From positions 62,001 through 126,000 of the IMG/VR virus record IMGVR_UViG_3300044796_000657: a stretch of DNA of 64,000 nt, one strand, 5' to 3'. Numbering within the stretch: the first letter of the stretch is position 1; each line of letters starts with the position of its first letter. A model generated the notes under the pieces. It saw only the letters and a program-made list of their open reading frames with translations, did not search any database and was not told the origin of the DNA. Positions 1 to 64,000 of the stretch are shown piece by piece. A program made the translations under genes and the position numbers.

Positions 1-297
1 TGTTTTGAAAGTGGCGTAAAATGTGCTTTTGAATGGGTCTTGCTCGTATGCTGCTTTGTATTGTTCGTTTGGTGTGCCTGATACACTCAACGTTAACAGC
101 GGAGCAATTTCAATGGGCTTGACTGCTTTGACTTGCGGCTTAGTTGAAAGGAGATCGTAATTGCAGAAATCACAGATGATCGTGCCTTCAGGGATGCGAT
201 TGAGGCATCCGGGGCATTCGTCCATTGTGAAATCGTAACCACATTGGCATACTTCGCCTTGCGGTCGTGCTTTACATTGTGGACAAGTAGTAATCAT
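1..297 (-). CDS. Double zinc-ribbon protein (runs off the window edge); paralog of 27276..27767 and 27771..28397
   Basis: Translated by hand: MITTCPQCKARPQGEVCQCGYDFTMDECPGCLNRIPEGTIICDFCNYDLLS; ATG at 297 lies 8 nt after the 14-bp element. Confidence 0.8.
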   Translation of the reverse strand, partial: MITTCPQCKARPQGEVCQCGYDFTMDECPGCLNRIPEGTIICDFCNYDLLSTKPQVKAVKPIEIAPLLTLSVSGTPNEQYKAAYEQDPFKSTFYATFKT

Positions 298-305
298 ACC
301 AATAG

Positions 306-319
306 GGATGTATGGTCAC
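306..319 (-). promoter_or_regulatory. 14-bp element (variant GTGACCATACATCC)
   Basis: Contains the TGA stop of 316..681; ATG at +9. Confidence 0.8.
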
Positions 320-681
320 AGACCGCCCGACTTCTTGAGAACACGCCCGTTAACGGCATTGCCAATTTTTTGCTGTGAAACTTTGATTTTAGGCAGTTTG
401 CGTTTACCAGCCCACTTCAGCATTGTAGGCGTCAAGATAATCGTTGCGTTTGGATCTTTTGAACCAATCGTAATGATACTAGCGTAGAAGCTCACCCTTG
501 CCTCAGTGTTGGCCAATCGCATGATCTTCTCAATGATTGCTGTGGTTTCGGCTTCATTGAGTTTGGGGAATGTATCACCACGCTGAAATGCCGGAATCAA
601 ATCAATGATTCCTTGTCTTGTCGCAACAGCTTGAGCAGCCCTAGCAGGATCGCTCAAGTCGTTTAGTTCTGGGAATGGCAT
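316..681 (-). CDS. Hypothetical protein
   Basis: ORF; AGGAG SD before ATG 681 (MPFPEL). Confidence 0.65.
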   Translation of the reverse strand: MPFPELNDLSDPARAAQAVATRQGIIDLIPAFQRGDTFPKLNEAETTAIIEKIMRLANTEARVSFYASIITIGSKDPNATIILTPTMLKWAGKRKLPKIKVSQQKIGNAVNGRVLKKSGGL

Positions 682-915
682 GTTAACTCTCCTTTTGAAC
701 ATTCTCAAACAAAGTACGGAGAACCATAGAGACTTCGCTGTTTTCGCAATCGTTAGCAATGTCGTCAAATCCAAGTTGTAGATCAGGCTCATCGTATTGG
801 TATGCAAAATTGAGAATTCGCATAACAGTACCGAGAGCCAACAACTAGCTTTTCAGGCGTTCATGATCAACGGTAGCAAATAACTGTTTAAGAGGCTTGC
901 GTGTACTTGTCATGA

Positions 916-1128
916 TTATCTCATACATTGGAAGGGAACGGCAGTGACGTTGATGCTGATGTCATCTGATTTGATGGGGCAAATGACATCACTTGCGATT
1001 TTTTTGGCATGGTCTGCATTCTGAATGCCTTGGACGCCAGAGTTAAGGTAAAACGTAGGCACTTGATGCGTCAAATCGCCTTTTGCTGTGTGATGAACAA
1101 CAGTGGCATCAATGGCATATAGTAGCAT
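916..1128 (-). CDS. Hypothetical protein
   Basis: ORF; GGGAG SD before ATG 1128. Confidence 0.6.
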   Translation of the reverse strand: MLLYAIDATVVHHTAKGDLTHQVPTFYLNSGVQGIQNADHAKKIASDVICPIKSDDISINVTAVPFQCMR

Positions 1129-1151
1129 GACGTTCTCCCTTATAACCATGT

Positions 1152-1165
1152 GGGTGTATGGTCAC
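1152..1165 (-). promoter_or_regulatory. 14-bp element GTGACCATACACCC
   Basis: Exact copy; T/A at +8/+9. Confidence 0.85.
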
Positions 1166-1513
1166 TCATATCATGGGATCAAAGGCAAGGAAAGTGTTAA
1201 ACTTAGGCCATTGTAAATGAGTTGCTAAGTCTTTGTTTTTATTGGCCCACTTGGTATTACAAGCGTAACAAGCCATAACAGTGTTAGGTCGTTCTATAAA
1301 AAGTTCTATATCATCAAATAGAACCCAAACACCATCAAGTGCCCCACCCTTACTAACAGGTCGTATATGTTCAACTGTTGCCATATAATCAGGAAATTGT
1401 ATCCCTTGAGGCTGCGGTTGCGGCAACTCCGTTAAACCAAAACACCAGAAGCATGTTCCCATTTGCTTGAAGAACAAATTATCCAATACCTCTCGCTTTC
1501 TCTTGCTTCCCAC
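1166..1513 (-). CDS. HNH endonuclease-like protein
   Basis: CFWC ... TVEHIRPVSKGG ... NTVMACYACN. Confidence 0.8.
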   Translation of the reverse strand: MGSKRKREVLDNLFFKQMGTCFWCFGLTELPQPQPQGIQFPDYMATVEHIRPVSKGGALDGVWVLFDDIELFIERPNTVMACYACNTKWANKNKDLATHLQWPKFNTFLAFDPMI

Positions 1514-1522
1514 GACAGTTTC

Positions 1523-1645
1523 CTATTTTAATTCAACATCAATTTTACATGATGTTAAGGTTACCACGGAATGGTATTCGGCTTTGACTCGTATTTGCTT
1601 GTGCTGACATCCTGCAAGCAACAAGATAAGCATCCATGCTTTCAT
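1523..1645 (-). CDS. Small putative lipoprotein (40 aa, not in the ORF track)
   Basis: MKAWMLILLLAGCQHKQ...: basic N-terminus, hydrophobic stretch, LAGC lipobox; fills the gap between neighbouring genes. Confidence 0.6.
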   Translation of the reverse strand: MKAWMLILLLAGCQHKQIRVKAEYHSVVTLTSCKIDVELK

Positions 1646-1657
1646 TTGAACCTTTCG

Positions 1658-1927
1658 TTAGTTGATGCCAAGTGCGTGATAATTGGCCCGCACATCGGCC
1701 ATATGGTTTCGGTAAATGTTTGTGTGATTCGGCAACACGCTGACCAGATCATTACGGTGAACTTGAAACAGTTGGGGATACTGCCGAGGGTTGATACCGT
1801 ATTTCACCTTAACCTCTTCAACAGTGAGGTATCCCGGCGATGGCATCCAAGCAGTCTTGCAAACAACCTCCAGAATGATCGCTTCACGACTTCCGGGTTC
1901 AGGAATTTGGCTGAATGCTGCTGCCAT
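1658..1927 (-). CDS. Hypothetical protein
   Basis: ORF with GAGGGG SD, downstream of a 14-bp element. Confidence 0.6.
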   Translation of the reverse strand: MAAAFSQIPEPGSREAIILEVVCKTAWMPSPGYLTVEEVKVKYGINPRQYPQLFQVHRNDLVSVLPNHTNIYRNHMADVRANYHALGIN

Positions 1928-1954
1928 GATAAAGCCCCTCGTTGTTAACCATAA

Positions 1955-1968
1955 GGGTGTATGGTCAC
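1955..1968 (-). promoter_or_regulatory. 14-bp element
   Basis: Exact copy; T/A at +8/+9. Confidence 0.85.
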
Positions 1969-1969
1969 G

Positions 1970-2446
1970 TTATAGTTCAGGGGAAAATTCACAGATGTTG
2001 AAGTTGGGTGTATCCACAATGTAGGGCTTAGGCCACTGCATCCAAAAGTATTCACGACGGAGCTTGTGGAAGAGATCGCTTTGAAGTTTGGTTGCGATGC
2101 CAATGGTGTAATTGTCGTTTTCAATCTCTTGCGTGAATGCTTCGTTGAACATCATTGCTAAACGAGAGTAAAGGTTAACACGGAAAAATGTTTTGTCTGA
2201 TGTTTCGATGTGTAAGAATTCGCCACGCATCCGACTGCTGCAAATTCTGGATAGGTGAATTTGGGCATTGGCATCGTAAACGCCAATCCAAATGTATACA
2301 GGCTTTTCGAGTAACTTGCTACTGCAAATTGGCGTATACAATTTCACCAAAATGATTTTGGCAAATTTCTTGGGGGCTTCAATTGCTTTGCCATAAGCGG
2401 GCAACGCAAGAGCAGCGGAAATGCCTAAGAAGGTTCTGCGGTTCAT
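1970..2446 (-). CDS. Hypothetical protein with twin-arginine (Tat)-like signal
   Basis: MNRRTFLGISAALALPAYG. Confidence 0.6.
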   Translation of the reverse strand: MNRRTFLGISAALALPAYGKAIEAPKKFAKIILVKLYTPICSSKLLEKPVYIWIGVYDANAQIHLSRICSSRMRGEFLHIETSDKTFFRVNLYSRLAMMFNEAFTQEIENDNYTIGIATKLQSDLFHKLRREYFWMQWPKPYIVDTPNFNICEFSPEL

Positions 2447-2447
2447 A

Positions 2448-2759
2448 TCAAAGTCCCCTTGACCTTTTTCGTGTTTTTTCGATCATATCAGCACGCAATT
2501 TTTTGATGACGTATGCCAAAGCGTCTTGCAGTGCGATTTCGGTGGCAGGTATCGCTGTTCGTTGGGCAGTTAACACGCCAATCAAATTAATGATTTCCTT
2601 GGTGGTGACCATCTCTTCCAAAATCAACACGATAGGCGTGGCGGAATGCTGCGTTTCTTTTTTGAGTTTGGCAACACCATCTTCCCACGAACCGGGAAAA
2701 CTTTTAACCGAGGGCACTGAAGCCCCGGAAGTTGACCGATAATAGAAGTAGATGTTCAT
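2448..2759 (-). CDS. Hypothetical protein (probably leaderless)
   Basis: ATG exactly 8 nt after the element; no SD. Confidence 0.6.
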   Translation of the reverse strand: MNIYFYYRSTSGASVPSVKSFPGSWEDGVAKLKKETQHSATPIVLILEEMVTTKEIINLIGVLTAQRTAIPATEIALQDALAYVIKKLRADMIEKTRKRSRGL

Positions 2760-2767
2760 ACCAATGA

Positions 2768-2781
2768 GGGTGTATGGTCAC
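2768..2781 (-). promoter_or_regulatory. 14-bp element
   Basis: Exact copy; ATG at +9. Confidence 0.85.
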
Positions 2782-2952
2782 CAATTATCGGGCGGCCCAT
2801 GACATGACGGGCAAAGCGTTCGGCGTGACCACTGGCCAGCAACGCACTTGTATTCATTGCCAACATACCCACATTCATGTGTGAATTTGTTGAAAACGAA
2901 ACCGTTTTGGGTCAAGATTGCTGCTTTGAGAGCGTTCATGTTAACCTCAGAG

Positions 2953-3024
2953 TGGGCCGACCCGGATTCGAACCGAGAACCAAGACATTATGAGTATCCT
3001 GCTCTACCGTTGAGCTATCGGCCC
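2953..3024 (-). tRNA. tRNA with CAU anticodon, most likely tRNA-Ile2 (lysidine type); CCA not encoded
   Basis: GGGCCGA-TAGCTCAACGGTAGAGCA-GGATA-CTCATAA-TGTCT-TGGTT-CTCGGTTCGAATCCGGG-TCGGCCC-A. G1-C72 pair and no GGG/CCC anticodon stem argue against initiator; C4-G69/C5-G68 as in Ile2. Confidence 0.9.
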
Positions 3025-3219
3025 ATTGAATTCATTTCTCGCAGTAGCAGTGATTGGTCAAGTCCATCAACAATTCCCCGTTGACGTACTTTTCCCGTGC
3101 CTGCTTCACGGGCAGAAAATAATCCCTTGAGGCATCCCGTGAATCACGGATTATCCGAACCGTTTCCACTTTGATCTGTTTCCGTTTCACAATGAACTCC
3201 TTGGGATAGGGGCACGAAC

Positions 3220-3248
3220 ACTATAACCAATTATACCACTCTTGTCAA
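3220..3248 (-). promoter_or_regulatory. sigma70-like promoter upstream of a small ORF and the tRNA
   Basis: TTGACA-17-TATAGT. Confidence 0.7.
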
Positions 3249-4303
3249 TCATAAATTTTGATTTTTGTGATATGTCCGCATTTACAGACATACACTGCAT
3301 GTCTTCCGCTCCACATCTCCTTGAATGGTGAGGGTTTATTGCATTCAGAACACTTCACCTTTTCAGTTAAGAAGTTGATGATTGTATTTTTCAAACGAGT
3401 GAGAAATCTTAACATATTACTCACCTTTTGGGATAAGAGACAAGATAGCATGATCCCTTGACGGATGCGTTGGTGTGTCGCTAGAAAGCCATACTACGCC
3501 ATGTGACCAAACTCCTGTTGCAATCGCATAGTTGATCATCTTCTGACCAGACAATACATTGTCCGGATTTTTACAACGCAATCCCAAATGAGTAGTAATC
3601 GGATGAAGCGTTGGCTCTTGACAAGTAGGGCAAACAAGCCTTGCCATGAATGCTTCAACGTCGGCAAGAGGAATAGCGACCCATCGATTGCCGCCTACTT
3701 TCAACAAACAACCAACATGTATTCCATCCCAAAACATATCCTTGCCATTGATCTTTAACCGTCCTGTCCAACGCAATTTATACCCGTCTGGCAAGGAATT
3801 ACGTGCGCCAGCATCGAGACGTTGGTCGCCAGTGAAGCCGAATTTTTGGAAGTAGTGCCTCTTGCCAGCCACGACCTACTCCTTTGTTGAATTGATTTCA
3901 CCATCCGGGTGAATAGTGTAAGTAATGGTGCCGGGGCCATACCAAACGCTTTTGGTGGTGCCGGGCTTCCAAGCGGTATCAATTTTTTCCAAAACGATCT
4001 TGTGGGTAATCGTCTTGCTTTGAGGAGCCGGAAGATCGTTGTCGGTGTAATTCATACGATTAACTTTCGTAATGATTGTCGTGACCGGATTCATCGTAGA
4101 TTGGCTCCCCATACGGCAATTCATCATTGCAGTAGGCTTCGTGGGCCATGATGCCATCACGAAAACCTTCGGCAAAATCGGTATTACCACGCTTGCTTTC
4201 AGGAAGCACGGTTTCACCACCTCGCCCCAGATTCCAACCTTCCCAATACTGAGTTTCCTTGATCGTCATTGCTGACCCTCGTTAACCATTTGGACAACAA
4301 TAG

Positions 4304-4317
4304 GGGTGTATGGTCAC
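4304..4317 (-). promoter_or_regulatory. 14-bp element
   Basis: Exact copy; T/G at +8/+9. Confidence 0.85.
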
Positions 4318-5095
4318 TGGTTGTTTGGCTTTCTGTCTCTTATGATCTTTAACAGCATCTTTATCGTTGAGACGCCTAATTGTTCGACTGACATTACAAC
4401 CACGAATGCCAACCAAACAAACGCCCAAATTGGCAGCGTAACGAATAGTATAAGTACCATCGCTTTCTTTTGTCGCTTTGTAAGACATTAGATTTTACCT
4501 ATTCTGTCTCGGTTGTAGGAGGCAGTCATGTCCTCTTGATCGGTGGTCGTGACGACATTGCTGCCTTCAAACGCCACGATGGTATACACTTCCCCTACCG
4601 TCAAAGGAGCATATTTACCAGTGTAGCCTGTTGGCTTCTGAAGCAATCGTACCGACTCCCCCACTTTGAAGGTAGGATGTTTGATGGTCTTGCCGTGGGC
4701 CGGGCAAAAACCAACTTGATCGCACTTACAGACGACACCGGGACAAACAGCTTTGCCATTGTCGCCAAGGATATAATCGAGCATCTTAAGCATGTGCTGA
4801 CTCCGGTTTGTTGGTATCAATCATTGCCACGATTTTGCGAAGCCTTGTGATGTCCTGCGTTTCAAGCCAGTTCATCGGCAAGGATGAAATTAACAGTAAC
4901 CCCAAATTGAAGGCTTCATCACAAGTCAGAACGAGTTCCAATTCCCGATCCTTGATTGCCGCTGGCCCTGCTGTCACCTTTTGTTTGACATAAAGGCGAG
5001 TTACACCGTCAGTAATGGCGTTGCGGCGTGATGAAATCGGGTTCGTAACCAGTTGTGATGTTGTATCTTTCATGACAGCCTCTTGTTAACGTGAG

Positions 5096-5109
5096 GGGTG
5101 TATGGTCAC
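5096..5109 (-). promoter_or_regulatory. 14-bp element
   Basis: Exact copy; contains stop of 5106..5741. Confidence 0.85.
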
Positions 5110-5741
5110 TCAGGGATGGTAGCCAATATCGTATCAATATCGGCCAATTGGCCTTTGGTTACATGGGCTTGTCGTTCAAACAGATTGCCGAGATGCGGCC
5201 ATACGTGATCAGGAGTGATGCCATTACGCCAAGCCCGCAAACGTTGAGCGGCACCTTGAACTTTTTTGTTAGGCAAGTGTAGTTGGGCACATACATTCCA
5301 AATTGTTCCAATATGATCTTCGTAATCTGGATCTGACTCTGTGAATTGTTGAGCCTGCGTTGTGATCAATGGCTTGTTGCGAACACATCGCCCAAGGATT
5401 GTTCGGCACTTTTTGGCCGTTTCTTCCAATCCATAGTTAACACGATATTTGGGATCGAGTTCGTTAGGGGACATCCACGTTGACGCACCAGTACGAGCAA
5501 CGCTGATTTCATCTTCTGCCATACAGTCAAAATTTCCGACAAACGGTGCTGTGTCCATTGGAACAATGAGATACATATCATCAATGATGTTAACTACCAA
5601 CCATGACAATCCAATTGGATCGGTAAGGTCGGGCAGTACAAACACATCACCGATAGCAGCCGGGCCGTCTTTGGGCGGCTTGGCATTGGTGAGCTTAGCT
5701 GCGGCATCAGCAACGGCGGCTTTGATTTTGGTGGTGTTCAT
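5106..5741 (-). CDS. Hypothetical protein (probably leaderless)
   Basis: 211-aa ORF flanked by two elements; ATG at +9. Confidence 0.7.
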   Translation of the reverse strand: MNTTKIKAAVADAAAKLTNAKPPKDGPAAIGDVFVLPDLTDPIGLSWLVVNIIDDMYLIVPMDTAPFVGNFDCMAEDEISVARTGASTWMSPNELDPKYRVNYGLEETAKKCRTILGRCVRNKPLITTQAQQFTESDPDYEDHIGTIWNVCAQLHLPNKKVQGAAQRLRAWRNGITPDHVWPHLGNLFERQAHVTKGQLADIDTILATIPE

Positions 5742-5749
5742 AACTCTCC

Positions 5750-5763
5750 GGGTGTATGGTCAC
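5750..5763 (-). promoter_or_regulatory. 14-bp element
   Basis: Exact copy; contains stop of 5760..6086; ATG at +9. Confidence 0.85.
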
Positions 5764-6086
5764 AGTTGAGTTTTGCGGCCAGTGAGTACATTCACAACAA
5801 CTTCATTTTGTCCGAAAGCCGCACGCATTTCGTACATCTCTTCGGCGGTTGGTTCAACGCCTTCTTGCTGTTGACGATATTCTTTAACGAATGCTTGAAT
5901 CTCTTGTGATTGCGCCAATTTTTGGGCCGCACGATCTACCGGAATACCGTAAGATTCGCAGGAGTCCAATGGGCAGCAGCGATCCGTTTCCACCCATCGC
6001 CAAACCTTACCATCATCGGTATAGGCTTGACTGTCAAATGTCCAATTGCTATGACTTTTGGTGAAAGTTTCAGTGCGTCGTGCCAT
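5760..6086 (-). CDS. Hypothetical protein
   Basis: ORF between two elements; likely start MARRTE. Confidence 0.65.
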   Translation of the reverse strand: MARRTETFTKSHSNWTFDSQAYTDDGKVWRWVETDRCCPLDSCESYGIPVDRAAQKLAQSQEIQAFVKEYRQQQEGVEPTAEEMYEMRAAFGQNEVVVNVLTGRKTQL

Positions 6087-6128
6087 TTGAATACTCGGTG
6101 AGAGAGGATGTAACCAAGTTAACAAGTA

Positions 6129-6142
6129 GGGTGTATGGTCAC
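6129..6142 (-). promoter_or_regulatory. 14-bp element
   Basis: Exact copy. Confidence 0.85.
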
Positions 6143-7097
6143 TAAATGCCAATGCTTTTTATCATTTGTTTATACTTTGTGGATTTTGATTTCAATTGGA
6201 GGGCAGTGCGTATGACTACCTTGGCAGCAATACGTTTGAAGGCGAAGGATTTGTCCTTAAGTATTTCCGTGATTTGGAAAATGGTAAGAATTTCCTCCAA
6301 GAAAATCTCATCTTCTGGCTTCGATGCCCGCAAAACTGGAAGATTCTTCAATAGATCAAAGGCACGAACGAGTTGTTCATCGGTCACTGGGTTCTGGGGT
6401 ATTTTCATGGCATCCACGCAATGAATTTACAAGTTAGGGTAAGTTCGATTCGTTGGATTTCATCTTCACGACAATACACAACGAACCGAATGCCGTGTTC
6501 AAACATCGCTTTGCGAAACATTGGAATTCACCTCAGCCCGTGAAAGAACGTATCGGATGTCACCAAAGATTGTTAAGATCATATCATCGGCGTCTTTGAA
6601 ATCGCCATTACCAACATATCTGAGAATGAGACGTTGGCTCCTGTCGCTGTATGGAACACAAACATACTTCAATCCCATCACAAGGCTTCCAATTTCAAGA
6701 TAGCTCATGGCATCCTACCGGTAAAGGGGAACAATCATTTCTTCAACAGTAGTAGTTATGAAGACATCACCCTTATTAACAGTATTGCGGTTGCCTCGTT
6801 CGTAAGCGTATTCGCCAACAGCGATTTTGCGGTAAATGGCGTGGGGTTCGGGAATGAAGCAGAACAGATCGTTAACATTCAAGCCGCTGAATGGAATAGC
6901 CATGCCTTCATTGACAAAGCGGGAAATTGTTATCAGTCTGGGGTGTTCGGTATTGTTGCGATTGATCTTGATAGCACAAGACTCGCAATAGAGTCGATGA
7001 TCAAGTGAGTGATGGCAATTATCGTGGGGATTGGTACACCGAGTTACCGAACACTTAGGATTTTCTGGCATTGTTTATTCCTCATTGGTACCTATTA

Positions 7098-7111
7098 GGG
7101 TGTATGGTCAC
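7098..7111 (-). promoter_or_regulatory. 14-bp element
   Basis: Exact copy; contains stop of the GNAT gene. Confidence 0.85.
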
Positions 7112-7449
7112 TTCACCTTTCGCATCATGAAATAACCATCAACACGCTCATAAGTTTTGAATCCGAATTTGGTATAAAGTTTAATGGCAGGGTCATTTTT
7201 CTCACCAACAGCAATACGGAGACGCAGTCCCTTGGCGTATTTTTCAATCCATTGTAATACCTTTGTTCCGAAACCTTGACGGCGATAATTCTCATTTACA
7301 TGAAGATAACCAATGTAGATTTCGTCTTTTTTTTTGGTTGTGAGAATAACGTATGCAATGATAGGGCTATACTTGTCGCCGTCTTTGGCGACAAGTTGAA
7401 ATGACGGCCCTGCTACCCGCTCTAAATCGTATCTTTGCATGAGCAACAT
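7108..7449 (-). CDS. GNAT-family N-acetyltransferase
   Basis: LHVNENYRRQGFG acetyl-CoA motif; NDPAIKLYTKFGF. Confidence 0.85.
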   Translation of the reverse strand: MLLMQRYDLERVAGPSFQLVAKDGDKYSPIIAYVILTTKKKDEIYIGYLHVNENYRRQGFGTKVLQWIEKYAKGLRLRIAVGEKNDPAIKLYTKFGFKTYERVDGYFMMRKVK

Positions 7450-7912
7450 CGATCATCCTTATCGGGAAACGATACGCTTGAACGAGGGCAGGAAGAAATA
7501 GTTCTGCTTATCATTACTTGGCCAGAAGATTCGTACCAATCGTCCCCAACTCCATCCACAACCCTCATTGGACGGGAAGGAAATGTCGAAGTATTTACCG
7601 AAGATGGTAAATCCCCAACACTTAACATTCTTGTGATACCAATGAATCTTGAACATGTTATCCCCAATAAATAGGTTTTTCAACGATGTACCACTTTTCA
7701 AGCAATCGCTTACAAACAAATAAATCAACGCTCCATTTGCCCGGACAAACCAATTGAGGTTCGCCAAAATGGAATGTATCTTTCAAGACAGGATCATTGA
7801 ATTGCTTCTTGATCCACTCCACTGCTTTTTCAAATGTTTCACAAGGCTGAATTTCAAGCGATGTATTAACAAAAAAGATCACCATTGGCGTTCTCTCACA
7901 ATGCGAACATAC

Positions 7913-7941
7913 ACATTAGCCTACCATTTAGCTTTTGTCAA
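7913..7941 (-). promoter_or_regulatory. sigma70-like promoter
   Basis: TTGACA-17-TAATGT. Confidence 0.6.
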
Positions 7942-8171
7942 GCAAAATTATCGGATTTTTTTAACGAGAACGTAAACATGATTACTGGAGGCACCAACGT
8001 CGTCTTGAACAACGCTGATGTTCCCTTTGAATTTATCTTTCCATTTTTCTGCTGCCGCAATGACTACATTCAAATCGCCATTTCCGAAAAAAGTTTCTGG
8101 GAAACAGCGAACCAATTGATTGTTGACAGTAAAAGTCAGCATAACGTGGTATCGCATTTCAACCTCGCAAG

Positions 8172-8546
8172 TTAAGCCGCTTTACGGCATTGTTGAATGG
8201 CGGTTGCAACCTGAATGAGTTCATCGATGCTGCCGATTTCCTTTGCCGCTTTTTCCACAATGGAAATTTGGCCGATGGCACGATACAAACTACCATCGAG
8301 AATTTGCGGCGGCTTTACTTCCAAGCCAACCTTAATTCGCTCATCGGTAGAACGCAATTCACCCTTGCGAACCCGATTGCGAAGTTCGCTGAGGTAGTTC
8401 TTATTGTAGATCAACTTTAACTTCAACTTGATGTATGCCGCCAACTGAGTAGCACTTTTGATTGGCTTTTGTTTTTCGGTTTCAACAATCAAATCCACAA
8501 CGGATTGTTGTGTCGGACGATCAGTTTTTTTGGAAAGATTTTTCAT
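8172..8546 (-). CDS. Small basic putative DNA-binding (HTH-like) protein; resembles 57371..57718
   Basis: SATQLAAYIKLKLKLIYNKNYLSELR plus C-terminal helical hairpin. Confidence 0.55.
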   Translation of the reverse strand: MKNLSKKTDRPTQQSVVDLIVETEKQKPIKSATQLAAYIKLKLKLIYNKNYLSELRNRVRKGELRSTDERIKVGLEVKPPQILDGSLYRAIGQISIVEKAAKEIGSIDELIQVATAIQQCRKAA

Positions 8547-8585
8547 GACAAGCATCTCGTAAGGAAGTTGAGGGAACATCATGGA

Positions 8586-8599
8586 GGGTGTATGGTCAC
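8586..8599 (-). promoter_or_regulatory. 14-bp element
   Basis: Exact copy; contains stop of 8596..9222. Confidence 0.85.
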
Positions 8600-9222
8600 A
8601 ACACAATTTCCGACTCAGCAAATTCTTGATCCCTAATCGCCCATTGTTCCTCTCGGATACCCTCCCAAAAGGCGTTAGCGTTTAATTCATAAACCTTACT
8701 AATTGCCAGAGCAACTGCTCTAGCAATTTCTGGATTGTGGCCTTCCTCCACTTCATCCACAGACGGCGGTTCAGTGTTGGAATATGTCTGATGGTATGAC
8801 GTCACCATCCAAGAGGCAATTTCTTCGGCAATCTCGCCACCGATGGTTTTACGAACAACTTCCACAACGCCAGCACCAATAGACAAGTATTCGCCGGACA
8901 AATACACGATCTTTTCGTCCGCATCAACTTTAATTTGATTCCATTTGTCGGGGAGAAGTTGGGATGCTGCGTTTTTGATCATCACCACAAGGGAAGTGAA
9001 GCCCTCTTGCAACTTGACAATAGCCGCATCATGATCTTCGATGGGCTTGTATTTTCGGATCTCTTGTGGAGCGACGACGCAAGTTTGATTGCCGTTTTCA
9101 AAGTGAACGGCATGGTGGCCAATTCCAAAGCATTTCTGATAGGTCATTTTGGCCCATCGAGGTTTGCTTTGAACCCCCAACTTGACAAACGCCTTAACTA
9201 TTTCACCCTTTTTGAACTTCAT
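8596..9222 (-). CDS. Hypothetical protein
   Basis: 208-aa ORF; GAGGA SD. Confidence 0.7.
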   Translation of the reverse strand: MKFKKGEIVKAFVKLGVQSKPRWAKMTYQKCFGIGHHAVHFENGNQTCVVAPQEIRKYKPIEDHDAAIVKLQEGFTSLVVMIKNAASQLLPDKWNQIKVDADEKIVYLSGEYLSIGAGVVEVVRKTIGGEIAEEIASWMVTSYHQTYSNTEPPSVDEVEEGHNPEIARAVALAISKVYELNANAFWEGIREEQWAIRDQEFAESEIVL

Positions 9223-9247
9223 GACAAATCCTCATTGGTACCAATGA

Positions 9248-9261
9248 GGGTGTATGGTCAC
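9248..9261 (-). promoter_or_regulatory. 14-bp element
   Basis: Exact copy; overlaps a 20-bp palindrome at 9230-9249. Confidence 0.85.
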
Positions 9262-9265
9262 TTGA

Positions 9266-9493
9266 TTATTCGGCTTCGGCTTCGGCTTCGGCTTCGTTGA
9301 TTTCAGAAGTGATTCTTTCGGCGGCTTTGTGTGCTTCAATGGCAGCGTCACAAACGGTTTCCGCTTCGCCTGATGCCTCTTGATTATTGGAATAGCGAGC
9401 CAAGACGCCAACACCACGCCAACGAACTTCCCATCCCCACGTACCGTTTTTGTTGTTCAAAATCAGATTCAAGCCACCGTCAATATTATTCAT
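9266..9493 (-). CDS. Hypothetical protein ending in an EA repeat
   Basis: Start MNNIDG after GAGGA SD. Confidence 0.6.
   Translation of the reverse strand: MNNIDGGLNLILNNKNGTWGWEVRWRGVGVLARYSNNQEASGEAETVCDAAIEAHKAAERITSEINEAEAEAEAE
9269..9296. repeat. 6-bp tandem repeat (TTCGGC, about 4.7 units), encoding EAEAEAE
   Basis: Seen directly. Confidence 0.9.
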
Positions 9494-9520
9494 GGCATAT
9501 CCTCTTGGGTATGCCATGAT

Positions 9521-9534
9521 GGGTGTATGGTCAC
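9521..9534 (-). promoter_or_regulatory. 14-bp element
   Basis: Exact copy; contains stop of the CCA-enzyme gene. Confidence 0.85.
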
Positions 9535-10226
9535 CTGCTTCTAAACGTTGGCATTAACCAAAAATTACTCTCACTGCGAAAGAGACAATCCACCATTTTG
9601 TACTGAGTGAGGTAATGAATGGTTTTCGCCGTGCTATGGGCAAAGCACTTGTAAAGCTCTTCACGAATCCGCTCTTCACTGATAGTGGTCGTCAATTTAT
9701 CAATTAACGACTTATCACTAAAAGCATCTTGGATTTGATCGCAAAGCGTCACATCTTTAACGATGGCAAATCGGATTGCTCTCAGAATGCGTAAAGCATC
9801 TTCGTGGAATCGTTCTTTGGCGCTGCCAACGCATCGCAGGAACTTTGCCTTAAGGTCTGCGATGCCGTTGTGAGGATCAATGTATTCGCCCTTATCCTCA
9901 TCGTAGGCAATCGCATTCATGGTGAAGTCACGGCGTGCCAGATCATCGTACAGTGTGCCTACGTTGACTGTATCGGGACGACGACCATCGCTGTATTGTC
10001 CATCACGACGACACAGTACGAAGTCGGCAGGCTGTTTGCCGGGCATATGCGCCCTCACCGTCCAATACTGCGGTTGTTCGAGAAATACTTTCCCGCCTTT
10101 GGATTTGATCCAAGCGAGCATGGTTGCGTAATCGGGGGCTTCAACAGCGTAATCGATATCCTTGCTAACAACGCCAAGAAGTTCATCACGCACCGAGCCA
10201 CCAACACGATAATACTTAACACTCAT
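9531..10226 (-). CDS. cca: tRNA nucleotidyltransferase (class II CCA-adding / poly(A) polymerase family)
   Basis: VGGSVRD..G...DIDY, DLARRDFTMNA, EDALRILRAIRF; likely start MSVKYY downstream of the element. Confidence 0.9.
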   Translation of the reverse strand: MSVKYYRVGGSVRDELLGVVSKDIDYAVEAPDYATMLAWIKSKGGKVFLEQPQYWTVRAHMPGKQPADFVLCRRDGQYSDGRRPDTVNVGTLYDDLARRDFTMNAIAYDEDKGEYIDPHNGIADLKAKFLRCVGSAKERFHEDALRILRAIRFAIVKDVTLCDQIQDAFSDKSLIDKLTTTISEERIREELYKCFAHSTAKTIHYLTQYKMVDCLFRSESNFWLMPTFRSR

Positions 10227-10241
10227 GCCTTTTGTAACCAG

Positions 10242-10255
10242 GGATGTATGGTCAC
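10242..10255 (-). promoter_or_regulatory. 14-bp element (variant GTGACCATACATCC)
   Basis: One mismatch; C/A at +8/+9. Confidence 0.8.
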
Positions 10256-11017
10256 TCAAATTTCGCCACTCAGCACTGGCCGCTTTTCAATCAACTCAGC
10301 TTCAATTTCAACTTTGAATTTTTGCTTCAATAGAGACAACAGATACTTTTCAGCACGCTCCAAGGTTGGGCAACGCATATTAACGTCGCCCAAAATAGAA
10401 GAAACCGGTGAGCGATAAACACCTTTGGTTTCCGCTGATTCATTCGGATCAATGGAAACTGACCCAATGAATTTACTGTCAAGGTAATACGAGTAAAAGT
10501 CGTTTGTGACTTTTAGTTTAGTTAACTTTGGCATTACTTCCCCCTGATAATTTCGGCCTTTTCAACGTCTTTGATTGTAGCAATTGACCAGAAGTAAGGA
10601 TACTTCAGTCTGGTTTGTGCGAGGGCATTATAAAGGTCTAATGCTTCCTGTTTTGTGGTAGCCGCAACAAAAGCAAGTGTGTTCTCAATGTGATCGGTGC
10701 AAAAGTATTCGTGCGAAACAGTGAAAACGGTTTTGCTTGTTGCTTCCAGTTTAGCACGTAAACTACTTGCCATTACCAGTTGATCAAACGTGAATTCACA
10801 TACGAAACAAGCAACACTCCCTCTGTATTGCTTCGGTTCGTATTTAGGATACTTTGAGGTATCGGTACCCCGGTCGTATATGACAAAGCCACCACTCTCT
10901 TTTTCTTGAATGATGTATCTTAATGATGACGCCAATTCTTGTTTATTGAAGCCGGGGATCATGAGAGTGCCTCAAAGCGAATGATCTATAATACAATATT
11001 CTATCGGAATGTCAATA

Positions 11018-12352
11018 CTATTTTGGCATAATGAACAACTCGTCTGTTCCACGTGCTTCGCCATTTTGCCCCATTGATCGCTTTACATTTAACTTAATCA
11101 TTTTGTATTTAGAATAACGTTTTCGTGATTCGGGATGATTGTCATAAGACAACAGCCAATTATCTTTTATTTCTAACAATTCAACTAAATCGTCATGGTC
11201 TACCATATCAAACTTACATCCGTAATATGATGTGGTTTTTTCTAGGTCGCTGAAATAGGGCGGATCAAGATATATTTTCCCCTTTGCCAATGCTACCACT
11301 TCACGAAAATCCTGATTGGTAATACGAACACCTTGGAGTAGTCGTGAGGCGTTATTGAATTTTTCAATTTTCAAGCTATCACGACAATGGAATTTAGGGG
11401 CATAAACCTGACCTAATTGGCCAAAACTGTATACCATTTTGTAATAGAACTTCCACGCCAGTTCTTCGGTACTACCGGCCTTATCAGCACGGATTTGATT
11501 GCGATACTCTTTCCATCGTTCTTTATCTGGTTGATCCTTGGCGATTTGCGAAATAAGATAGTCTGGATTATCTCTGACAGTAGTATGAAATGCCCACAAT
11601 GGTTTATAACCATCGTTCATCCAAATTTTAAGATTTGGATACAAACTCTTGGCCCACAAAGTCACTACCCCACCACCAGTACAAGCATCGCAAAACTCTG
11701 ATGCTTCGTTAAGATTTAAGTGCTTCATGATCTCTTCCCCTAATCGCCGTTTGCTACCCGGCCATGAAAGGGGAACGTTTTTCGTACAACTGAATTTATT
11801 GTCTTTTGCTCGTGACTCAAAGGCGCAATTATTTTTTGCAAACCAACCTAACTCTCTGGTAATGGGTTTTATGTGATTGATACCCAACTCTTTCGATGCT
11901 TGTTTCCAAAGTGTAATAGCAGGAGCATTATCATTGAGATACTTGATGGTTTTTCTGAAATTTGAACGAGCGGTACGAAATTGTGCTAATTCTTTTATTG
12001 AGTAAGGTGCAGGTTTGCCACTATAAAGATAACAAGCCAAACCAATATCCTCATTGGGGGAATCAAACATTGTTTGCAAACTGATCCATCCTTGGGATTT
12101 GGTATCATGCCAGACTGTTTGAAGATAATCCTTCATCCGACTTTTTGTCAACCACTCTTCAAATGTTTTGTTGTTTTGCTGCAAAGCGATATGACGAATG
12201 AAGTGAAGTGAAATTCCCATTTCACGATAATAGCTACCGGCTGTGGGAATACGTTGTAAATTGAGGGCGTTAACTTGACGAGCAAGTTTGCTTGAATCAA
12301 AGGGTTGTCTTGTTTTGGCAACATTGCAAATAGCATCGTACATTGCTAACAT
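11018..12352 (-). CDS. Dam/D12-class N6-adenine DNA methyltransferase with long N-terminal extension
   Basis: PLSWPGSK, DACTGGG, MND, YLDPPY, WLLSYD; start MLAMYD after GGAG SD. Confidence 0.85.
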   Translation of the reverse strand: MLAMYDAICNVAKTRQPFDSSKLARQVNALNLQRIPTAGSYYREMGISLHFIRHIALQQNNKTFEEWLTKSRMKDYLQTVWHDTKSQGWISLQTMFDSPNEDIGLACYLYSGKPAPYSIKELAQFRTARSNFRKTIKYLNDNAPAITLWKQASKELGINHIKPITRELGWFAKNNCAFESRAKDNKFSCTKNVPLSWPGSKRRLGEEIMKHLNLNEASEFCDACTGGGVVTLWAKSLYPNLKIWMNDGYKPLWAFHTTVRDNPDYLISQIAKDQPDKERWKEYRNQIRADKAGSTEELAWKFYYKMVYSFGQLGQVYAPKFHCRDSLKIEKFNNASRLLQGVRITNQDFREVVALAKGKIYLDPPYFSDLEKTTSYYGCKFDMVDHDDLVELLEIKDNWLLSYDNHPESRKRYSKYKMIKLNVKRSMGQNGEARGTDELFIMPK

Positions 12353-12386
12353 ATCCAACTCCTTTAGTACTACGTAACGAAATACG

Positions 12387-12415
12387 ACTATATCAAATAC
12401 GATCAACAATGTCAA
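12387..12415 (-). promoter_or_regulatory. sigma70-like promoter of the methylase
   Basis: TTGACA-17-TATAGT. Confidence 0.7.
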
Positions 12416-12437
12416 CAATATTCTTGCCATTTAACGT

Positions 12438-12466
12438 AAAAAGCCCCGTCAATGACGGGGCTTTTT
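12438..12466. terminator. Bidirectional intrinsic terminator
   Basis: AAAAAGCCCCGTCA-A-TGACGGGGCTTTTT. Confidence 0.85.
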
Positions 12467-12479
12467 GAATTCGTTGCGT

Positions 12480-12899
12480 TTAGGCGACGAGTTCGGCGTC
12501 GTATTGTGCCACCAGAGCTTCCCGGCTGAGCTCCTTGTTCGGGCGACCGGCCACCTTGACGGGGTAGCGGCTGTTGTGGTTGCTGATGCCACGGTTTTCG
12601 CAGAACAGTTGGCCCTTGCGGTGGAAGAACTTAACTCCCTTGGGGCCGAATTGTTTCAGGCGGTAGATCGTGGTGACCGTGGCGTGTTCGCCGTTGCCGT
12701 TGTCGGCGGTGAAGTCGCCGTTCTTGTAGAACACCAAGATGTCCGTTTCGTAGAGGCGAATGAAAATCTTGCCATTGGCCAAGCGAACGTTGACGTTCTT
12801 GGCGATGTCCTTGTTCTTCTCGCTGCCGAGGAACTTCAGGTATTGCCCGTAGGTGTGGCAAACAGCGGCGGCTTCGAGCACTTTCGTTTGAAAGGGCAT
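12480..12899 (-). CDS. Hypothetical protein with GC-rich codon usage
   Basis: Start MPFQTK after GAGGA SD; followed by a terminator. Confidence 0.7.
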   Translation of the reverse strand: MPFQTKVLEAAAVCHTYGQYLKFLGSEKNKDIAKNVNVRLANGKIFIRLYETDILVFYKNGDFTADNGNGEHATVTTIYRLKQFGPKGVKFFHRKGQLFCENRGISNHNSRYPVKVAGRPNKELSREALVAQYDAELVA

Positions 12900-12952
12900 G
12901 GTCAAATCCTCAAAAGGTTGGTGATGTTGAGGGAAACTACTTTGTTGCCCCC

Positions 12953-13615
12953 TTACACATAGCACGGTGTATGGTCACTCGTACGGTTTGAGGCGTCACC
13001 AATTAATCTTTCTGGATAAAGGAAATGGCATGCAATGGGGCATTTGACATCTTCATCGGCTTTTCCTGTGTAAAGAACTAAAGCACTCGTCGGAATTGTG
13101 GGAGGAACAATCTTCTTTTTGTCCATCTTCCTTGCTATTGACCACGCTTCAAAAGCAACCACTTCCGCATCGGGATTCCGTTTTTCTTTATCCCACCACG
13201 CCTTAAAGAAAAGGATATTTTGTGCGTGTGCGGTTAACGCATTAGAAGTATCATGACACCATCCATGCAAGCCACGATCTTTCTGTTGTGGCGCATACGC
13301 CGTGACATAACGACCTTTCATCAAGCTAATGATTTCTTTCTTTCGCAATGGCGTTGAAGGCTTGCTGTGTTTTTTGGGCATTTTTCCTTTGATACACTCA
13401 CGAATGCTCATAACATCCGTAACAACAGTGATCCATTTTTCATTGGTGCTTTTCAAGGCATTAATAACTGCCCAATATTCTGCTGCTACGGAATCATTAT
13501 TGATTTCAGAGAAATGCAAACCATAATCATAAGTGCCATTAGATGCGCACCATGCCCATCCATAGAAATCACGGGTTGCGCTTCCGTCTGCGTAGATAAT
13601 CATAATGACACTCAA
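12953..13615 (-). CDS. RNase H-like protein
   Basis: IYADGS, AAEYWAVINAL, VVTD, HD: acidic catalytic pattern. Confidence 0.7.
   Translation of the reverse strand: MSVIMIIYADGSATRDFYGWAWCASNGTYDYGLHFSEINNDSVAAEYWAVINALKSTNEKWITVVTDVMSIRECIKGKMPKKHSKPSTPLRKKEIISLMKGRYVTAYAPQQKDRGLHGWCHDTSNALTAHAQNILFFKAWWDKEKRNPDAEVVAFEAWSIARKMDKKKIVPPTIPTSALVLYTGKADEDVKCPIACHFLYPERLIGDASNRTSDHTPCYV
12965..12978 (-). promoter_or_regulatory. 14-bp element (variant ...CACCG)
   Basis: One mismatch; T/G at +8/+9. Confidence 0.8.
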
Positions 13616-13627
13616 TTAAGATGAACG

Positions 13628-13656
13628 ACAATACCAAAACCTGCCTTCTTTGTCAA
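13628..13656 (-). promoter_or_regulatory. sigma70-like promoter
   Basis: TTGACA-17-TATTGT. Confidence 0.6.
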
Positions 13657-14136
13657 TATCAATTTGTGAATTTTTTGGCCGAGATGGTGGCTAGATTTGA
13701 TGAGTTAACTCGCTTTGGATTTGTGGGGTCATGATCCCATACCACCGTGGCTACGACTACTCCGTTCACTGTTTGTGTATCGATGACAGTGCCACGCCAT
13801 CGGTGGAGATCACCCCCACCGATGGATTGAAGAAACTGAACAGAGTAGGCAACTCTCATGACTTAACCTTTGGGTTTGACGAGAGCCAAATGAACACCAA
13901 TCCAATTCCACGCCTCTTCGGTCGTATCGAAGTATGGTGTTCGACCTTCATACGTGTCCTGCACAAATTCACCAGTCTCGCTCTCGCTGTGCATATGCCA
14001 TGTCTCGACTTTGGCTTTCTTGCCTTCGAGAACGTGAAGGCGAAAATCCATACAACCACCAGCGAAGGTGACAATCGTCATGGATTCGGGTTCACTTGCT
14101 GCCGTCATGAGTTAACTCCTGTGGGGGTTTGAACAC

Positions 14137-14691
14137 TTATGTGGGTGTATGGTCACGCTTGGGCATAATATCCCAATCCACACTCAACCATTCCCCCGCT
14201 TGAATGAACGTTTCTCCTCGTTCTTTAATAGTGCGATAGGTGTCTGCTAACGCAAGAGCCATGCGATCCGGACGACCAATTTCAGAAGTGGGAACTGCCC
14301 TGCTAATCGTTCCAGTCTTACTGCCAAAGGTAGTGACGATAGCACTCTCTGTATGTCGTGGAGCAACCTTGCTGTGGCCGTGGTTGGGAGTAGCAAGATA
14401 CGGACAAACCTTTGCCGCATATGTTGCACATTCAAGGTGCATTGGCCCATCAACGAAACGCCGATGCTTCATACACTTCGGCCCACCAATGAAGGCGAAC
14501 GGAGGCATCATTCTTTGACCGCAAAGATGGCAAAGGTTTTTATTTAACGCTTCTGTTCGGTGAGCTTGATGGACAACCTTGAAGTCTGGTATTTTGTCTT
14601 CCCCAACGAAGACTGTGTAGTGAACCACATATCCCCTGTAGAGAGGGAATTTTTTCATACGTTCGGGAATAGGAATGGCAGAAATTTCCAT
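14137..14691 (-). CDS. Hypothetical Cys/His-rich protein
   Basis: CHLCG, FIGGP, PMHLECA, CPYL. Confidence 0.7.
   Translation of the reverse strand: MEISAIPIPERMKKFPLYRGYVVHYTVFVGEDKIPDFKVVHQAHRTEALNKNLCHLCGQRMMPPFAFIGGPKCMKHRRFVDGPMHLECATYAAKVCPYLATPNHGHSKVAPRHTESAIVTTFGSKTGTISRAVPTSEIGRPDRMALALADTYRTIKERGETFIQAGEWLSVDWDIMPKRDHTPT
14143..14156 (-). promoter_or_regulatory. 14-bp element
   Basis: Exact copy inside the 3' end of 14137..14691. Confidence 0.85.
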
Positions 14692-15643
14692 GTTAACTAC
14701 TTTCTTTCTCGGAGGGACGTTGTGTTAGTTGATCGAAGGCGTCAAGGAGAGCAGGAATATCCCTCTCCAGCAGTATTGTGATTGCTTCCGTTTTGTTGTG
14801 AAAATCCGAACCGGGGCCGAAGCCACCAATCCGCCTCATCAACGTAGTTAACTTTTCCGGATCGGACAAAAAGATCGTATGAACAACTTGAAGCCGTTCA
14901 CGAACTTTATCACGATATTTCTTTTTCGGAATAATCATCTAGCACCTTTGTGCTGAAGGTACCGAAACATAACCACACCCATCACTATTAACAAAATGTA
15001 GAGTGCCACACCAATGAGAATGGATACCGTCATGGATTGAACGGGATTTTTGTAAACCATAATAACGGTTGCTGGTATGGTTACAAATAATCCCAACATC
15101 ATGTAAAGGAGTTCGCCGAGTTTCATATGTACCAACCTGTGTTGACGATGGAACCACAAGAAGTTAACTTACAATCAGCCAATTTGTATTTGGCAAATGA
15201 GGGATCGTACGTCTTTTCTGCTTTCTTGATACCAGTTTGTTTTTTCTTTGAAAGCATTTCTAATGCCTCTTGACGTTGAGGCCCACTCAACGTACCAACA
15301 TCATACTGTGAGTTAATGTTGGCAACTTCATTACCGAAGTTACTCTCCTCGTTTAATTCTCTTCTTTGAGTAGCAAGCCAATCAGTGAGCGTAGGCAATT
15401 CGCCGTAGAAAGGCTCCTCACCCAACAGGAAAGCCAAGTAACAGATTGTTTCACTGTCATCTTCACTGAGTTCACGGATTAGGCTATTAGCCATTTTGCC
15501 GTGACAGTTTGCGAAAAGCGATTTGTCGAATGCCGCCAACTCTTTTGTTGGAACTTGGTACAAGACAACCTTTGTGCCATCGTACCAAGCAATGAGGGTA
15601 TTTTTCATCCTGTTTTCCCCTATTGGTTTCCGAACATCATAAC

Positions 15644-15657
15644 GGGTGTATGGTCAC
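15644..15657 (-). promoter_or_regulatory. 14-bp element
   Basis: Exact copy; contains stop of 15654..15866. Confidence 0.85.
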
Positions 15658-15891
15658 TCGGATATTTGGAAAGGGGGATTATTATTGAAGTGACGAATTG
15701 TTGCGATGCCGACAATGGCAGCAATGATGTAGGCAATGATGCCGAAGACGATAAGGAACGTAGAAAGCCAGTAGGGCTTCGGGTAGATTTGGTCAATTTG
15801 GTACAGGACGATACCTGTCCAGACCAATGCAGGTAATAAGCCAATGAGGAAATACGGATACTTCATTGCTATGTCTCCTTGGGGTTATTGT

Positions 15892-16443
15892 TTACAAGCT
15901 ACCTTCTGAAAACAAGGTTTCTTGGATAGCGGCATAATCATCGTAGGGCATCAACTGGATACCGATTTGAGCATCCCTGATGCATGCCCGCATCTCTTGA
16001 AACTTCATGATTTCTTGGCGAGGATCAAAATCCTTGAAAGTGGCATCGGATTTCAATTGCTCACAATACTTAATGTTGTCGTCAATTTCCTTGAAGCATT
16101 CTTCACGGTGTTCTTCGCTTCGGATTTTGCGACAAGATGTGAAGACCAGTAAAGCAAGCCCTTTATCTTTTTTGTCGCTACTCCAATCGGCAGCGTGGCT
16201 CAAAATGCGAGTGAGTTTAATTTCGTTGAACCGAATACACTTGGCAGGTTCGCCGTCTACAATCGGCACGATAGCCGAGAGCGATGAATTGAGGTTCGGA
16301 CACGCTGCGATGGCTGCAGTGAGGGTAGGAAATTGAGTGGCTTTTTCGTGACTGGAATGCCAATTGCCGGACCCCGGTTTGGGGCTGTGTTCGTAATATG
16401 ATCCGTTGCCGTTAATGTGATAAAGAGTGTAAACCTTCCCCAT
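15892..16443 (-). CDS. Hypothetical protein
   Basis: ORF; AGGAG SD. Confidence 0.65.
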   Translation of the reverse strand: MGKVYTLYHINGNGSYYEHSPKPGSGNWHSSHEKATQFPTLTAAIAACPNLNSSLSAIVPIVDGEPAKCIRFNEIKLTRILSHAADWSSDKKDKGLALLVFTSCRKIRSEEHREECFKEIDDNIKYCEQLKSDATFKDFDPRQEIMKFQEMRACIRDAQIGIQLMPYDDYAAIQETLFSEGSL

Positions 16444-16469
16444 GACACAACTCCTTTTAGTATCTATTG

Positions 16470-16483
16470 GGGTGTATGGTCAC
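16470..16483 (-). promoter_or_regulatory. 14-bp element
   Basis: Exact copy. Confidence 0.85.
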
Positions 16484-17043
16484 AGCTTTCACAATTCACA
16501 CAACTATGTTTGTGTATGGCATGAGCAAACCAATAAACCAGAATGCCGGGCCAAAAAACAATTCCTCCAATCCACACATACACATGTCCCTCTTCCCACT
16601 CTTTGCTCCCTTTGTTTATAACATCCATGTGAAAAGACGATATACCAACACCAATACATGCCCAACAGGCAATAATTATCCAACCCCAATTCATGGACGA
16701 CCACGTAAGAATGTAATCCCACATATCAATTCTCCTGTTATTGAGGCAAAATGAATACGCTTTCGGCTGTACCATTGGCTTTGTTAATTGTAACTACATC
16801 GCCTTCCATCGCAGCGTCTAACAAAATCTCATATGTCTGCATTGACATATTGACAAGTTGTGTGTTGTTTTTAACTTTGGCCTGTTTCCGCATCTTCTTC
16901 ATCCTCGCTTCGGTACCCTTGGGAAGAATGATATATCTTTCCCCGGTACTCGGAATGCGAAAAATGAGAATGATAATCAAACCTGCGGCAATTAAGCCAA
17001 GCCATACAAAAGGGTTCATGTTTGTTCTCGTAAGGTAGCCCGC

Positions 17044-17072
17044 ATACTACCATAATAACCCATCTTTGTCAA
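17044..17072 (-). promoter_or_regulatory. sigma70-like promoter
   Basis: TTGACA-17-TAGTAT. Confidence 0.6.
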
Positions 17073-17324
17073 GCAGAAACTTCTGGCAAAAATCTGAATT
17101 CCTTAAAGAATTCTTTGTTTTGAAACATAATGTTTAACAGCTCGACTGCGTTCGGAACAGCCAACAACTCATCACACATCTCCAACGTGGCCTCAATCTT
17201 GAAGCCGTTAAATTGAAGTAAGTGCTTTGCTAACTGCCTCTCCAATTTTGTTTTTTCAATGAGTATCTCTAGGTTTTTGGTATTGGTAGTACAAATTTTT
17301 CGGGTGCGACTACTCATAGCCATA

Positions 17325-17747
17325 TCATACTCCTTTGAATGTTGTAGAGCATTTCTCACACTTGTAAGCAATTCCTGCTGTGGTTTGTTCCCATAGAACA
17401 TTATCACTCTTGCATTTGGGACACTTAACATCAACAGTACGGAAGCATTTTTCACAATATGGCTCATTGCGACCGGGTAAGAAACTCGCATCATCCCGGT
17501 CGTCAATCCAGCAATAGCATTTTGTACAGTGTTCACAGACGCATTGCTTCAAATCCTTTGCCATTGAACTGCCGGGGCTTACATCGTCGGTATAGCCGTG
17601 GCAATTAGGGCAAATGAGAGCAGGTGAACATTCACAACACTTATAGCACTTTTCGCAATAGCGACAAGTTTTGTTGGCCTTGCCACATTCTTTGCAAGGA
17701 CAATCGGGACTAGCCGCAAGAAAATAGGGTGGTAGTTTACGGGACAT
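17325..17747 (-). CDS. Cys-rich multi-zinc-finger protein
   Basis: Many CxxC pairs. Confidence 0.6.
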   Translation of the reverse strand: MSRKLPPYFLAASPDCPCKECGKANKTCRYCEKCYKCCECSPALICPNCHGYTDDVSPGSSMAKDLKQCVCEHCTKCYCWIDDRDDASFLPGRNEPYCEKCFRTVDVKCPKCKSDNVLWEQTTAGIAYKCEKCSTTFKGV

Positions 17748-17771
17748 TTCATTCTCTATGTGTCACGGCCA

Positions 17772-17794
17772 TTAGCCCGCCAATGGCGGGCTAA
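17772..17794. terminator. GC-rich hairpin after 17812..18105
   Basis: TTAGCCCGCCA-A-TGGCGGGCTAA; no clear U tract. Confidence 0.5.
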
Positions 17795-17811
17795 ATGGGG
17801 GGATGATGACC

Positions 17812-18105
17812 TTACTCTTCGTCGCCTGTTTCAACGGCGGCAGGAACGTCCTTCTTGGCCTTGACGGTGATTTGCAAGGACTTGTACGTTTTTCCCTTCC
17901 ATTCCCGATCAACTTCCGAAAATTGCATCTGCGGGAAGCAACGGATGAGGTAGTTTTTCAGAGCGGCATTGGATTTGCAGCGGCCTCGAACATGCTTGGA
18001 ATACTTGACGAGGAACATGACTTGCGCCGGGGTCATGTCTTCGGATTTGATGCCAAACGCCGCTTCGAACTCTTCCTTAACTTGGGGATTTTCAAATCGC
18101 ATCAT
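17812..18105 (-). CDS. Hypothetical protein with GC-rich codon usage
   Basis: AGGAG SD; lies between an element and a hairpin. Confidence 0.7.
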   Translation of the reverse strand: MMRFENPQVKEEFEAAFGIKSEDMTPAQVMFLVKYSKHVRGRCKSNAALKNYLIRCFPQMQFSEVDREWKGKTYKSLQITVKAKKDVPAAVETGDEE

Positions 18106-18146
18106 GACAATTGACTCCTGTGATGAATGGTTTGGAACACTGGATA

Positions 18147-18160
18147 GGGTGTATGGTCAC
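18147..18160 (-). promoter_or_regulatory. 14-bp element
   Basis: Exact copy; contains stop of 18157..18435. Confidence 0.85.
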
Positions 18161-18697
18161 TTGACAGATTTGTGTCCAATCCAGCCACCAATGAAACCAA
18201 TGGTAAGGGTTGCCATGTACTTCACAATGTCTTGGTTCAACACCCTACTCGTCATAACGACAATCGTTGGACCGTCGGCGGTTTCTTCAATGAAGTATTC
18301 AATACGAGAAACATTGAGATGATCGGCACGAACCAAAGTGCCCATGAATTGTGAATATTTATCCAAAAACTCTTTGACATTAACTTTACCATCAAGAACG
18401 GCGATCCGCTCTCTGGTCAATTTCTTTTCTGCCACAAATCACCCCTCGATTGCTTGGCGTTTCAATTCAGCACGGCTAAGTTGCCGCACTGGCTTTTTTG
18501 GTCGCTCGTAAAGGTAATGAACAACATCACCGTTGTCAAGCGTGACGATGTCTTTCACAGAATATTTTTCGTTGTCGGCAAGAATTCGCAAAACCTGTAT
18601 TGACCCATCTTTTAATTTTTTCTTATTCCCTGTTTCATTTTGCGATTCTTCTGCCGTACAAGTGAAGCATATGAATGTCGTCGTTGTCATTCAGTCC

Positions 18698-19267
18698 TCA
18701 AGTTTTGAGTTTGCGTTTCTTGGCGGGCTTGGCAGGCTTGAGCAAGTGAGCCGAAACCTTTTTGTCGTTAACATACTGGCGTGCTTCAGTCAGCACTTTC
18801 AGAACGTTCTCACGATCCTTGAGGGCATCGTAAGATAGCCAGATGGCTGTTTCATCAAACACTTCCATCTCAAACATGATGCTATCATCGTCAAGACGGG
18901 CACTCCAACGAATGAGGGTGTCATTGTCACCGATATGGTCGCCCTCCTTGCCGATAACAAGGGTGCGATCACTGTTCTGCAGTCGTTCCACCACTCCCGA
19001 ACCGGGGGCAATATCGCCGTCCCAAAGGTCGGAAATGACAGCCTCAACGGTTTCAATGAAAAACTCTCGGAGTTCGCAAACGTCTTCTGTGGTCACCGGA
19101 CGGGCCATGTTGCAGTGGGCGTTTGGATCGGCTTCATTACCGAACCAACAAGACATTAACCCATATGCCAACCACGACCGAAAATCTTCATAGATGGTGT
19201 AATTGGGCGTTGCCTGATTGGGCTGAATATGGAAGCCCATCGGATTACGAACGTGTTTCACTTTCAT
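18698..19267 (-). CDS. Hypothetical protein
   Basis: ORF; GAGGGG SD. Confidence 0.65.
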   Translation of the reverse strand: MKVKHVRNPMGFHIQPNQATPNYTIYEDFRSWLAYGLMSCWFGNEADPNAHCNMARPVTTEDVCELREFFIETVEAVISDLWDGDIAPGSGVVERLQNSDRTLVIGKEGDHIGDNDTLIRWSARLDDDSIMFEMEVFDETAIWLSYDALKDRENVLKVLTEARQYVNDKKVSAHLLKPAKPAKKRKLKT

Positions 19268-19291
19268 AACATCCCCTCAGTGTACCAATTT

Positions 19292-19305
19292 GGGTGTATG
19301 GTCAC
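19292..19305 (-). promoter_or_regulatory. 14-bp element
   Basis: Exact copy. Confidence 0.85.
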
Positions 19306-19306
19306 A

Positions 19307-19795
19307 TCATTTACTTTGAACGAACTTCACAAGTGCTTCGAGTTCAATCAAAGCACTGTTTTTGAAATTGTGTTTGGTGAAATCTTCCAACTTGTCCAAC
19401 TGAACGGCAATGACGCCGTAGGTTTCGATGAGAAAATGCGGAGCAATAACGTAATTTTTCATTATCTGTCTAAACACCGCAGGAATAACTTCACAAGCAT
19501 AGGCGTGAATGTGACCACAAACCTCTTGCGTATCGCCATTGTGTCGTGCATGGCTACACAACCGAACGATTTTAGTGGTACCCGCAAGAAGATTGAAACC
19601 TATCTCTTCAATCGTTTCACGATAAAGCCCTTCGAGTAATTCTTCACCCGGTTCGATTCGTCCACCTGCCCAACCGATGAAACCATCTTGACGCATCACC
19701 ATCAATGCTAGATTGCCAGAGTAGATGGCAGCGAACACACGATCTTTTTGATTCGGATGCCGCAAGCCCTTCTTGATTTCTGTAAACATTAACAT
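19307..19795 (-). CDS. Nudix hydrolase (NUDT16-like)
   Basis: Nudix box GGRIEPGEELLEGLYRETIEEIG preceded by MRQDGFIGW. Confidence 0.85.
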   Translation of the reverse strand: MLMFTEIKKGLRHPNQKDRVFAAIYSGNLALMVMRQDGFIGWAGGRIEPGEELLEGLYRETIEEIGFNLLAGTTKIVRLCSHARHNGDTQEVCGHIHAYACEVIPAVFRQIMKNYVIAPHFLIETYGVIAVQLDKLEDFTKHNFKNSALIELEALVKFVQSK

Positions 19796-19834
19796 TCCCT
19801 CGTTAAAGATCAGAATACTCTGGCAATCGATGGA

Positions 19835-20122
19835 CTACAATTGAATGAGAACTTGAGACGGAAGTTTCCAACTGGTGGCACCTTTGCCCTTTTTGCCCTC
19901 AACCGCTTTGGCTTCCACCTTTTCGGCCAAGCCCATTGCGTCTAGCAAACGGATCAGCGCCGTGGCATGTACATAGCCTTTGGTCTGTTCAGCTTCGGAA
20001 GTTCCATCCACGATCAAACCCAAACGGATCGCTAATTCCTTGGCGGTGCCCGTGACAGTTTGGTTGGGGCTAGACACGGCTTTGAAACCACAAGTATCGT
20101 CACTGATTTCGTCGTCGGGCAT
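19835..20122 (-). CDS. Hypothetical protein
   Basis: Start MPDDEI after GGAG SD, downstream of a consensus sigma70 promoter. Confidence 0.6.
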   Translation of the reverse strand: MPDDEISDDTCGFKAVSSPNQTVTGTAKELAIRLGLIVDGTSEAEQTKGYVHATALIRLLDAMGLAEKVEAKAVEGKKGKGATSWKLPSQVLIQL

Positions 20123-20153
20123 GACCGGTTCTCCGAGGGTTTGAGGAACTTCC

Positions 20154-20182
20154 ATTATACCAAACTGTACATCGCTTGTCAA
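20154..20182 (-). promoter_or_regulatory. Perfect sigma70 consensus promoter
   Basis: TTGACA-17-TATAAT. Confidence 0.85.
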
Positions 20183-20192
20183 GCAAATAATC

Positions 20193-20206
20193 GGGTGTAT
20201 GGTCAC
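20193..20206 (-). promoter_or_regulatory. 14-bp element
   Basis: Exact copy; contains stop of 20203..20451. Confidence 0.85.
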
Positions 20207-21268
20207 GCCGCATTGAGCATTGCCAATTCATCATCTGACAAGCACGCTATCGGTTCACCGGCATTCTTGCCGTAGTAAACCGAAATGTAGTTGTGGCCCG
20301 TGAAGCCTTTCGCCTGAATACCGTACTTCAAAATATCAAAGCGTTCATAAGGAGCATTGATGTTATTGTTCCGTAACTCGTCTTTGAGTTCGGCAATGCT
20401 TTTGAAGCCCTGATAATCCGCCGCATCACCGAGTCTTGCATACAACAACATGTTAACTCCCGTGAATTTGATCGTGAATTATTGCCATCTGTTCATGTGT
20501 CAATCCAAGCAATTGAGCATAGGTAAACAAATGTTCTTGTGAAAGATGAAGATACAACGCACGATGACAAGAACCGCACCAATGCCGTGAGACAAAGGGA
20601 AGTTTAACCTTCGAGTTTGTATCCACATAATCCGGCAACTGCGGGCCTTTATATTGTCTCCAATTGTAAACCCCAAAGTGGCCACATCCGGGGCAAGTGT
20701 GGTACAAAGTCAAGTTCGGATCATCTTGCGAAAAACCAATGTGCGACCAAACGCATTGGCATCGGCTACATTGGTGTTTGTGTCGCATTTTCATGAAGTC
20801 ATATAGTGTACGATTTTAGCCAGTAGCTGCGCTCTCACGGGCGATGGCAAGTCTCGGTAAACGCTCCGCAAATTGGCCAATACTTCCAAGTGGTACTTTT
20901 TGGCCCCCTCTTTCTGCATACTTTCTTTGGCTTGTCGGTCGGCTTCAAAGGCATCATGCCGTGCCCGCAGCTTTTGGAGATCACTTTCGTTATCCCACAT
21001 GCCGAGGTACTTGTTCCCACCCTTTTTGCTGAAAAACACCTTTTCGCCATCGTATTCAAAAGCGAAAATCTGACCGGGCCTAGCACTTTTTTCAACGGTG
21101 CCGTTAAGTGTTACCACATCGTCATTATCACTCAGCGGCGGCAATTCTTGACCTTCGTTGCCTATTTTGGTGATGTCCATCCAATAGAACTTATCATCCT
21201 TGCGGAAAAGAAACAGAAAATTGACACTTCGTTTTTCGGCCATGACATTTCCCCTTGGTTAACCATAA

Positions 21269-21282
21269 TGGTGTATGGTCAC
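21269..21282 (-). promoter_or_regulatory. 14-bp element (variant ...CACCA)
   Basis: One mismatch; contains stop of 21279..21662. Confidence 0.8.
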
Positions 21283-21662
21283 ACCTTGGCGACGGCGGTG
21301 GTGGCGATGTAAGCCGATTTGATAAGATCGTCCAATTCTTGGAAGAGGGGGTTGTCGCCGAAGATGGCACTTGAATGACTATCAACGGCTTCCGAGGCAT
21401 TCTTGAAATCCGAACGACTCACGCTGATACACTTGGAGTGTTCTGAGTGTTGAAGGATGTACGTTTTGCCGTCGTCGCCGTCCACGATGGCAGCAGGCCC
21501 GCCGTAGGTATGGTATTTCATTGCGCCGGTAGTTTGACGACTGACCCGGCTTCCCTTTTTGGGATTGTGTTCAACGATGAATTTGCATACCCCACGCTTG
21601 TTTCCACCCAAAGGCCAATCGGTGAATTCGGCTTGAAGGCGAGCGTTGCTGAACTTAACCAT
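21279..21662 (-). CDS. Hypothetical protein
   Basis: ORF between two elements. Confidence 0.7.
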   Translation of the reverse strand: MVKFSNARLQAEFTDWPLGGNKRGVCKFIVEHNPKKGSRVSRQTTGAMKYHTYGGPAAIVDGDDGKTYILQHSEHSKCISVSRSDFKNASEAVDSHSSAIFGDNPLFQELDDLIKSAYIATTAVAKV

Positions 21663-21698
21663 GATGAACTCTAAATGGGTTGTTTCTTATAACTGTGA

Positions 21699-21712
21699 GG
21701 GTGTATGGTCAC
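21699..21712 (-). promoter_or_regulatory. 14-bp element
   Basis: Exact copy. Confidence 0.85.
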
Positions 21713-22724
21713 TAGTAAAACGTTATTGTATGACAACGCCCACCCCACTCAGAAGAAAAACCTACCCAACGATAACATCGAGGGCATTGAGTACCCATTC
21801 TATGCAAGCCGTGTTTTATCGGGTAATGAACTTCACCTTTAATATATCGCCACAATCTCGCCAACCAATGATCGGAGATTGTTGTGGTTCCATACCTGAC
21901 TTCTTCAAAATGGAAAATTTGGTGACAACACCAGCATTCAATCCGCTTCATACGAGTAGTGAGAACGACCGAAGATGAGACTTCCATGATATGTTCCTAT
22001 GCGGGTACGGTTCCACTGACGGCATAAATGCTAACCCGTCCAAAATTACCATGCTCCAACGGAGTTCGAAGTGGGAAGCTGACGAGTTGATTTTCGTCAA
22101 CCAATTCTTGAAGTAAGATATTCAAATCAGGAATTTGAATTGACATTAACTGGTTCATAGCCAGCGAAATTTCTTCATCCGTCGTGACTCTTTTTTTTGT
22201 CACGAAAACACGAATCAACATCTTGAGTGCGTCTTTGATATTACCGTGCGGATCTGCTGCGAGATTCAATGTACACCCCAATCCTTTTTGTATTCGCCTG
22301 TCGTGAAGAAACGAATGACGCCATCATGTTGATAGCTAAATGTGGCGCTGCGTTTTTCGCTTTCAACTTCAATCCCCTACACTTTGTACCATCGCACTTT
22401 GTACCTCTTGCCTTCGAGGTTAAACTCAATGTGATGATAATCATTGCGAGCATCGTAGTAAAGCAAAAAGTCATCAGCCTTTGGCATCTTCAAAATGAAT
22501 TCAAAGAAGAAAGGCCAAGACTTATTCTCCCAAGCGTTTACTGTATACCAGTCAAATCGCCATTCATCAAAGCCACACGAAACCTTAACTTGCCCTCGTT
22601 TGAGCCAATCAGCAATCAGAGCATAACTGCTACAAAAAGGCGGCTGTTGATGGAGATAGCTACACAATTGTTCAACGGTTCGTAAAATCGGTTGAACTTT
22701 TGACATAACAACCTTTGGATAAAT

Positions 22725-22837
22725 TCAGGGGAAGCGACTTGGGTGTTTTTGGGGCCACCCTGCCCATTTGGTACCCGTTCGTAGATTTCTCTACAGCCAC
22801 TTGCTACCTAACACGGGTAAACATTAGGCTCCCATGA
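22725..22837 (-). ncRNA. Candidate structured RNA with H-type pseudoknot
   Basis: Intergenic; TACCCGT/ACGGGTA stem, GTAGA-GAAA-TCTAC hairpin, GGGC-A-GGGTG-GCCC-CAAAAA-CACCC. Confidence 0.45.
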
Positions 22838-22840
22838 TCG

Positions 22841-23425
22841 TTAAGCCGCTACCAGTGCAACGGCATCTTCATCGAGTTTTTGTTTTTTGTTCTTCCACGG
22901 CTTGGTAAGAAGGCGAGTCACTTCTTCCGCTGGCAATTCTGCCACGAACTTCGTTACCCCACCCATGCTCAGAATGCCTGCGATGATGTTAATACATGCC
23001 ATGATGACATACATGGTACCGACGATGTAATAGGCACTTGCCCACAACATAATCGTAGCAATCCAACCGAACACGAATTGCCGTATGACCGTGAAATATC
23101 GGACTGGAATTAACGTTGCTGTGGCACAAGCCTCTTGACCTTCTTTCTCTGACAGATTACCCTTGTAGGTCATGCCGTAAAAGATCACAATGGCCATCCA
23201 TGTCATCACACAGGAAAAGCCATAGGACAAACCCGATGCCCATGCGAGTGCAGGCAGCAAGTTCGTCACGATTTGCGGCAGATGATCCGTTTGTGTTGAC
23301 ACCAATACCGCTGCGGGTACGCCGTAAAAGGTTAAGAACCACATAAGACCCCCGAACCAACTGTAAAGCGACCGGCGGGCACGCATTGAGCTGATCAGCT
23401 TCTTTTGGTCTTTCGTGAGCGTCAT
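22841..23425 (-). CDS. Multi-pass membrane protein
   Basis: About four hydrophobic segments. Confidence 0.7.
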   Translation of the reverse strand: MTLTKDQKKLISSMRARRSLYSWFGGLMWFLTFYGVPAAVLVSTQTDHLPQIVTNLLPALAWASGLSYGFSCVMTWMAIVIFYGMTYKGNLSEKEGQEACATATLIPVRYFTVIRQFVFGWIATIMLWASAYYIVGTMYVIMACINIIAGILSMGGVTKFVAELPAEEVTRLLTKPWKNKKQKLDEDAVALVAA

Positions 23426-23748
23426 AAATCCCCCATGAACTGCTTGAGAAGGTTAGAAGTGGCATTTGCCAAATCAGCCTGATCCTCACCGAGAGTACCG
23501 GCCAATTCTGTTAACTCATCTGCACGTTCTTGGCAAACCTCTTTCGTAGGTGCCGCCAACGCCAAATCACAGATAGTTAACTTTTCATGAGAGTGGCAAG
23601 CCGAATAACTCTCACAAAAAGATTCCGCTGTTTCTTCGGCCTCTTCGTATTTGAAGCCAAGAGCCAAAAGAACAGTCCCCGGATGTCCAGCTATGACTTG
23701 CGTGGGCTGTCCAAGTTTTTGATAAACGGTGACTTTCACGTTCAAGTC

Positions 23749-24330
23749 TCAGAGGGTGCAACGAGCGCCGGAGTGTTTCACGTGTAAAGATTCGCCGGGC
23801 CGGAGCAACCGTCCCGTTGTTTTTTCTTCATCCAAGTGGACTGCGAGGAAGAATTCGGCAGCGAAGGGGTTGACGTAAACCCCACCGTGCCAAATCACCC
23901 AATCGTACGACTTCGTGCTTCCATCACGCCACACCGCATTGACAATCTCAATGGCACCCATTTCCTTATTGGCGGTTCGCAGAGCGTTAACCAATACGCT
24001 CAATGGAACGCCTTCAGGAGTAGTGCCACCGTTCAACTGTTCGCCAACATAGCGAATGTGCAAAGTTTCTTCGGGTTGAAGAAGTCTTGCCCGTGAGCGG
24101 TTCAAATCGAAGTCGCCAGCGAAGAAATAATCGGCTTCAAAGGGGTTAACAAAAACCCCATCGTGCCAAACTACCCATCCCGGCTCCGTGATTGTGCCGT
24201 TATTCCAAACGGCTTCGCCAATGTACAGTGCGCCCATCGGTTGCTTAGCAACTACAAGCCTCTCAATTAAGGCCGCAATGGGTTCGTAATCAATCGGGTT
24301 GTGGCGATCAATCCATCCTTCGGGTTTCAT
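23749..24330 (-). CDS. Hypothetical protein made of two tandem homologous domains
   Basis: AVW..G.....WV.WH.GV.VNPF.A..F.A........RLL.P.E.LH occurs twice. Confidence 0.75.
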   Translation of the reverse strand: MKPEGWIDRHNPIDYEPIAALIERLVVAKQPMGALYIGEAVWNNGTITEPGWVVWHDGVFVNPFEADYFFAGDFDLNRSRARLLQPEETLHIRYVGEQLNGGTTPEGVPLSVLVNALRTANKEMGAIEIVNAVWRDGSTKSYDWVIWHGGVYVNPFAAEFFLAVHLDEEKTTGRLLRPGESLHVKHSGARCTL

Positions 24331-24353
24331 AGCACTTCTCCAAATGAGGAAGT

Positions 24354-24383
24354 AGTATAACATATCTTCTATCGATATGTCAA
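24354..24383 (-). promoter_or_regulatory. sigma70-like promoter
   Basis: TTGACA-18-TATACT. Confidence 0.6.
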
Positions 24384-24664
24384 GATAATTATTTCAAATT
24401 TAAGCCCAAATTGATTTGCGTTTTGGTGGGCGATAATGCACCATTAAGTCATTGCGTGCTTTTTTGGCATTGTGCCAAAGATCATCAAATGCCTTGCGAA
24501 CGAGAATTCTCAAACCCTTGGGAAATGATCGTGGCTTGTCGTAAACAATGCGGCCACACTGTAAGCGTTGGGGCCGATCTTTGTCCTGACCACTATGTAC
24601 TTCAATAAAGCCATCGTCAGTTAATTGAACTGCACATAATGGTGAATGCTGCCATGTTCGCATG

Positions 24665-24859
24665 TTAGCTTTCTTTGGGCTTCTTGGATTTAGTGGGAGT
24701 AAATTTACGCATGTAAGTTCCCTTGGCGGTTACGGTTCCTTTACAAATAGGAAACGTTACACATCCCCAAAATTCACCGAGATAACCGTTGCGAATTTGC
24801 ATGGGTGACAAACATCGTGGACACTGTCTAACCGGTGGTGGGGGTGAAGGCGTATCCAT
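24665..24859 (-). CDS. Stand-alone topoisomerase-type C4 zinc finger
   Basis: CPRC..PMQIRNGYLGEFWGCVTFPIC. Confidence 0.75.
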   Translation of the reverse strand: MDTPSPPPPVRQCPRCLSPMQIRNGYLGEFWGCVTFPICKGTVTAKGTYMRKFTPTKSKKPKES

Positions 24860-25941
24860 TTATCTTCTCATTAACGCTTTGAAGAAATGATAGAGTCCAG
24901 CAGCGATCAGAATAAGGCCAAGCCACCAAATGGCAAAGTAAACCACAATGCCTATGAAAACAACCCAGAGATTACCGTATGCGTTATTGGGCGTAACAGA
25001 AATTGTGTCGTAGATGCCACCCGTATCCATAAGGGCAGGGATGTAAGGATTGTGATGGCAATACGGACACTGAACAGCGCCAGTATTAACTACGTTTTTA
25101 CAATTCGCACACTGGAATGTTGTCATATGTCACCTAATGAAACGAGCAAACAAGAATGTTGTTTGTTCGTATACTTCTACGATGCAAGGCACCTTGAACA
25201 TCTGCACATAGTCCATAACGCACTCGACCACAGTTAGAAGGTCTTGTGTGTTGGTGGACAAAAAACAAATGGTCGCCAATTTTTGTCCATTTGAACTACT
25301 AATCACCATACTGCATGGTGATTTATGAACATCATCCATGTTAATGTCACTCACGATTTCAGGTGGCAGTAATCGTAAATCGGCGTTGGTTGTTGCTCTC
25401 GATAGTAATTCGGCGTAATAACTAATCGATGTTCGCCGACGCCCAATTCTGCCTGCACACTGCTCGATATATCAACGACATCTTCAATCTCGGCATTGGT
25501 GTTATTAAACCTCAATTTGCCGAGCTGTGCCATAAGACGGTTGAAGTTTGGCATCACCTTGGGCATAGCAAACACGCTGCACCCTTGAACCTGTTGGCTT
25601 GTGCCAATCGGCTCTTTCATACGGGAAGAACATCGCAGCACTACCAAGTGTGTCCAATTTTCAGGCGGTTTTTCGTCAACGAAAACCACGATGCCTTTTC
25701 CGTTTGTAATCGTGGGTTCCCAACATGCGAGGTTTCCAATTAACGACAACCTCGTCATGTATTGATTGGAGCGGTCTGATTCCTTGAAATGCACTGGTTG
25801 ACTTTCAGCACATTCAGAAAGCCCAACGTCAAACATGTGAACAGGACGCCACAAAATGGTGCCCGGAATTAACATGGTGGCATAGTTGTCGGCAACCGTC
25901 AAAGTTTTCATAACCGCTCCAGTTTCATTTCACGCAATGGT

Positions 25942-25955
25942 GGGTGTATGGTCAC
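25942..25955 (-). promoter_or_regulatory. 14-bp element
   Basis: Exact copy; contains stop of 25952..26425. Confidence 0.85.
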
Positions 25956-27265
25956 TTGGCTTCGACAAGTGCTTCGACAAGTGCGGGCGGCGACATTTCA
26001 AGACGCTTGTAGAATTTGGCGATTTGTTCCTCACTATCTGGTCGCCAGCCGAACGCTTCGGTGGCAATTTGAGCAATCAGATCATGGGATTGCTTCATCA
26101 GCCAGTCTTTCATATCCAGTCGCACAACCTCATACCAAACCGGTTTGGATTTGGATTTATACGGGCCACGGAAGTGAATGAAGCGACCCTTGGGGGTGAA
26201 TGTCCAATCCGTGTCCGTAGCCAGCACGGAAAAATTGGTTTGGAAGTCCTTGAGCGTCATATGCTCATCGGCTTCGGGATTAACTGCCCGAAGTAGTTTC
26301 CGCACCTTTTTCTTCAACAATTTCACCCCATTGCCCAGAGCGAGGTGACATTCCGCCGTGATCGGGATCAGCCCTTTGAGTGGGCCATCCGTCGCCAGAA
26401 AGTCGGTTAAGTTGCGCCATGCCATTGTTTATTCCCGTAAGGACTAACAGAAGAAATACCAAACAGCCAAACATTACAAGTCGAGATCGACCTTGTAGCC
26501 ACGTTGCTAGATCGTATTGAACAACGTCCAGCATGAATTCAAATTCACAATTTTCGCACGTTTCATACATTACAATTTTTACCATTTTTTTCAAGACTTG
26601 TCAAGAAAAAAATCAACAATTTTATATTCCTTTGTATAGATTCTTTCTTGGCAAGCGAAACAACCTCGAAAGCACAAAAAACACAATGGTGGAGGCCAAA
26701 AATCTGAAACGAGTTTGTAATGATAATACTTATTATCTTTGCCTATCATCATAATGTGGGGAACAATTCGCCCTCGCCAAAGTATGATTGGCTTAAATTT
26801 TCGCAACCACAATGCGAGAACAATGGCTCCGATAAGACAATTACCGTATGGCATGTTAATTTACCTTTCGATAAACAATCCAAAACCTTTTTCCGCTCGG
26901 TTCTGACACCAGACAACTTTTGTCCCCACCAAACCTCATGAGATTAACAGCATCGGCTTTGTGTTTACAAAAAGAAAGAGTATAATTTTTGGCTGCTGCC
27001 ATTAACGCAGCAATCGCATGATAGCAAATACTTGAACGAAGTCCCTTGCAGTGACCTTTATCTGAACAGCACGATTTGACAATGAGTAGATTGGCTTCAC
27101 CCAAACCATCAACACGATCAAATTCAACACTGTACAATTCGCTGTCATGGCCGGGCACTGTCGCATGGACAATACGACCCCTCTCATCGAAAGCACAAAG
27201 CCGCACGAATTCGGCGGCTTTCTTGGCACTTTCTATATTCATTGTCATTCCCCTATTGTCAATTA

Positions 27266-27279
27266 GGGTGTATGGTCAC
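27266..27279 (-). promoter_or_regulatory. 14-bp element
   Basis: Exact copy; contains stop of 27276..27767. Confidence 0.85.
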
Positions 27280-27767
27280 ACCATCTTGTAATCATCGCCA
27301 CCCAATAGGGCAACCAATTTATCGTAATTTTTACGCAAGTCTTTGTTGGGATGATGTTCGGCCAAGTAGCCGAGAGCGTGATTTGTGTACTTGTCGCCCA
27401 AACGTGCGGCCACTTGTCGCAATTGTATAGCCCATTCCACCATCGTCATATCGTTAACTGGTTTCTTGAATTCGTATTCCGGCCACTTGGATACGGTATC
27501 GGCAGCGGGAACATAAATCTTAACGGTTCGCACTACCCGAATGGTGGGTGTAATGAAAGCCGGGTCTTTGGATTTCTTTTCTCGCTTTGGTTTGGGCGTT
27601 TCAGCCATGCCAGTTAAATCATAACGGCAAAACGAACACTCCAAACTGAATTCGGGAATGCGTTTGTTGCATGACGGACACACATCATCGCTGAAGTTGT
27701 AGCCGCATGTACAAATAATTTCTTCGGTATCTAATACCGCTTCACAATCAGGACAATCCTTAGTCAT
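27276..27767 (-). CDS. Double zinc-ribbon protein
   Basis: CPDC..CTCGYNFSDDVCPSCNKRIPE...CSFCRYDL. Confidence 0.75.
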   Translation of the reverse strand: MTKDCPDCEAVLDTEEIICTCGYNFSDDVCPSCNKRIPEFSLECSFCRYDLTGMAETPKPKREKKSKDPAFITPTIRVVRTVKIYVPAADTVSKWPEYEFKKPVNDMTMVEWAIQLRQVAARLGDKYTNHALGYLAEHHPNKDLRKNYDKLVALLGGDDYKMV

Positions 27768-27770
27768 TTT

Positions 27771-28397
27771 TCACCAATTGCGGAAGGTATAATCTTCACC
27801 GCCGAGAAGTCGAAGAATCCTGTCGGCATTGGCCAACAAAACATCATTGCGACCATCTTTGCCGTGTCGCTTGGCGTGCCAAACGGCTTCTTGAGCACAC
27901 CAATTTGCGATGGCGTGATTACTCAAATAAACGCTACTACGGCAAGAAACCTGTGTTCGGTATTCTTCTCGGAAGTTAACCGCCCACTCTCGAAGGTTGT
28001 CGTCAGTGATTTCCTGATCCTTGGGCCAGAACAATGCCGAATAAGAAATGTCAGGCGTGCCGTAGTTGCCCAAAGCAACGGAATGGCTCAACCTCATACC
28101 ACCCAATTTAGGTTGGTTTTGTGGGCGATCTTCATCCACGTATTCATCATACGTTTGTTCCGGTTCTGGAGCGACTGCTACCGCTACCGGAATGAGTTCT
28201 TTGGATTTTTTGGGCTTGGGTGCTGCCTTAACTTTCGCTGGCGTGCCACTCAGAATGTCGTAATTGCAGTGAGGGCAAGTCGGCGATCCTTCTTCGATAC
28301 GAGCCTTGCAGCCCGGACAATCGTCCATCGAAAAATCGTAGCCACACTCACAGACAATGCCTGCAACATTGGCTTTACATTCGGGGCAAGGTTTCAT
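27771..28397 (-). CDS. Double zinc-ribbon protein
   Basis: CPEC..CECGYDFSMDDCPGCKARIEEG..CPHCNYDI; GAGGTG SD. Confidence 0.75.
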   Translation of the reverse strand: MKPCPECKANVAGIVCECGYDFSMDDCPGCKARIEEGSPTCPHCNYDILSGTPAKVKAAPKPKKSKELIPVAVAVAPEPEQTYDEYVDEDRPQNQPKLGGMRLSHSVALGNYGTPDISYSALFWPKDQEITDDNLREWAVNFREEYRTQVSCRSSVYLSNHAIANWCAQEAVWHAKRHGKDGRNDVLLANADRILRLLGGEDYTFRNW

Positions 28398-28429
28398 CGA
28401 GCACCTCATCGTAATGATTACGACATGTA

Positions 28430-28443
28430 GGGTGTATGGTCAC
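28430..28443 (-). promoter_or_regulatory. 14-bp element
   Basis: Exact copy. Confidence 0.85.
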
Positions 28444-28469
28444 CAGCCTACCATAAGTTAAAGTGAAAG

Positions 28470-29261
28470 TCAAGACTTATCTTTTAAGAATTCACGGAAA
28501 GATTCCCCATATTTGAACGCATAAGGATCAAAGGCTTGCCACTTTTGACGTTGTGTTAAACGTGAAGGTTTGTTAGATGGCTTAGATCCTCCCTTACAAC
28601 CAAATGCTTTTAGACTGTTCAATTCGGGATAGCGATCCATATCACCATGACACAAAACGCTACGAGCTTGACCTTTTTGACGATAAGTTCCACTGTGTAA
28701 AAGAAGTCTCAATTCCTTCAACTGATCAAAGGTGTACTTTTGTCCATCTATGAAATAGGTTCCATCATGTTTTGCCACTTTTATAGGTTTAGGCTCAGCA
28801 ACCGCACGATGAGCAGATTTGGGGTGTATGGCTTGTGCTTTTTTGTCTGCTCCTACCAACACAACTTCCATCTTAGATAACATAGGAAAGACTTGTTGTA
28901 ATTTTTTGACACACTTTGACGTATTGGGATTAGTTAACGGCGTCCACAAAGCAATAACCATTTCCTTATAAAGAATACCAAATCGTCCAAGTAAAGCAGG
29001 TGTATTGGCCAAAGCAGCCTTACGAGTCCTAAATGGCTTTTTATAACTTGCACTCAACTTAGCCTTATCAGGAAAAACCATATCAAAAACCATATCGTCA
29101 TCATCTTCAACGTCACGTTGCAACATTTCTTCGTGCGTTTTATGGCCATCATCATCATATAGTAATTCGTTAGACCACGGCAAAAAGAAAAACGTCTTCT
29201 TGCTATCGCTATTGTGATAAATTGTGTCAGGATCGATGTGATCGTAAAGAGTAATATCCAT
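28470..29261 (-). CDS. Hypothetical protein
   Basis: 263-aa ORF. Confidence 0.7.
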   Translation of the reverse strand: MDITLYDHIDPDTIYHNSDSKKTFFFLPWSNELLYDDDGHKTHEEMLQRDVEDDDDMVFDMVFPDKAKLSASYKKPFRTRKAALANTPALLGRFGILYKEMVIALWTPLTNPNTSKCVKKLQQVFPMLSKMEVVLVGADKKAQAIHPKSAHRAVAEPKPIKVAKHDGTYFIDGQKYTFDQLKELRLLLHSGTYRQKGQARSVLCHGDMDRYPELNSLKAFGCKGGSKPSNKPSRLTQRQKWQAFDPYAFKYGESFREFLKDKS

Positions 29262-29624
29262 ATCTTATTTACGCATAGGATACAATGTTAATGGCCCGGT
29301 GTGGATAAAAGGACACTTTTCTTAAATCTTGCCCCTTTTTCACAGCCACCGCAATCGCATAAACATCAACAAGCATACCCTTCTTTTTAGCCGCTTTACC
29401 CAATCTACTAAAATGTTTGCCTGTTGCGCCAGACATTGTCATAGCCGACTGAAGACCATACCAAGAAGCAGTAAGACCAAATGGAGCTAACGCTTCCGCC
29501 AAAACCGTTTCCCGCTGCTTAATAGGATAGCGCTGAATGTTCTTCAAAAGAACCTTCAAAAATCGCCGCATCCGCATTGGGGCGACCTTTTTTGAAGGTT
29601 CTTTTTTGTATTTGATGAATTTGC

Positions 29625-30404
29625 TCATTTGCCATGATGGGGAAAATAGGTTCTAGCAGCTTCTGTTTGATTATGAGCTGGCATCAAGGTTTCAAGAATT
29701 TCCACAATGTTGATAGGTCGATACCAAACATCCCAACCACAATCAAACGCACAAAAGATGCCGGGCAACTCACCGTGACTGTGACCATACAAGTTAATGC
29801 TGCGTGGTGGCTTCCCGCCTTCGATTGCTTGTCGATTGTGCTGTGACTTATTCCAAACCCTCATACTGTAATGAGTACACGTTAAGAGACTGCCTTTATA
29901 GACGATAGGGATTTTATGCTGATCGCAGAGCTTCCCTGACAACTGCAACTCAAATCCCATAGGGTGAATACCTTCAATGTATTCAGTCTCGCTCACCTCA
30001 TGGCACCGAGGGCATTTCTTTTCAAATGCCTCATTCTTATCAACGTGAAGGCAATTCAAGCATTGTTTTTGCCAGCGAAACAATTTCCAAACCGGTTGAT
30101 TACGAACTAATACGCCATCTCTTTTAACGAATATCCTATCGTGATTGCCACCAACCCAAATGATGTGTTTACAGTTAATGTTGTTCAAGTATTCTTGGAC
30201 TTTGGCAACATAAGCGAATTCATCATCCAATTCACCGGGCAAACCCAAATCGCCATTGTAGATGAACAAATCATCCGGTTTGACGTATTCGTTTGTGACT
30301 TCATAGATGTGTTTATTCATTGCGGCAGCATCGACATAAGGGCGTTTGCTGTACCGGATAACGTTGTTGTGATCAAGATGATAATCAGAACTATGCCAAA
30401 TCAT
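29625..30404 (-). CDS. Calcineurin-like metallophosphoesterase with Zn-ribbon insert
   Basis: SDYH, GDLG, GNHD, THY, GHSH; CLNC...CPRC insert; start MIWHSS after GAGG SD. Confidence 0.85.
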   Translation of the reverse strand: MIWHSSDYHLDHNNVIRYSKRPYVDAAAMNKHIYEVTNEYVKPDDLFIYNGDLGLPGELDDEFAYVAKVQEYLNNINCKHIIWVGGNHDRIFVKRDGVLVRNQPVWKLFRWQKQCLNCLHVDKNEAFEKKCPRCHEVSETEYIEGIHPMGFELQLSGKLCDQHKIPIVYKGSLLTCTHYSMRVWNKSQHNRQAIEGGKPPRSINLYGHSHGELPGIFCAFDCGWDVWYRPINIVEILETLMPAHNQTEAARTYFPHHGK

Positions 30405-30417
30405 ATTAAGCCTCGCC

Positions 30418-30493
30418 AACCCGCAGGGGATGGCATCGCACTGCAATGCCTTCCGCTGTTGTCAACGGAATCTGCCGGAATCCCCTGCGAGCT
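30418..30493 (-). ncRNA. Candidate three-way-junction structured RNA / 5' leader
   Basis: 14-bp closing stem and two 8-bp hairpins; all non-Watson-Crick pairs are G-U on the minus strand. Confidence 0.6.
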
Positions 30494-30501
30494 TCCCAAA
30501 G

Positions 30502-30530
30502 ATGATAACATATCACACGCTGTTTGTCAA
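30502..30530 (-). promoter_or_regulatory. sigma70-like promoter directly before the structured RNA
   Basis: TTGACA-17-TATCAT. Confidence 0.7.
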
Positions 30531-30558
30531 GTACTTTTTTGTGTATTACTGTACGGGA

Positions 30559-31176
30559 TTATTCCCAGTACTTCACCCATTCTTCACCAAATCTCTTCCT
30601 AAGTTCAGCCAAGTAAGCATTTGTTTTGATCTTGCACATCCACAATTCGTGCCGCTCACCACCCTTGCACATAACACCTTCACCAAAACTAAGCGGTGAT
30701 GAACGAATTGATTTAAAGAAATCTTCATCCAAAGCACCACAATAAAAGACTTCTGCTGATGGCACTATGTTAGAAAAGATTTTGACAAAAGAATCTGGTG
30801 AGATAATACCTTTTTTGTGAATGTTAACATCAATCAAGACGAGCTGCATTGGATCGCCTTGCACATGATGGCCAGCAAACGAATTAGGCCCGAACCATTC
30901 GCAATACGCAATCGCATTTTCACACTTCAAAACCTTTTCAAATGTGTGAGTTAAAGATGGGGCGAATTGTTTGAGAAACAATGGAATGGCAGCACCAAAA
31001 TCGGTGTCCTGATTATCGAATAGACGGGTTCGAGTACCAAATTTATACCATCCAGTTTTTCTATTCCACTCAAATCTCAAATTGGAACCATCGTATTTTT
31101 TAAATGCAATACATTTCAATGCCGGAGTTTGGTTGAGGAATTTATGTGCGTGCGGAATGGACGGATAGGGCTTCAT
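30559..31176 (-). CDS. RNA-ligase-like nucleotidyltransferase
   Basis: KYDGSN (motif I), CEWFG, EGVMCK, KIKT. Confidence 0.7.
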   Translation of the reverse strand: MKPYPSIPHAHKFLNQTPALKCIAFKKYDGSNLRFEWNRKTGWYKFGTRTRLFDNQDTDFGAAIPLFLKQFAPSLTHTFEKVLKCENAIAYCEWFGPNSFAGHHVQGDPMQLVLIDVNIHKKGIISPDSFVKIFSNIVPSAEVFYCGALDEDFFKSIRSSPLSFGEGVMCKGGERHELWMCKIKTNAYLAELRKRFGEEWVKYWE

Positions 31177-32188
31177 AGGATTCCAATAGATCCATTGCTG
31201 GATTCACGAATTTAACATCCATGCCAAGTAATTCAATGGCTTTGCCGATCCTCATTTCTGGCAAGGTGAGGAACATCAACAAGTTAAGTAAACTAAATTT
31301 TGTCGTCATTCCGTTTACTGTTGCCTCGTAAAGCCAATCTTTAGTTGCACACTTACGTTCGTGGCTAGACATAAAGATCGGCTTATCCAGATCGTACTCA
31401 ATCAAGGTCTTCGAAGTCAGTAGCCGCTTCTGCTTCGATCTTTGCGTTCGTCCATCTGGCTTCGACCTCTGATGGATCTTCTTTTGCATGAAGGGGTACA
31501 TGTGGTGTCCATTCTTCAACAGGTATGTATGGTGGGCCAAGTACGTCAAGAATCCAAGGCCCGGCCTCGTTAAGTTCCATCAAATTCATTTCTGCTTCGA
31601 TGGTTTCTTTGATTTTCTTATCTTCCGTGCAGCAGATTTTAGCCAATGCGATTTGTCCCATTCCTTTCAAAACATCAGCGGCGTCATCAATCGCTACTGG
31701 CTCTTCGATTTCCTTCAAAGTTAACACATGGATGAAGAACAATCTGCACACATCAGATATGGGATTATTCAAAACTCACCTCCTTGAGAACGGAAGAAAA
31801 CCAACCTAACCCGGCATATTTCTTGCCGAGAACCTTGCCGTTTTTGCCATACCTACTTTGTGTAGCACCCGGCAAAAAATGATTTACTAGTGCATCGTAG
31901 AGATACCAAAATGTTAGAAGGATTTCTTTTTCTTCACAGGGAAATTCATTCGCTAATGGTCTTAAGTCTGGCACATCAATGGCGAATGGTTCCTGCACAA
32001 CCTCAGACGTTAAATCACGAGCGCTGATTTTCAACAATAATTCTTCGGCCTGTTCGTGGCTGAACAAAAGCATGTCGTGAGTTTTACGATCTTCAATGTA
32101 TGGCAAGAATAGCCGAGCGTCAGGAAGTATGACAGAATACATGGGGAGAGTGATCTCCTGCACACTTCCCCGTTTGATGAGTATGGTT

Positions 32189-32641
32189 TCACTTAACATG
32201 AGCAGTTTCCACTTCTCGGTATGTTAAGCGTGCTTCATTACAGCCAGCCTTTGAACAACCAAAAGTACCTAGCGGTCTCTTGTTCTGCCCGTAAAGCCGC
32301 TTGCAATTCGGACAAACCGCTTGGAACTTCTTTGGCGGCAACAAGTGGCCGTCACCGCAAGTTACCTTATCAGAACATCCGAGTTTTCTTGCCATTGCCT
32401 TCCAAATGGCATTGTGCTTTTCACCCGGCGTTAGAGCGTGGGCCACTTCATGTAAGAAGGTGTCCATCACATGCTCTTCTGGCCCAACCAGAGCGTAGTA
32501 TCGGTTAATGTAAACCTTCTTCAGGCGATAGCAACACTCACCGAAACTTCTGTTGCCATCTTTGTATTCCAAAGCCCATCCCAAGAGCTTTTGTTCTTGA
32601 AAAATTTGTTTTGCTTTGGCTTCAAGTGTTTCGATGTCCAT
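32189..32641 (-). CDS. SprT-like zinc metalloprotease
   Basis: LHEVAHAL, H...WK, C-terminal CPNC. Confidence 0.8.
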   Translation of the reverse strand: MDIETLEAKAKQIFQEQKLLGWALEYKDGNRSFGECCYRLKKVYINRYYALVGPEEHVMDTFLHEVAHALTPGEKHNAIWKAMARKLGCSDKVTCGDGHLLPPKKFQAVCPNCKRLYGQNKRPLGTFGCSKAGCNEARLTYREVETAHVK

Positions 32642-32665
32642 TGCCGATCCCCTTTCTAGCCATTG

Positions 32666-32679
32666 GGGTGTATGGTCAC
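32666..32679 (-). promoter_or_regulatory. 14-bp element
   Basis: Exact copy. Confidence 0.85.
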
Positions 32680-32709
32680 AGTGTATCAGCAATCAAAACA
32701 AAAATCAAG

Positions 32710-32946
32710 TCAATTTTCTCTCCGATTTTTCCTGTACGTAATACGCCCTTTGGTTAAATCGTAAGGGGATATTTCCACTGTCACATAATCGCCGGGAATG
32801 ATCTTAATGTAATTTCGACGCATCTTCCCGGCAATGTGAGCAATGATTTCAGCATTGTCAACATCTAATAGCTGAACACGAAAATTAGTGTTAGCCAATG
32901 CCTCAATCACTCGACCTTCCAATTCAATTGCTTCTTCTTTTGCCAT
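32710..32946 (-). CDS. infA: Translation initiation factor IF-1
   Basis: [15 protein letters not shown]....FRV...[33 protein letters not shown]. Confidence 0.97.
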
Positions 32947-33590
32947 TATTTACCTTCATTGAATCGCCAATAAGGAATTGAAGGCGGAATTTCGCCCGTT
33001 TCCCAATAGCTTATACCTTCTGCGTTTTTGTAATTTAGCATTGCCGTCTTGAATTTCAGCAATGCCGTCCGTCTCACAGTGATGTAATAAAACTCACAAC
33101 GTGCATCCCGCATAGCATCCCAATGCTTATAGCATTCGTCTGTTTCTATGACGACAGCATTAATGATATTGACTCTGTCTTGTTCTAATTGTGATCTTTC
33201 AAGTATCGTTTTACGATACGCACGATTGAACATTACATATTCGTTAACTAATTTTCTATCGGGGAAACGAACTGCTGCTTCCTCAACAAATGGTGCGTCT
33301 TTTAAGTCGCACCGGCGTCTTCGAATTAGACGCAAATCGCTTTCTGCGTCGGACTCTTTGGCCATGATGTAGCTGGTTTCCCGCCGATCCAAGAGCTGCA
33401 TAATGATTGCTTGCTCTTGGATTGCCTTGCGGAGATAGACGTTCTTCAATTGGTCGTATACCGGATCTTCGAGAGAGGATTGAATCATCAAGATCGCTGT
33501 GAGAGTTTCACAATTGATCTTGTATTCTTCGGACTGCTTTGCTTGCTCTTGAGTCGCAAGTGCCAACATAACCATAATGGCAGCAAACAT
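32946..33590 (-). CDS. Hypothetical exported protein
   Basis: N-terminal signal-like [12 protein letters not shown]; GGAGG SD. Confidence 0.65.
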
Positions 33591-33607
33591 ACGAGCCTCC
33601 TTGAGGA

Positions 33608-34345
33608 TTAATCCTCACACCATCCCGGTTCACACCACCTCGGTATGATTTCATTGGGTAATTGATGAGTATACCCTTGCTTATTCTTTGGATCGAGGTA
33701 CTTGCGTCCTCCAAATACACCAACTCCCCATGCGTGAATATATGTGTTATTTGGTGGCCAATTAACTTTTATGTCTTCACCAAAAATCTTTTTATCTCCA
33801 TGTTTGAGGATTTTTTTAATTCCTTCAATTCCTCCACTTTTCAATATCACATCATCAGTTGCACTCAGTGATTTGGTCGTAAAAATCGAATCAATGTCCG
33901 AAACTGTGTAGCCGAGTCGAATGAGGAGAGTATACAAAGAAAGCATTGGTGGCGCAATCATCCAACGCAATGAGCCACAGAAAATGTAACCATATTCAAA
34001 GCTGGTGCTGTAAATTAGCGAATGTGGTATCTCTAATCGATCTTCGAATTGATGAACAAGCTTTTCGGAATTAACTACGTGTTTTGGCTTGCCTGAAAAA
34101 TAGACCAATACTTGTTGTAACGATGGAGGTGGGGGGGCTTCTTGACCTCCATATATGATCATTTGCGGCTTTTCATTTACAGCGAGAGAATGGTGATCTA
34201 AAACAAATTCTTTGCAAGCGGTTGGAATAGATACCAAAGTTCCATTTTCTGATACTGTGGTGAATTCTTTGAAACCGCTCCCAACAACATTCTTAATGTA
34301 CGGGCTATTGGGCTTCGTAAGATTCATTGGGTATGCTGAAAACAT
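33608..34345 (-). CDS. Hypothetical protein; resembles 43298..43897
   Basis: W...P..LSLYTLLIR motif. Confidence 0.6.
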   Translation of the reverse strand: MFSAYPMNLTKPNSPYIKNVVGSGFKEFTTVSENGTLVSIPTACKEFVLDHHSLAVNEKPQMIIYGGQEAPPPPSLQQVLVYFSGKPKHVVNSEKLVHQFEDRLEIPHSLIYSTSFEYGYIFCGSLRWMIAPPMLSLYTLLIRLGYTVSDIDSIFTTKSLSATDDVILKSGGIEGIKKILKHGDKKIFGEDIKVNWPPNNTYIHAWGVGVFGGRKYLDPKNKQGYTHQLPNEIIPRWCEPGWCED

Positions 34346-34613
34346 GCTGTTGTTCCGCTACAGAGTTCGTGCGATCCTGATTAAGATCTTCCCAAAAAGC
34401 GATTAGTAAATCAATATCACTTGTTCGCTGGCCGGTGGGGGTTGTGTACGAACCGAATTCTTGGTACTCAATCCTCATACGCTCGAATTGATGCGCATGA
34501 TCGATTTCACAATGATGTACATTCATCCGGAGAGTTTTGCGAAGAAATTGGATGAGCCAAAAGAAGATGGCGGCGCAAAGAAGAAGTGCTAAAATGATCA
34601 TAGAAGTGATTCC

Positions 34614-34644
34614 ATCTGCCGCCCGGTTAAACCGGGCGGCAGAT
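34614..34644. terminator. Perfect GC-rich inverted repeat
   Basis: ATCTGCCGCCCGGTT-A-AACCGGGCGGCAGAT; no U tract. Confidence 0.5.
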
Positions 34645-35014
34645 TAAGGTCAAGCGGCTTGCATAGATTCGTATTCGAGTTCGGCAAAATACCACTCGTT
34701 GCCTTCGAAGGCGAAATTCCCGAAGTAGTGATCATCGTACGCAAATCGCCTGAGAACTGTCAGGATCACCAAATCGAGAGCCTTCTTTGTCAGCCCCGTC
34801 TTCAGGAACTTACCGGTCAATGGCCTGACGCTGCCTCGCATCAGTTTCATTTGCCGATCCAAAAGTATCACTCCACAATTTTTGCCATTACAGCTCAATT
34901 TGATTGTGGAGCCAAGCACTTGAGGCTTAACTATTGGCAACACATCGGGCATTCTGTTTCCTCCTGTAATGAATCCCTCAACCCACAACGTCCTGTGCTA
35001 CGGATCGAGAAGAC

Positions 35015-35043
35015 AGTGTAACATATTTGAAATAAGAAGTCAA
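35015..35043 (-). promoter_or_regulatory. sigma70-like promoter
   Basis: TTGACT-17-TACACT. Confidence 0.55.
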
Positions 35044-35610
35044 CACAATTTTATGAAATTATTTTATAATGACCCTCCTGAATTTGAAGTTTGAGAATTT
35101 GAATTCGTGTAGAGGCAGGCGAGAAAAACCACAAGTGGCCGGGTGGCATTTGAATGAGATGAGATTGCTTGAACAATTTCAACTCGCACAATGTTTCACT
35201 GAGAACGTTAAGATCGTTAGACATGACAAATTGATTGGTTGCCTTGCGAATATCAGCAAAATAGACTTTTTCATCGCATCGCCGAACTAGCAAAGAATTT
35301 TCATCGGCTTCAAAGTGGGTTTTCCAATGGTGTTGAGGCCAAGGGCGAATTTTAGCATTCCGATCAGCAATTAAGTGCTTGGCACTTATGAGTAAATTGT
35401 TTGTTTGAGCAACCCCAACTGCCGCAATACAATCGGAAGCAATGGTAGGAACGGTATGGTTAGTGAGCAAATTGCGGATACGTTGCGACAAGTTCGGGTT
35501 TGTAGAATATCCTATGATTGCAAACATTTCGCCTCCTAATAAGCATTCCTAATCTGTCGCCCGATTATGTCGTATAATTCGGCTGTGTCAAGTCTAATTT
35601 ACAATCATTG

Positions 35611-35624
35611 GGGTGTATGGTCAC
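35611..35624 (-). promoter_or_regulatory. 14-bp element at the strand switch
   Basis: Exact copy; T/G at +8/+9. Confidence 0.85.
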
Positions 35625-36149
35625 AATTCAAAACGGTTACTATTATTACCACATAATGAATAATGATGCTGGCTACTATTGCGTACTTCACACAACAACC
35701 AATAATCACTTGTGTTTGTATTTCAACACATATCCCGATGCACAATTTGCCGTTACATCCGGGCCTTATTTAACAAAAAACTCTTGCGATGATATTTGTG
35801 TTAGTGTGCCATGCGTCGTTGAAGAACCATGTGCCTCTATCATTGATGAAGTGTATGATGACACACAAGATATTCATAAGACCAAACACGAAAAAGAATT
35901 AGCCAGAGCACGCTTTAATAGACTACTCCAAAACAAGAGAGAAAAATATGGAAAACCCACCAATTGATTTGATAGAGAAAAAACCAGAATTGAATGATGA
36001 AATCACCAATGAACAATTAGACCAAATGGCGGAAAAAGATAAACATGGTAAGAGTATAAAAATGTCAAAACATGAACGTGAGTTGCTAAAAGCACGTTTG
36101 AAAAGAATGAGTCAACAAGGTGTCAAACTTAACGAAATGCTCAAAAGCA

Positions 36150-37112
36150 ATGTCAGAAACAAATCCTGTAACTGCGGAAAATAAAAATCTACTGCTAAAG
36201 CATATGCTCTCACCCGGCGACGTATTGGTTCTCACCGCTGCCGTTGAAAGTCTTATGAAACAATACCCGAATCAATATCGGGTATTAGTTGAAACGACAT
36301 GTTCTGAAATCTGGCAAAACAATCCGCACATTGGCAATTGTCAGAAAAAGGACTGTCAGACTATTCAAATGCATTACCCAAATATTCACAAGTCGCACAT
36401 GATTGGCACTGGCCACTTCATGAAAGCCTTTTGTGATTATTTGGGTGAACAACTCAAAATACCACTTATCCTTCAAGTCAATAAACCTCACCTATATCTG
36501 TCAGCAGAAGAACAAAAAGACAGACTGATTTCTTGCGATTACATTGTTGTGAATGCAGGAGTCAAAATGGACTACACTTGTAAAGGATGGGGACATAACA
36601 ACTATCAAGAAGTTGTAGATTTACTTCGTGACAAAAAATTTAACATCGTTCAAATAGGCGAAAAACACCATAGACACAAACCTCTGCGTGGCGTAATTAA
36701 CCTATTAGGAAAAACAAAGCCCCGTGAATTATTTAGTCTGTGCTATCATTCACAAGGCGGTATAGGTGGCGTTACATTCCTACAACACATTATGGCATCG
36801 CTTGAAAAGCCTTATGTTTGTTTGTTGGGCGGCAGAGAACCGGCAACGTGGATTTGGTACCCTTCTCAAACTATATTATCCACACAGGGTCAATTGCCAT
36901 GTTGTAAGCCCAACGCTTGTTGGAAAAGTAGAGTTGTTCCACTCAAAGATGGCGATAGCAAAGATCAGTCGTTATGTAAAATGCCAGTTAATAAAAATGG
37001 CGAAATGATACCAAAGTGTATGGAAATGATTTCGCCGTATGAAGTAGTAAACGCCTTATTGAAATACGTTGAAGGTGGTATTATACCGCTTTCTTTGCCC
37101 ATGTCGTCATAA
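36150..37112 (+). CDS. Glycosyltransferase family 9 (heptosyltransferase-like)
   Basis: SPGDVLVLT, WQNNPHI, K.WG..NYQEVV, VQIG, NLLGKT, HIMASLEKP. Confidence 0.8.
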   Translation: MSETNPVTAENKNLLLKHMLSPGDVLVLTAAVESLMKQYPNQYRVLVETTCSEIWQNNPHIGNCQKKDCQTIQMHYPNIHKSHMIGTGHFMKAFCDYLGEQLKIPLILQVNKPHLYLSAEEQKDRLISCDYIVVNAGVKMDYTCKGWGHNNYQEVVDLLRDKKFNIVQIGEKHHRHKPLRGVINLLGKTKPRELFSLCYHSQGGIGGVTFLQHIMASLEKPYVCLLGGREPATWIWYPSQTILSTQGQLPCCKPNACWKSRVVPLKDGDSKDQSLCKMPVNKNGEMIPKCMEMISPYEVVNALLKYVEGGIIPLSLPMSS

Positions 37113-37659
37113 GGTCTTTTTTGCCACCTTGTCCGGCAAAGTGAATCATGAAATCACCTTCATGATAAGTTCCATTGTGCTTATAAGAATTAAACAATCT
37201 TTGACTTACAACTTCAAAGCGTGCCCAATCTTTAGGACAATCTTCAAACAACTGCATAATTGAACCATTGTCGCCATCAAACCAACCATTTCTACAACAA
37301 TAAGCCCGAATCAAAAAGTCATAACTCCACGGACAATTTCTAATCCAAAATTGGCCCGCATTTAGTGTCCAACGATCATAAGAAATGATCATGTCTTTTG
37401 TAGTTTCAGGAGGTACCGGTAAAATTTCAGAATTCATAATTAATGAATCGGCGTCTGTCCAAAAAATCCAATCATAGTTTGGTAAATGTCTGACAAGTAC
37501 TAAAAGTTTTCCCCACATCGCACCATCTGGCGGAAATATACTGGTTTCACAAATGAATGGAATGTTGTGCTTGTCGCAATATGCCTGTTTGTTTTTGGCA
37601 CCAATAATGGCATATTCTTCTATTTTTTTATCGTAAGATGTAAGCATGGCAATTTTCAT
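37081..37659 (-). CDS. Glycosyltransferase family 34-like (GMA12/MNN10)
   Basis: NK.AYC.KH, WGK, YDWIFWTDADS, LNAG, FNSY, GDFMIHFAG. Confidence 0.8.
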   Translation of the reverse strand: MKIAMLTSYDKKIEEYAIIGAKNKQAYCDKHNIPFICETSIFPPDGAMWGKLLVLVRHLPNYDWIFWTDADSLIMNSEILPVPPETTKDMIISYDRWTLNAGQFWIRNCPWSYDFLIRAYCCRNGWFDGDNGSIMQLFEDCPKDWARFEVVSQRLFNSYKHNGTYHEGDFMIHFAGQGGKKDLMTTWAKKAV

Positions 37660-37881
37660 GTCATAGATAGACATAAAACCATAAATTATAATCAAGCACT
37701 CACTCTATTACATCAAGTGAGTCGTGTTGCCAATCGCTAAAAAGACAGTAATATGCAACTTTTTTATTTTACAACTAACTCATCAAAATATCAAAAACGC
37801 CTAGTTTTTAAGGGTTTAAACATTAAAAACCCATAACGACTATTTGATTTATACATATATTCCTTTTTTTGAAAGTGTTTC

Positions 37882-38850
37882 ATGGCTACAATTTCTACAC
37901 GAGTTTTATCGGCTGATCGTCTCAATGATTTTCTCACTTTGTCAGTAGATCCAGTTGATCTGCTTCCCGGCTACGGTGCGGGTTTTGACGGAGGCTTTAA
38001 CTCTTTGGGTAATCTCAGAGGTAAAACCGGTTTCTATAAAGTGGTAATCAATTCTATCACTTGGGAAGGTACTGGTGTTGATACTGGCAAAATGTTAACT
38101 TTGGACGTTCGTGTTCCTCAGTTCAACGAACAAAACGACGTTGCCATCATTGATAACCTGACTTTGGATTCGAGTGACTTGGCAGCAACTTTTAGCATCG
38201 ATACGATTGTCGCCGCTGTTAACCAAGGTATTCCTGGCCCAAGCATTTATACCCAAGGTGACGGTACGTGGGATCTCTTGAACATCAAGACTTCTCTTCC
38301 AGCCTCAACTGATATTACTGATTTTGTTTTGACGGTGGACTACACCTTAACCTTCACCGAAGTTGGTAGCACCCAATTTGACGCCTTGACTGCCGGTAGT
38401 GTTGATCTTTCAGTTGATGATGACAAAAATGCCGATGCTATCAATATTAATATCACCCCTGCCACCGGCGCCGGTGTTTATATCTTCTTGCCTGTTTCTT
38501 TGGAAACTTTAGTTGATGATCAAGTCGTTACGGGCGACTCGGTTCCTGCGTTTACTCTCACCAGCTACGCTTCAATTGGCGGTTACGGATACAGTCGTTC
38601 GCTTATATCACACGCAATTTCCAAGTCCTCATCACATACCAAAAACTATGTGGACGACACGGCTTACGTAATTGCTGTAAATGACGGAAATGCTGATGGT
38701 AACGCTGCTTTGACGCACGTATTTGATAGCGGTTCAACCGTTGCTAAGCATCTATTGTGTAGCGCTTCGTTGTACCGTGTTGATGCATGGCCGACCGACG
38801 ATAAGGTTGATGCAACCCTTAACTTCAAGATGGGCTTTATCTCTGCTTAA
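37882..38850 (+). CDS. Acidic, beta-rich protein, possibly virion structural
   Basis: 322 aa, D/T/S/V-rich; followed by a hairpin. Confidence 0.6.
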   Translation: MATISTRVLSADRLNDFLTLSVDPVDLLPGYGAGFDGGFNSLGNLRGKTGFYKVVINSITWEGTGVDTGKMLTLDVRVPQFNEQNDVAIIDNLTLDSSDLAATFSIDTIVAAVNQGIPGPSIYTQGDGTWDLLNIKTSLPASTDITDFVLTVDYTLTFTEVGSTQFDALTAGSVDLSVDDDKNADAININITPATGAGVYIFLPVSLETLVDDQVVTGDSVPAFTLTSYASIGGYGYSRSLISHAISKSSSHTKNYVDDTAYVIAVNDGNADGNAALTHVFDSGSTVAKHLLCSASLYRVDAWPTDDKVDATLNFKMGFISA

Positions 38851-38873
38851 TTAGTATTTGATTTATCAACAAC

Positions 38874-38909
38874 GAATAATGCCAACAAGAAATCTTGTTG
38901 GCATTATTC
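38874..38909. terminator. Long AT-rich inverted repeat
   Basis: GAATAATGCCAACAAGA-AA-TCTTGTTGGCATTATTC. Confidence 0.6.
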
Positions 38910-38948
38910 ATAACTCTTTATTATTCTCGTTCTAATTGAAGGTAAAAT

Positions 38949-40763
38949 ATGGCATCACCTCCACCACCACCACCACCTGTACCACCTGTGGCACCAAGGA
39001 TGCCTGGCGCCGGTCCACCTAGTCCACCTAGTCCACCACCACCTGTGGCACCCTCTTTTGTACCTGGAGAAAATAATAGTACTATTCAAACACTTACAAA
39101 TGGACAAACAGTAACACATCCAGCAGGTGCGCCTGTACAGACTGGACCACCAGCACCAACGCCATTCTCACCGCCACCCCCACCGCCACTCCCGGAACCG
39201 ATGGTTTTACGACCTGGAGAAAATAACACTGTTATTCAAACACTTCCAAACGGTCAAGAAAGAATATATCCAGCAGGTGGACCACCATCTAATCCGCCAC
39301 CTCCTGCTACTGTACCGCCGCCCGGATCACCACCGACACCACCACTGCCACGACGACCGGGTGCAGGTATGACAACACGACCGGTCGTTCCTCCGACGAC
39401 TGTTCCGCCACCTACACCTACTGTTCCGCCACCTACACCTACTGTTCCGCCACCTACACCTACTGTTCCGCCTGCGACTACTGCTCCACCACCTAGTTCA
39501 ACAACACCGGGCAGTGCATGGATTCCTTCTACGACATCACCACCACCATCATATATTCCACCCGGCCCAACCACTGCACAAATACCGCCAGCTCCTGCCG
39601 GTACAGTGGCGGGGCGAAATGGTTGGATTTCACCGCCGCCGGTCGTCGTGGCTCCACCGCCTCCGCCGCCTCCGGTTGTGGTTCCGCCCCCGCCGCCGGT
39701 CGTTCAAAAGCCGCCCGTAGTCGTTCCGCCGCCGCCCGTATCAACCGGAACGCCTCCCGGCACAGGGCCATCAACAGCAGGTAAGGTTGTTACTGTTCTG
39801 ACTGTGGCTGCATTGGCATCAATAATTGCCGATGCGGTTGAATCGTCAGCAGAAGCATCGTTTAAAGATTGCTTTACTGGCTTAATGGTAGCATGTGGTT
39901 ATACAACGTTCCAACCATTGAATATGTTAGCTAATGAAAATCATCCACAAGGATTCAATATCCCCAACGAAATTGATTTGTTATATAAGAAGCTGAAAGA
40001 CATTCTTTCACGAGCAGTTGCACCTGGACCGTTGTCAATACTACTGCCCGGTGGTGGATCAAGACGTTTTGAAGACTCGGCTGATTTTCAAAAATTCATT
40101 GACGACGTAGCAGCAGATGCGTGTCGTAGGAATAAAGACATAGCTAAACCGGGATTTGATTTATCACTATTCCAAGGCAATCAAGGTTGTTGGGAATTAG
40201 CCAGAGCAATTAACGCCAAAGCAGTAAAGTGTTGGTGTGCCAAGCAACCCAATATCGATCCTGCAGCATGTGTAAAATTAAAAAACTTTACCCAAGTTAA
40301 ACTCAATTGGCTTGTCGCTCTAGATAATAGTTATTTCGGACAAGCATTAACAATAGCGCACCAAAGAATCGAAGGCGGCGGAATCCAAGTTATCGTTATC
40401 AAAAACCAAATGTATCAATTGGTAGATTATGCTCAAGGCCTCATTGATACTTATTGTCCCATTTCATTTAATGGCGAATGTTGCAAAGCAGGAAGAGCCA
40501 TATTACAACAAGTTCAAAAATTCATCAAGGAAAGAGAAACTCTTATCAAGATCATTCTTTCTGCGATTGCTCAATTGAACGCTTTAGAGTGCCCAACAAC
40601 CACATGCGATTATAACGATGTAATGGCAAAGATAACCGAATTGTACGGTAGAGCAATAAACCTCAATAAATCACTTGATCAACTCAACAAAGATTGGAAA
40701 CTATATCTTGCCAATCTAGTTAAACCAACTTGTACAAGTAGCTCTAGTTCTAGTGGCCCTTGA
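38949..40763 (+). CDS. Pro/Thr-rich protein with central hydrophobic segment and Cys-rich helical C-terminal domain
   Basis: About 275 aa Pro-rich; PGENN..IQTL.NGQ...PAG twice; VVTVLTVAALASIIA. Confidence 0.8.
   Translation: MASPPPPPPPVPPVAPRMPGAGPPSPPSPPPPVAPSFVPGENNSTIQTLTNGQTVTHPAGAPVQTGPPAPTPFSPPPPPPLPEPMVLRPGENNTVIQTLPNGQERIYPAGGPPSNPPPPATVPPPGSPPTPPLPRRPGAGMTTRPVVPPTTVPPPTPTVPPPTPTVPPPTPTVPPATTAPPPSSTTPGSAWIPSTTSPPPSYIPPGPTTAQIPPAPAGTVAGRNGWISPPPVVVAPPPPPPPVVVPPPPPVVQKPPVVVPPPPVSTGTPPGTGPSTAGKVVTVLTVAALASIIADAVESSAEASFKDCFTGLMVACGYTTFQPLNMLANENHPQGFNIPNEIDLLYKKLKDILSRAVAPGPLSILLPGGGSRRFEDSADFQKFIDDVAADACRRNKDIAKPGFDLSLFQGNQGCWELARAINAKAVKCWCAKQPNIDPAACVKLKNFTQVKLNWLVALDNSYFGQALTIAHQRIEGGGIQVIVIKNQMYQLVDYAQGLIDTYCPISFNGECCKAGRAILQQVQKFIKERETLIKIILSAIAQLNALECPTTTCDYNDVMAKITELYGRAINLNKSLDQLNKDWKLYLANLVKPTCTSSSSSSGP
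39399..39472. repeat. 21-bp tandem repeat (ACTGTTCCGCCACCTACACCT, about 3.5 units) encoding TVPPPTP
   Basis: Seen directly. Confidence 0.9.
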
Positions 40764-40772
40764 AGTTAACTC

Positions 40773-40808
40773 AAATAACGCCAACATTAGTTGGCGTTAT
40801 TTTTTTTT
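40773..40808 (+). terminator. Intrinsic terminator
   Basis: AAATAACGCCAAC-ATTA-GTTGGCGTTATTT plus T tract. Confidence 0.8.
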
Positions 40809-41022
40809 AACACACAATCTTTCCGTCTTGACCATTATCCAAAAACCACACAATCCGTGCCAACCCTGTTTCATCTTTGGCCCATTTTCTGAAATGTTTT
40901 CCCATTGTGTGAATAGATGAATAAATTCTCTATTTATTGCCCAATCATACAGATGTTCGTATTCGGCATGAGCAGGAATAATCATCTTATTGTGAAAATC
41001 TTGAAACATACTCTTATACCTT

Positions 41023-41661
41023 ATGAGTCAACAAAAACAATATCGCCGCCTAATACAGCTCATTAATCAATTGGAAGTTCAAATCTATGAACCTCTCTAT
41101 GACAGTGAATACACGAATGCTGGACATTGGGATTACGTTGTCTATGACCACGCTAAATTCTTCGACCATTTACACGAATCCCATTACATTCTAGGCCAGA
41201 AAAAAGGTTTAAAATTCATTGATGTTGGTTGCGGTCTGGGAACAAAAGTCAGTTTGGCCAAAGCATACTTTGACTCTTATGGCTTGGAACTCAATGAGAA
41301 GTACGCCCAAGTTGCCAACAAGATCAATCGACCCAAAAAGTTTAATACTTACGGACGTTATAAAAGATTGAAAAACGATAAACAAAGAATTAAGTGTATG
41401 GATGCCTTGAAAGAAGATTACAGCAATTATGATGTCATCTATTTTTTCCGACCCATCAGTCACATGCCAACACAGAAGAAATTAGAAAAACTAATTTTTA
41501 GCACGGCGAAAGAAGGAGCAATCATTCTGCCCATCTATGCCCAAAGTAAATTTCCTAACTATATCAAAAAACTCCCCACACCAAGCGGAGAGTTATATGT
41601 TAAGTGTGAAAATCCTAGCACCTTCAAAAACTACTCAGCGTTATGCCGAGAAATTTCATAA
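41023..41661 (+). CDS. Class I SAM-dependent methyltransferase
   Basis: FIDVGCGLG, YGLE, DAL..DY..YDVIYFF. Confidence 0.85.
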   Translation: MSQQKQYRRLIQLINQLEVQIYEPLYDSEYTNAGHWDYVVYDHAKFFDHLHESHYILGQKKGLKFIDVGCGLGTKVSLAKAYFDSYGLELNEKYAQVANKINRPKKFNTYGRYKRLKNDKQRIKCMDALKEDYSNYDVIYFFRPISHMPTQKKLEKLIFSTAKEGAIILPIYAQSKFPNYIKKLPTPSGELYVKCENPSTFKNYSALCREIS

Positions 41662-42656
41662 TCAATTGTTGTCTTGTAAGCGTAAGGAAGATACCCGTCA
41701 AAAGGATCGCCAATTAACTCATCAATCTTACGCTTTTTCTCTTCTACTTCCAACATCCAAGTCGGTTCTGGCAGTCTGTACCACCTTCTAGCGAACAAAG
41801 ATGTGAAGTTTGCTATACGTTCCGCATTGCCGCCGCCTAACCGTACAAACAATCCTACGAGGTTTTCTGGTAGGTGAGGAGCAGTGAAAACACCTGCACA
41901 TCCATGATCGCACTCCTTCTTGCCAATCAAATGCGGTGCACTGTCACTACCGAGAAAAAACCCCGGCTCACCAGACAACGCCATGCGAACTAATCTATTC
42001 CGATCTTGTGGACGCTTGGGGATTGGCTTACAAAAATAATGTGGTCTCAATTTATCCCCAACAACATCATCCAATGTTAATTCAAGATGATGAAGTGTAA
42101 TTGTGGCTGCACATCGTGGATAAAATGCCTTAACAAAACTTACGGATTCCATTGTCGTGATATGTTCCAACACGATCCGCAACTTGGGAAATTTCATTAT
42201 CATGTCGGCGAGAATTTCCAAAAACCGATCCTCACGATCCATACAGAATTCGCCGGGCATTTCGCCGTGAACACAAAGCGGAATGTCATTCATTGACATA
42301 ACATCAAGACACTCTGCCAAGTGTCCATCAATGTTTTCGAGTTCTTTTCTTCCGAAACCATTTTCTGAGTTGGTTGTCACACCATCAGGGTAAAGCTTGA
42401 CAGCGGTGATATTATTGAGTTGTTGGGGATCTGTTTTGGGTGTTAACTTGAGAGTCATCAATGGCGTCATTTGTTTGCAATGAGCCATGATTTGCTGCTT
42501 GTAAATTTCAGATTCTTTGAGGGTTGAAATGGGTGGGTCGGTATTTGGCATTACCAGAGCGAATTCGCAGTAACGATCCGATTGAGGGACAATCGTTGCT
42601 AGTGCATCCCCTTGACGGAAATGCACGTGAGCATCAACGAATGCTGGTAAACGCAT
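41631..42656 (-). CDS. pyrC: Dihydroorotase
   Basis: DAHVHFR, VMPN..PP, KLYP, HGE, EHITT, HHL, CKP, GSDSAPH. Confidence 0.95.
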   Translation of the reverse strand: MRLPAFVDAHVHFRQGDALATIVPQSDRYCEFALVMPNTDPPISTLKESEIYKQQIMAHCKQMTPLMTLKLTPKTDPQQLNNITAVKLYPDGVTTNSENGFGRKELENIDGHLAECLDVMSMNDIPLCVHGEMPGEFCMDREDRFLEILADMIMKFPKLRIVLEHITTMESVSFVKAFYPRCAATITLHHLELTLDDVVGDKLRPHYFCKPIPKRPQDRNRLVRMALSGEPGFFLGSDSAPHLIGKKECDHGCAGVFTAPHLPENLVGLFVRLGGGNAERIANFTSLFARRWYRLPEPTWMLEVEEKKRKIDELIGDPFDGYLPYAYKTTIDYEISRHNAE

Positions 42657-43004
42657 ATCACACCTTTACGGAAGATAAAATCACATCCCAATGTTCAGCG
42701 GATTTTGCTTGTTCCGTTAACCAAGGCATCGGCCCGGTGTAATAATACCGAGCAACTAATTGCCGAGTTTGACGAAGAAAATGCGTTTCCATAAAAACGA
42801 CATTCGCCATATCAATACTCATCAACTCGCTATTTTTGCTCTTTTTGAGCGTTAATTGCCCATTACCAAAGGATTTGAAAGTCGCTTTGAAGTTGATGTT
42901 ATTGGGGTAGTGAATATCAAGAGCGGCGTTATTACACAAATACATCAAAAGTGTAGTTGCGTCGTAAGGCCGCACAAGTGTTTTGAAGTTCGTCAAGAGC
43001 ATGA

Positions 43005-43226
43005 TTACTCAACGATGGGCGTGATGGTGACTTCGGAAGTAGTAAGTTCACATTCAGCAGCCAGCCAGAATTCGACACCGTCGCTTTGAGGACGACCAGC
43101 AACTTCCCACTTGTGGTATGCCAGTTTCTCAATCTTGGTGCGACCGTGACAAGCCTTTTTGCTGCACGTTTTCTTTAACGTGGTGGTGGTTGCGGTTTCG
43201 GGGGGTGTTGCGGTAATAGTTGCCAT
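43005..43226 (-). CDS. DUF2934-like protein
   Basis: IEKLAYHKWEVAGRPQSDGVEFWLAAECEL. Confidence 0.8.
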   Translation of the reverse strand: MATITATPPETATTTTLKKTCSKKACHGRTKIEKLAYHKWEVAGRPQSDGVEFWLAAECELTTSEVTITPIVE

Positions 43227-43297
43227 AAATCTTTCTCTATTAGACCATAATTGGTGTGAGGTAATTAAAACATAATGATCGGTCGTTGTCAAGTGGA

Positions 43298-43897
43298 TTA
43301 TCCAAATAAAGTCAATTTTAATTCTCTGAACAATGAAGTTGTAGAAAGTAGTGAGTCTAGTTTCTTTTTCTTATGTAACAAGTAGCGAGTATCAAATTGT
43401 TGATACCATCCCTTTTCTGATCCTGTGTAATAACAATGACGAGACAGAAAATAATCTATCGCCTCTTTGGTATTAGATGCTTGACCATCAGCCATAATCA
43501 TCTTGTCCAAATCGCCTTCATAATGTTGGGCGGCTCTCAACAAGATGGTAAACAACGAAAGACGAATTGGTTGGGCACGCCAAAATCGTGCAGGCTTAAT
43601 CCATACAACATCTTTAACATCACATTTGCGTATTTTGCTTTTGAATGTTAATCCTAATTCATTTTCCACTTCCCCAATCACATCTCTGACTGTTTCATAG
43701 GGACATGCATAGAAAAATTGCTTGTACCAACTCTGATCGAAATTGTAATGAAATGAATCACGACAGTTATACCATTCCATAAAGATTGCTCTTGGCCAAT
43801 CTCTGTAAAAGTAACGACTGCCATATCGAATCATCCCAAATTGTCCCATTTTAATAATGGGATTCTGAACCTTATCAAATTCAGGAATTTTTTTCAT
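43298..43897 (-). CDS. Hypothetical protein; resembles 33608..34345
   Basis: W...P..LSLFTILLR motif. Confidence 0.65.
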   Translation of the reverse strand: MKKIPEFDKVQNPIIKMGQFGMIRYGSRYFYRDWPRAIFMEWYNCRDSFHYNFDQSWYKQFFYACPYETVRDVIGEVENELGLTFKSKIRKCDVKDVVWIKPARFWRAQPIRLSLFTILLRAAQHYEGDLDKMIMADGQASNTKEAIDYFLSRHCYYTGSEKGWYQQFDTRYLLHKKKKLDSLLSTTSLFRELKLTLFG

Positions 43898-44421
43898 AAG
43901 CTGGCCTGAAGATGAAAATTATCTACTTCGCTGAATATTTGTGTCCAACGATAAGCAGACAATTGATGAGGTTCTACATAATAATATTCACAACAGAATT
44001 TGTCCAATATGCGAATGAAGCGATTTGAAGTATATTGAATGGCAGCACTTGGCCCAATACAAAATGTGTAAGTCTTATCTTTCTCGCCCATATTAAGGCG
44101 GATCATTTGATTGATTATTGATTCGCAAGTCACCAACCGGCCTGAATGCCCATTGACAAGTGACCACAAACAGGGTCTCATTTTCAAATAGGATGCCAAA
44201 GATTGGTAATCAGTAGGCATATCAGAGGTTGCCATCTGAAATATCCTCAATAACAATATTGGTTCTTTTGATCTTTTTCTTTCTCTTCGGCTTCAACTTC
44301 AACTTCTTAGATTTGATTTTTTTTGCGGGACGGGATGACAAAGAATTGGTTATGCCATCCAACGAATCGGCTAACCAAAATCTCAAATCCAGCAATCGTC
44401 CAAAGTTAGGGGACTTTTTCA

Positions 44422-44625
44422 TTACGGCACCTGAAGCCTATTATTGATTTTATGCCAGCACTTCATTTGAATTGCTGCTTCACCAGCTTGTTGTTTGTAA
44501 TAGAAACTGATAGCGGTGCCCTCAAGGGTCACCTCCATCAACTCTACATTAACTTTGACACTAAGGTGTCGCAAGCCAAATATCTTTTTCAAAGCACAAT
44601 GAAGAGCATCCAATTCTGCGTCCAT
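44422..44625 (-). CDS. Single BON-domain protein
   Basis: VTLEGTAISFYYKQQAGEAA.......INNRLQV. Confidence 0.65.
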   Translation of the reverse strand: MDAELDALHCALKKIFGLRHLSVKVNVELMEVTLEGTAISFYYKQQAGEAAIQMKCWHKINNRLQVP

Positions 44626-44648
44626 TTACATTCCCCTAATTTGTAAGA

Positions 44649-44676
44649 AGTATATCACTTCTGTGGGGAATGTCAA
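44649..44676 (-). promoter_or_regulatory. sigma70-like promoter
   Basis: TTGACA-16-TATACT. Confidence 0.6.
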
Positions 44677-45742
44677 GAAAATTACGCTAATTTATTTTAT
44701 ATGATGCCTTTAATGTTGTAATAACTTCATGTTCACTTTGGCCTCTAAATGCTTTGATTTCATTGGCGGTACTTAACAAAACATACCCACCTGCCAAAGC
44801 AGGGGTTTCTGAATAAGCTTTTTTTTGAAAATCATAAACAGTAAAAGTTCTAGGTGCGTGCATGCCTACGAATTCATGAATTCCCAAGATACAATAATCG
44901 GTCAAATCGGAAACTTTACGCACTCTGAACTTTTGTGCTTTAACCATTTCAAATAAAGCAATAAGTTCATAAGTCATTGGACACCTTCATCAATACTCAA
45001 TGCTGTTATTTGTTGTATCAAGTCGCTTTTAGAAGCCATAAGCACTTTTGCCAAATCTTCTAGCGGTATAAGGCCCAGATTTTCAATCTCTTCTTCGGAA
45101 GATAGTCTGGCATACTCAGACACCAAAAGCATTAAATGTGCTGCATAACCACTTTGTAAATCGATGGCATGTAACCACGAATTGTTCAATCGTGATAGGC
45201 ACAGATAATCTTGCAACGTGTAAGTATTGCGAACACGCAATCTCACAGTCTTGGCGTTGTGCAAAATCTCCGCTAGTGTCATTGGCTTTTGCGACACTTT
45301 TGTTCAACCTGATCCATGAGGCCACAGAGCGTAGGTGCAACCAAAATTTGGCCACATGCCCACTTCCAATCCCATGCCGTGAAAGTCGCCCGACCTTTTA
45401 CCATTCGCCACTCACCATCAAAATCATTATTGGCCTTAACTATATCCGTCACTATGCCTTCAACCAACTTCATTTCATCTTGATTCCAAGGCCCATGATA
45501 AACACACATCCAGCATTGCGGAAAATGGCCCAACGACTTTTTGCTGCCAACTATGATTGGCGCAGCAGTTTTGACTAATTCCTGAATCTTAATATCATCA
45601 CAACCCGAAGTTGTTAAGATACCACACTTTTGACAAGTGATTTCGATTTGTTTTTTGAAGTAAGAACATAGCACGTTTTGGCTTGAACATTTTGCGCACC
45701 ATATTGGTGTTTTGGGCTTAATTTTAACTATCACCTTATGCC

Positions 45743-46732
45743 TCACAAGTCGTGGGTGCTATTTGATATATCCTCAATATCAACCTTAGATCGCTTACCA
45801 AAATCTTTCGGCCAATAAACCTCGTCTTCATATTCCATTACGTAACTTCTTCGCCGAGTCGAGTGGCCAGATTTATTCGCCGCCTTACAAGCCGTAATCG
45901 CTTCCTTGTCATAATCGTGCCACATCGAAAGAGATTTCGTATCAACCCAACGCATCCCTTGGATTTTATGCATTATACCTTCCCGCTCATTGGGATACAA
46001 CGCACAAAATGTTTTGATCCTAGACTTGAGTAAACTTAAAATAAACGATTCGTGTTCAAGCTTTTCCCTAAAGAATAAAGCAACACTCATTCTTGCTGGC
46101 CACTGGTAGTAGGTCAGCATTTCCTTCATGCCAATGGTGTGACCGTTTAGTAAATGATTTGTAGCAGTGTGTACAAAGTTATTAGCTTCGTGCGGCCCTT
46201 CACCATTGGATTGCCAGCCAAGGGTAGGCCAAGGACTGCTAGGATAAAGAGCGGTTCCCGACGATCCCAATGCGGCGTGTTTTGAAAATGGTGTTGGTCC
46301 ATTCCCAACACTTAAGTCTTCATAAAACTGACTCATCCATTTTGTTGAAGTATAAGGGGAAATTAACCCAGTACAGAACCCACAAAGATCGGCAGCATAT
46401 ACATCAGTAACAGGAAGATTGGTATCTATTACAAATGCGTGAGTAGGATCACCAAACTTCATGTTTTCACATTGGCGATTTCTTTCCCTAACATACATCA
46501 CTCTTAAATTGGCATCTACCTTGTACACCTCCATGTCATGCGGCCCTATTACTGGCAACAGGTGAAGGGAATTCGTGGGGATAAAAGCATAATTCCAAAA
46601 CTGTTGGTATGGAATTCTCTTGTTCTTAAGAATGTAAGGATTCTCGATTTGAAACGACAAACAAGAGACATTCAAGAAATCGCATATCTGCGTATCCTTA
46701 CCAACAAAATCAGGAAATGGATAGTGTGGCAC
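45743..46732 (-). CDS. Hypothetical protein
   Basis: 329-aa ORF. Confidence 0.7.
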   Translation of the reverse strand: MPHYPFPDFVGKDTQICDFLNVSCLSFQIENPYILKNKRIPYQQFWNYAFIPTNSLHLLPVIGPHDMEVYKVDANLRVMYVRERNRQCENMKFGDPTHAFVIDTNLPVTDVYAADLCGFCTGLISPYTSTKWMSQFYEDLSVGNGPTPFSKHAALGSSGTALYPSSPWPTLGWQSNGEGPHEANNFVHTATNHLLNGHTIGMKEMLTYYQWPARMSVALFFREKLEHESFILSLLKSRIKTFCALYPNEREGIMHKIQGMRWVDTKSLSMWHDYDKEAITACKAANKSGHSTRRRSYVMEYEDEVYWPKDFGKRSKVDIEDISNSTHDL

Positions 46733-47598
46733 GGTTCGCCCTTAAGAATTAAGTTCATTGGTTCGTAAAACAATCTTGCTCAACATTGAACGCAATTCAT
46801 CAAGATCGCCTACTCTCGCAGCAACCAACTGAACCAACAAAGGCGACATCCTCTTATAGTCTTCACCGTAATCAGAACGAATAGTGGTCGCTACTCTGTT
46901 AAGTTCCTTATCGGTCAATGGGTGTCCGAATTCGTGACAAAACCATATCCGATCTAAACTATCGGTGACCACAAAGATATTCTTTTCCCAAGGAATGGGA
47001 CTGTTTGCGTCATAGCACAAAAAGTGACCATCCTTGTTGTCTGCCGGACGATGTTCCGGAACAGCAATTTGTATCGATACTTTTAACATTCAAAACCTCA
47101 ATATTTTAAAACCTGTGCCGTTCTTATAAATGTCAGACCCATGCTCTCTAACTCTTGACGAGCTTCGGGTGTTTTGTCTAACCACAACAAAAAGTCTACC
47201 ACGGGTGTAGTATCTTTTTGTGGCTCAGAAACACGGCACGCCATTTTCGCTGCCGAAAACTTGTGTCGTCTAACGAGTCTTTCGCCCAACTCAATTAACG
47301 TACTTTTCATATCCATAGCAAATCTCCTAATAGGGTGGCGGTTTGCCTTTTTTCCACCAATCGGGATCGTCGCCTTCTTTTTCTTTCTCTTCTTCTTCTT
47401 TGAGTTTGCTTGCTGCGTGTCCAACAATTTTATAGGCTGCGAAAAAAGTAATCGCAACTCCCAAAAGTACGCCTATCAACAGCGTAAGTAAAATCGTAGC
47501 AAATTCTCCTTGAACACCAACACAATAACCCCAAGTTAACAATACGCCCATAAAAAAGGAAGCAATACCGACACTAACTTTGTTATCGAAAATAAGAC

Positions 47599-48348
47599 CT
47601 AACATACAGTAAGTACCTCAAATCCTTGTGGTGTTACTACGACCGTGTGTTCGTATTGAGCAGACAATTTTCCATCCGCTGTTGTTGCCGTCCAACCATC
47701 CTGCTCATTAATGATTGCATCAGCAACACCTTCATTGATCATCGGCTCAATTGTAAACACCATCCCCGGCCTCATCCTCAACCCAACACTCTTCGGTGCA
47801 ACAAAAGGAATTTGTGGCTCCTCATGAAAACCTAATCCTACACCATGACCGCAAAATTGATAAACTGTACCACAACCATGTGAAGTGGCTATCCGATTGA
47901 TTTCATATCCAATGTTGCTGAAATAGTTGCCCGGCCTCACCTCATGAATACCAGCATCCAAACAATCCTTAGCAACCTTCACCAAGTCACTCGCTGTCTT
48001 AGAAACCTCGCCAACAAGATACATGGTACTTGTATCACCGTAAAACCCATTCAAAATTGTTGTCACATCTACGTTAACAATATCGCCATTCTTCAATTCG
48101 TAATTACCGGGAATTCCATGACAAACTACCTCATTCACCGATATACAACAAGATGCCGGGTAGCCATGATAACCAAGAGTCGCCGCAACTGCTTTGTTCT
48201 TCTTGATAAACTCTTCAACACGAACATTGATTTCGGCAGTAGTTGAACCAGCCTTAACGTATTGCGAAATATGCTCCAAGCAACTCGCCGCAACACGCCC
48301 ACTGTCTCTAATACCAGCAATTTGTCTCTTATTCTTAATACGAATCAT
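47599..48348 (-). CDS. map: Methionine aminopeptidase type I
   Basis: CISVNEVVCHGIP, DVT, GDTS, GHGVG..FHEEP, FTIEPMIN, SAQYEHT. Confidence 0.97.
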   Translation of the reverse strand: MIRIKNKRQIAGIRDSGRVAASCLEHISQYVKAGSTTAEINVRVEEFIKKNKAVAATLGYHGYPASCCISVNEVVCHGIPGNYELKNGDIVNVDVTTILNGFYGDTSTMYLVGEVSKTASDLVKVAKDCLDAGIHEVRPGNYFSNIGYEINRIATSHGCGTVYQFCGHGVGLGFHEEPQIPFVAPKSVGLRMRPGMVFTIEPMINEGVADAIINEQDGWTATTADGKLSAQYEHTVVVTPQGFEVLTVC

Positions 48349-48387
48349 GTCGTTAATATACCCTATAAATAACCAATTTTCAATTAC

Positions 48388-49116
48388 TTAACTTTTCCAA
48401 GAAGTAAGATCACGACCGGTAAAATTTTCCAATCGCTCAATCATTGGTAAATAAAACTCTAATGCCATCTTGCGATCTACTTCCTTCATAACGGGATTGT
48501 AACCGGAATGATTTTCATTGTACTTCTTGTCGTACTTCTCTGGAACGAAAGACGCATCCACCTCAACCCACTCGTATAGTTCTCGCAACACATTCAAAGG
48601 ATCACTCACCAAATCATCGTACCAAAACAATTTGATTTGCTTTTCAGGAAAGAAAGAGTACCAACGTTTGAGATACTTTAAGTAATTGCCTTTTTCCTGA
48701 AGTGAATTCCAAAATGGCCCCGGCCACGGATGACCAAAATTAAACGCATCAGAAAAAGAAGTTCCCGGTGGTATCTTATGCTCTGCCCACACACCAACTT
48801 TCCAATGACTGAAGGCCCGCTCAACCGGGTTTCTCAGAAAGGCAAAAATCTTAACTTTGGGACAATAAGTCTTAACCAAAGCAGGTGCATGAGGAACATT
48901 AATATAAGCCGGTGTGATTTCGCCGGTTCTATAAACGTTCGGTATTCTACTAAACTTGGCAAGATACTGTTCTGGCGTTATTTCCAGTTTGTCAAAGTAA
49001 TGAAGCTCTTTAAGATATGGCATCCTAATTTCGGGATGATCTTTCAATTGATGCCACGCCCATGTTGTAGCACCTTTCATTACGCCAATACCAATGTAAT
49101 CCGGTTTTCTTTGCAT
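48388..49116 (-). CDS. PAPS-dependent sulfotransferase
   Basis: PDYIGIGVMKGATTW (5'-PSB), KELHYFD, GEITPAY, RNPVERAFSHW (3'-PB). Confidence 0.9.
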   Translation of the reverse strand: MQRKPDYIGIGVMKGATTWAWHQLKDHPEIRMPYLKELHYFDKLEITPEQYLAKFSRIPNVYRTGEITPAYINVPHAPALVKTYCPKVKIFAFLRNPVERAFSHWKVGVWAEHKIPPGTSFSDAFNFGHPWPGPFWNSLQEKGNYLKYLKRWYSFFPEKQIKLFWYDDLVSDPLNVLRELYEWVEVDASFVPEKYDKKYNENHSGYNPVMKEVDRKMALEFYLPMIERLENFTGRDLTSWKS

Positions 49117-49131
49117 ATCTTATCAAAGTAA

Positions 49132-50220
49132 TCAAACTTCTTTTAGATTGATCAAAAAGATGGGAATGTGTAACAAAAATACAATTACCAAACACATCAA
49201 AATCACATGCGGATTTGTAGCATTGAAAATCATTAACATCAAAAACACTTTTGGCAAAGTGAATATCATCTTGCGTGCCGTACCAGATCCAGATTGTGTT
49301 GGAACAAACAATCCTAGAAACAGTGTAGTACACACCGCTATGGCATACTGATTATCAACCAAAGCAAAGAGTGCTATCAGAAAACCGATAATCATCAACG
49401 CAGCGCCAATGCTGCCAAAAACGGTTTGAACATCATTTGGCATTGATGAATTTTTACCCTCTACAACACCTGTATCAAAACACATCACAATGGTTAATAT
49501 CTTGAGAGCCGCAAACACAAAGCATGTACAAGCCAACCAGTGCCACTTGGTTAAATGTCCCACATGGCCGTAAATCACTTGTTCAAAATTAAATGCCGGA
49601 CTAAGTTCTCTCAAAGCGATATAGCTTCCCAAAAGTGGGATTGCGCAATAACCCAAAATGTAATAATCCCGCCATTCCGGCAATTCAATTTTTTGTGCTG
49701 CTAATATTATTGATTGAGCCAGTAAGTGAATGATAATCGTTGGCCACAAACCCAACTTCAAAAATATGTACACATACACCGCACCACATACAAAATGAGG
49801 TACGATATTGAACACTCTGACTTTAAATATTAAGCCATAAAAAAGCCACCAGCTAACAAGAGAAACACCAACTAGTAACCAAAAAGTGAATTGACTATCA
49901 ACCAATTGTGTCGAAAAAATATGCAAGAATAACCAGCGATAAATCTCTTCTAATGGCACCAAAAACAAAAGAAACCAATGGTTGTCATTAATATAATCCA
50001 TGCAAACTTCGTCATAATCTTGTGGCTTAGAAAAGTAAGCCAATCCCATGATGAGGGAAGTTGCACAATATATGACTGCTTGTAGGGTCACATAAGAACA
50101 AATGCTGCCCCATATGCCGTTTAGTAAATAAGCACCCACACCAAAAAAGGCCAGTAAGACCCATGAAGTTAAGGCACCAGACGCATAAGATTTAACCACT
50201 TGGATCTCCCTTTTTTCCAA
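49132..50220 (-). CDS. Polytopic membrane protein with CPBP/Abi intramembrane-protease-like N-terminal part
   Basis: PLEEIYRW, later IIIH; many hydrophobic segments. Confidence 0.6.
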   Translation of the reverse strand: MEKREIQVVKSYASGALTSWVLLAFFGVGAYLLNGIWGSICSYVTLQAVIYCATSLIMGLAYFSKPQDYDEVCMDYINDNHWFLLFLVPLEEIYRWLFLHIFSTQLVDSQFTFWLLVGVSLVSWWLFYGLIFKVRVFNIVPHFVCGAVYVYIFLKLGLWPTIIIHLLAQSIILAAQKIELPEWRDYYILGYCAIPLLGSYIALRELSPAFNFEQVIYGHVGHLTKWHWLACTCFVFAALKILTIVMCFDTGVVEGKNSSMPNDVQTVFGSIGAALMIIGFLIALFALVDNQYAIAVCTTLFLGLFVPTQSGSGTARKMIFTLPKVFLMLMIFNATNPHVILMCLVIVFLLHIPIFLINLKEV

Positions 50221-50250
50221 TAGATGCCTACATAGGCTGAGGGGGCAAGT

Positions 50251-50433
50251 ATGAATCCAAACGACAAAGATTTTTTAGACGACGAATCATCTTACAATAA
50301 TTCGTCAGAAGATGGAAGCTCAGAAGTTGCAGAAGACGACGATGAAGACGTCTTCGGCTACGGAGACTCTAGCGACGAAGAAATTGAAGATACTCATGAT
50401 TTTGATGATGATGACGATTATGAAGACGACTAA
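50251..50433 (+). CDS. Very acidic small protein
   Basis: D/E-rich; GAGGGGG SD. Confidence 0.55.
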   Translation: MNPNDKDFLDDESSYNNSSEDGSSEVAEDDDEDVFGYGDSSDEEIEDTHDFDDDDDYEDD

Positions 50434-50814
50434 CAACCGCCGTAATTATAATTATCGCCATCATCTTCATAGATCTCGATCTCAATCTCGCCAAGTCTCT
50501 TTCCGCAGCTAGAGAAATTGGTCATTGTTCGACAATTTGGCTTGGGGGGTGGCGATGTTAACGAAACAGTATTTACATTTTGACTCAAATTGTCATTGCA
50601 CTCAATCTCATCAATGGCAACTTGCACTCTTATAGGTCTTGGATCGAAATTTAGAGGATTTGGATCGAAATAGCGAAAATGGACGTTATTTACATCCGCA
50701 TCGTCGTAGTAACCAATATAATGGTCAAGACACGACGGACATATCCAACGCCCATAAAATTGGCCGAGACGATAAGCAGGTTCGTTGCATAAATCGCAAT
50801 TCACGACTACTCCT

Positions 50815-51477
50815 TTATGAAGTCCAATTAACAGACTTCCAATACTCTTTCCGCCACGATTTCAACTTCTTGTCAATACTTTCAATAGTATCTTCGGCCC
50901 CGGCAGGCGGAAAACCACCCAAAGTACGCCAATCCTGAAAATCTATCACGCACTCATCAGCAATGAAAGGCTCATTAGACTCCATTGCTAATTGTGCCGC
51001 TTGAACACATTCCACAGGATCAAAAGAAAACTCTAATTTCATCAAAGCATTAAATACATGAATCGGGATTGAGTTATAAACCTCTTTCATATCCCGTATC
51101 GTTTGCAATTTAACACCATGCGAATTCTTCCTAGCACATTCAGATGGATTCAATGCCCAAGATGTAGAAGGATGAATAACGATGTATTCGTATTCATACC
51201 GCTTCGCCATTCTAATGTACGGACTCGCTAAATACGGCTTCAAATTACACGCATCCACAACAACAACCGGCACAGACTCACGTAAGGCATCACGTACAGC
51301 ACTCTGGTTAGAGAAGTGTGCCATCATGGAGTCATCAGCACTCCACTTGAAGTATTCATCCTTACCCATGTAATCATCATGAGAAAAGACGGCACCACCA
51401 AGCCTCTCCGCAATGTTGTTGGCCAAATGGGTTTTGCCCGACCCCGGAAGCCCCCGCATTAAAAACATTCTTTTCAC
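50815..51477 (-). CDS. P-loop kinase (AAA_33 / polynucleotide-kinase-like)
   Basis: LMRGLPGSGKT, SHDDY, VVVDACN, NSHGV. Confidence 0.8.
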   Translation of the reverse strand: MKRMFLMRGLPGSGKTHLANNIAERLGGAVFSHDDYMGKDEYFKWSADDSMMAHFSNQSAVRDALRESVPVVVVDACNLKPYLASPYIRMAKRYEYEYIVIHPSTSWALNPSECARKNSHGVKLQTIRDMKEVYNSIPIHVFNALMKLEFSFDPVECVQAAQLAMESNEPFIADECVIDFQDWRTLGGFPPAGAEDTIESIDKKLKSWRKEYWKSVNWTS

Positions 51478-51478
51478 G

Positions 51479-52255
51479 TTAATTCCCCGTCTCTCTCAAC
51501 AAGGCCCATTCCTGTGGATCTGATTGTGGAATACGAACAATGTTGCCGTCTTTATAAGACACAATTCTGATTTTTGTGTCTTCATAATCGGCAAGAACAA
51601 TACGACCAAATCCGTGTTTGGGATGTTCAATTTCTACGCCAACAGGTTTTTTGGCAAGTTCCTGAATGCTAAATGGTCGCCAACCAAAAATAGCATCACA
51701 AGCTGATATAACTTGTCTTGCTACATCAGGATCGCCATCTCCTACATAATCGAGCAATTGTTTACTTTCATCAATGTAGAGCTTCTTGAAATCCGTAGGT
51801 GCGTTAACCATATCAATAAGGTTGTCTTGGCGATCAAACATCTTCTTGATTTTGGATTTCTGAGTTACCTTGGCCAGTCGCTCCCAATCCATTCGCTTGC
51901 GGTCACGGCGGGGGACACCCTTCAAAACCTTCGTTTGATTGGTTAGTTCGTTAACGCTGAACAAAACGTACTCACTTGTCGCTTCCAAAATTTCTTCATC
52001 AGTGATACTCGTATCTTCCTTTGTGTCGTGAAGATACCCACTGGCTATGTCTTCCATATCCATCAGAGGATGCGTGCCAATCGCCCCCGCAACACGTATC
52101 GTATGTACGGTGAAAGGATCGCCTGAATATTTTCGCTTTTGTCCGTCGTGATGTTTTAGCATCAATGCAATTGCATTGGTTAACTGCTGACGTTGCATGG
52201 GTTCTACCCAATACGGCCAGCGGCGATATGAAATGTTGCTAGGCGTGGTTTTCAT
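51479..52255 (-). CDS. HD-domain hydrolase, SpoT/Mesh1 (p)ppGpp-hydrolase-like
   Basis: HDGQKRKYSGDPFTVH, LHDTKEDT, K.FDRQDNL. Confidence 0.85.
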   Translation of the reverse strand: MKTTPSNISYRRWPYWVEPMQRQQLTNAIALMLKHHDGQKRKYSGDPFTVHTIRVAGAIGTHPLMDMEDIASGYLHDTKEDTSITDEEILEATSEYVLFSVNELTNQTKVLKGVPRRDRKRMDWERLAKVTQKSKIKKMFDRQDNLIDMVNAPTDFKKLYIDESKQLLDYVGDGDPDVARQVISACDAIFGWRPFSIQELAKKPVGVEIEHPKHGFGRIVLADYEDTKIRIVSYKDGNIVRIPQSDPQEWALLRETGN

Positions 52256-52776
52256 AGACCTTTTTCGTTTGGTAAAGCCTTGCGAGCCAATTCTTTTTCA
52301 AGCAGTCGCTTCAAGATCGGTTCGGGAACCAGTTTCTTCAAGCACCTTATTTCTAAATCACTTACATCTTTGGTCAAATCCCTTACCAAAGATGAACTGA
52401 AATCGCTTATCTTGTCCGGTGAAACAATGTAGACCGTAGTTAACTCCGGCCACTTGTCTTGATTGTAATTCTGTAACGCTTTTTCGCCACTGAAGTCATT
52501 GGCAGAACGCATTCCTCGTATCAAAACAGGAATATTCATCTTCTTGGCAAATTCCCACAAATACATCTTGGGATAACCGACAACTTCCACGTTCGGCAAA
52601 TCAATTGCCGACTTAACCATTTCCACCCGCTCTTCATTCGTGAAAGCGTAATTCTTATCTTCGTTGTCGCCAATGCCAACAACGAGCTTGTCGGTTAACT
52701 TGGCAGCGGTTTCAATCAGCCAAAAATGGCCGTAATGAGGGGGATTTGCTGACAATGGAAAGATGGCACTTTTCAT
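52252..52776 (-). CDS. coaD: Phosphopantetheine adenylyltransferase
   Basis: AIFP.SANPPHYGH, K...F..EERVEM, IRGMR...DF..E, SSSLVR. Confidence 0.85.
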   Translation of the reverse strand: MKSAIFPLSANPPHYGHFWLIETAAKLTDKLVVGIGDNEDKNYAFTNEERVEMVKSAIDLPNVEVVGYPKMYLWEFAKKMNIPVLIRGMRSANDFSGEKALQNYNQDKWPELTTVYIVSPDKISDFSSSLVRDLTKDVSDLEIRCLKKLVPEPILKRLLEKELARKALPNEKGL

Positions 52777-53579
52777 GACATTCTCCTTAGTACCTGCTAC
52801 GGTATTTGTTTTCAGGAGGCTTGGCGTTGCCTCGTTTCATTGGCGTGATGACGGGCTTGTAGTTGGGGATTTTGGTGTTACGACAATGAGGACATTCAAC
52901 CGTCACGTAATGAGGTTCAATATCCTTGAAGCATTTGGCGCAAACCAAACCACCACCGACCGAAGCGAATGATTGATGCGACTCATTAACAAATTCCAAT
53001 GGTGTTCGCACCAAAGCATAAGGATGAGTCGTAGATGGTTGAAATCTTCCGATTTTCAACACATTGCAAAGTTGTTCGTGTCGATCATCAAGTGCGCCGG
53101 GAAATCGGCGATTAATGATTTCATTCACAGCGACTTCGTCGTTATCATTACAGATGGCATTGTATTGGCCACCGTTAACTTTGATGTGAATCATGACACT
53201 CCTCTTTTCGCTCGTTCGAGTCTGGTTTTTGCGGATTCCATATCCCGCTGCGCCCGTTCAAGTTGATATTTGGCTTCACGAAGTTTTTGCTGCTCTTTAG
53301 CTGTTGCTTTTCTTAGCAACGCTTTGGCAACACGTTCCGACTCGTCAATCACTTCCACAACACCAACACCCAACTTGAGGATTGTTGGAATGGGATAAGC
53401 GGGATTACTGGAGAAGTATGTTACCGCCGCCCTTGCCGGGCCGAGCTTAACATAAATCCTTGCCGTCTTAATGTCGTCAACCCATGAACTTCCGTATCCG
53501 TAATGTCCTTTACGTCGAAAGAACTGACCTGTGCTGTTCTGGACAACGTAAAAGAACAATTCGCTCAAGTCGGGGGCAC

Positions 53580-54086
53580 TCATGCCTTTGCCTTTTTGTA
53601 GAGCATATGCCCACGATGATCAAGTTTCTCAAACGACTTGGGCCAATATCGTTTGAACAAGTTGAGTGACCATTTACAGGCACCAACTTCCCCATGTCCA
53701 AGAGTATGTGCAAATTCATGCAAAAATACAACTACAGAATATTCGCCATCAGCATTTGGCTCAATAAGAATGACGGCGGGTTTACTTCGTAAACAACATG
53801 GCCCACAAGGAATTTTGTCTACGAACACCAATTTGGGTTCTGGGATTTCGTACACCTTGGCAAGTGCGGTATTGAGCGTCCGATACTTAACTTGGATTTC
53901 TTCAGGGGTGCCACGATATGGATTCATGGCCCGGAAGGCTTCAATAGCCTTACCGGTGCCACTGCGGTACTTCATTTCGTCGTCTAAGCACTCAACGACG
54001 GTTTTGGGATATGGATTCTTGGAAGGTTCATCAACCCGAACCAGTTCACCAAATAATTTGTTTAACTTGCCAAACAGTTTGCTCAT
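53580..54086 (-). CDS. Putative zinc metallopeptidase
   Basis: FLHEFAH...GE. Confidence 0.5.
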   Translation of the reverse strand: MSKLFGKLNKLFGELVRVDEPSKNPYPKTVVECLDDEMKYRSGTGKAIEAFRAMNPYRGTPEEIQVKYRTLNTALAKVYEIPEPKLVFVDKIPCGPCCLRSKPAVILIEPNADGEYSVVVFLHEFAHTLGHGEVGACKWSLNLFKRYWPKSFEKLDHRGHMLYKKAKA

Positions 54087-54451
54087 AAAAGCCCCATAGT
54101 GCGGGCCTCCGCTCGTATGGAGTCCCTCAGTGATTTCTTGGACTTTAGTATAAACAAACTGTCGGCAATACTCAAGGTCACAACATTGACCGTCGCAACA
54201 CCATCTGCGACCGCTCGACTAACAGTATGGTTGCCGTCAATTAAGTAATGACACACAACCTTATCAATTGGCAAAGACGCAAAGATTACGACTTTTAGCA
54301 AATCGGCGTGCAGCACGTGTACGGGATCGATATAGATCAAAGGTAACAGCCAATCCAAAGACGGAGCTTTTTTCTCCGGTTCGTATTTAGCAGCCTTTTT
54401 CTTCGCCTCCGTGATATTAAACTTCAAATGTAGGAAAGTAAAAAATTCCAT
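54083..54451 (-). CDS. ParB/Srx-like domain protein (tentative)
   Basis: YLIDGNHTVSRA; GGAGG SD. Confidence 0.45.
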   Translation of the reverse strand: MEFFTFLHLKFNITEAKKKAAKYEPEKKAPSLDWLLPLIYIDPVHVLHADLLKVVIFASLPIDKVVCHYLIDGNHTVSRAVADGVATVNVVTLSIADSLFILKSKKSLRDSIRAEARTMGLL

Positions 54452-54470
54452 AGACACCTCCGATTTACGA

Positions 54471-54484
54471 GGGTGTATGGTCAC
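54471..54484 (-). promoter_or_regulatory. 14-bp element
   Basis: Exact copy; pyrimidine-purine step shifted by 1 nt. Confidence 0.8.
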
Positions 54485-54787
54485 ACGATTGACAGAATGA
54501 TTTTTCACTTTATCACTCGGCCTTTTTAGACTTAAGATTAGTAGGCACACGATCTCCAAAAATGCCTACCGAATCTTCAATGGATTGCCCCTCCTTGAAA
54601 CGATCCCATATGATTTTTGCCGATGCTTCATCAGTCAAAATTTCTTGGTATTGAACCCCATCTTCCAACTTAAGTTTGATACGCTCGCCCACCAACCAGC
54701 GAATACGACGAGTCCAAGTGCGACCATTCGTACAATCAGCACGCTTGGCGGTTTTGCGGTTATCCCAAGATTTAATTAGTGAGAAGC

Positions 54788-55525
54788 TCATGCCTGAGAG
54801 GGTGTATGGTCACTCAATGCTTGAAGCCAATGGATAAGCCTTTTGGCACCATGTAGGTCTTTTGAATTGTGTTTAACTAATACTGCCGACATATCAAAAT
54901 GACAGTTGCGATGAAAAAGTCGGCCATCTACAACATAGAAGCGGTCACGGGCGAAATTTGGATCACGCCACTTGCTAAGTTTTTCGCCCTCTTGATGTTG
55001 GCCGAATAAGCCAAACCGCTCATCCACTCGCTCTTCAACTCGTTGCCAAAAATAAGTTCTAAAACCATCAGGCATTGGCATTTCAACACATTGATTGATG
55101 TTAACACTTCGCTCTTTATTGTAATCTGGTTTCGCACTGTCAATTGTCTTACAAAGCAATAAAAACTTGGAAACAGCAGGCTCTACCAATTCCATACGAA
55201 GTCGCTGCTTTTCATCTTCTTTCATCCCAATATATTTACGAAGACTAACATCAGGCCGTGTTTCCTTAATGACTGATGCCTTGCCAAAAAAACCACCGCC
55301 ACCCTTAACGATACTACGTCCAGCTTGTGGCTTATCCCACTCGTCCACAATGGGCCTAAACTCTTTGTGAAACTTCTCAAACGAAACTTTACGAATTTTG
55401 CCATTTTCATCAACCAAATCCAATTTTTTTGCTTTCAATCCATGTTCGGAGCCAATGTAAAGCCACAAAGAGTTGTCAGTTGTGCGATGCATGGTCTGAG
55501 GAACGTAAAGCATAAAAGCCTCCAT
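54788..55525 (-). CDS. Hypothetical protein
   Basis: 245-aa ORF. Confidence 0.65.
   Translation of the reverse strand: MEAFMLYVPQTMHRTTDNSLWLYIGSEHGLKAKKLDLVDENGKIRKVSFEKFHKEFRPIVDEWDKPQAGRSIVKGGGGFFGKASVIKETRPDVSLRKYIGMKEDEKQRLRMELVEPAVSKFLLLCKTIDSAKPDYNKERSVNINQCVEMPMPDGFRTYFWQRVEERVDERFGLFGQHQEGEKLSKWRDPNFARDRFYVVDGRLFHRNCHFDMSAVLVKHNSKDLHGAKRLIHWLQALSDHTPSQA
54800..54813 (-). promoter_or_regulatory. 14-bp element
   Basis: Exact copy; ATG of 54513..54791 at +9. Confidence 0.85.
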
Positions 55526-55533
55526 TTTCCATC

Positions 55534-55562
55534 AGTATAACATTTTATCGCACTAAAGTCAA
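55534..55562 (-). promoter_or_regulatory. sigma70-like promoter
   Basis: TTGACT-17-TATACT. Confidence 0.65.
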
Positions 55563-56163
55563 GTAAAAAGCGTCAATCAACACGATAAACCTTGTTCCGC
55601 CTACTCAAACTGGCCAAGACCTGAAATTTGTCTTCGTAAAGAATAGAGTTAACTTCTTCTGCTTCAAACAAAGCGGTGCCATTAATGGCATTCATCAATT
55701 CTTTGCCTTTTGCGATACTCTCTATTGCCGTATCTTTGAACCAGTAGTAATGGTTATCGGTATTTGTGCTGCGATAAAACTTCGTACTTGGAGCAGGCAA
55801 ATAAGAGTTATACCATCGCATAACTTCGTTGATTTTATTCAAGTTGAATTTAAGATTTTTCAATCCTTTGCTATTAGGATATTGTTGAATACCCCAAGCA
55901 AAAGTCAACAAACCTTCACTCTCATAACGACCACCATAAACGAATCTATAATAACTCATTTGAACGCAATCCTTTCACCAAAGGGCGTTGATGCCGCCGC
56001 TTGAATTCTTCGATGCCAATCGTTTTGAGATACAACCCACTGCGTTCGCTGTGAATTTTAAAGATTCTTCGTTTTTTTGGAGTTTGACACGGTTCTCCGG
56101 GCTTCGCCTGACACCGGGAACATATCGTTGAGTTTTTAGCATCAGTGCTTGCCCATCCAGTTA

Positions 56164-57114
56164 TCATTTAGCGGCTATCCTTTTTTCGTCCAAGTAAAGA
56201 TGTTCTGGTCTAACACATAGATCGTTATCACAGGTGTGTAATACTCGCTTACCTTCCGGAATATCACCATAAGCCAATCCGTACGCTACTCTGTGCGCCA
56301 ACTTTGGCGAATGATCTACACTGAAATGGCCGAACCCATTATGATTGTACGCCGTCCATTCCCAACACTCGCCGCTCTTGTCAACCTTCTTCCAGAATCT
56401 CTCATCAATCGATTCCTTCGAACGATTCGGTAATCTCTCAATCTTTTCTGGTGGATGATATTCGGCATCATACCAACTGTGATTGTAAACCACCGCATGG
56501 ATCGTCTGGCGGCTTGTATTGTATTGCTTTGCCATTTCACCAATGTTAACAGGCCCGGCTACAACCGCTGCTCTAATAGCATCAACATCCGGCTTTGTTA
56601 ACTTCGCATTCACCAAACCTAAGTCGGCACGTTCCAAAGCAATAAGGTGTTCTGGATTGTGGCATTCTTCATTCTTGCAACTTCTCGTCACTTCTTGCGA
56701 TTTTCTGAGAGGGGATTTGAAGAGTTCATAAATTCCACGAACCAACAATCTCATACCTGTTGGCAGAGATAGAGACTTCGGCTTTTCCCCTTGCCAAACC
56801 CAACAATCATCTACGACCTTGACACAGGATTGAATCCGTGCTTTCAGGTCTTCAACAGGAACAGTTGATTTGAGTGAGTTGGCCAAACGGAGGTGTTCGG
56901 ATTTAATACAAAGGGGATTTTGACAGGTGCGTGTGATGTGGGCACCCTTTGGAATATTTCCGTGTGTTAATTCATAAGCGACACGATGGGCAATGAGTCT
57001 CCCACCCGCCATTTGGAAAACGCCGTATAATGGCTTGGGGTTAAGTGTCCCTTTCCAAATCAAACAATCGCCTTCTACTGCTGCATTAGCCCAAAATTCT
57101 TCTTGGTTTATCAT
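56164..57114 (-). CDS. HNH homing-endonuclease-like protein with three HNH units and an HTH
   Basis: CLIWKG/CWVWQG/CWEWTA; AHRVAY twice; C.N..C...HL three times. Confidence 0.85.
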   Translation of the reverse strand: MINQEEFWANAAVEGDCLIWKGTLNPKPLYGVFQMAGGRLIAHRVAYELTHGNIPKGAHITRTCQNPLCIKSEHLRLANSLKSTVPVEDLKARIQSCVKVVDDCWVWQGEKPKSLSLPTGMRLLVRGIYELFKSPLRKSQEVTRSCKNEECHNPEHLIALERADLGLVNAKLTKPDVDAIRAAVVAGPVNIGEMAKQYNTSRQTIHAVVYNHSWYDAEYHPPEKIERLPNRSKESIDERFWKKVDKSGECWEWTAYNHNGFGHFSVDHSPKLAHRVAYGLAYGDIPEGKRVLHTCDNDLCVRPEHLYLDEKRIAAK

Positions 57115-57339
57115 AGGATTTTCTTAAGTAAAAAATGTTTCATCAGTATAATGTTCTTTTTTGTATATTCAAGTACAGGTTATCGAGTTTGCGATTTCAA
57201 AGTCGCCATTGCAACCTGATACAATTCTTTGCCCAATCTTCGTTCTAGGCTTTGACGAATATCTTGTGGCAGTTTAGGATTACGAAGTTGTTCTAAGATC
57301 AAATCCAAGCGATCATTTTTTAACATGTTAATCCCCAAT

Positions 57340-57367
57340 AAACAAAACCGGCCCGAAGGCCGGTCTT
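57340..57367 (-). terminator. Intrinsic terminator with UUCG tetraloop
   Basis: AAGACCGGCC-TTCG-GGCCGGTTTTGTTT. Confidence 0.85.
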
Positions 57368-57370
57368 AAC

Positions 57371-57718
57371 TCACGAAAGTGTAGCAAGGATTTCTTTGAC
57401 TGTCTGCTCACCGTATTTTTCTGTCCACTGTTTATACTGCTTGACCATATTGACAATTTCAATTGCCACTTCCGCAGTATTAACCACTGGCGGCTTTTCT
57501 GCACGCCCAAGGTATTGCCGATTTTTGAATGGTCTGGTTGTTCCTATGATCTTAGCACGGCCTGAAGATATGTAATTTTTAGGAACAGAGTGCCCGAATT
57601 GGTCTTGAATGTACCTCTGAATGTCTTCGGTACTTCTAAGTCCGGTATTACAAGCGGCCTTAATAGACGCAAATGTATTGAACTTCTTGACCGTTTCAAC
57701 TTTAACTTCTTCCATCAT
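57371..57718 (-). CDS. Small putative DNA-binding protein; resembles 8172..8546
   Basis: STEDIQRYIQDQFGHSVPKNYISSGR; GGAGG SD. Confidence 0.55.
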   Translation of the reverse strand: MMEEVKVETVKKFNTFASIKAACNTGLRSTEDIQRYIQDQFGHSVPKNYISSGRAKIIGTTRPFKNRQYLGRAEKPPVVNTAEVAIEIVNMVKQYKQWTEKYGEQTVKEILATLS

Positions 57719-58421
57719 GACATTCCTCCTCCAGAGTAGTGTTATTAGAACCAACGCCCAATTTGCCTGCTCGAAATTTCCATGCCATCATTTTAGATGT
57801 ATCTTGATAAATTTTTGGCAATCCAATTTTGGCATCAGGAAACATCATTTGAAACATGGTTTTGTAAGTAGCAATTAACTCGTTTTTCGCCATCCTCAAA
57901 TTTCGACTATATGTTTTTGGATATGAGGATTCCATCCAAGATTTAAGGTTTGAATAATCAGCGAATCCACGGGGGATACAATAAAACGTGAAACTCAAAA
58001 AGGCATTTTCAGCTAATCGGGGCCGTAAATGTCCAAAAAGCCAAGAGAAAAGATCGCCGTTAATGTTGCCGCATAGATCGGCATTGAGCAAATCTACCGG
58101 TGGCTCTTCATCCGTCAAAACGACAGAACTCAATTCGCCATAGATACACTTAACCAAATCTTTATTGATACACTTTTGACGCACTAGACTATTTTTGACT
58201 TTAATCATTTTGTCAAAATTTGGCCCGTTTCGTTCAACAAATTTCAAAAGAGTTTGATTGCCAATCACCAACTTTTCCAACGCTTTCTTTACACACACAC
58301 CATCGCTACTTGGTAAAAAAATAGCATGTTTGGCTTCTTGCTTAATGTTGAAAGTCCAATTTCTTATTTCGTCTTTTGCCGGTCTTTTTTGAGCACACCA
58401 AGGATTATTAATACCCTTCAT
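57702..58421 (-). CDS. Hypothetical protein, possibly methyltransferase fold
   Basis: FVERN, VDLLNADLCG; weak. Confidence 0.45.
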   Translation of the reverse strand: MKGINNPWCAQKRPAKDEIRNWTFNIKQEAKHAIFLPSSDGVCVKKALEKLVIGNQTLLKFVERNGPNFDKMIKVKNSLVRQKCINKDLVKCIYGELSSVVLTDEEPPVDLLNADLCGNINGDLFSWLFGHLRPRLAENAFLSFTFYCIPRGFADYSNLKSWMESSYPKTYSRNLRMAKNELIATYKTMFQMMFPDAKIGLPKIYQDTSKMMAWKFRAGKLGVGSNNTTLEEECHDGRS

Positions 58422-59566
58422 TTCTCAGCCTCGAAGTAAAATTCATTTACTGATTATACTTCCAGTCAAGCGATTATCAAGGTTTTATAAAATGAGTCAT
58501 TTTGAAACTAAAAATACGTCAATGGGATCGAAAGTCCTAGTCAGCCAAAAATTCATCCACGCTATTGCACGTTTGTCCCCACCGAAAATTAATATGGGTA
58601 TCCAAGCCAATAACACGAACATGCCAATCGTAGCAAGCCACAAAAGAACCAACACAATTCCAAAACAATACCTAAGCCATTTTTTCATCTATGGTACACC
58701 CATTACTTTCTTTTGAACACACATACAAAACCTAGAAACACATAATGCCCATCTATCAACGTAAGGCTCACCTGTAATTAATTGCATTATCCAACACGGC
58801 CCTAAGACCATTATAGCAACCAAAATAGTCACTATGGCCAAATGGAACAAAAACAAGCATACCAATGCATATCTGATACTTTGCCACACTTTACTGATTT
58901 TCATCTGGTTCTTCTCCAAGTGATTGTAGGAAGCACTCCCACCCATGAGACCATTTTCTATCTCTTGCATGTCCGAAAAATTTTTCTATAACGATTAGAA
59001 AAAACCACGGTGGCAACCATAACAACAAAATAACCAAAGCGACAGGAAACATCACTACATGTCGCATCGCAGTCCAAATCTTAATGTTCATTTCTTTGGC
59101 TCAATCTCCAACTTTGTATACAAAAAGTTATTGGTGTTATCCGCACTGAGATAAGTGCATTGGATAATGAAGGGCTGTTTGACTTTCATCCAAATTTCCA
59201 CACTATCTCCATAAGTGCTGCCGAAACGACTGCTACTCTTAACAACTTTCACTTCTAATATCGTGACGAGTTCATAATCATCGCACGTTTTGAAATCCCA
59301 TTTTTGGCCCCACTTGGCATTCAATTTCAGACAAGTAATACCATCAGGCTTTAATTTGACGATTTGTTTATGATTTTTCTCTGTCACTAAATTGGTAATT
59401 AACTCTTTGTCGTTTTGGTTTTGAACACAACTGTAGACGCCGCAAGTAAGAGAGAACATAAGGATAAGAGAGAACAGAACCCACAAAATGGTTTTCATGA
59501 CATTTTTCCTGTATTGTTTAGTAATTGTACAACAACAAACAACACAGATCAATACTAATTAATTAT

Positions 59567-60187
59567 ATGAAAATAGGCATCGTTTCGTGTTGGAATAAAA
59601 AGTACGAGGTGTTGGCAAATTTAGTATTGCCAAATCGTAGAATCTATTGCGAAAAACATGGTTACGAGAGTGTAGAAGTAGGTGGTTGGGACTCTGACAC
59701 GTGGGAAGGCCGGGCAGCTTGCTGGGGTCGGATGGACGTTTCAAGAAAAGTTTTGCACCGCTTTGATGCTATCTTTGTCATGGACATTGATGCTGTTATC
59801 ACCAACATGGATATTAAAATCGAAGATTTAGCTACTCACGACTTTGTCAGTACAGCCGATGTGAATGGCCTAAACGCCGGAATGATTTTAATTAAGCATA
59901 CGGATTGGTCGGCAGCATTTATGGATAAGTATTGGGAAACAGGAAAGCGTTATCAACACTTTCCCAATAGCGAACAAAGTTGTATGGCACATCTTTTGAT
60001 TTGTGAGCCACAAGAGAAGTGGTCAATCAAACCACAACGCACCATGAACAGTTTTCCATATCATCTGTACGAAGATTTCAAATTCCCTGAAGGGCAGTGG
60101 GAAAGTTTGGATTTTATTTTACACACTCCTGCCTTGGATATTCAGACAAGATTGAAGGTACTAGGTGAGGCAATTTTGGTCGATTAA
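59567..60187 (+). CDS. Glycosyltransferase family 34-like (second copy)
   Basis: YCEKHGY, FDAIFVMDIDA, LNAG, EQ, MNSF, DFILH. Confidence 0.8.
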   Translation: MKIGIVSCWNKKYEVLANLVLPNRRIYCEKHGYESVEVGGWDSDTWEGRAACWGRMDVSRKVLHRFDAIFVMDIDAVITNMDIKIEDLATHDFVSTADVNGLNAGMILIKHTDWSAAFMDKYWETGKRYQHFPNSEQSCMAHLLICEPQEKWSIKPQRTMNSFPYHLYEDFKFPEGQWESLDFILHTPALDIQTRLKVLGEAILVD

Positions 60188-60776
60188 AATAAGATAATTT
60201 TTGATAATGTGTGAATCCAAAATATGTTAATATTTTATTATTGATGTCTCTAAGAATCAAAGTCAGAGTTGCTGACTTCTTTTCCTTCATGCGATCTGCT
60301 ATCCATCGTATCGGCAATAAATACTGATTCCATTTTATTTTTTGCATTTGAAAAAAAATGCCAATGCCACGACGAATAGGAATACTAAGTATCGTAAATT
60401 CGAGTAAATTTGATCTTACTTCCAAAGCAATATCAGCAGGTGAGATGTCCATTGGTTCCCAAGAAGTAATTACATATCTTATTATATCACCTTTTGCCAA
60501 AGAAGAGTTTTGGATATTTTGAAAGTGATTACTCATCCTTGAAAATTCCCGACTAAAAGTCGTTTTTTTATTTTTTATTTTTAACCACAAAGAAACATCG
60601 CTAAGTGTAATTCCCACATTTTGAATTATCACTTCTAAATACTCAGAAGAAATTATCGAAGAATAGCCTGTACTAAATTTCAACAATTTAACTTTTGGTT
60701 TATGACTCCTGATATAATTATTAATACTAATTGTTAATGCTATTAAACCTATTGAAATTGCAATTACATTTTCCAA
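60114..60776 (-). CDS. AT-rich hypothetical protein with N-terminal membrane anchor
   Basis: IAISIGLIALTISI; markedly AT-rich DNA. Confidence 0.5.
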   Translation of the reverse strand: MENVIAISIGLIALTISINNYIRSHKPKVKLLKFSTGYSSIISSEYLEVIIQNVGITLSDVSLWLKIKNKKTTFSREFSRMSNHFQNIQNSSLAKGDIIRYVITSWEPMDISPADIALEVRSNLLEFTILSIPIRRGIGIFFQMQKIKWNQYLLPIRWIADRMKEKKSATLTLILRDINNKILTYFGFTHYQKLSYFNRPKLPHLVPSILSEYPRQECVK

Positions 60777-60802
60777 ATCGTCACCTTATAAAAATAAAAA
60801 AA

Positions 60803-61099
60803 TTATTTCCTAATAAGAAAACCATCGGCAATAGTTGTTTCGGGTACGCAAATCCATGTCCGCAATTTAGGATTAATCGACATTCGATGTATAGCAATTG
60901 CGGCAATTAAATATGATTTCCCGCTACCAGTAGGAAGGTTATTGATTCGAAATGGCTTATCGTGTTGATGAAGCCACCCTTCCGTCTGTCCTTGTCGTAG
61001 AAGATCATAACCATTAGCTTTTTGATCGGGTAATGCTGACTTCAGGAGGTTCCAACCTAGTTTTGCAGCAGTGGAAATGTTAAAGTTTTTATTGTTCAT
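60803..61099 (-). pseudogene. Truncated SF2 helicase (N-terminal part only)
   Basis: LRQGQ, LPTGSGKS, WICVP, then stop. Confidence 0.6.
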
Positions 61100-61917
61100 C
61101 TACAAAGTATAACAATTAATTTTATGAATTCAATTTCGTTAACTTGGATTTTCTTTTCAAAACTCGCAGCGTTCTACCGCCTTCAATTGTTAATTTCCCA
61201 TTCGCTCTAATAAGACCGAACGAAACAAGCAGATCAAAATTAGGGCCACTCTTAACCCTCTTTTCGACAACCGACGAACCTGCCTTTTTGAGCAAGGCAA
61301 ATTGACCTGCCGTTAAAATCACTTCACCATTTCTTATTTTTTGACGAATGTTGCTCATTTGATCTCCTTTGCCAAGACGTAATACCACCTGTCCGGTTCC
61401 ACATAATCCAACATCCACAAGTGCCCACCGATATTAACTGTGCGGTGTGGCCTTTCAACTATCTCGCCACTGCTCAATGCCCATCCACCTTCACAAACAG
61501 CCGCATAAATGACAATTTGGCTAATATCCCCCAATTTCATTGTAGGTGCTGACAGATTTCGTTCTATGGAAGCACGAATACAAGATAATCCCGTCTTGTA
61601 TTGGATGAGCGTGATTTCGCTTTTTGTAATACCGATGACAATGTAATACATGCGGTTGCGAGAACGGCTACTATAGCCCTTGCCATTGGTGAATTCATCT
61701 GCCGCCATTTCAATAGCGGTGTTAATTTTCAAGCCTTCCGGCAGAATATAGAACATTCCGGGCGTATTGGCTTGTGTCCAAAACTTGCGATCCATACCAC
61801 CGGCTGAATTTTGATTCGGGGTGATGGTTGCTACCCAATTGTTACCATTCTGGGTAAGCAAAGGTACCTTAGTCATCGCACCATCTTCAAGTGGTATCTT
61901 AACTATAGGGCGTTCCA

Positions 61918-62535
61918 TTATTTACCTCTCAAATGGCTTAACTTATCAGCAATTTGATTACCGCCACGGGGAATCCATTTCACACGTTCACCAAACTTGG
62001 TAGAAGCAAACTGATTGTCAGTATAAATTTCATCATTGTATTCAGGCGAAGGATATTGATCCAATGCAAACTGAATACCCAATTCTTCCGCTTCTTGTGA
62101 ACTTTCGCACGCAACGTTTCGCACAAACACATCCATATCACCGTTTACCCATTTGTGAATTACGGCAATACGTGCTTTCCCCAATTTCCAACCCGCATCA
62201 ACAAAGATCCCTGCCGAAATAATAGTCTGTTTATCAGTTAAGAGTGGTTCAACCTCAACCGACAGATTTTCAATGGCACGAATGATTTTTGCCGCACCTT
62301 CATCGGTTTGTCTGTAGTTGTAACGAAGAAGTTCGTCAAGGAGAGTTCTTGTTGAAATTATCCTTGCTGACCGCCAGCCGGTGGGCATAAATTTGATTTC
62401 GCCATCTTTGTTAACCCAAACGTTATGCTTGCCACCGGCGTGCGGAATCTGCATGTGATACGAAGTATGTACTTCAACGCTATAACCATGAGCGGTAAGA
62501 AGGTCAACAACGTAATTGGCATTTATCCGGTTCAT
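61918..62535 (-). CDS. Protein with C-terminal RNase H-like domain (probably leaderless)
   Basis: IFVDAG, SQEAE..GI..AL, IYTDNQ, WIPRGGNQIADKLS. Confidence 0.8.
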   Translation of the reverse strand: MNRINANYVVDLLTAHGYSVEVHTSYHMQIPHAGGKHNVWVNKDGEIKFMPTGWRSARIISTRTLLDELLRYNYRQTDEGAAKIIRAIENLSVEVEPLLTDKQTIISAGIFVDAGWKLGKARIAVIHKWVNGDMDVFVRNVACESSQEAEELGIQFALDQYPSPEYNDEIYTDNQFASTKFGERVKWIPRGGNQIADKLSHLRGK

Positions 62536-62543
62536 GTTATGTG

Positions 62544-62557
62544 GGGTGTATGGTCAC
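62544..62557 (-). promoter_or_regulatory. 14-bp element
   Basis: Exact copy; ATG at +9. Confidence 0.85.
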
Positions 62558-62837
62558 AGTTCCCTACATTTCATCAGATTTGATAATCTTAATTTCATAC
62601 TGTCCTAGCTTATCTTCGTCCATGTATGATAAGGCTAAGTAGCAATCAGCACGGGTTTTGAAACATGCCAAAGGCATATCTTCTGCCGCTTTGCCACTGA
62701 CTATGTCATAACAGGGAATGACACCACTGCCCCAATTAATGTCCGTGTAGTAAGCACGATAGCCATCATCCTTTACAAGATCGGCATGACGAAGTTCAAT
62801 GGCATAACGCATAAGTTTGCTCCTTAATTAAACTTAT

Positions 62838-62851
62838 GGGTGTATGGTCAC
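62838..62851 (-). promoter_or_regulatory. 14-bp element
   Basis: Exact copy. Confidence 0.85.
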
Positions 62852-63256
62852 AGGTGAGGCTTCATGATATTCTATCCACAAGGATGTAAGATAATTGGAT
62901 TAGCCAAACGATAGGCAAAACTTGTGTGAGGAAATCCCGTTTTTCGCATGAGTTTTGGCAATTGAACTTTATGACGAACCAAAGTACCAACTCTGAACAT
63001 TTCAAATAACGCAGCATTGGCTAAGTTCGAAATGACATCATTGGTTTTTGTTGTTCTCATCGTTCCCTTAAATTTCAAATGAAACTCATAATGAAAAACT
63101 TTTGATGAATTGGCAATTTCACCATTTTCATGTAACCATTTTACAATCCAATCATGCATTTCTTGCTTTTTAGCTTTTGCATATGCAGTTAACATTTTCA
63201 TTCCTGTAAAGGTGTGAGACGAATGGGATCATCCATGTTAACCTCTTGTTGAAGTG

Positions 63257-63270
63257 AGGGGTATGGTCAC
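63257..63270 (-). promoter_or_regulatory. Degenerate element (GTGACCATACCCCT)
   Basis: First 10 nt exact; contains stop of 63267..63488. Confidence 0.65.
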
Positions 63271-64000
63271 AAGTTCTTTATGATGTAGTCTTTGACGATC
63301 TGCGGGGTAACAGGATCACGAACTACTCCCCACGGCTCTAAGTTTTCGATACCAAGTTGTTGCATAGTGACGACGAAACTTTTGGTACAGGTTGGATTCC
63401 TGATTTTAACGTTGTCCTTTCCAACGAAGTAACTCCACTCTTTTTCATCAATATGAACTTTTCGGGAAAGGGGCTTGGAAGTTCGCATCTTAGTCTATCC
63501 TTAAGGTTGAGGTTCTGTAACTTTTACTCTTCCCTTGTCTTCAACCATCGCAAATATTCACGACCTATGCGAGTACTAACAAATTGTTTCCACAATCCTC
63601 GCCCATACGCATACATGAAAACATCGTAGCGAGAATACCCATGCCTACGACCAAAAATGCCAGTGAAGAAACAGAACGGATCGCTAGGAGGTGGGCAAGT
63701 AGGTTCACGATCAAGAAGAAAATCAGAACCATTCCATCGCCAATACTTCCAACCGGATATTCCACAATTAAAGTTTGGCGATATTGGCAATGGACATACA
63801 GATTTTCTGGGCTTATGCCAACCACTTAGAAACTTCCACCAAAAACACGCATACCAAGAAGGGTACAATTCAGTACCCCACTTGTTCCGCATTTTCCAAT
63901 AGTTAACAGGTGGCCAGCCAACTATGAATTTGTAGAGTTTCCAAAACAAGACATAATCCTCATTGGTTGACTTTGACTATATCATACGTCAAGACTCATG

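Follow-up and report, generated by a model that had tools for sequence, protein, structure and literature searches.

On the minus strand of a large phage genome, the spacer between an RNA-ligase-like gene and a metallophosphoesterase gene encodes a sequence predicted to fold into a branched RNA, right at the start site of a sigma70-type promoter. What does such a structure do at this place? It may act in cis as the 5′ leader of the phosphoesterase mRNA, it may be released as a small RNA acting in trans, or it may be an insertion or accident of the DNA without a selected RNA function. A preliminary description of the locus had proposed a three-way-junction RNA here and had left a cis-regulatory leader, a small RNA and a tRNA-sized decoy side by side as possible roles. 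The structure, its promoter, its neighbours and its counterparts in related phages are considered here in turn, and the readings that they allow are weighed against each other.

The locus and its flanking genes

The window, i.e., the whole stretch of DNA that was analysed, comprises 64,000 nucleotides (bases 62001-126000) of an IMG/VR virus record of 430,229 bp with 43% G+C (IMGVR_UViG_3300044796_000657); this length, together with the 37 tRNA genes and the tmRNA found in the same genome, marks the record as a jumbo phage. DNA identical to the window is found in peat metagenome assemblies. The features of the locus are collected in Table 1.

Table 1. Features of the element, its promoter and its neighbourhood; positions are those of the window unless a contig is named.
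Feature	Position	Strand	Details or basis
RNA-ligase-like nucleotidyltransferase gene, 205 aa, upstream	30559-31176	-	KxDG at K27-G30
Promoter, sigma70 type	30502-30530	-	-35 TTGACA 30530-30525; 17-nt spacer; extended -10 TG 30510-30509; -10 TATCAT 30507-30502
Candidate P0 5′ arm, -10-region RNA, in read-through transcripts only	30497-30512	-	predicted pairing with SD/AUG region 30415-30392
P1 5′ arm, 14 nt	30480-30493	-	sequence and RNAfold
J1/2 linker UCCGGCAGA, 9 nt, single-stranded	30471-30479	-	sequence and RNAfold
P2 hairpin, 8 bp including one G-U, loop ACAA	30451-30470	-	pair probabilities 0.74-1.0
P3 hairpin, 8 bp including one G-U, loop AGU	30432-30450	-	pair probabilities 0.98-1.0
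P1 3′ arm, 14 nt, two G-U with the 5′ arm	30418-30431	-	sequence and RNAfold
SD GAGG and ATG of the phosphoesterase gene	30414-30411 and 30404-30402	-	sequence
Calcineurin-like metallophosphoesterase gene, 259 aa, downstream	29625-30404	-	CxxC...CxxC insert
Slot tRNA-Lys(CUU) in the nearest relative	L117:2870-2946; L118:96-172; L119:353-429		

On the minus strand, the ligase-like gene is followed by a 154-nt spacer and then by the phosphoesterase gene; that the element lies between genes of these two kinds, as first described, is supported by their protein families. The 205-aa ligase-like protein matches phrog_548, annotated as "RNA ligase" (E 8e-11), and its kin carry PF09414, with K27, D29 and G30 invariant; the family of about 200 aa to which it belongs consists of the nucleotidyltransferase domain only, with the KxDG motif. 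The phosphoesterase matches phrog_547 (E 1e-24), scores slightly below the cut-off of PF00149 and has invariant GNHD and GHSH motifs; its start codon is confirmed by the N-terminus MIW(H), which is conserved in relatives. Searches of PDB sequences with both enzymes returned nothing useful, and the ~200-aa ligase-like family is without a PDB relative by sequence.

Several other features of this phage deserve mention in their own right. The phosphoesterase contains a four-cysteine insert (CLNC ... CPRC) whose cysteine positions are conserved in close kin; the insert probably forms a zinc ribbon, and it may serve in nucleic-acid binding. The ligase is preceded, at a distance of two to five genes, by a phage-encoded IF1/eIF-1A homologue (78 aa; PF01176, E 2e-25; 32710-32946, minus strand) and, after it, a SprT-like metalloprotease gene (32189-32692, minus strand), a pair that is kept in the contigs of relatives. 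The tmRNA of the phage, located outside the window (genome 131045-131411, minus strand), encodes the tag VEPELRMAA. At genome 399874-399948 (plus strand), ARAGORN reads a tRNA with the four-base anticodon ggaa, which may be a frameshift-suppressor-like tRNA or a mis-called one.

A compact three-way junction

The element proper (minus strand, 30493-30418) is a 76-nt three-way junction with 30 base pairs, four of them G-U, and no bulges. The closing helix P1, the 9-nt linker and the hairpins with the loops ACAA and AGU are all present as they had been described, and the minimum free-energy structure computed by RNAfold is the same; it is also the centroid, with an energy of -46.3 kcal/mol (z = -5.64), and none of 200 dinucleotide shuffles folds as well. 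The helices keep pair probabilities of 0.6-1.0 in short as well as long sequence contexts, with values close to 1 when the transcript is extended. There are zero unpaired bases between P2, P3 and the 3′ arm of P1; since P3 abuts this arm, P3 and P1 could stack into one helix of about 22 bp.

Compared with the rest of the genome, the element is an extreme case. In a genome-wide folding scan done on a coarse grid, it ties, when correctly phased, with the most stable 80-nt segment of the 430-kb genome (mean -14.7, sd 5.3), and among 131 promoter-proximal leaders it is the most structured (mean -16.5, sd 6.8). The strand is informative as well. All four non-Watson-Crick pairs (30492/30419, 30490/30421, 30465/30456 and 30445/30437) are indeed G-U when read on the minus strand, an outcome whose chance under neutral decay of a DNA inverted repeat is about 0.004-0.013, and the plus strand folds 13 kcal/mol worse, at -33 kcal/mol (z = -3.2). 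The strand bias of the G-U pairs and the poorer plus-strand fold indicate filtering at the RNA level and bear out the earlier proposal of an RNA-type, strand-specific structure. By these computational measures, the predicted fold is confirmed as real and beyond chance.

A direct repeat of GAUUCCG is present on the minus strand at 30482-30476 and 30472-30466, running from the end of P1 across the linker into the first bases of P2. A junction that formerly had no linker may have acquired its 9 nt through a 10-nt tandem duplication.

Promoter and predicted transcript

The promoter in front of the element matches the sigma70 consensus at 11 of 12 positions and has the TG of an extended -10 box; the idea that the RNA starts at a sigma70 site is, with such a predicted promoter, credible. 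Transcription would begin at G30495 or A30494, as judged from the position of the -10 box. The distance between this box and P1 is 8 nt, just as estimated before, P1 begins 0-2 nt past the predicted start, and the fold would occupy positions +3 to +78 relative to the predicted start of this early-type promoter.

Promoters of this quality are more frequent in the genome than expected: sites with at least 11 of 12 consensus positions number 35, compared with 6-20 in shuffled sequences, and 21 of the 35 are intergenic. Fifteen of them form a minus-strand series at genome 65-137 kb, the block that contains the locus, and one such promoter (genome 131475-131502, just outside the window) drives the tmRNA gene of the phage. 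This promoter class is genuinely used in this block of the genome. On a wider view, near-consensus sigma70 promoters, many of them with an extended -10 TG, are dense on the minus strand between 3220 and 62004 of the window and on to genome 137 kb, and this series suggests that a large block is transcribed by host polymerase.

The leaders behind 14 other near-consensus promoters of the block are unstructured (MFE -3 to -22), and in 10 of the 14, the ten with a called start, the start codon is found 17-41 nt from the predicted transcription start. Without its 76-nt junction, the leader of the element would be about 15 nt long, which is a normal length; the junction thus looks like a discrete module inside an ordinary leader. 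Between P1 and the SD of the phosphoesterase gene there are only the three nucleotides GGC, in agreement with the gap noted previously, and neither the sequence nor a terminator scan reveals a U-run or a terminator after P1. With no terminator and an SD 3 nt downstream, the transcript from this promoter must run into the phosphoesterase gene; the RNA made from the promoter would thus be the phosphoesterase mRNA, and the junction its 5′ end.

Representation in a peat RNA library

The RNA-library data consist of Logan contigs, which come without strand, ends or usable depth and may include carried-over DNA; read within these bounds, one peat RNA library contains 80% of the words sampled from the 4 kb that surround the element, and contigs from it cover 28 of 30 bins, including the element and both genes. 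Two of the contigs extend over 29949-30441 and 30447-30948, and since the latter extends across the promoter, either read-through RNA or contamination with DNA must be present too. The contig end at 30441 falls in the loop of P3 and carries adapter; as adapter also terminates four other contigs within 4 kb, this break is not counted as an RNA end. The RNA-library contigs share their outer ends (28420 and 30948) with a 2,529-nt JGI contig (L122), which may be another assembly of the same data. These contigs hint at transcription of the element; at most, they show that an RNA library contains the region and that some molecules reach beyond the promoter-proximal transcript.

Searches for known families and homologues

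The element had not been assigned to any RNA family, and database comparison leads to the same result. In a search of the whole window with Rfam 15, only a tRNA-Met at 2953-3024 passes the gathering score and nothing is found on the element; in the segment 30300-30650, three chance matches appear at E<=10, none of them on the element. A tRNA or tRNA-like RNA was considered and rejected: ARAGORN finds nothing in bacterial or mitochondrial mode, nor with thresholds relaxed to 80-90%, RF00005 gives no match at E<=10, and the element has no cloverleaf, D arm, T arm or anticodon-loop-like loop. The self-cleaving ribozymes built on three-way junctions (hammerhead, twister-sister) were rejected as well, with J2/3 and J3/1 being of zero length and no Rfam match; hammerhead-type cores are excluded because the junction has a single unpaired strand, UCCGGCAGA.

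Homologues were sought at several depths. BLAST of the locus against 50,697 GenBank phage records gave no match in either near or distant mode. A covariance model built from the junction (R1) finds only the element itself in its own 430-kb genome (110.7 bits), where short-word BLAST likewise sees one copy; it finds nothing below E = 9.5 across 90 related loci and nothing in five whole related jumbo-phage genomes, and about 120 loci fetched in all yield no credible R1 match. Scanning IMG/VR with a pattern anchored on P1 and with another on the linker plus P2 brought up 2 and 6 chance matches, none with the fold; in 185,579 species genomes, a pattern scan returned 23 matches, which are plain long inverted repeats or paired terminator-like palindromes and none of which is a three-way junction. 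Searching IMG/VR for close relatives with the phosphoesterase alone returned nothing. The other copies of the locus (L120-L122) match the window at 100% identity over as much as 8.8 kb and therefore represent the same phage. A conserved RNA family centred on the element was consequently rejected, as no homologues with compensatory changes occur in the loci and genomes searched. As far as sequence can tell, the element is an orphan, present as a single instance and new as a sequence family.

The P1-anchored scan also brought up long inverted repeats in Rathayibacter tritici (L216:154-234 and L237:4402-4482) and in a Desulfuromusa MAG (L217 and L221), with two copies per genome in each case. These repeats bear no relation to the phage element and resemble small families of palindromic repeats.

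The same slot in related phages

Homologues of the phosphoesterase and of the ligase are each numerous; the two genes are adjacent in only three other lineages, where the spacer measures 124, 40 and 3 nt versus 154 nt here. In the closest relative (L117-L119), whose phosphoesterase is 63% identical, the slot is filled by a tRNA-Lys(CUU), which begins 2 nt past the stop codon of the ligase and scores 50.5 bits with the Rfam tRNA model. The 40-nt slot of L208 is without structure, and the contig of the third lineage has a 3-nt gap according to its gene table. More distant phosphoesterase genes adjoin their upstream gene directly. With three lineages lacking the element and the distant genes abutting their neighbours, the leader is dispensable for the phosphoesterase gene family.

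tRNA-Lys is a classic target of the anticodon nucleases that phages counter, and the cassette of the nearest relative may thus be a tRNA-Lys rescue module. The link between ligase and tRNA extends further: in 31 of 80 more distant IMG/VR jumbo-phage loci (L123-L202), the ~200-aa ligase family is located inside same-strand tRNA arrays, often only a few bases away from a tRNA, and in some of these a tRNA starts 2-5 nt past the ligase stop (e.g., L169:3120-3197, L182:3108-3184, L167:2419-2496). This family of small jumbo-phage RNA ligases is tightly tied to tRNA genes. In the phage that carries the element, the ligase lies outside a tRNA array and tRNA-Lys(CUU) is encoded elsewhere in the genome.

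A proposed leader of the phosphoesterase mRNA

We tentatively read the element as a lineage-specific, cis-acting 5′ leader of the phosphoesterase mRNA, an interpretation to which we would give slightly less than even confidence. Host sigma70 RNA polymerase would start at about 30495 and the first 78 nt would fold during synthesis, P2 forming first, then P3, and then the closure of P1; the product would be a very stable three-way junction whose first pair is 0-2 nt from the 5′ end. Stem-loops at the 5′ terminus, such as that of the ompA leader, protect bacterial mRNAs from 5′-end-dependent decay, and the paired 5′ end of the element would shield the phosphoesterase mRNA from decay of this type (by RppH and RNase E, or by RNase J). 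The compact fold would at the same time keep the SD and the AUG, starting 3 nt downstream, clear of upstream sequence. When transcription reads through from the ligase gene, the junction would act as a clamp that draws the transcribed -10 sequence to the SD and AUG, masking both, and the phosphoesterase would be translated mainly from transcripts of its own promoter. We infer both the stabilising effect and the gating from structure and position. Two further effects are conceivable: the junction could protect the 3′ end of a processed ligase mRNA, and P1 stacked on P3 (~22 bp) could be a site for RNase III.

The gating part can be judged from predicted accessibilities. With at least 40 nt of upstream RNA, the predicted probability of being unpaired is 0.07-0.18 for the SD and 0.14-0.29 for the AUG, compared with 0.51 and 0.43, respectively, when upstream RNA is left out. 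The P0 helix that would be responsible is weak (ddG -7.2 kcal/mol, with four G-U pairs and an internal loop), and 1.5-3% of control upstream sequences, shuffled or random genomic, mask the SD and AUG equally. Masking through P0 is less certain than the effect at the 5′ end and, in these predictions, modestly unusual (p ~0.015-0.03).

Several lines of evidence favour the leader among the roles first proposed. The absence of a terminator, the SD following P1 after 3 nt and the leader of about 15 nt that remains when the 76 nt are deleted all point to a function in cis; to these are added the fold statistics, the quality of the promoter and the G-U bias and, further, the predicted masking in read-through transcripts, the RNA-library contigs and the precedent from phage T4. 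On the other hand, the interpretation is weakened by the lack of any homologue found, hence of any sign of long-term selection, and by the three related lineages that do without the element. It is also weakened by the size of the structure, since a single hairpin would be enough for protection of the 5′ end and a 30-bp junction exceeds this need.

Other readings of the element

Rather unlikely, in our view, is that the junction serves as a processed or stand-alone stable small RNA of about 76 nt, which would occupy the tRNA slot of an RNA-repair cassette and act in trans. Such an RNA would be made from its own promoter and released by a cut just past P1, and it could interact with host nucleases directed at tRNAs, as their decoy or their partner, or be a partner of the ligase and phosphoesterase of the phage; the T4 RNAs C and D offer parallels, as does Y RNA with Ro and RtcB. 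The idea of a tRNA-sized small RNA is kept alive by the bona fide tRNA-Lys(CUU) that the closest relative carries in the exact slot and by the ligase family residing within tRNA arrays at 31 of 80 loci; the length of the junction is that of a tRNA, and its promoter belongs to the class that also drives the tmRNA of the phage. In jumbo phages, tRNAs are combined with ligases and phosphoesterases for the repair of RNA (PMC7824862), and the tRNA region of T4 yields small RNAs of unknown role, RNAs C and D (PMC3014915). However, neither a terminator nor a recognisable processing signal is found past P1, and a cut there, 3 nt before the SD, would remove or damage the leader of the phosphoesterase. 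The junction moreover has no tRNA features and no loop resembling an anticodon loop, its ligase is not part of a tRNA array, and the phage already has a tRNA-Lys(CUU) gene at another site. The more specific proposition of a novel type of phage small RNA, promoter-driven and tRNA-sized without being a tRNA, which would have come to occupy the tRNA slot and would work with the ligase and phosphoesterase or replace tRNA-Lys, is quite improbable; in that case the junction might be a decoy or sponge for a host defence nuclease that targets tRNAs, or a Y-RNA-like scaffold for repair.

A DNA accident or selfish insertion, that is, a small inverted repeat (MITE-, REP- or PeSL-like) or a recombination scar that came with a promoter, would be transcribed but have no selected RNA function; we regard this origin as unlikely. 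Cassettes of a promoter plus a stem-loop mediate the shuffling of genes in T4-like phages (PMC4122927). At the present locus, the slot is hypervariable among relatives (154, 124, 40 and 3 nt), the element ends in 14-bp terminal inverted repeats, its perfect helices suggest a young age, and the linker resembles a 10-nt tandem duplication, with GAUUCCG occurring twice. Mobile repeat families of the MITE, REP and PeSL type are, to our knowledge, multi-copy, whereas the element is a single copy with none in five related genomes, and no target-site duplication accompanies it. A mere DNA repeat is also at odds with the four DNA-level mismatches being all G-U on the transcribed strand and with the inferior fold of the plus strand. 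Finally, the stem-loops of PeSLs are terminators, while the element has no U-tract and comes after its promoter rather than before it.

The leader could in principle respond to a ligand or a protein, as a riboswitch-like structure or as an operator for the Zn-ribbon phosphoesterase or another phage protein, with the 9-nt linker and the duplicated GAUUCCG permitting a switch. The three-way junction does have one long single-stranded joining strand and lies beside the SD, the GAUUCCG duplication could offer alternative pairing partners to the 3′ strand of P2, and the CxxC...CxxC insert of the phosphoesterase might bind nucleic acid. Yet one structure dominates the ensemble and the alternative pairing of P2 is negligible; loops of 3 and 4 nt and perfect helices form no obvious ligand pocket; there is no expression platform, with the SD outside the fold; and the leader is conserved in no relative of the phosphoesterase gene. 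A responsive leader therefore seems very unlikely. Least probable of all is a put-like nascent-RNA antiterminator, which would bind host RNA polymerase and make it resist pausing and termination across the downstream early genes: size and position, at +3 to +78 past an early-type promoter, fit putL, but put consists of two tandem bulged stem-loops with a V shape and a triplex, where the element is a junction closed by 14 bp whose perfect helices lack the bulges that put needs, no convincing intrinsic terminator occurs downstream on the same strand before the next promoter, and only one copy exists in 430 kb despite the many early promoters.

Significance

The fold cannot be placed in any known family, and the role that seems likeliest for it is of an already known kind. 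Should the leader interpretation be true, the element would be one more case of a phage RNA structure tuning a single early gene, of modest general importance; its unusually clean and compact junction would be a possible natural insulator part. The slot behind the ligase is a site of exchange, occupied by a tRNA-Lys in one lineage and by a non-tRNA fold in another. If this fold were released as a small RNA that acts together with the repair enzymes or counters tRNA-cleaving defences, a new class of phage counter-defence RNA would be opened.

Comparison with known systems

Among phage elements, the PeSL cassettes of T4-like phages (PMC4122927, PMC2839356) share with the element a near-consensus sigma70 promoter combined with a stable RNA structure at a variable spot; they differ in being many-copy simple hairpins that act as terminators, in contrast to a single-copy, branched and non-terminating structure. 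Phage tRNAs and the T4 RNAs C and D resemble it by the slot beside a ligase of about 200 aa, by the 76-nt size class and by the RNA-repair neighbourhood. A cloverleaf, the T and D arms and an anticodon loop are all missing from the element, unlike in phage tRNAs, and what follows it at once is an SD instead of processing sites.

The putL RNA of phage HK022 measures about 70-73 nt, starts at +2/+3 past an early sigma70 phage promoter and needs no protein factors (PMC9378689). Both are thus phage RNAs of about 70-76 nt, placed at +2/+3 of an early sigma70 promoter and folding, or predicted to fold, during synthesis. They part ways in architecture, as put has two bulged stem-loops and a triplex in stem I and the element is a closed junction with perfect helices; there is also no known sequence match, nor an evident terminator downstream of the element.

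The leader interpretation finds its parallels in two other systems. With the 5′ stem-loops of the ompA type, the element shares a helix within about 2 nt of the (predicted) 5′ end and an SD that stays free downstream; the ompA-type structure is a single hairpin at the start of its mRNA, whereas the element is a three-way junction of 30 bp behind a predicted start. In the T4 genes e, soc, 49 and I-TevI, unmasking of the ribosome-binding site depends on the site of transcription start (PMC3014915). T4 uses late promoters for this gating and the promoter of the element is of the early sigma70 type; the masking helix proposed here is also weak (ddG about -7 kcal/mol), predicted by in silico folding, and would enclose the 76-nt junction as its loop. 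The logic would be the same in both cases: the proximal promoter lies within the 5′ arm of the helix that masks, or here is predicted to mask, the SD and AUG, and this helix would form only in transcripts that read through from upstream.
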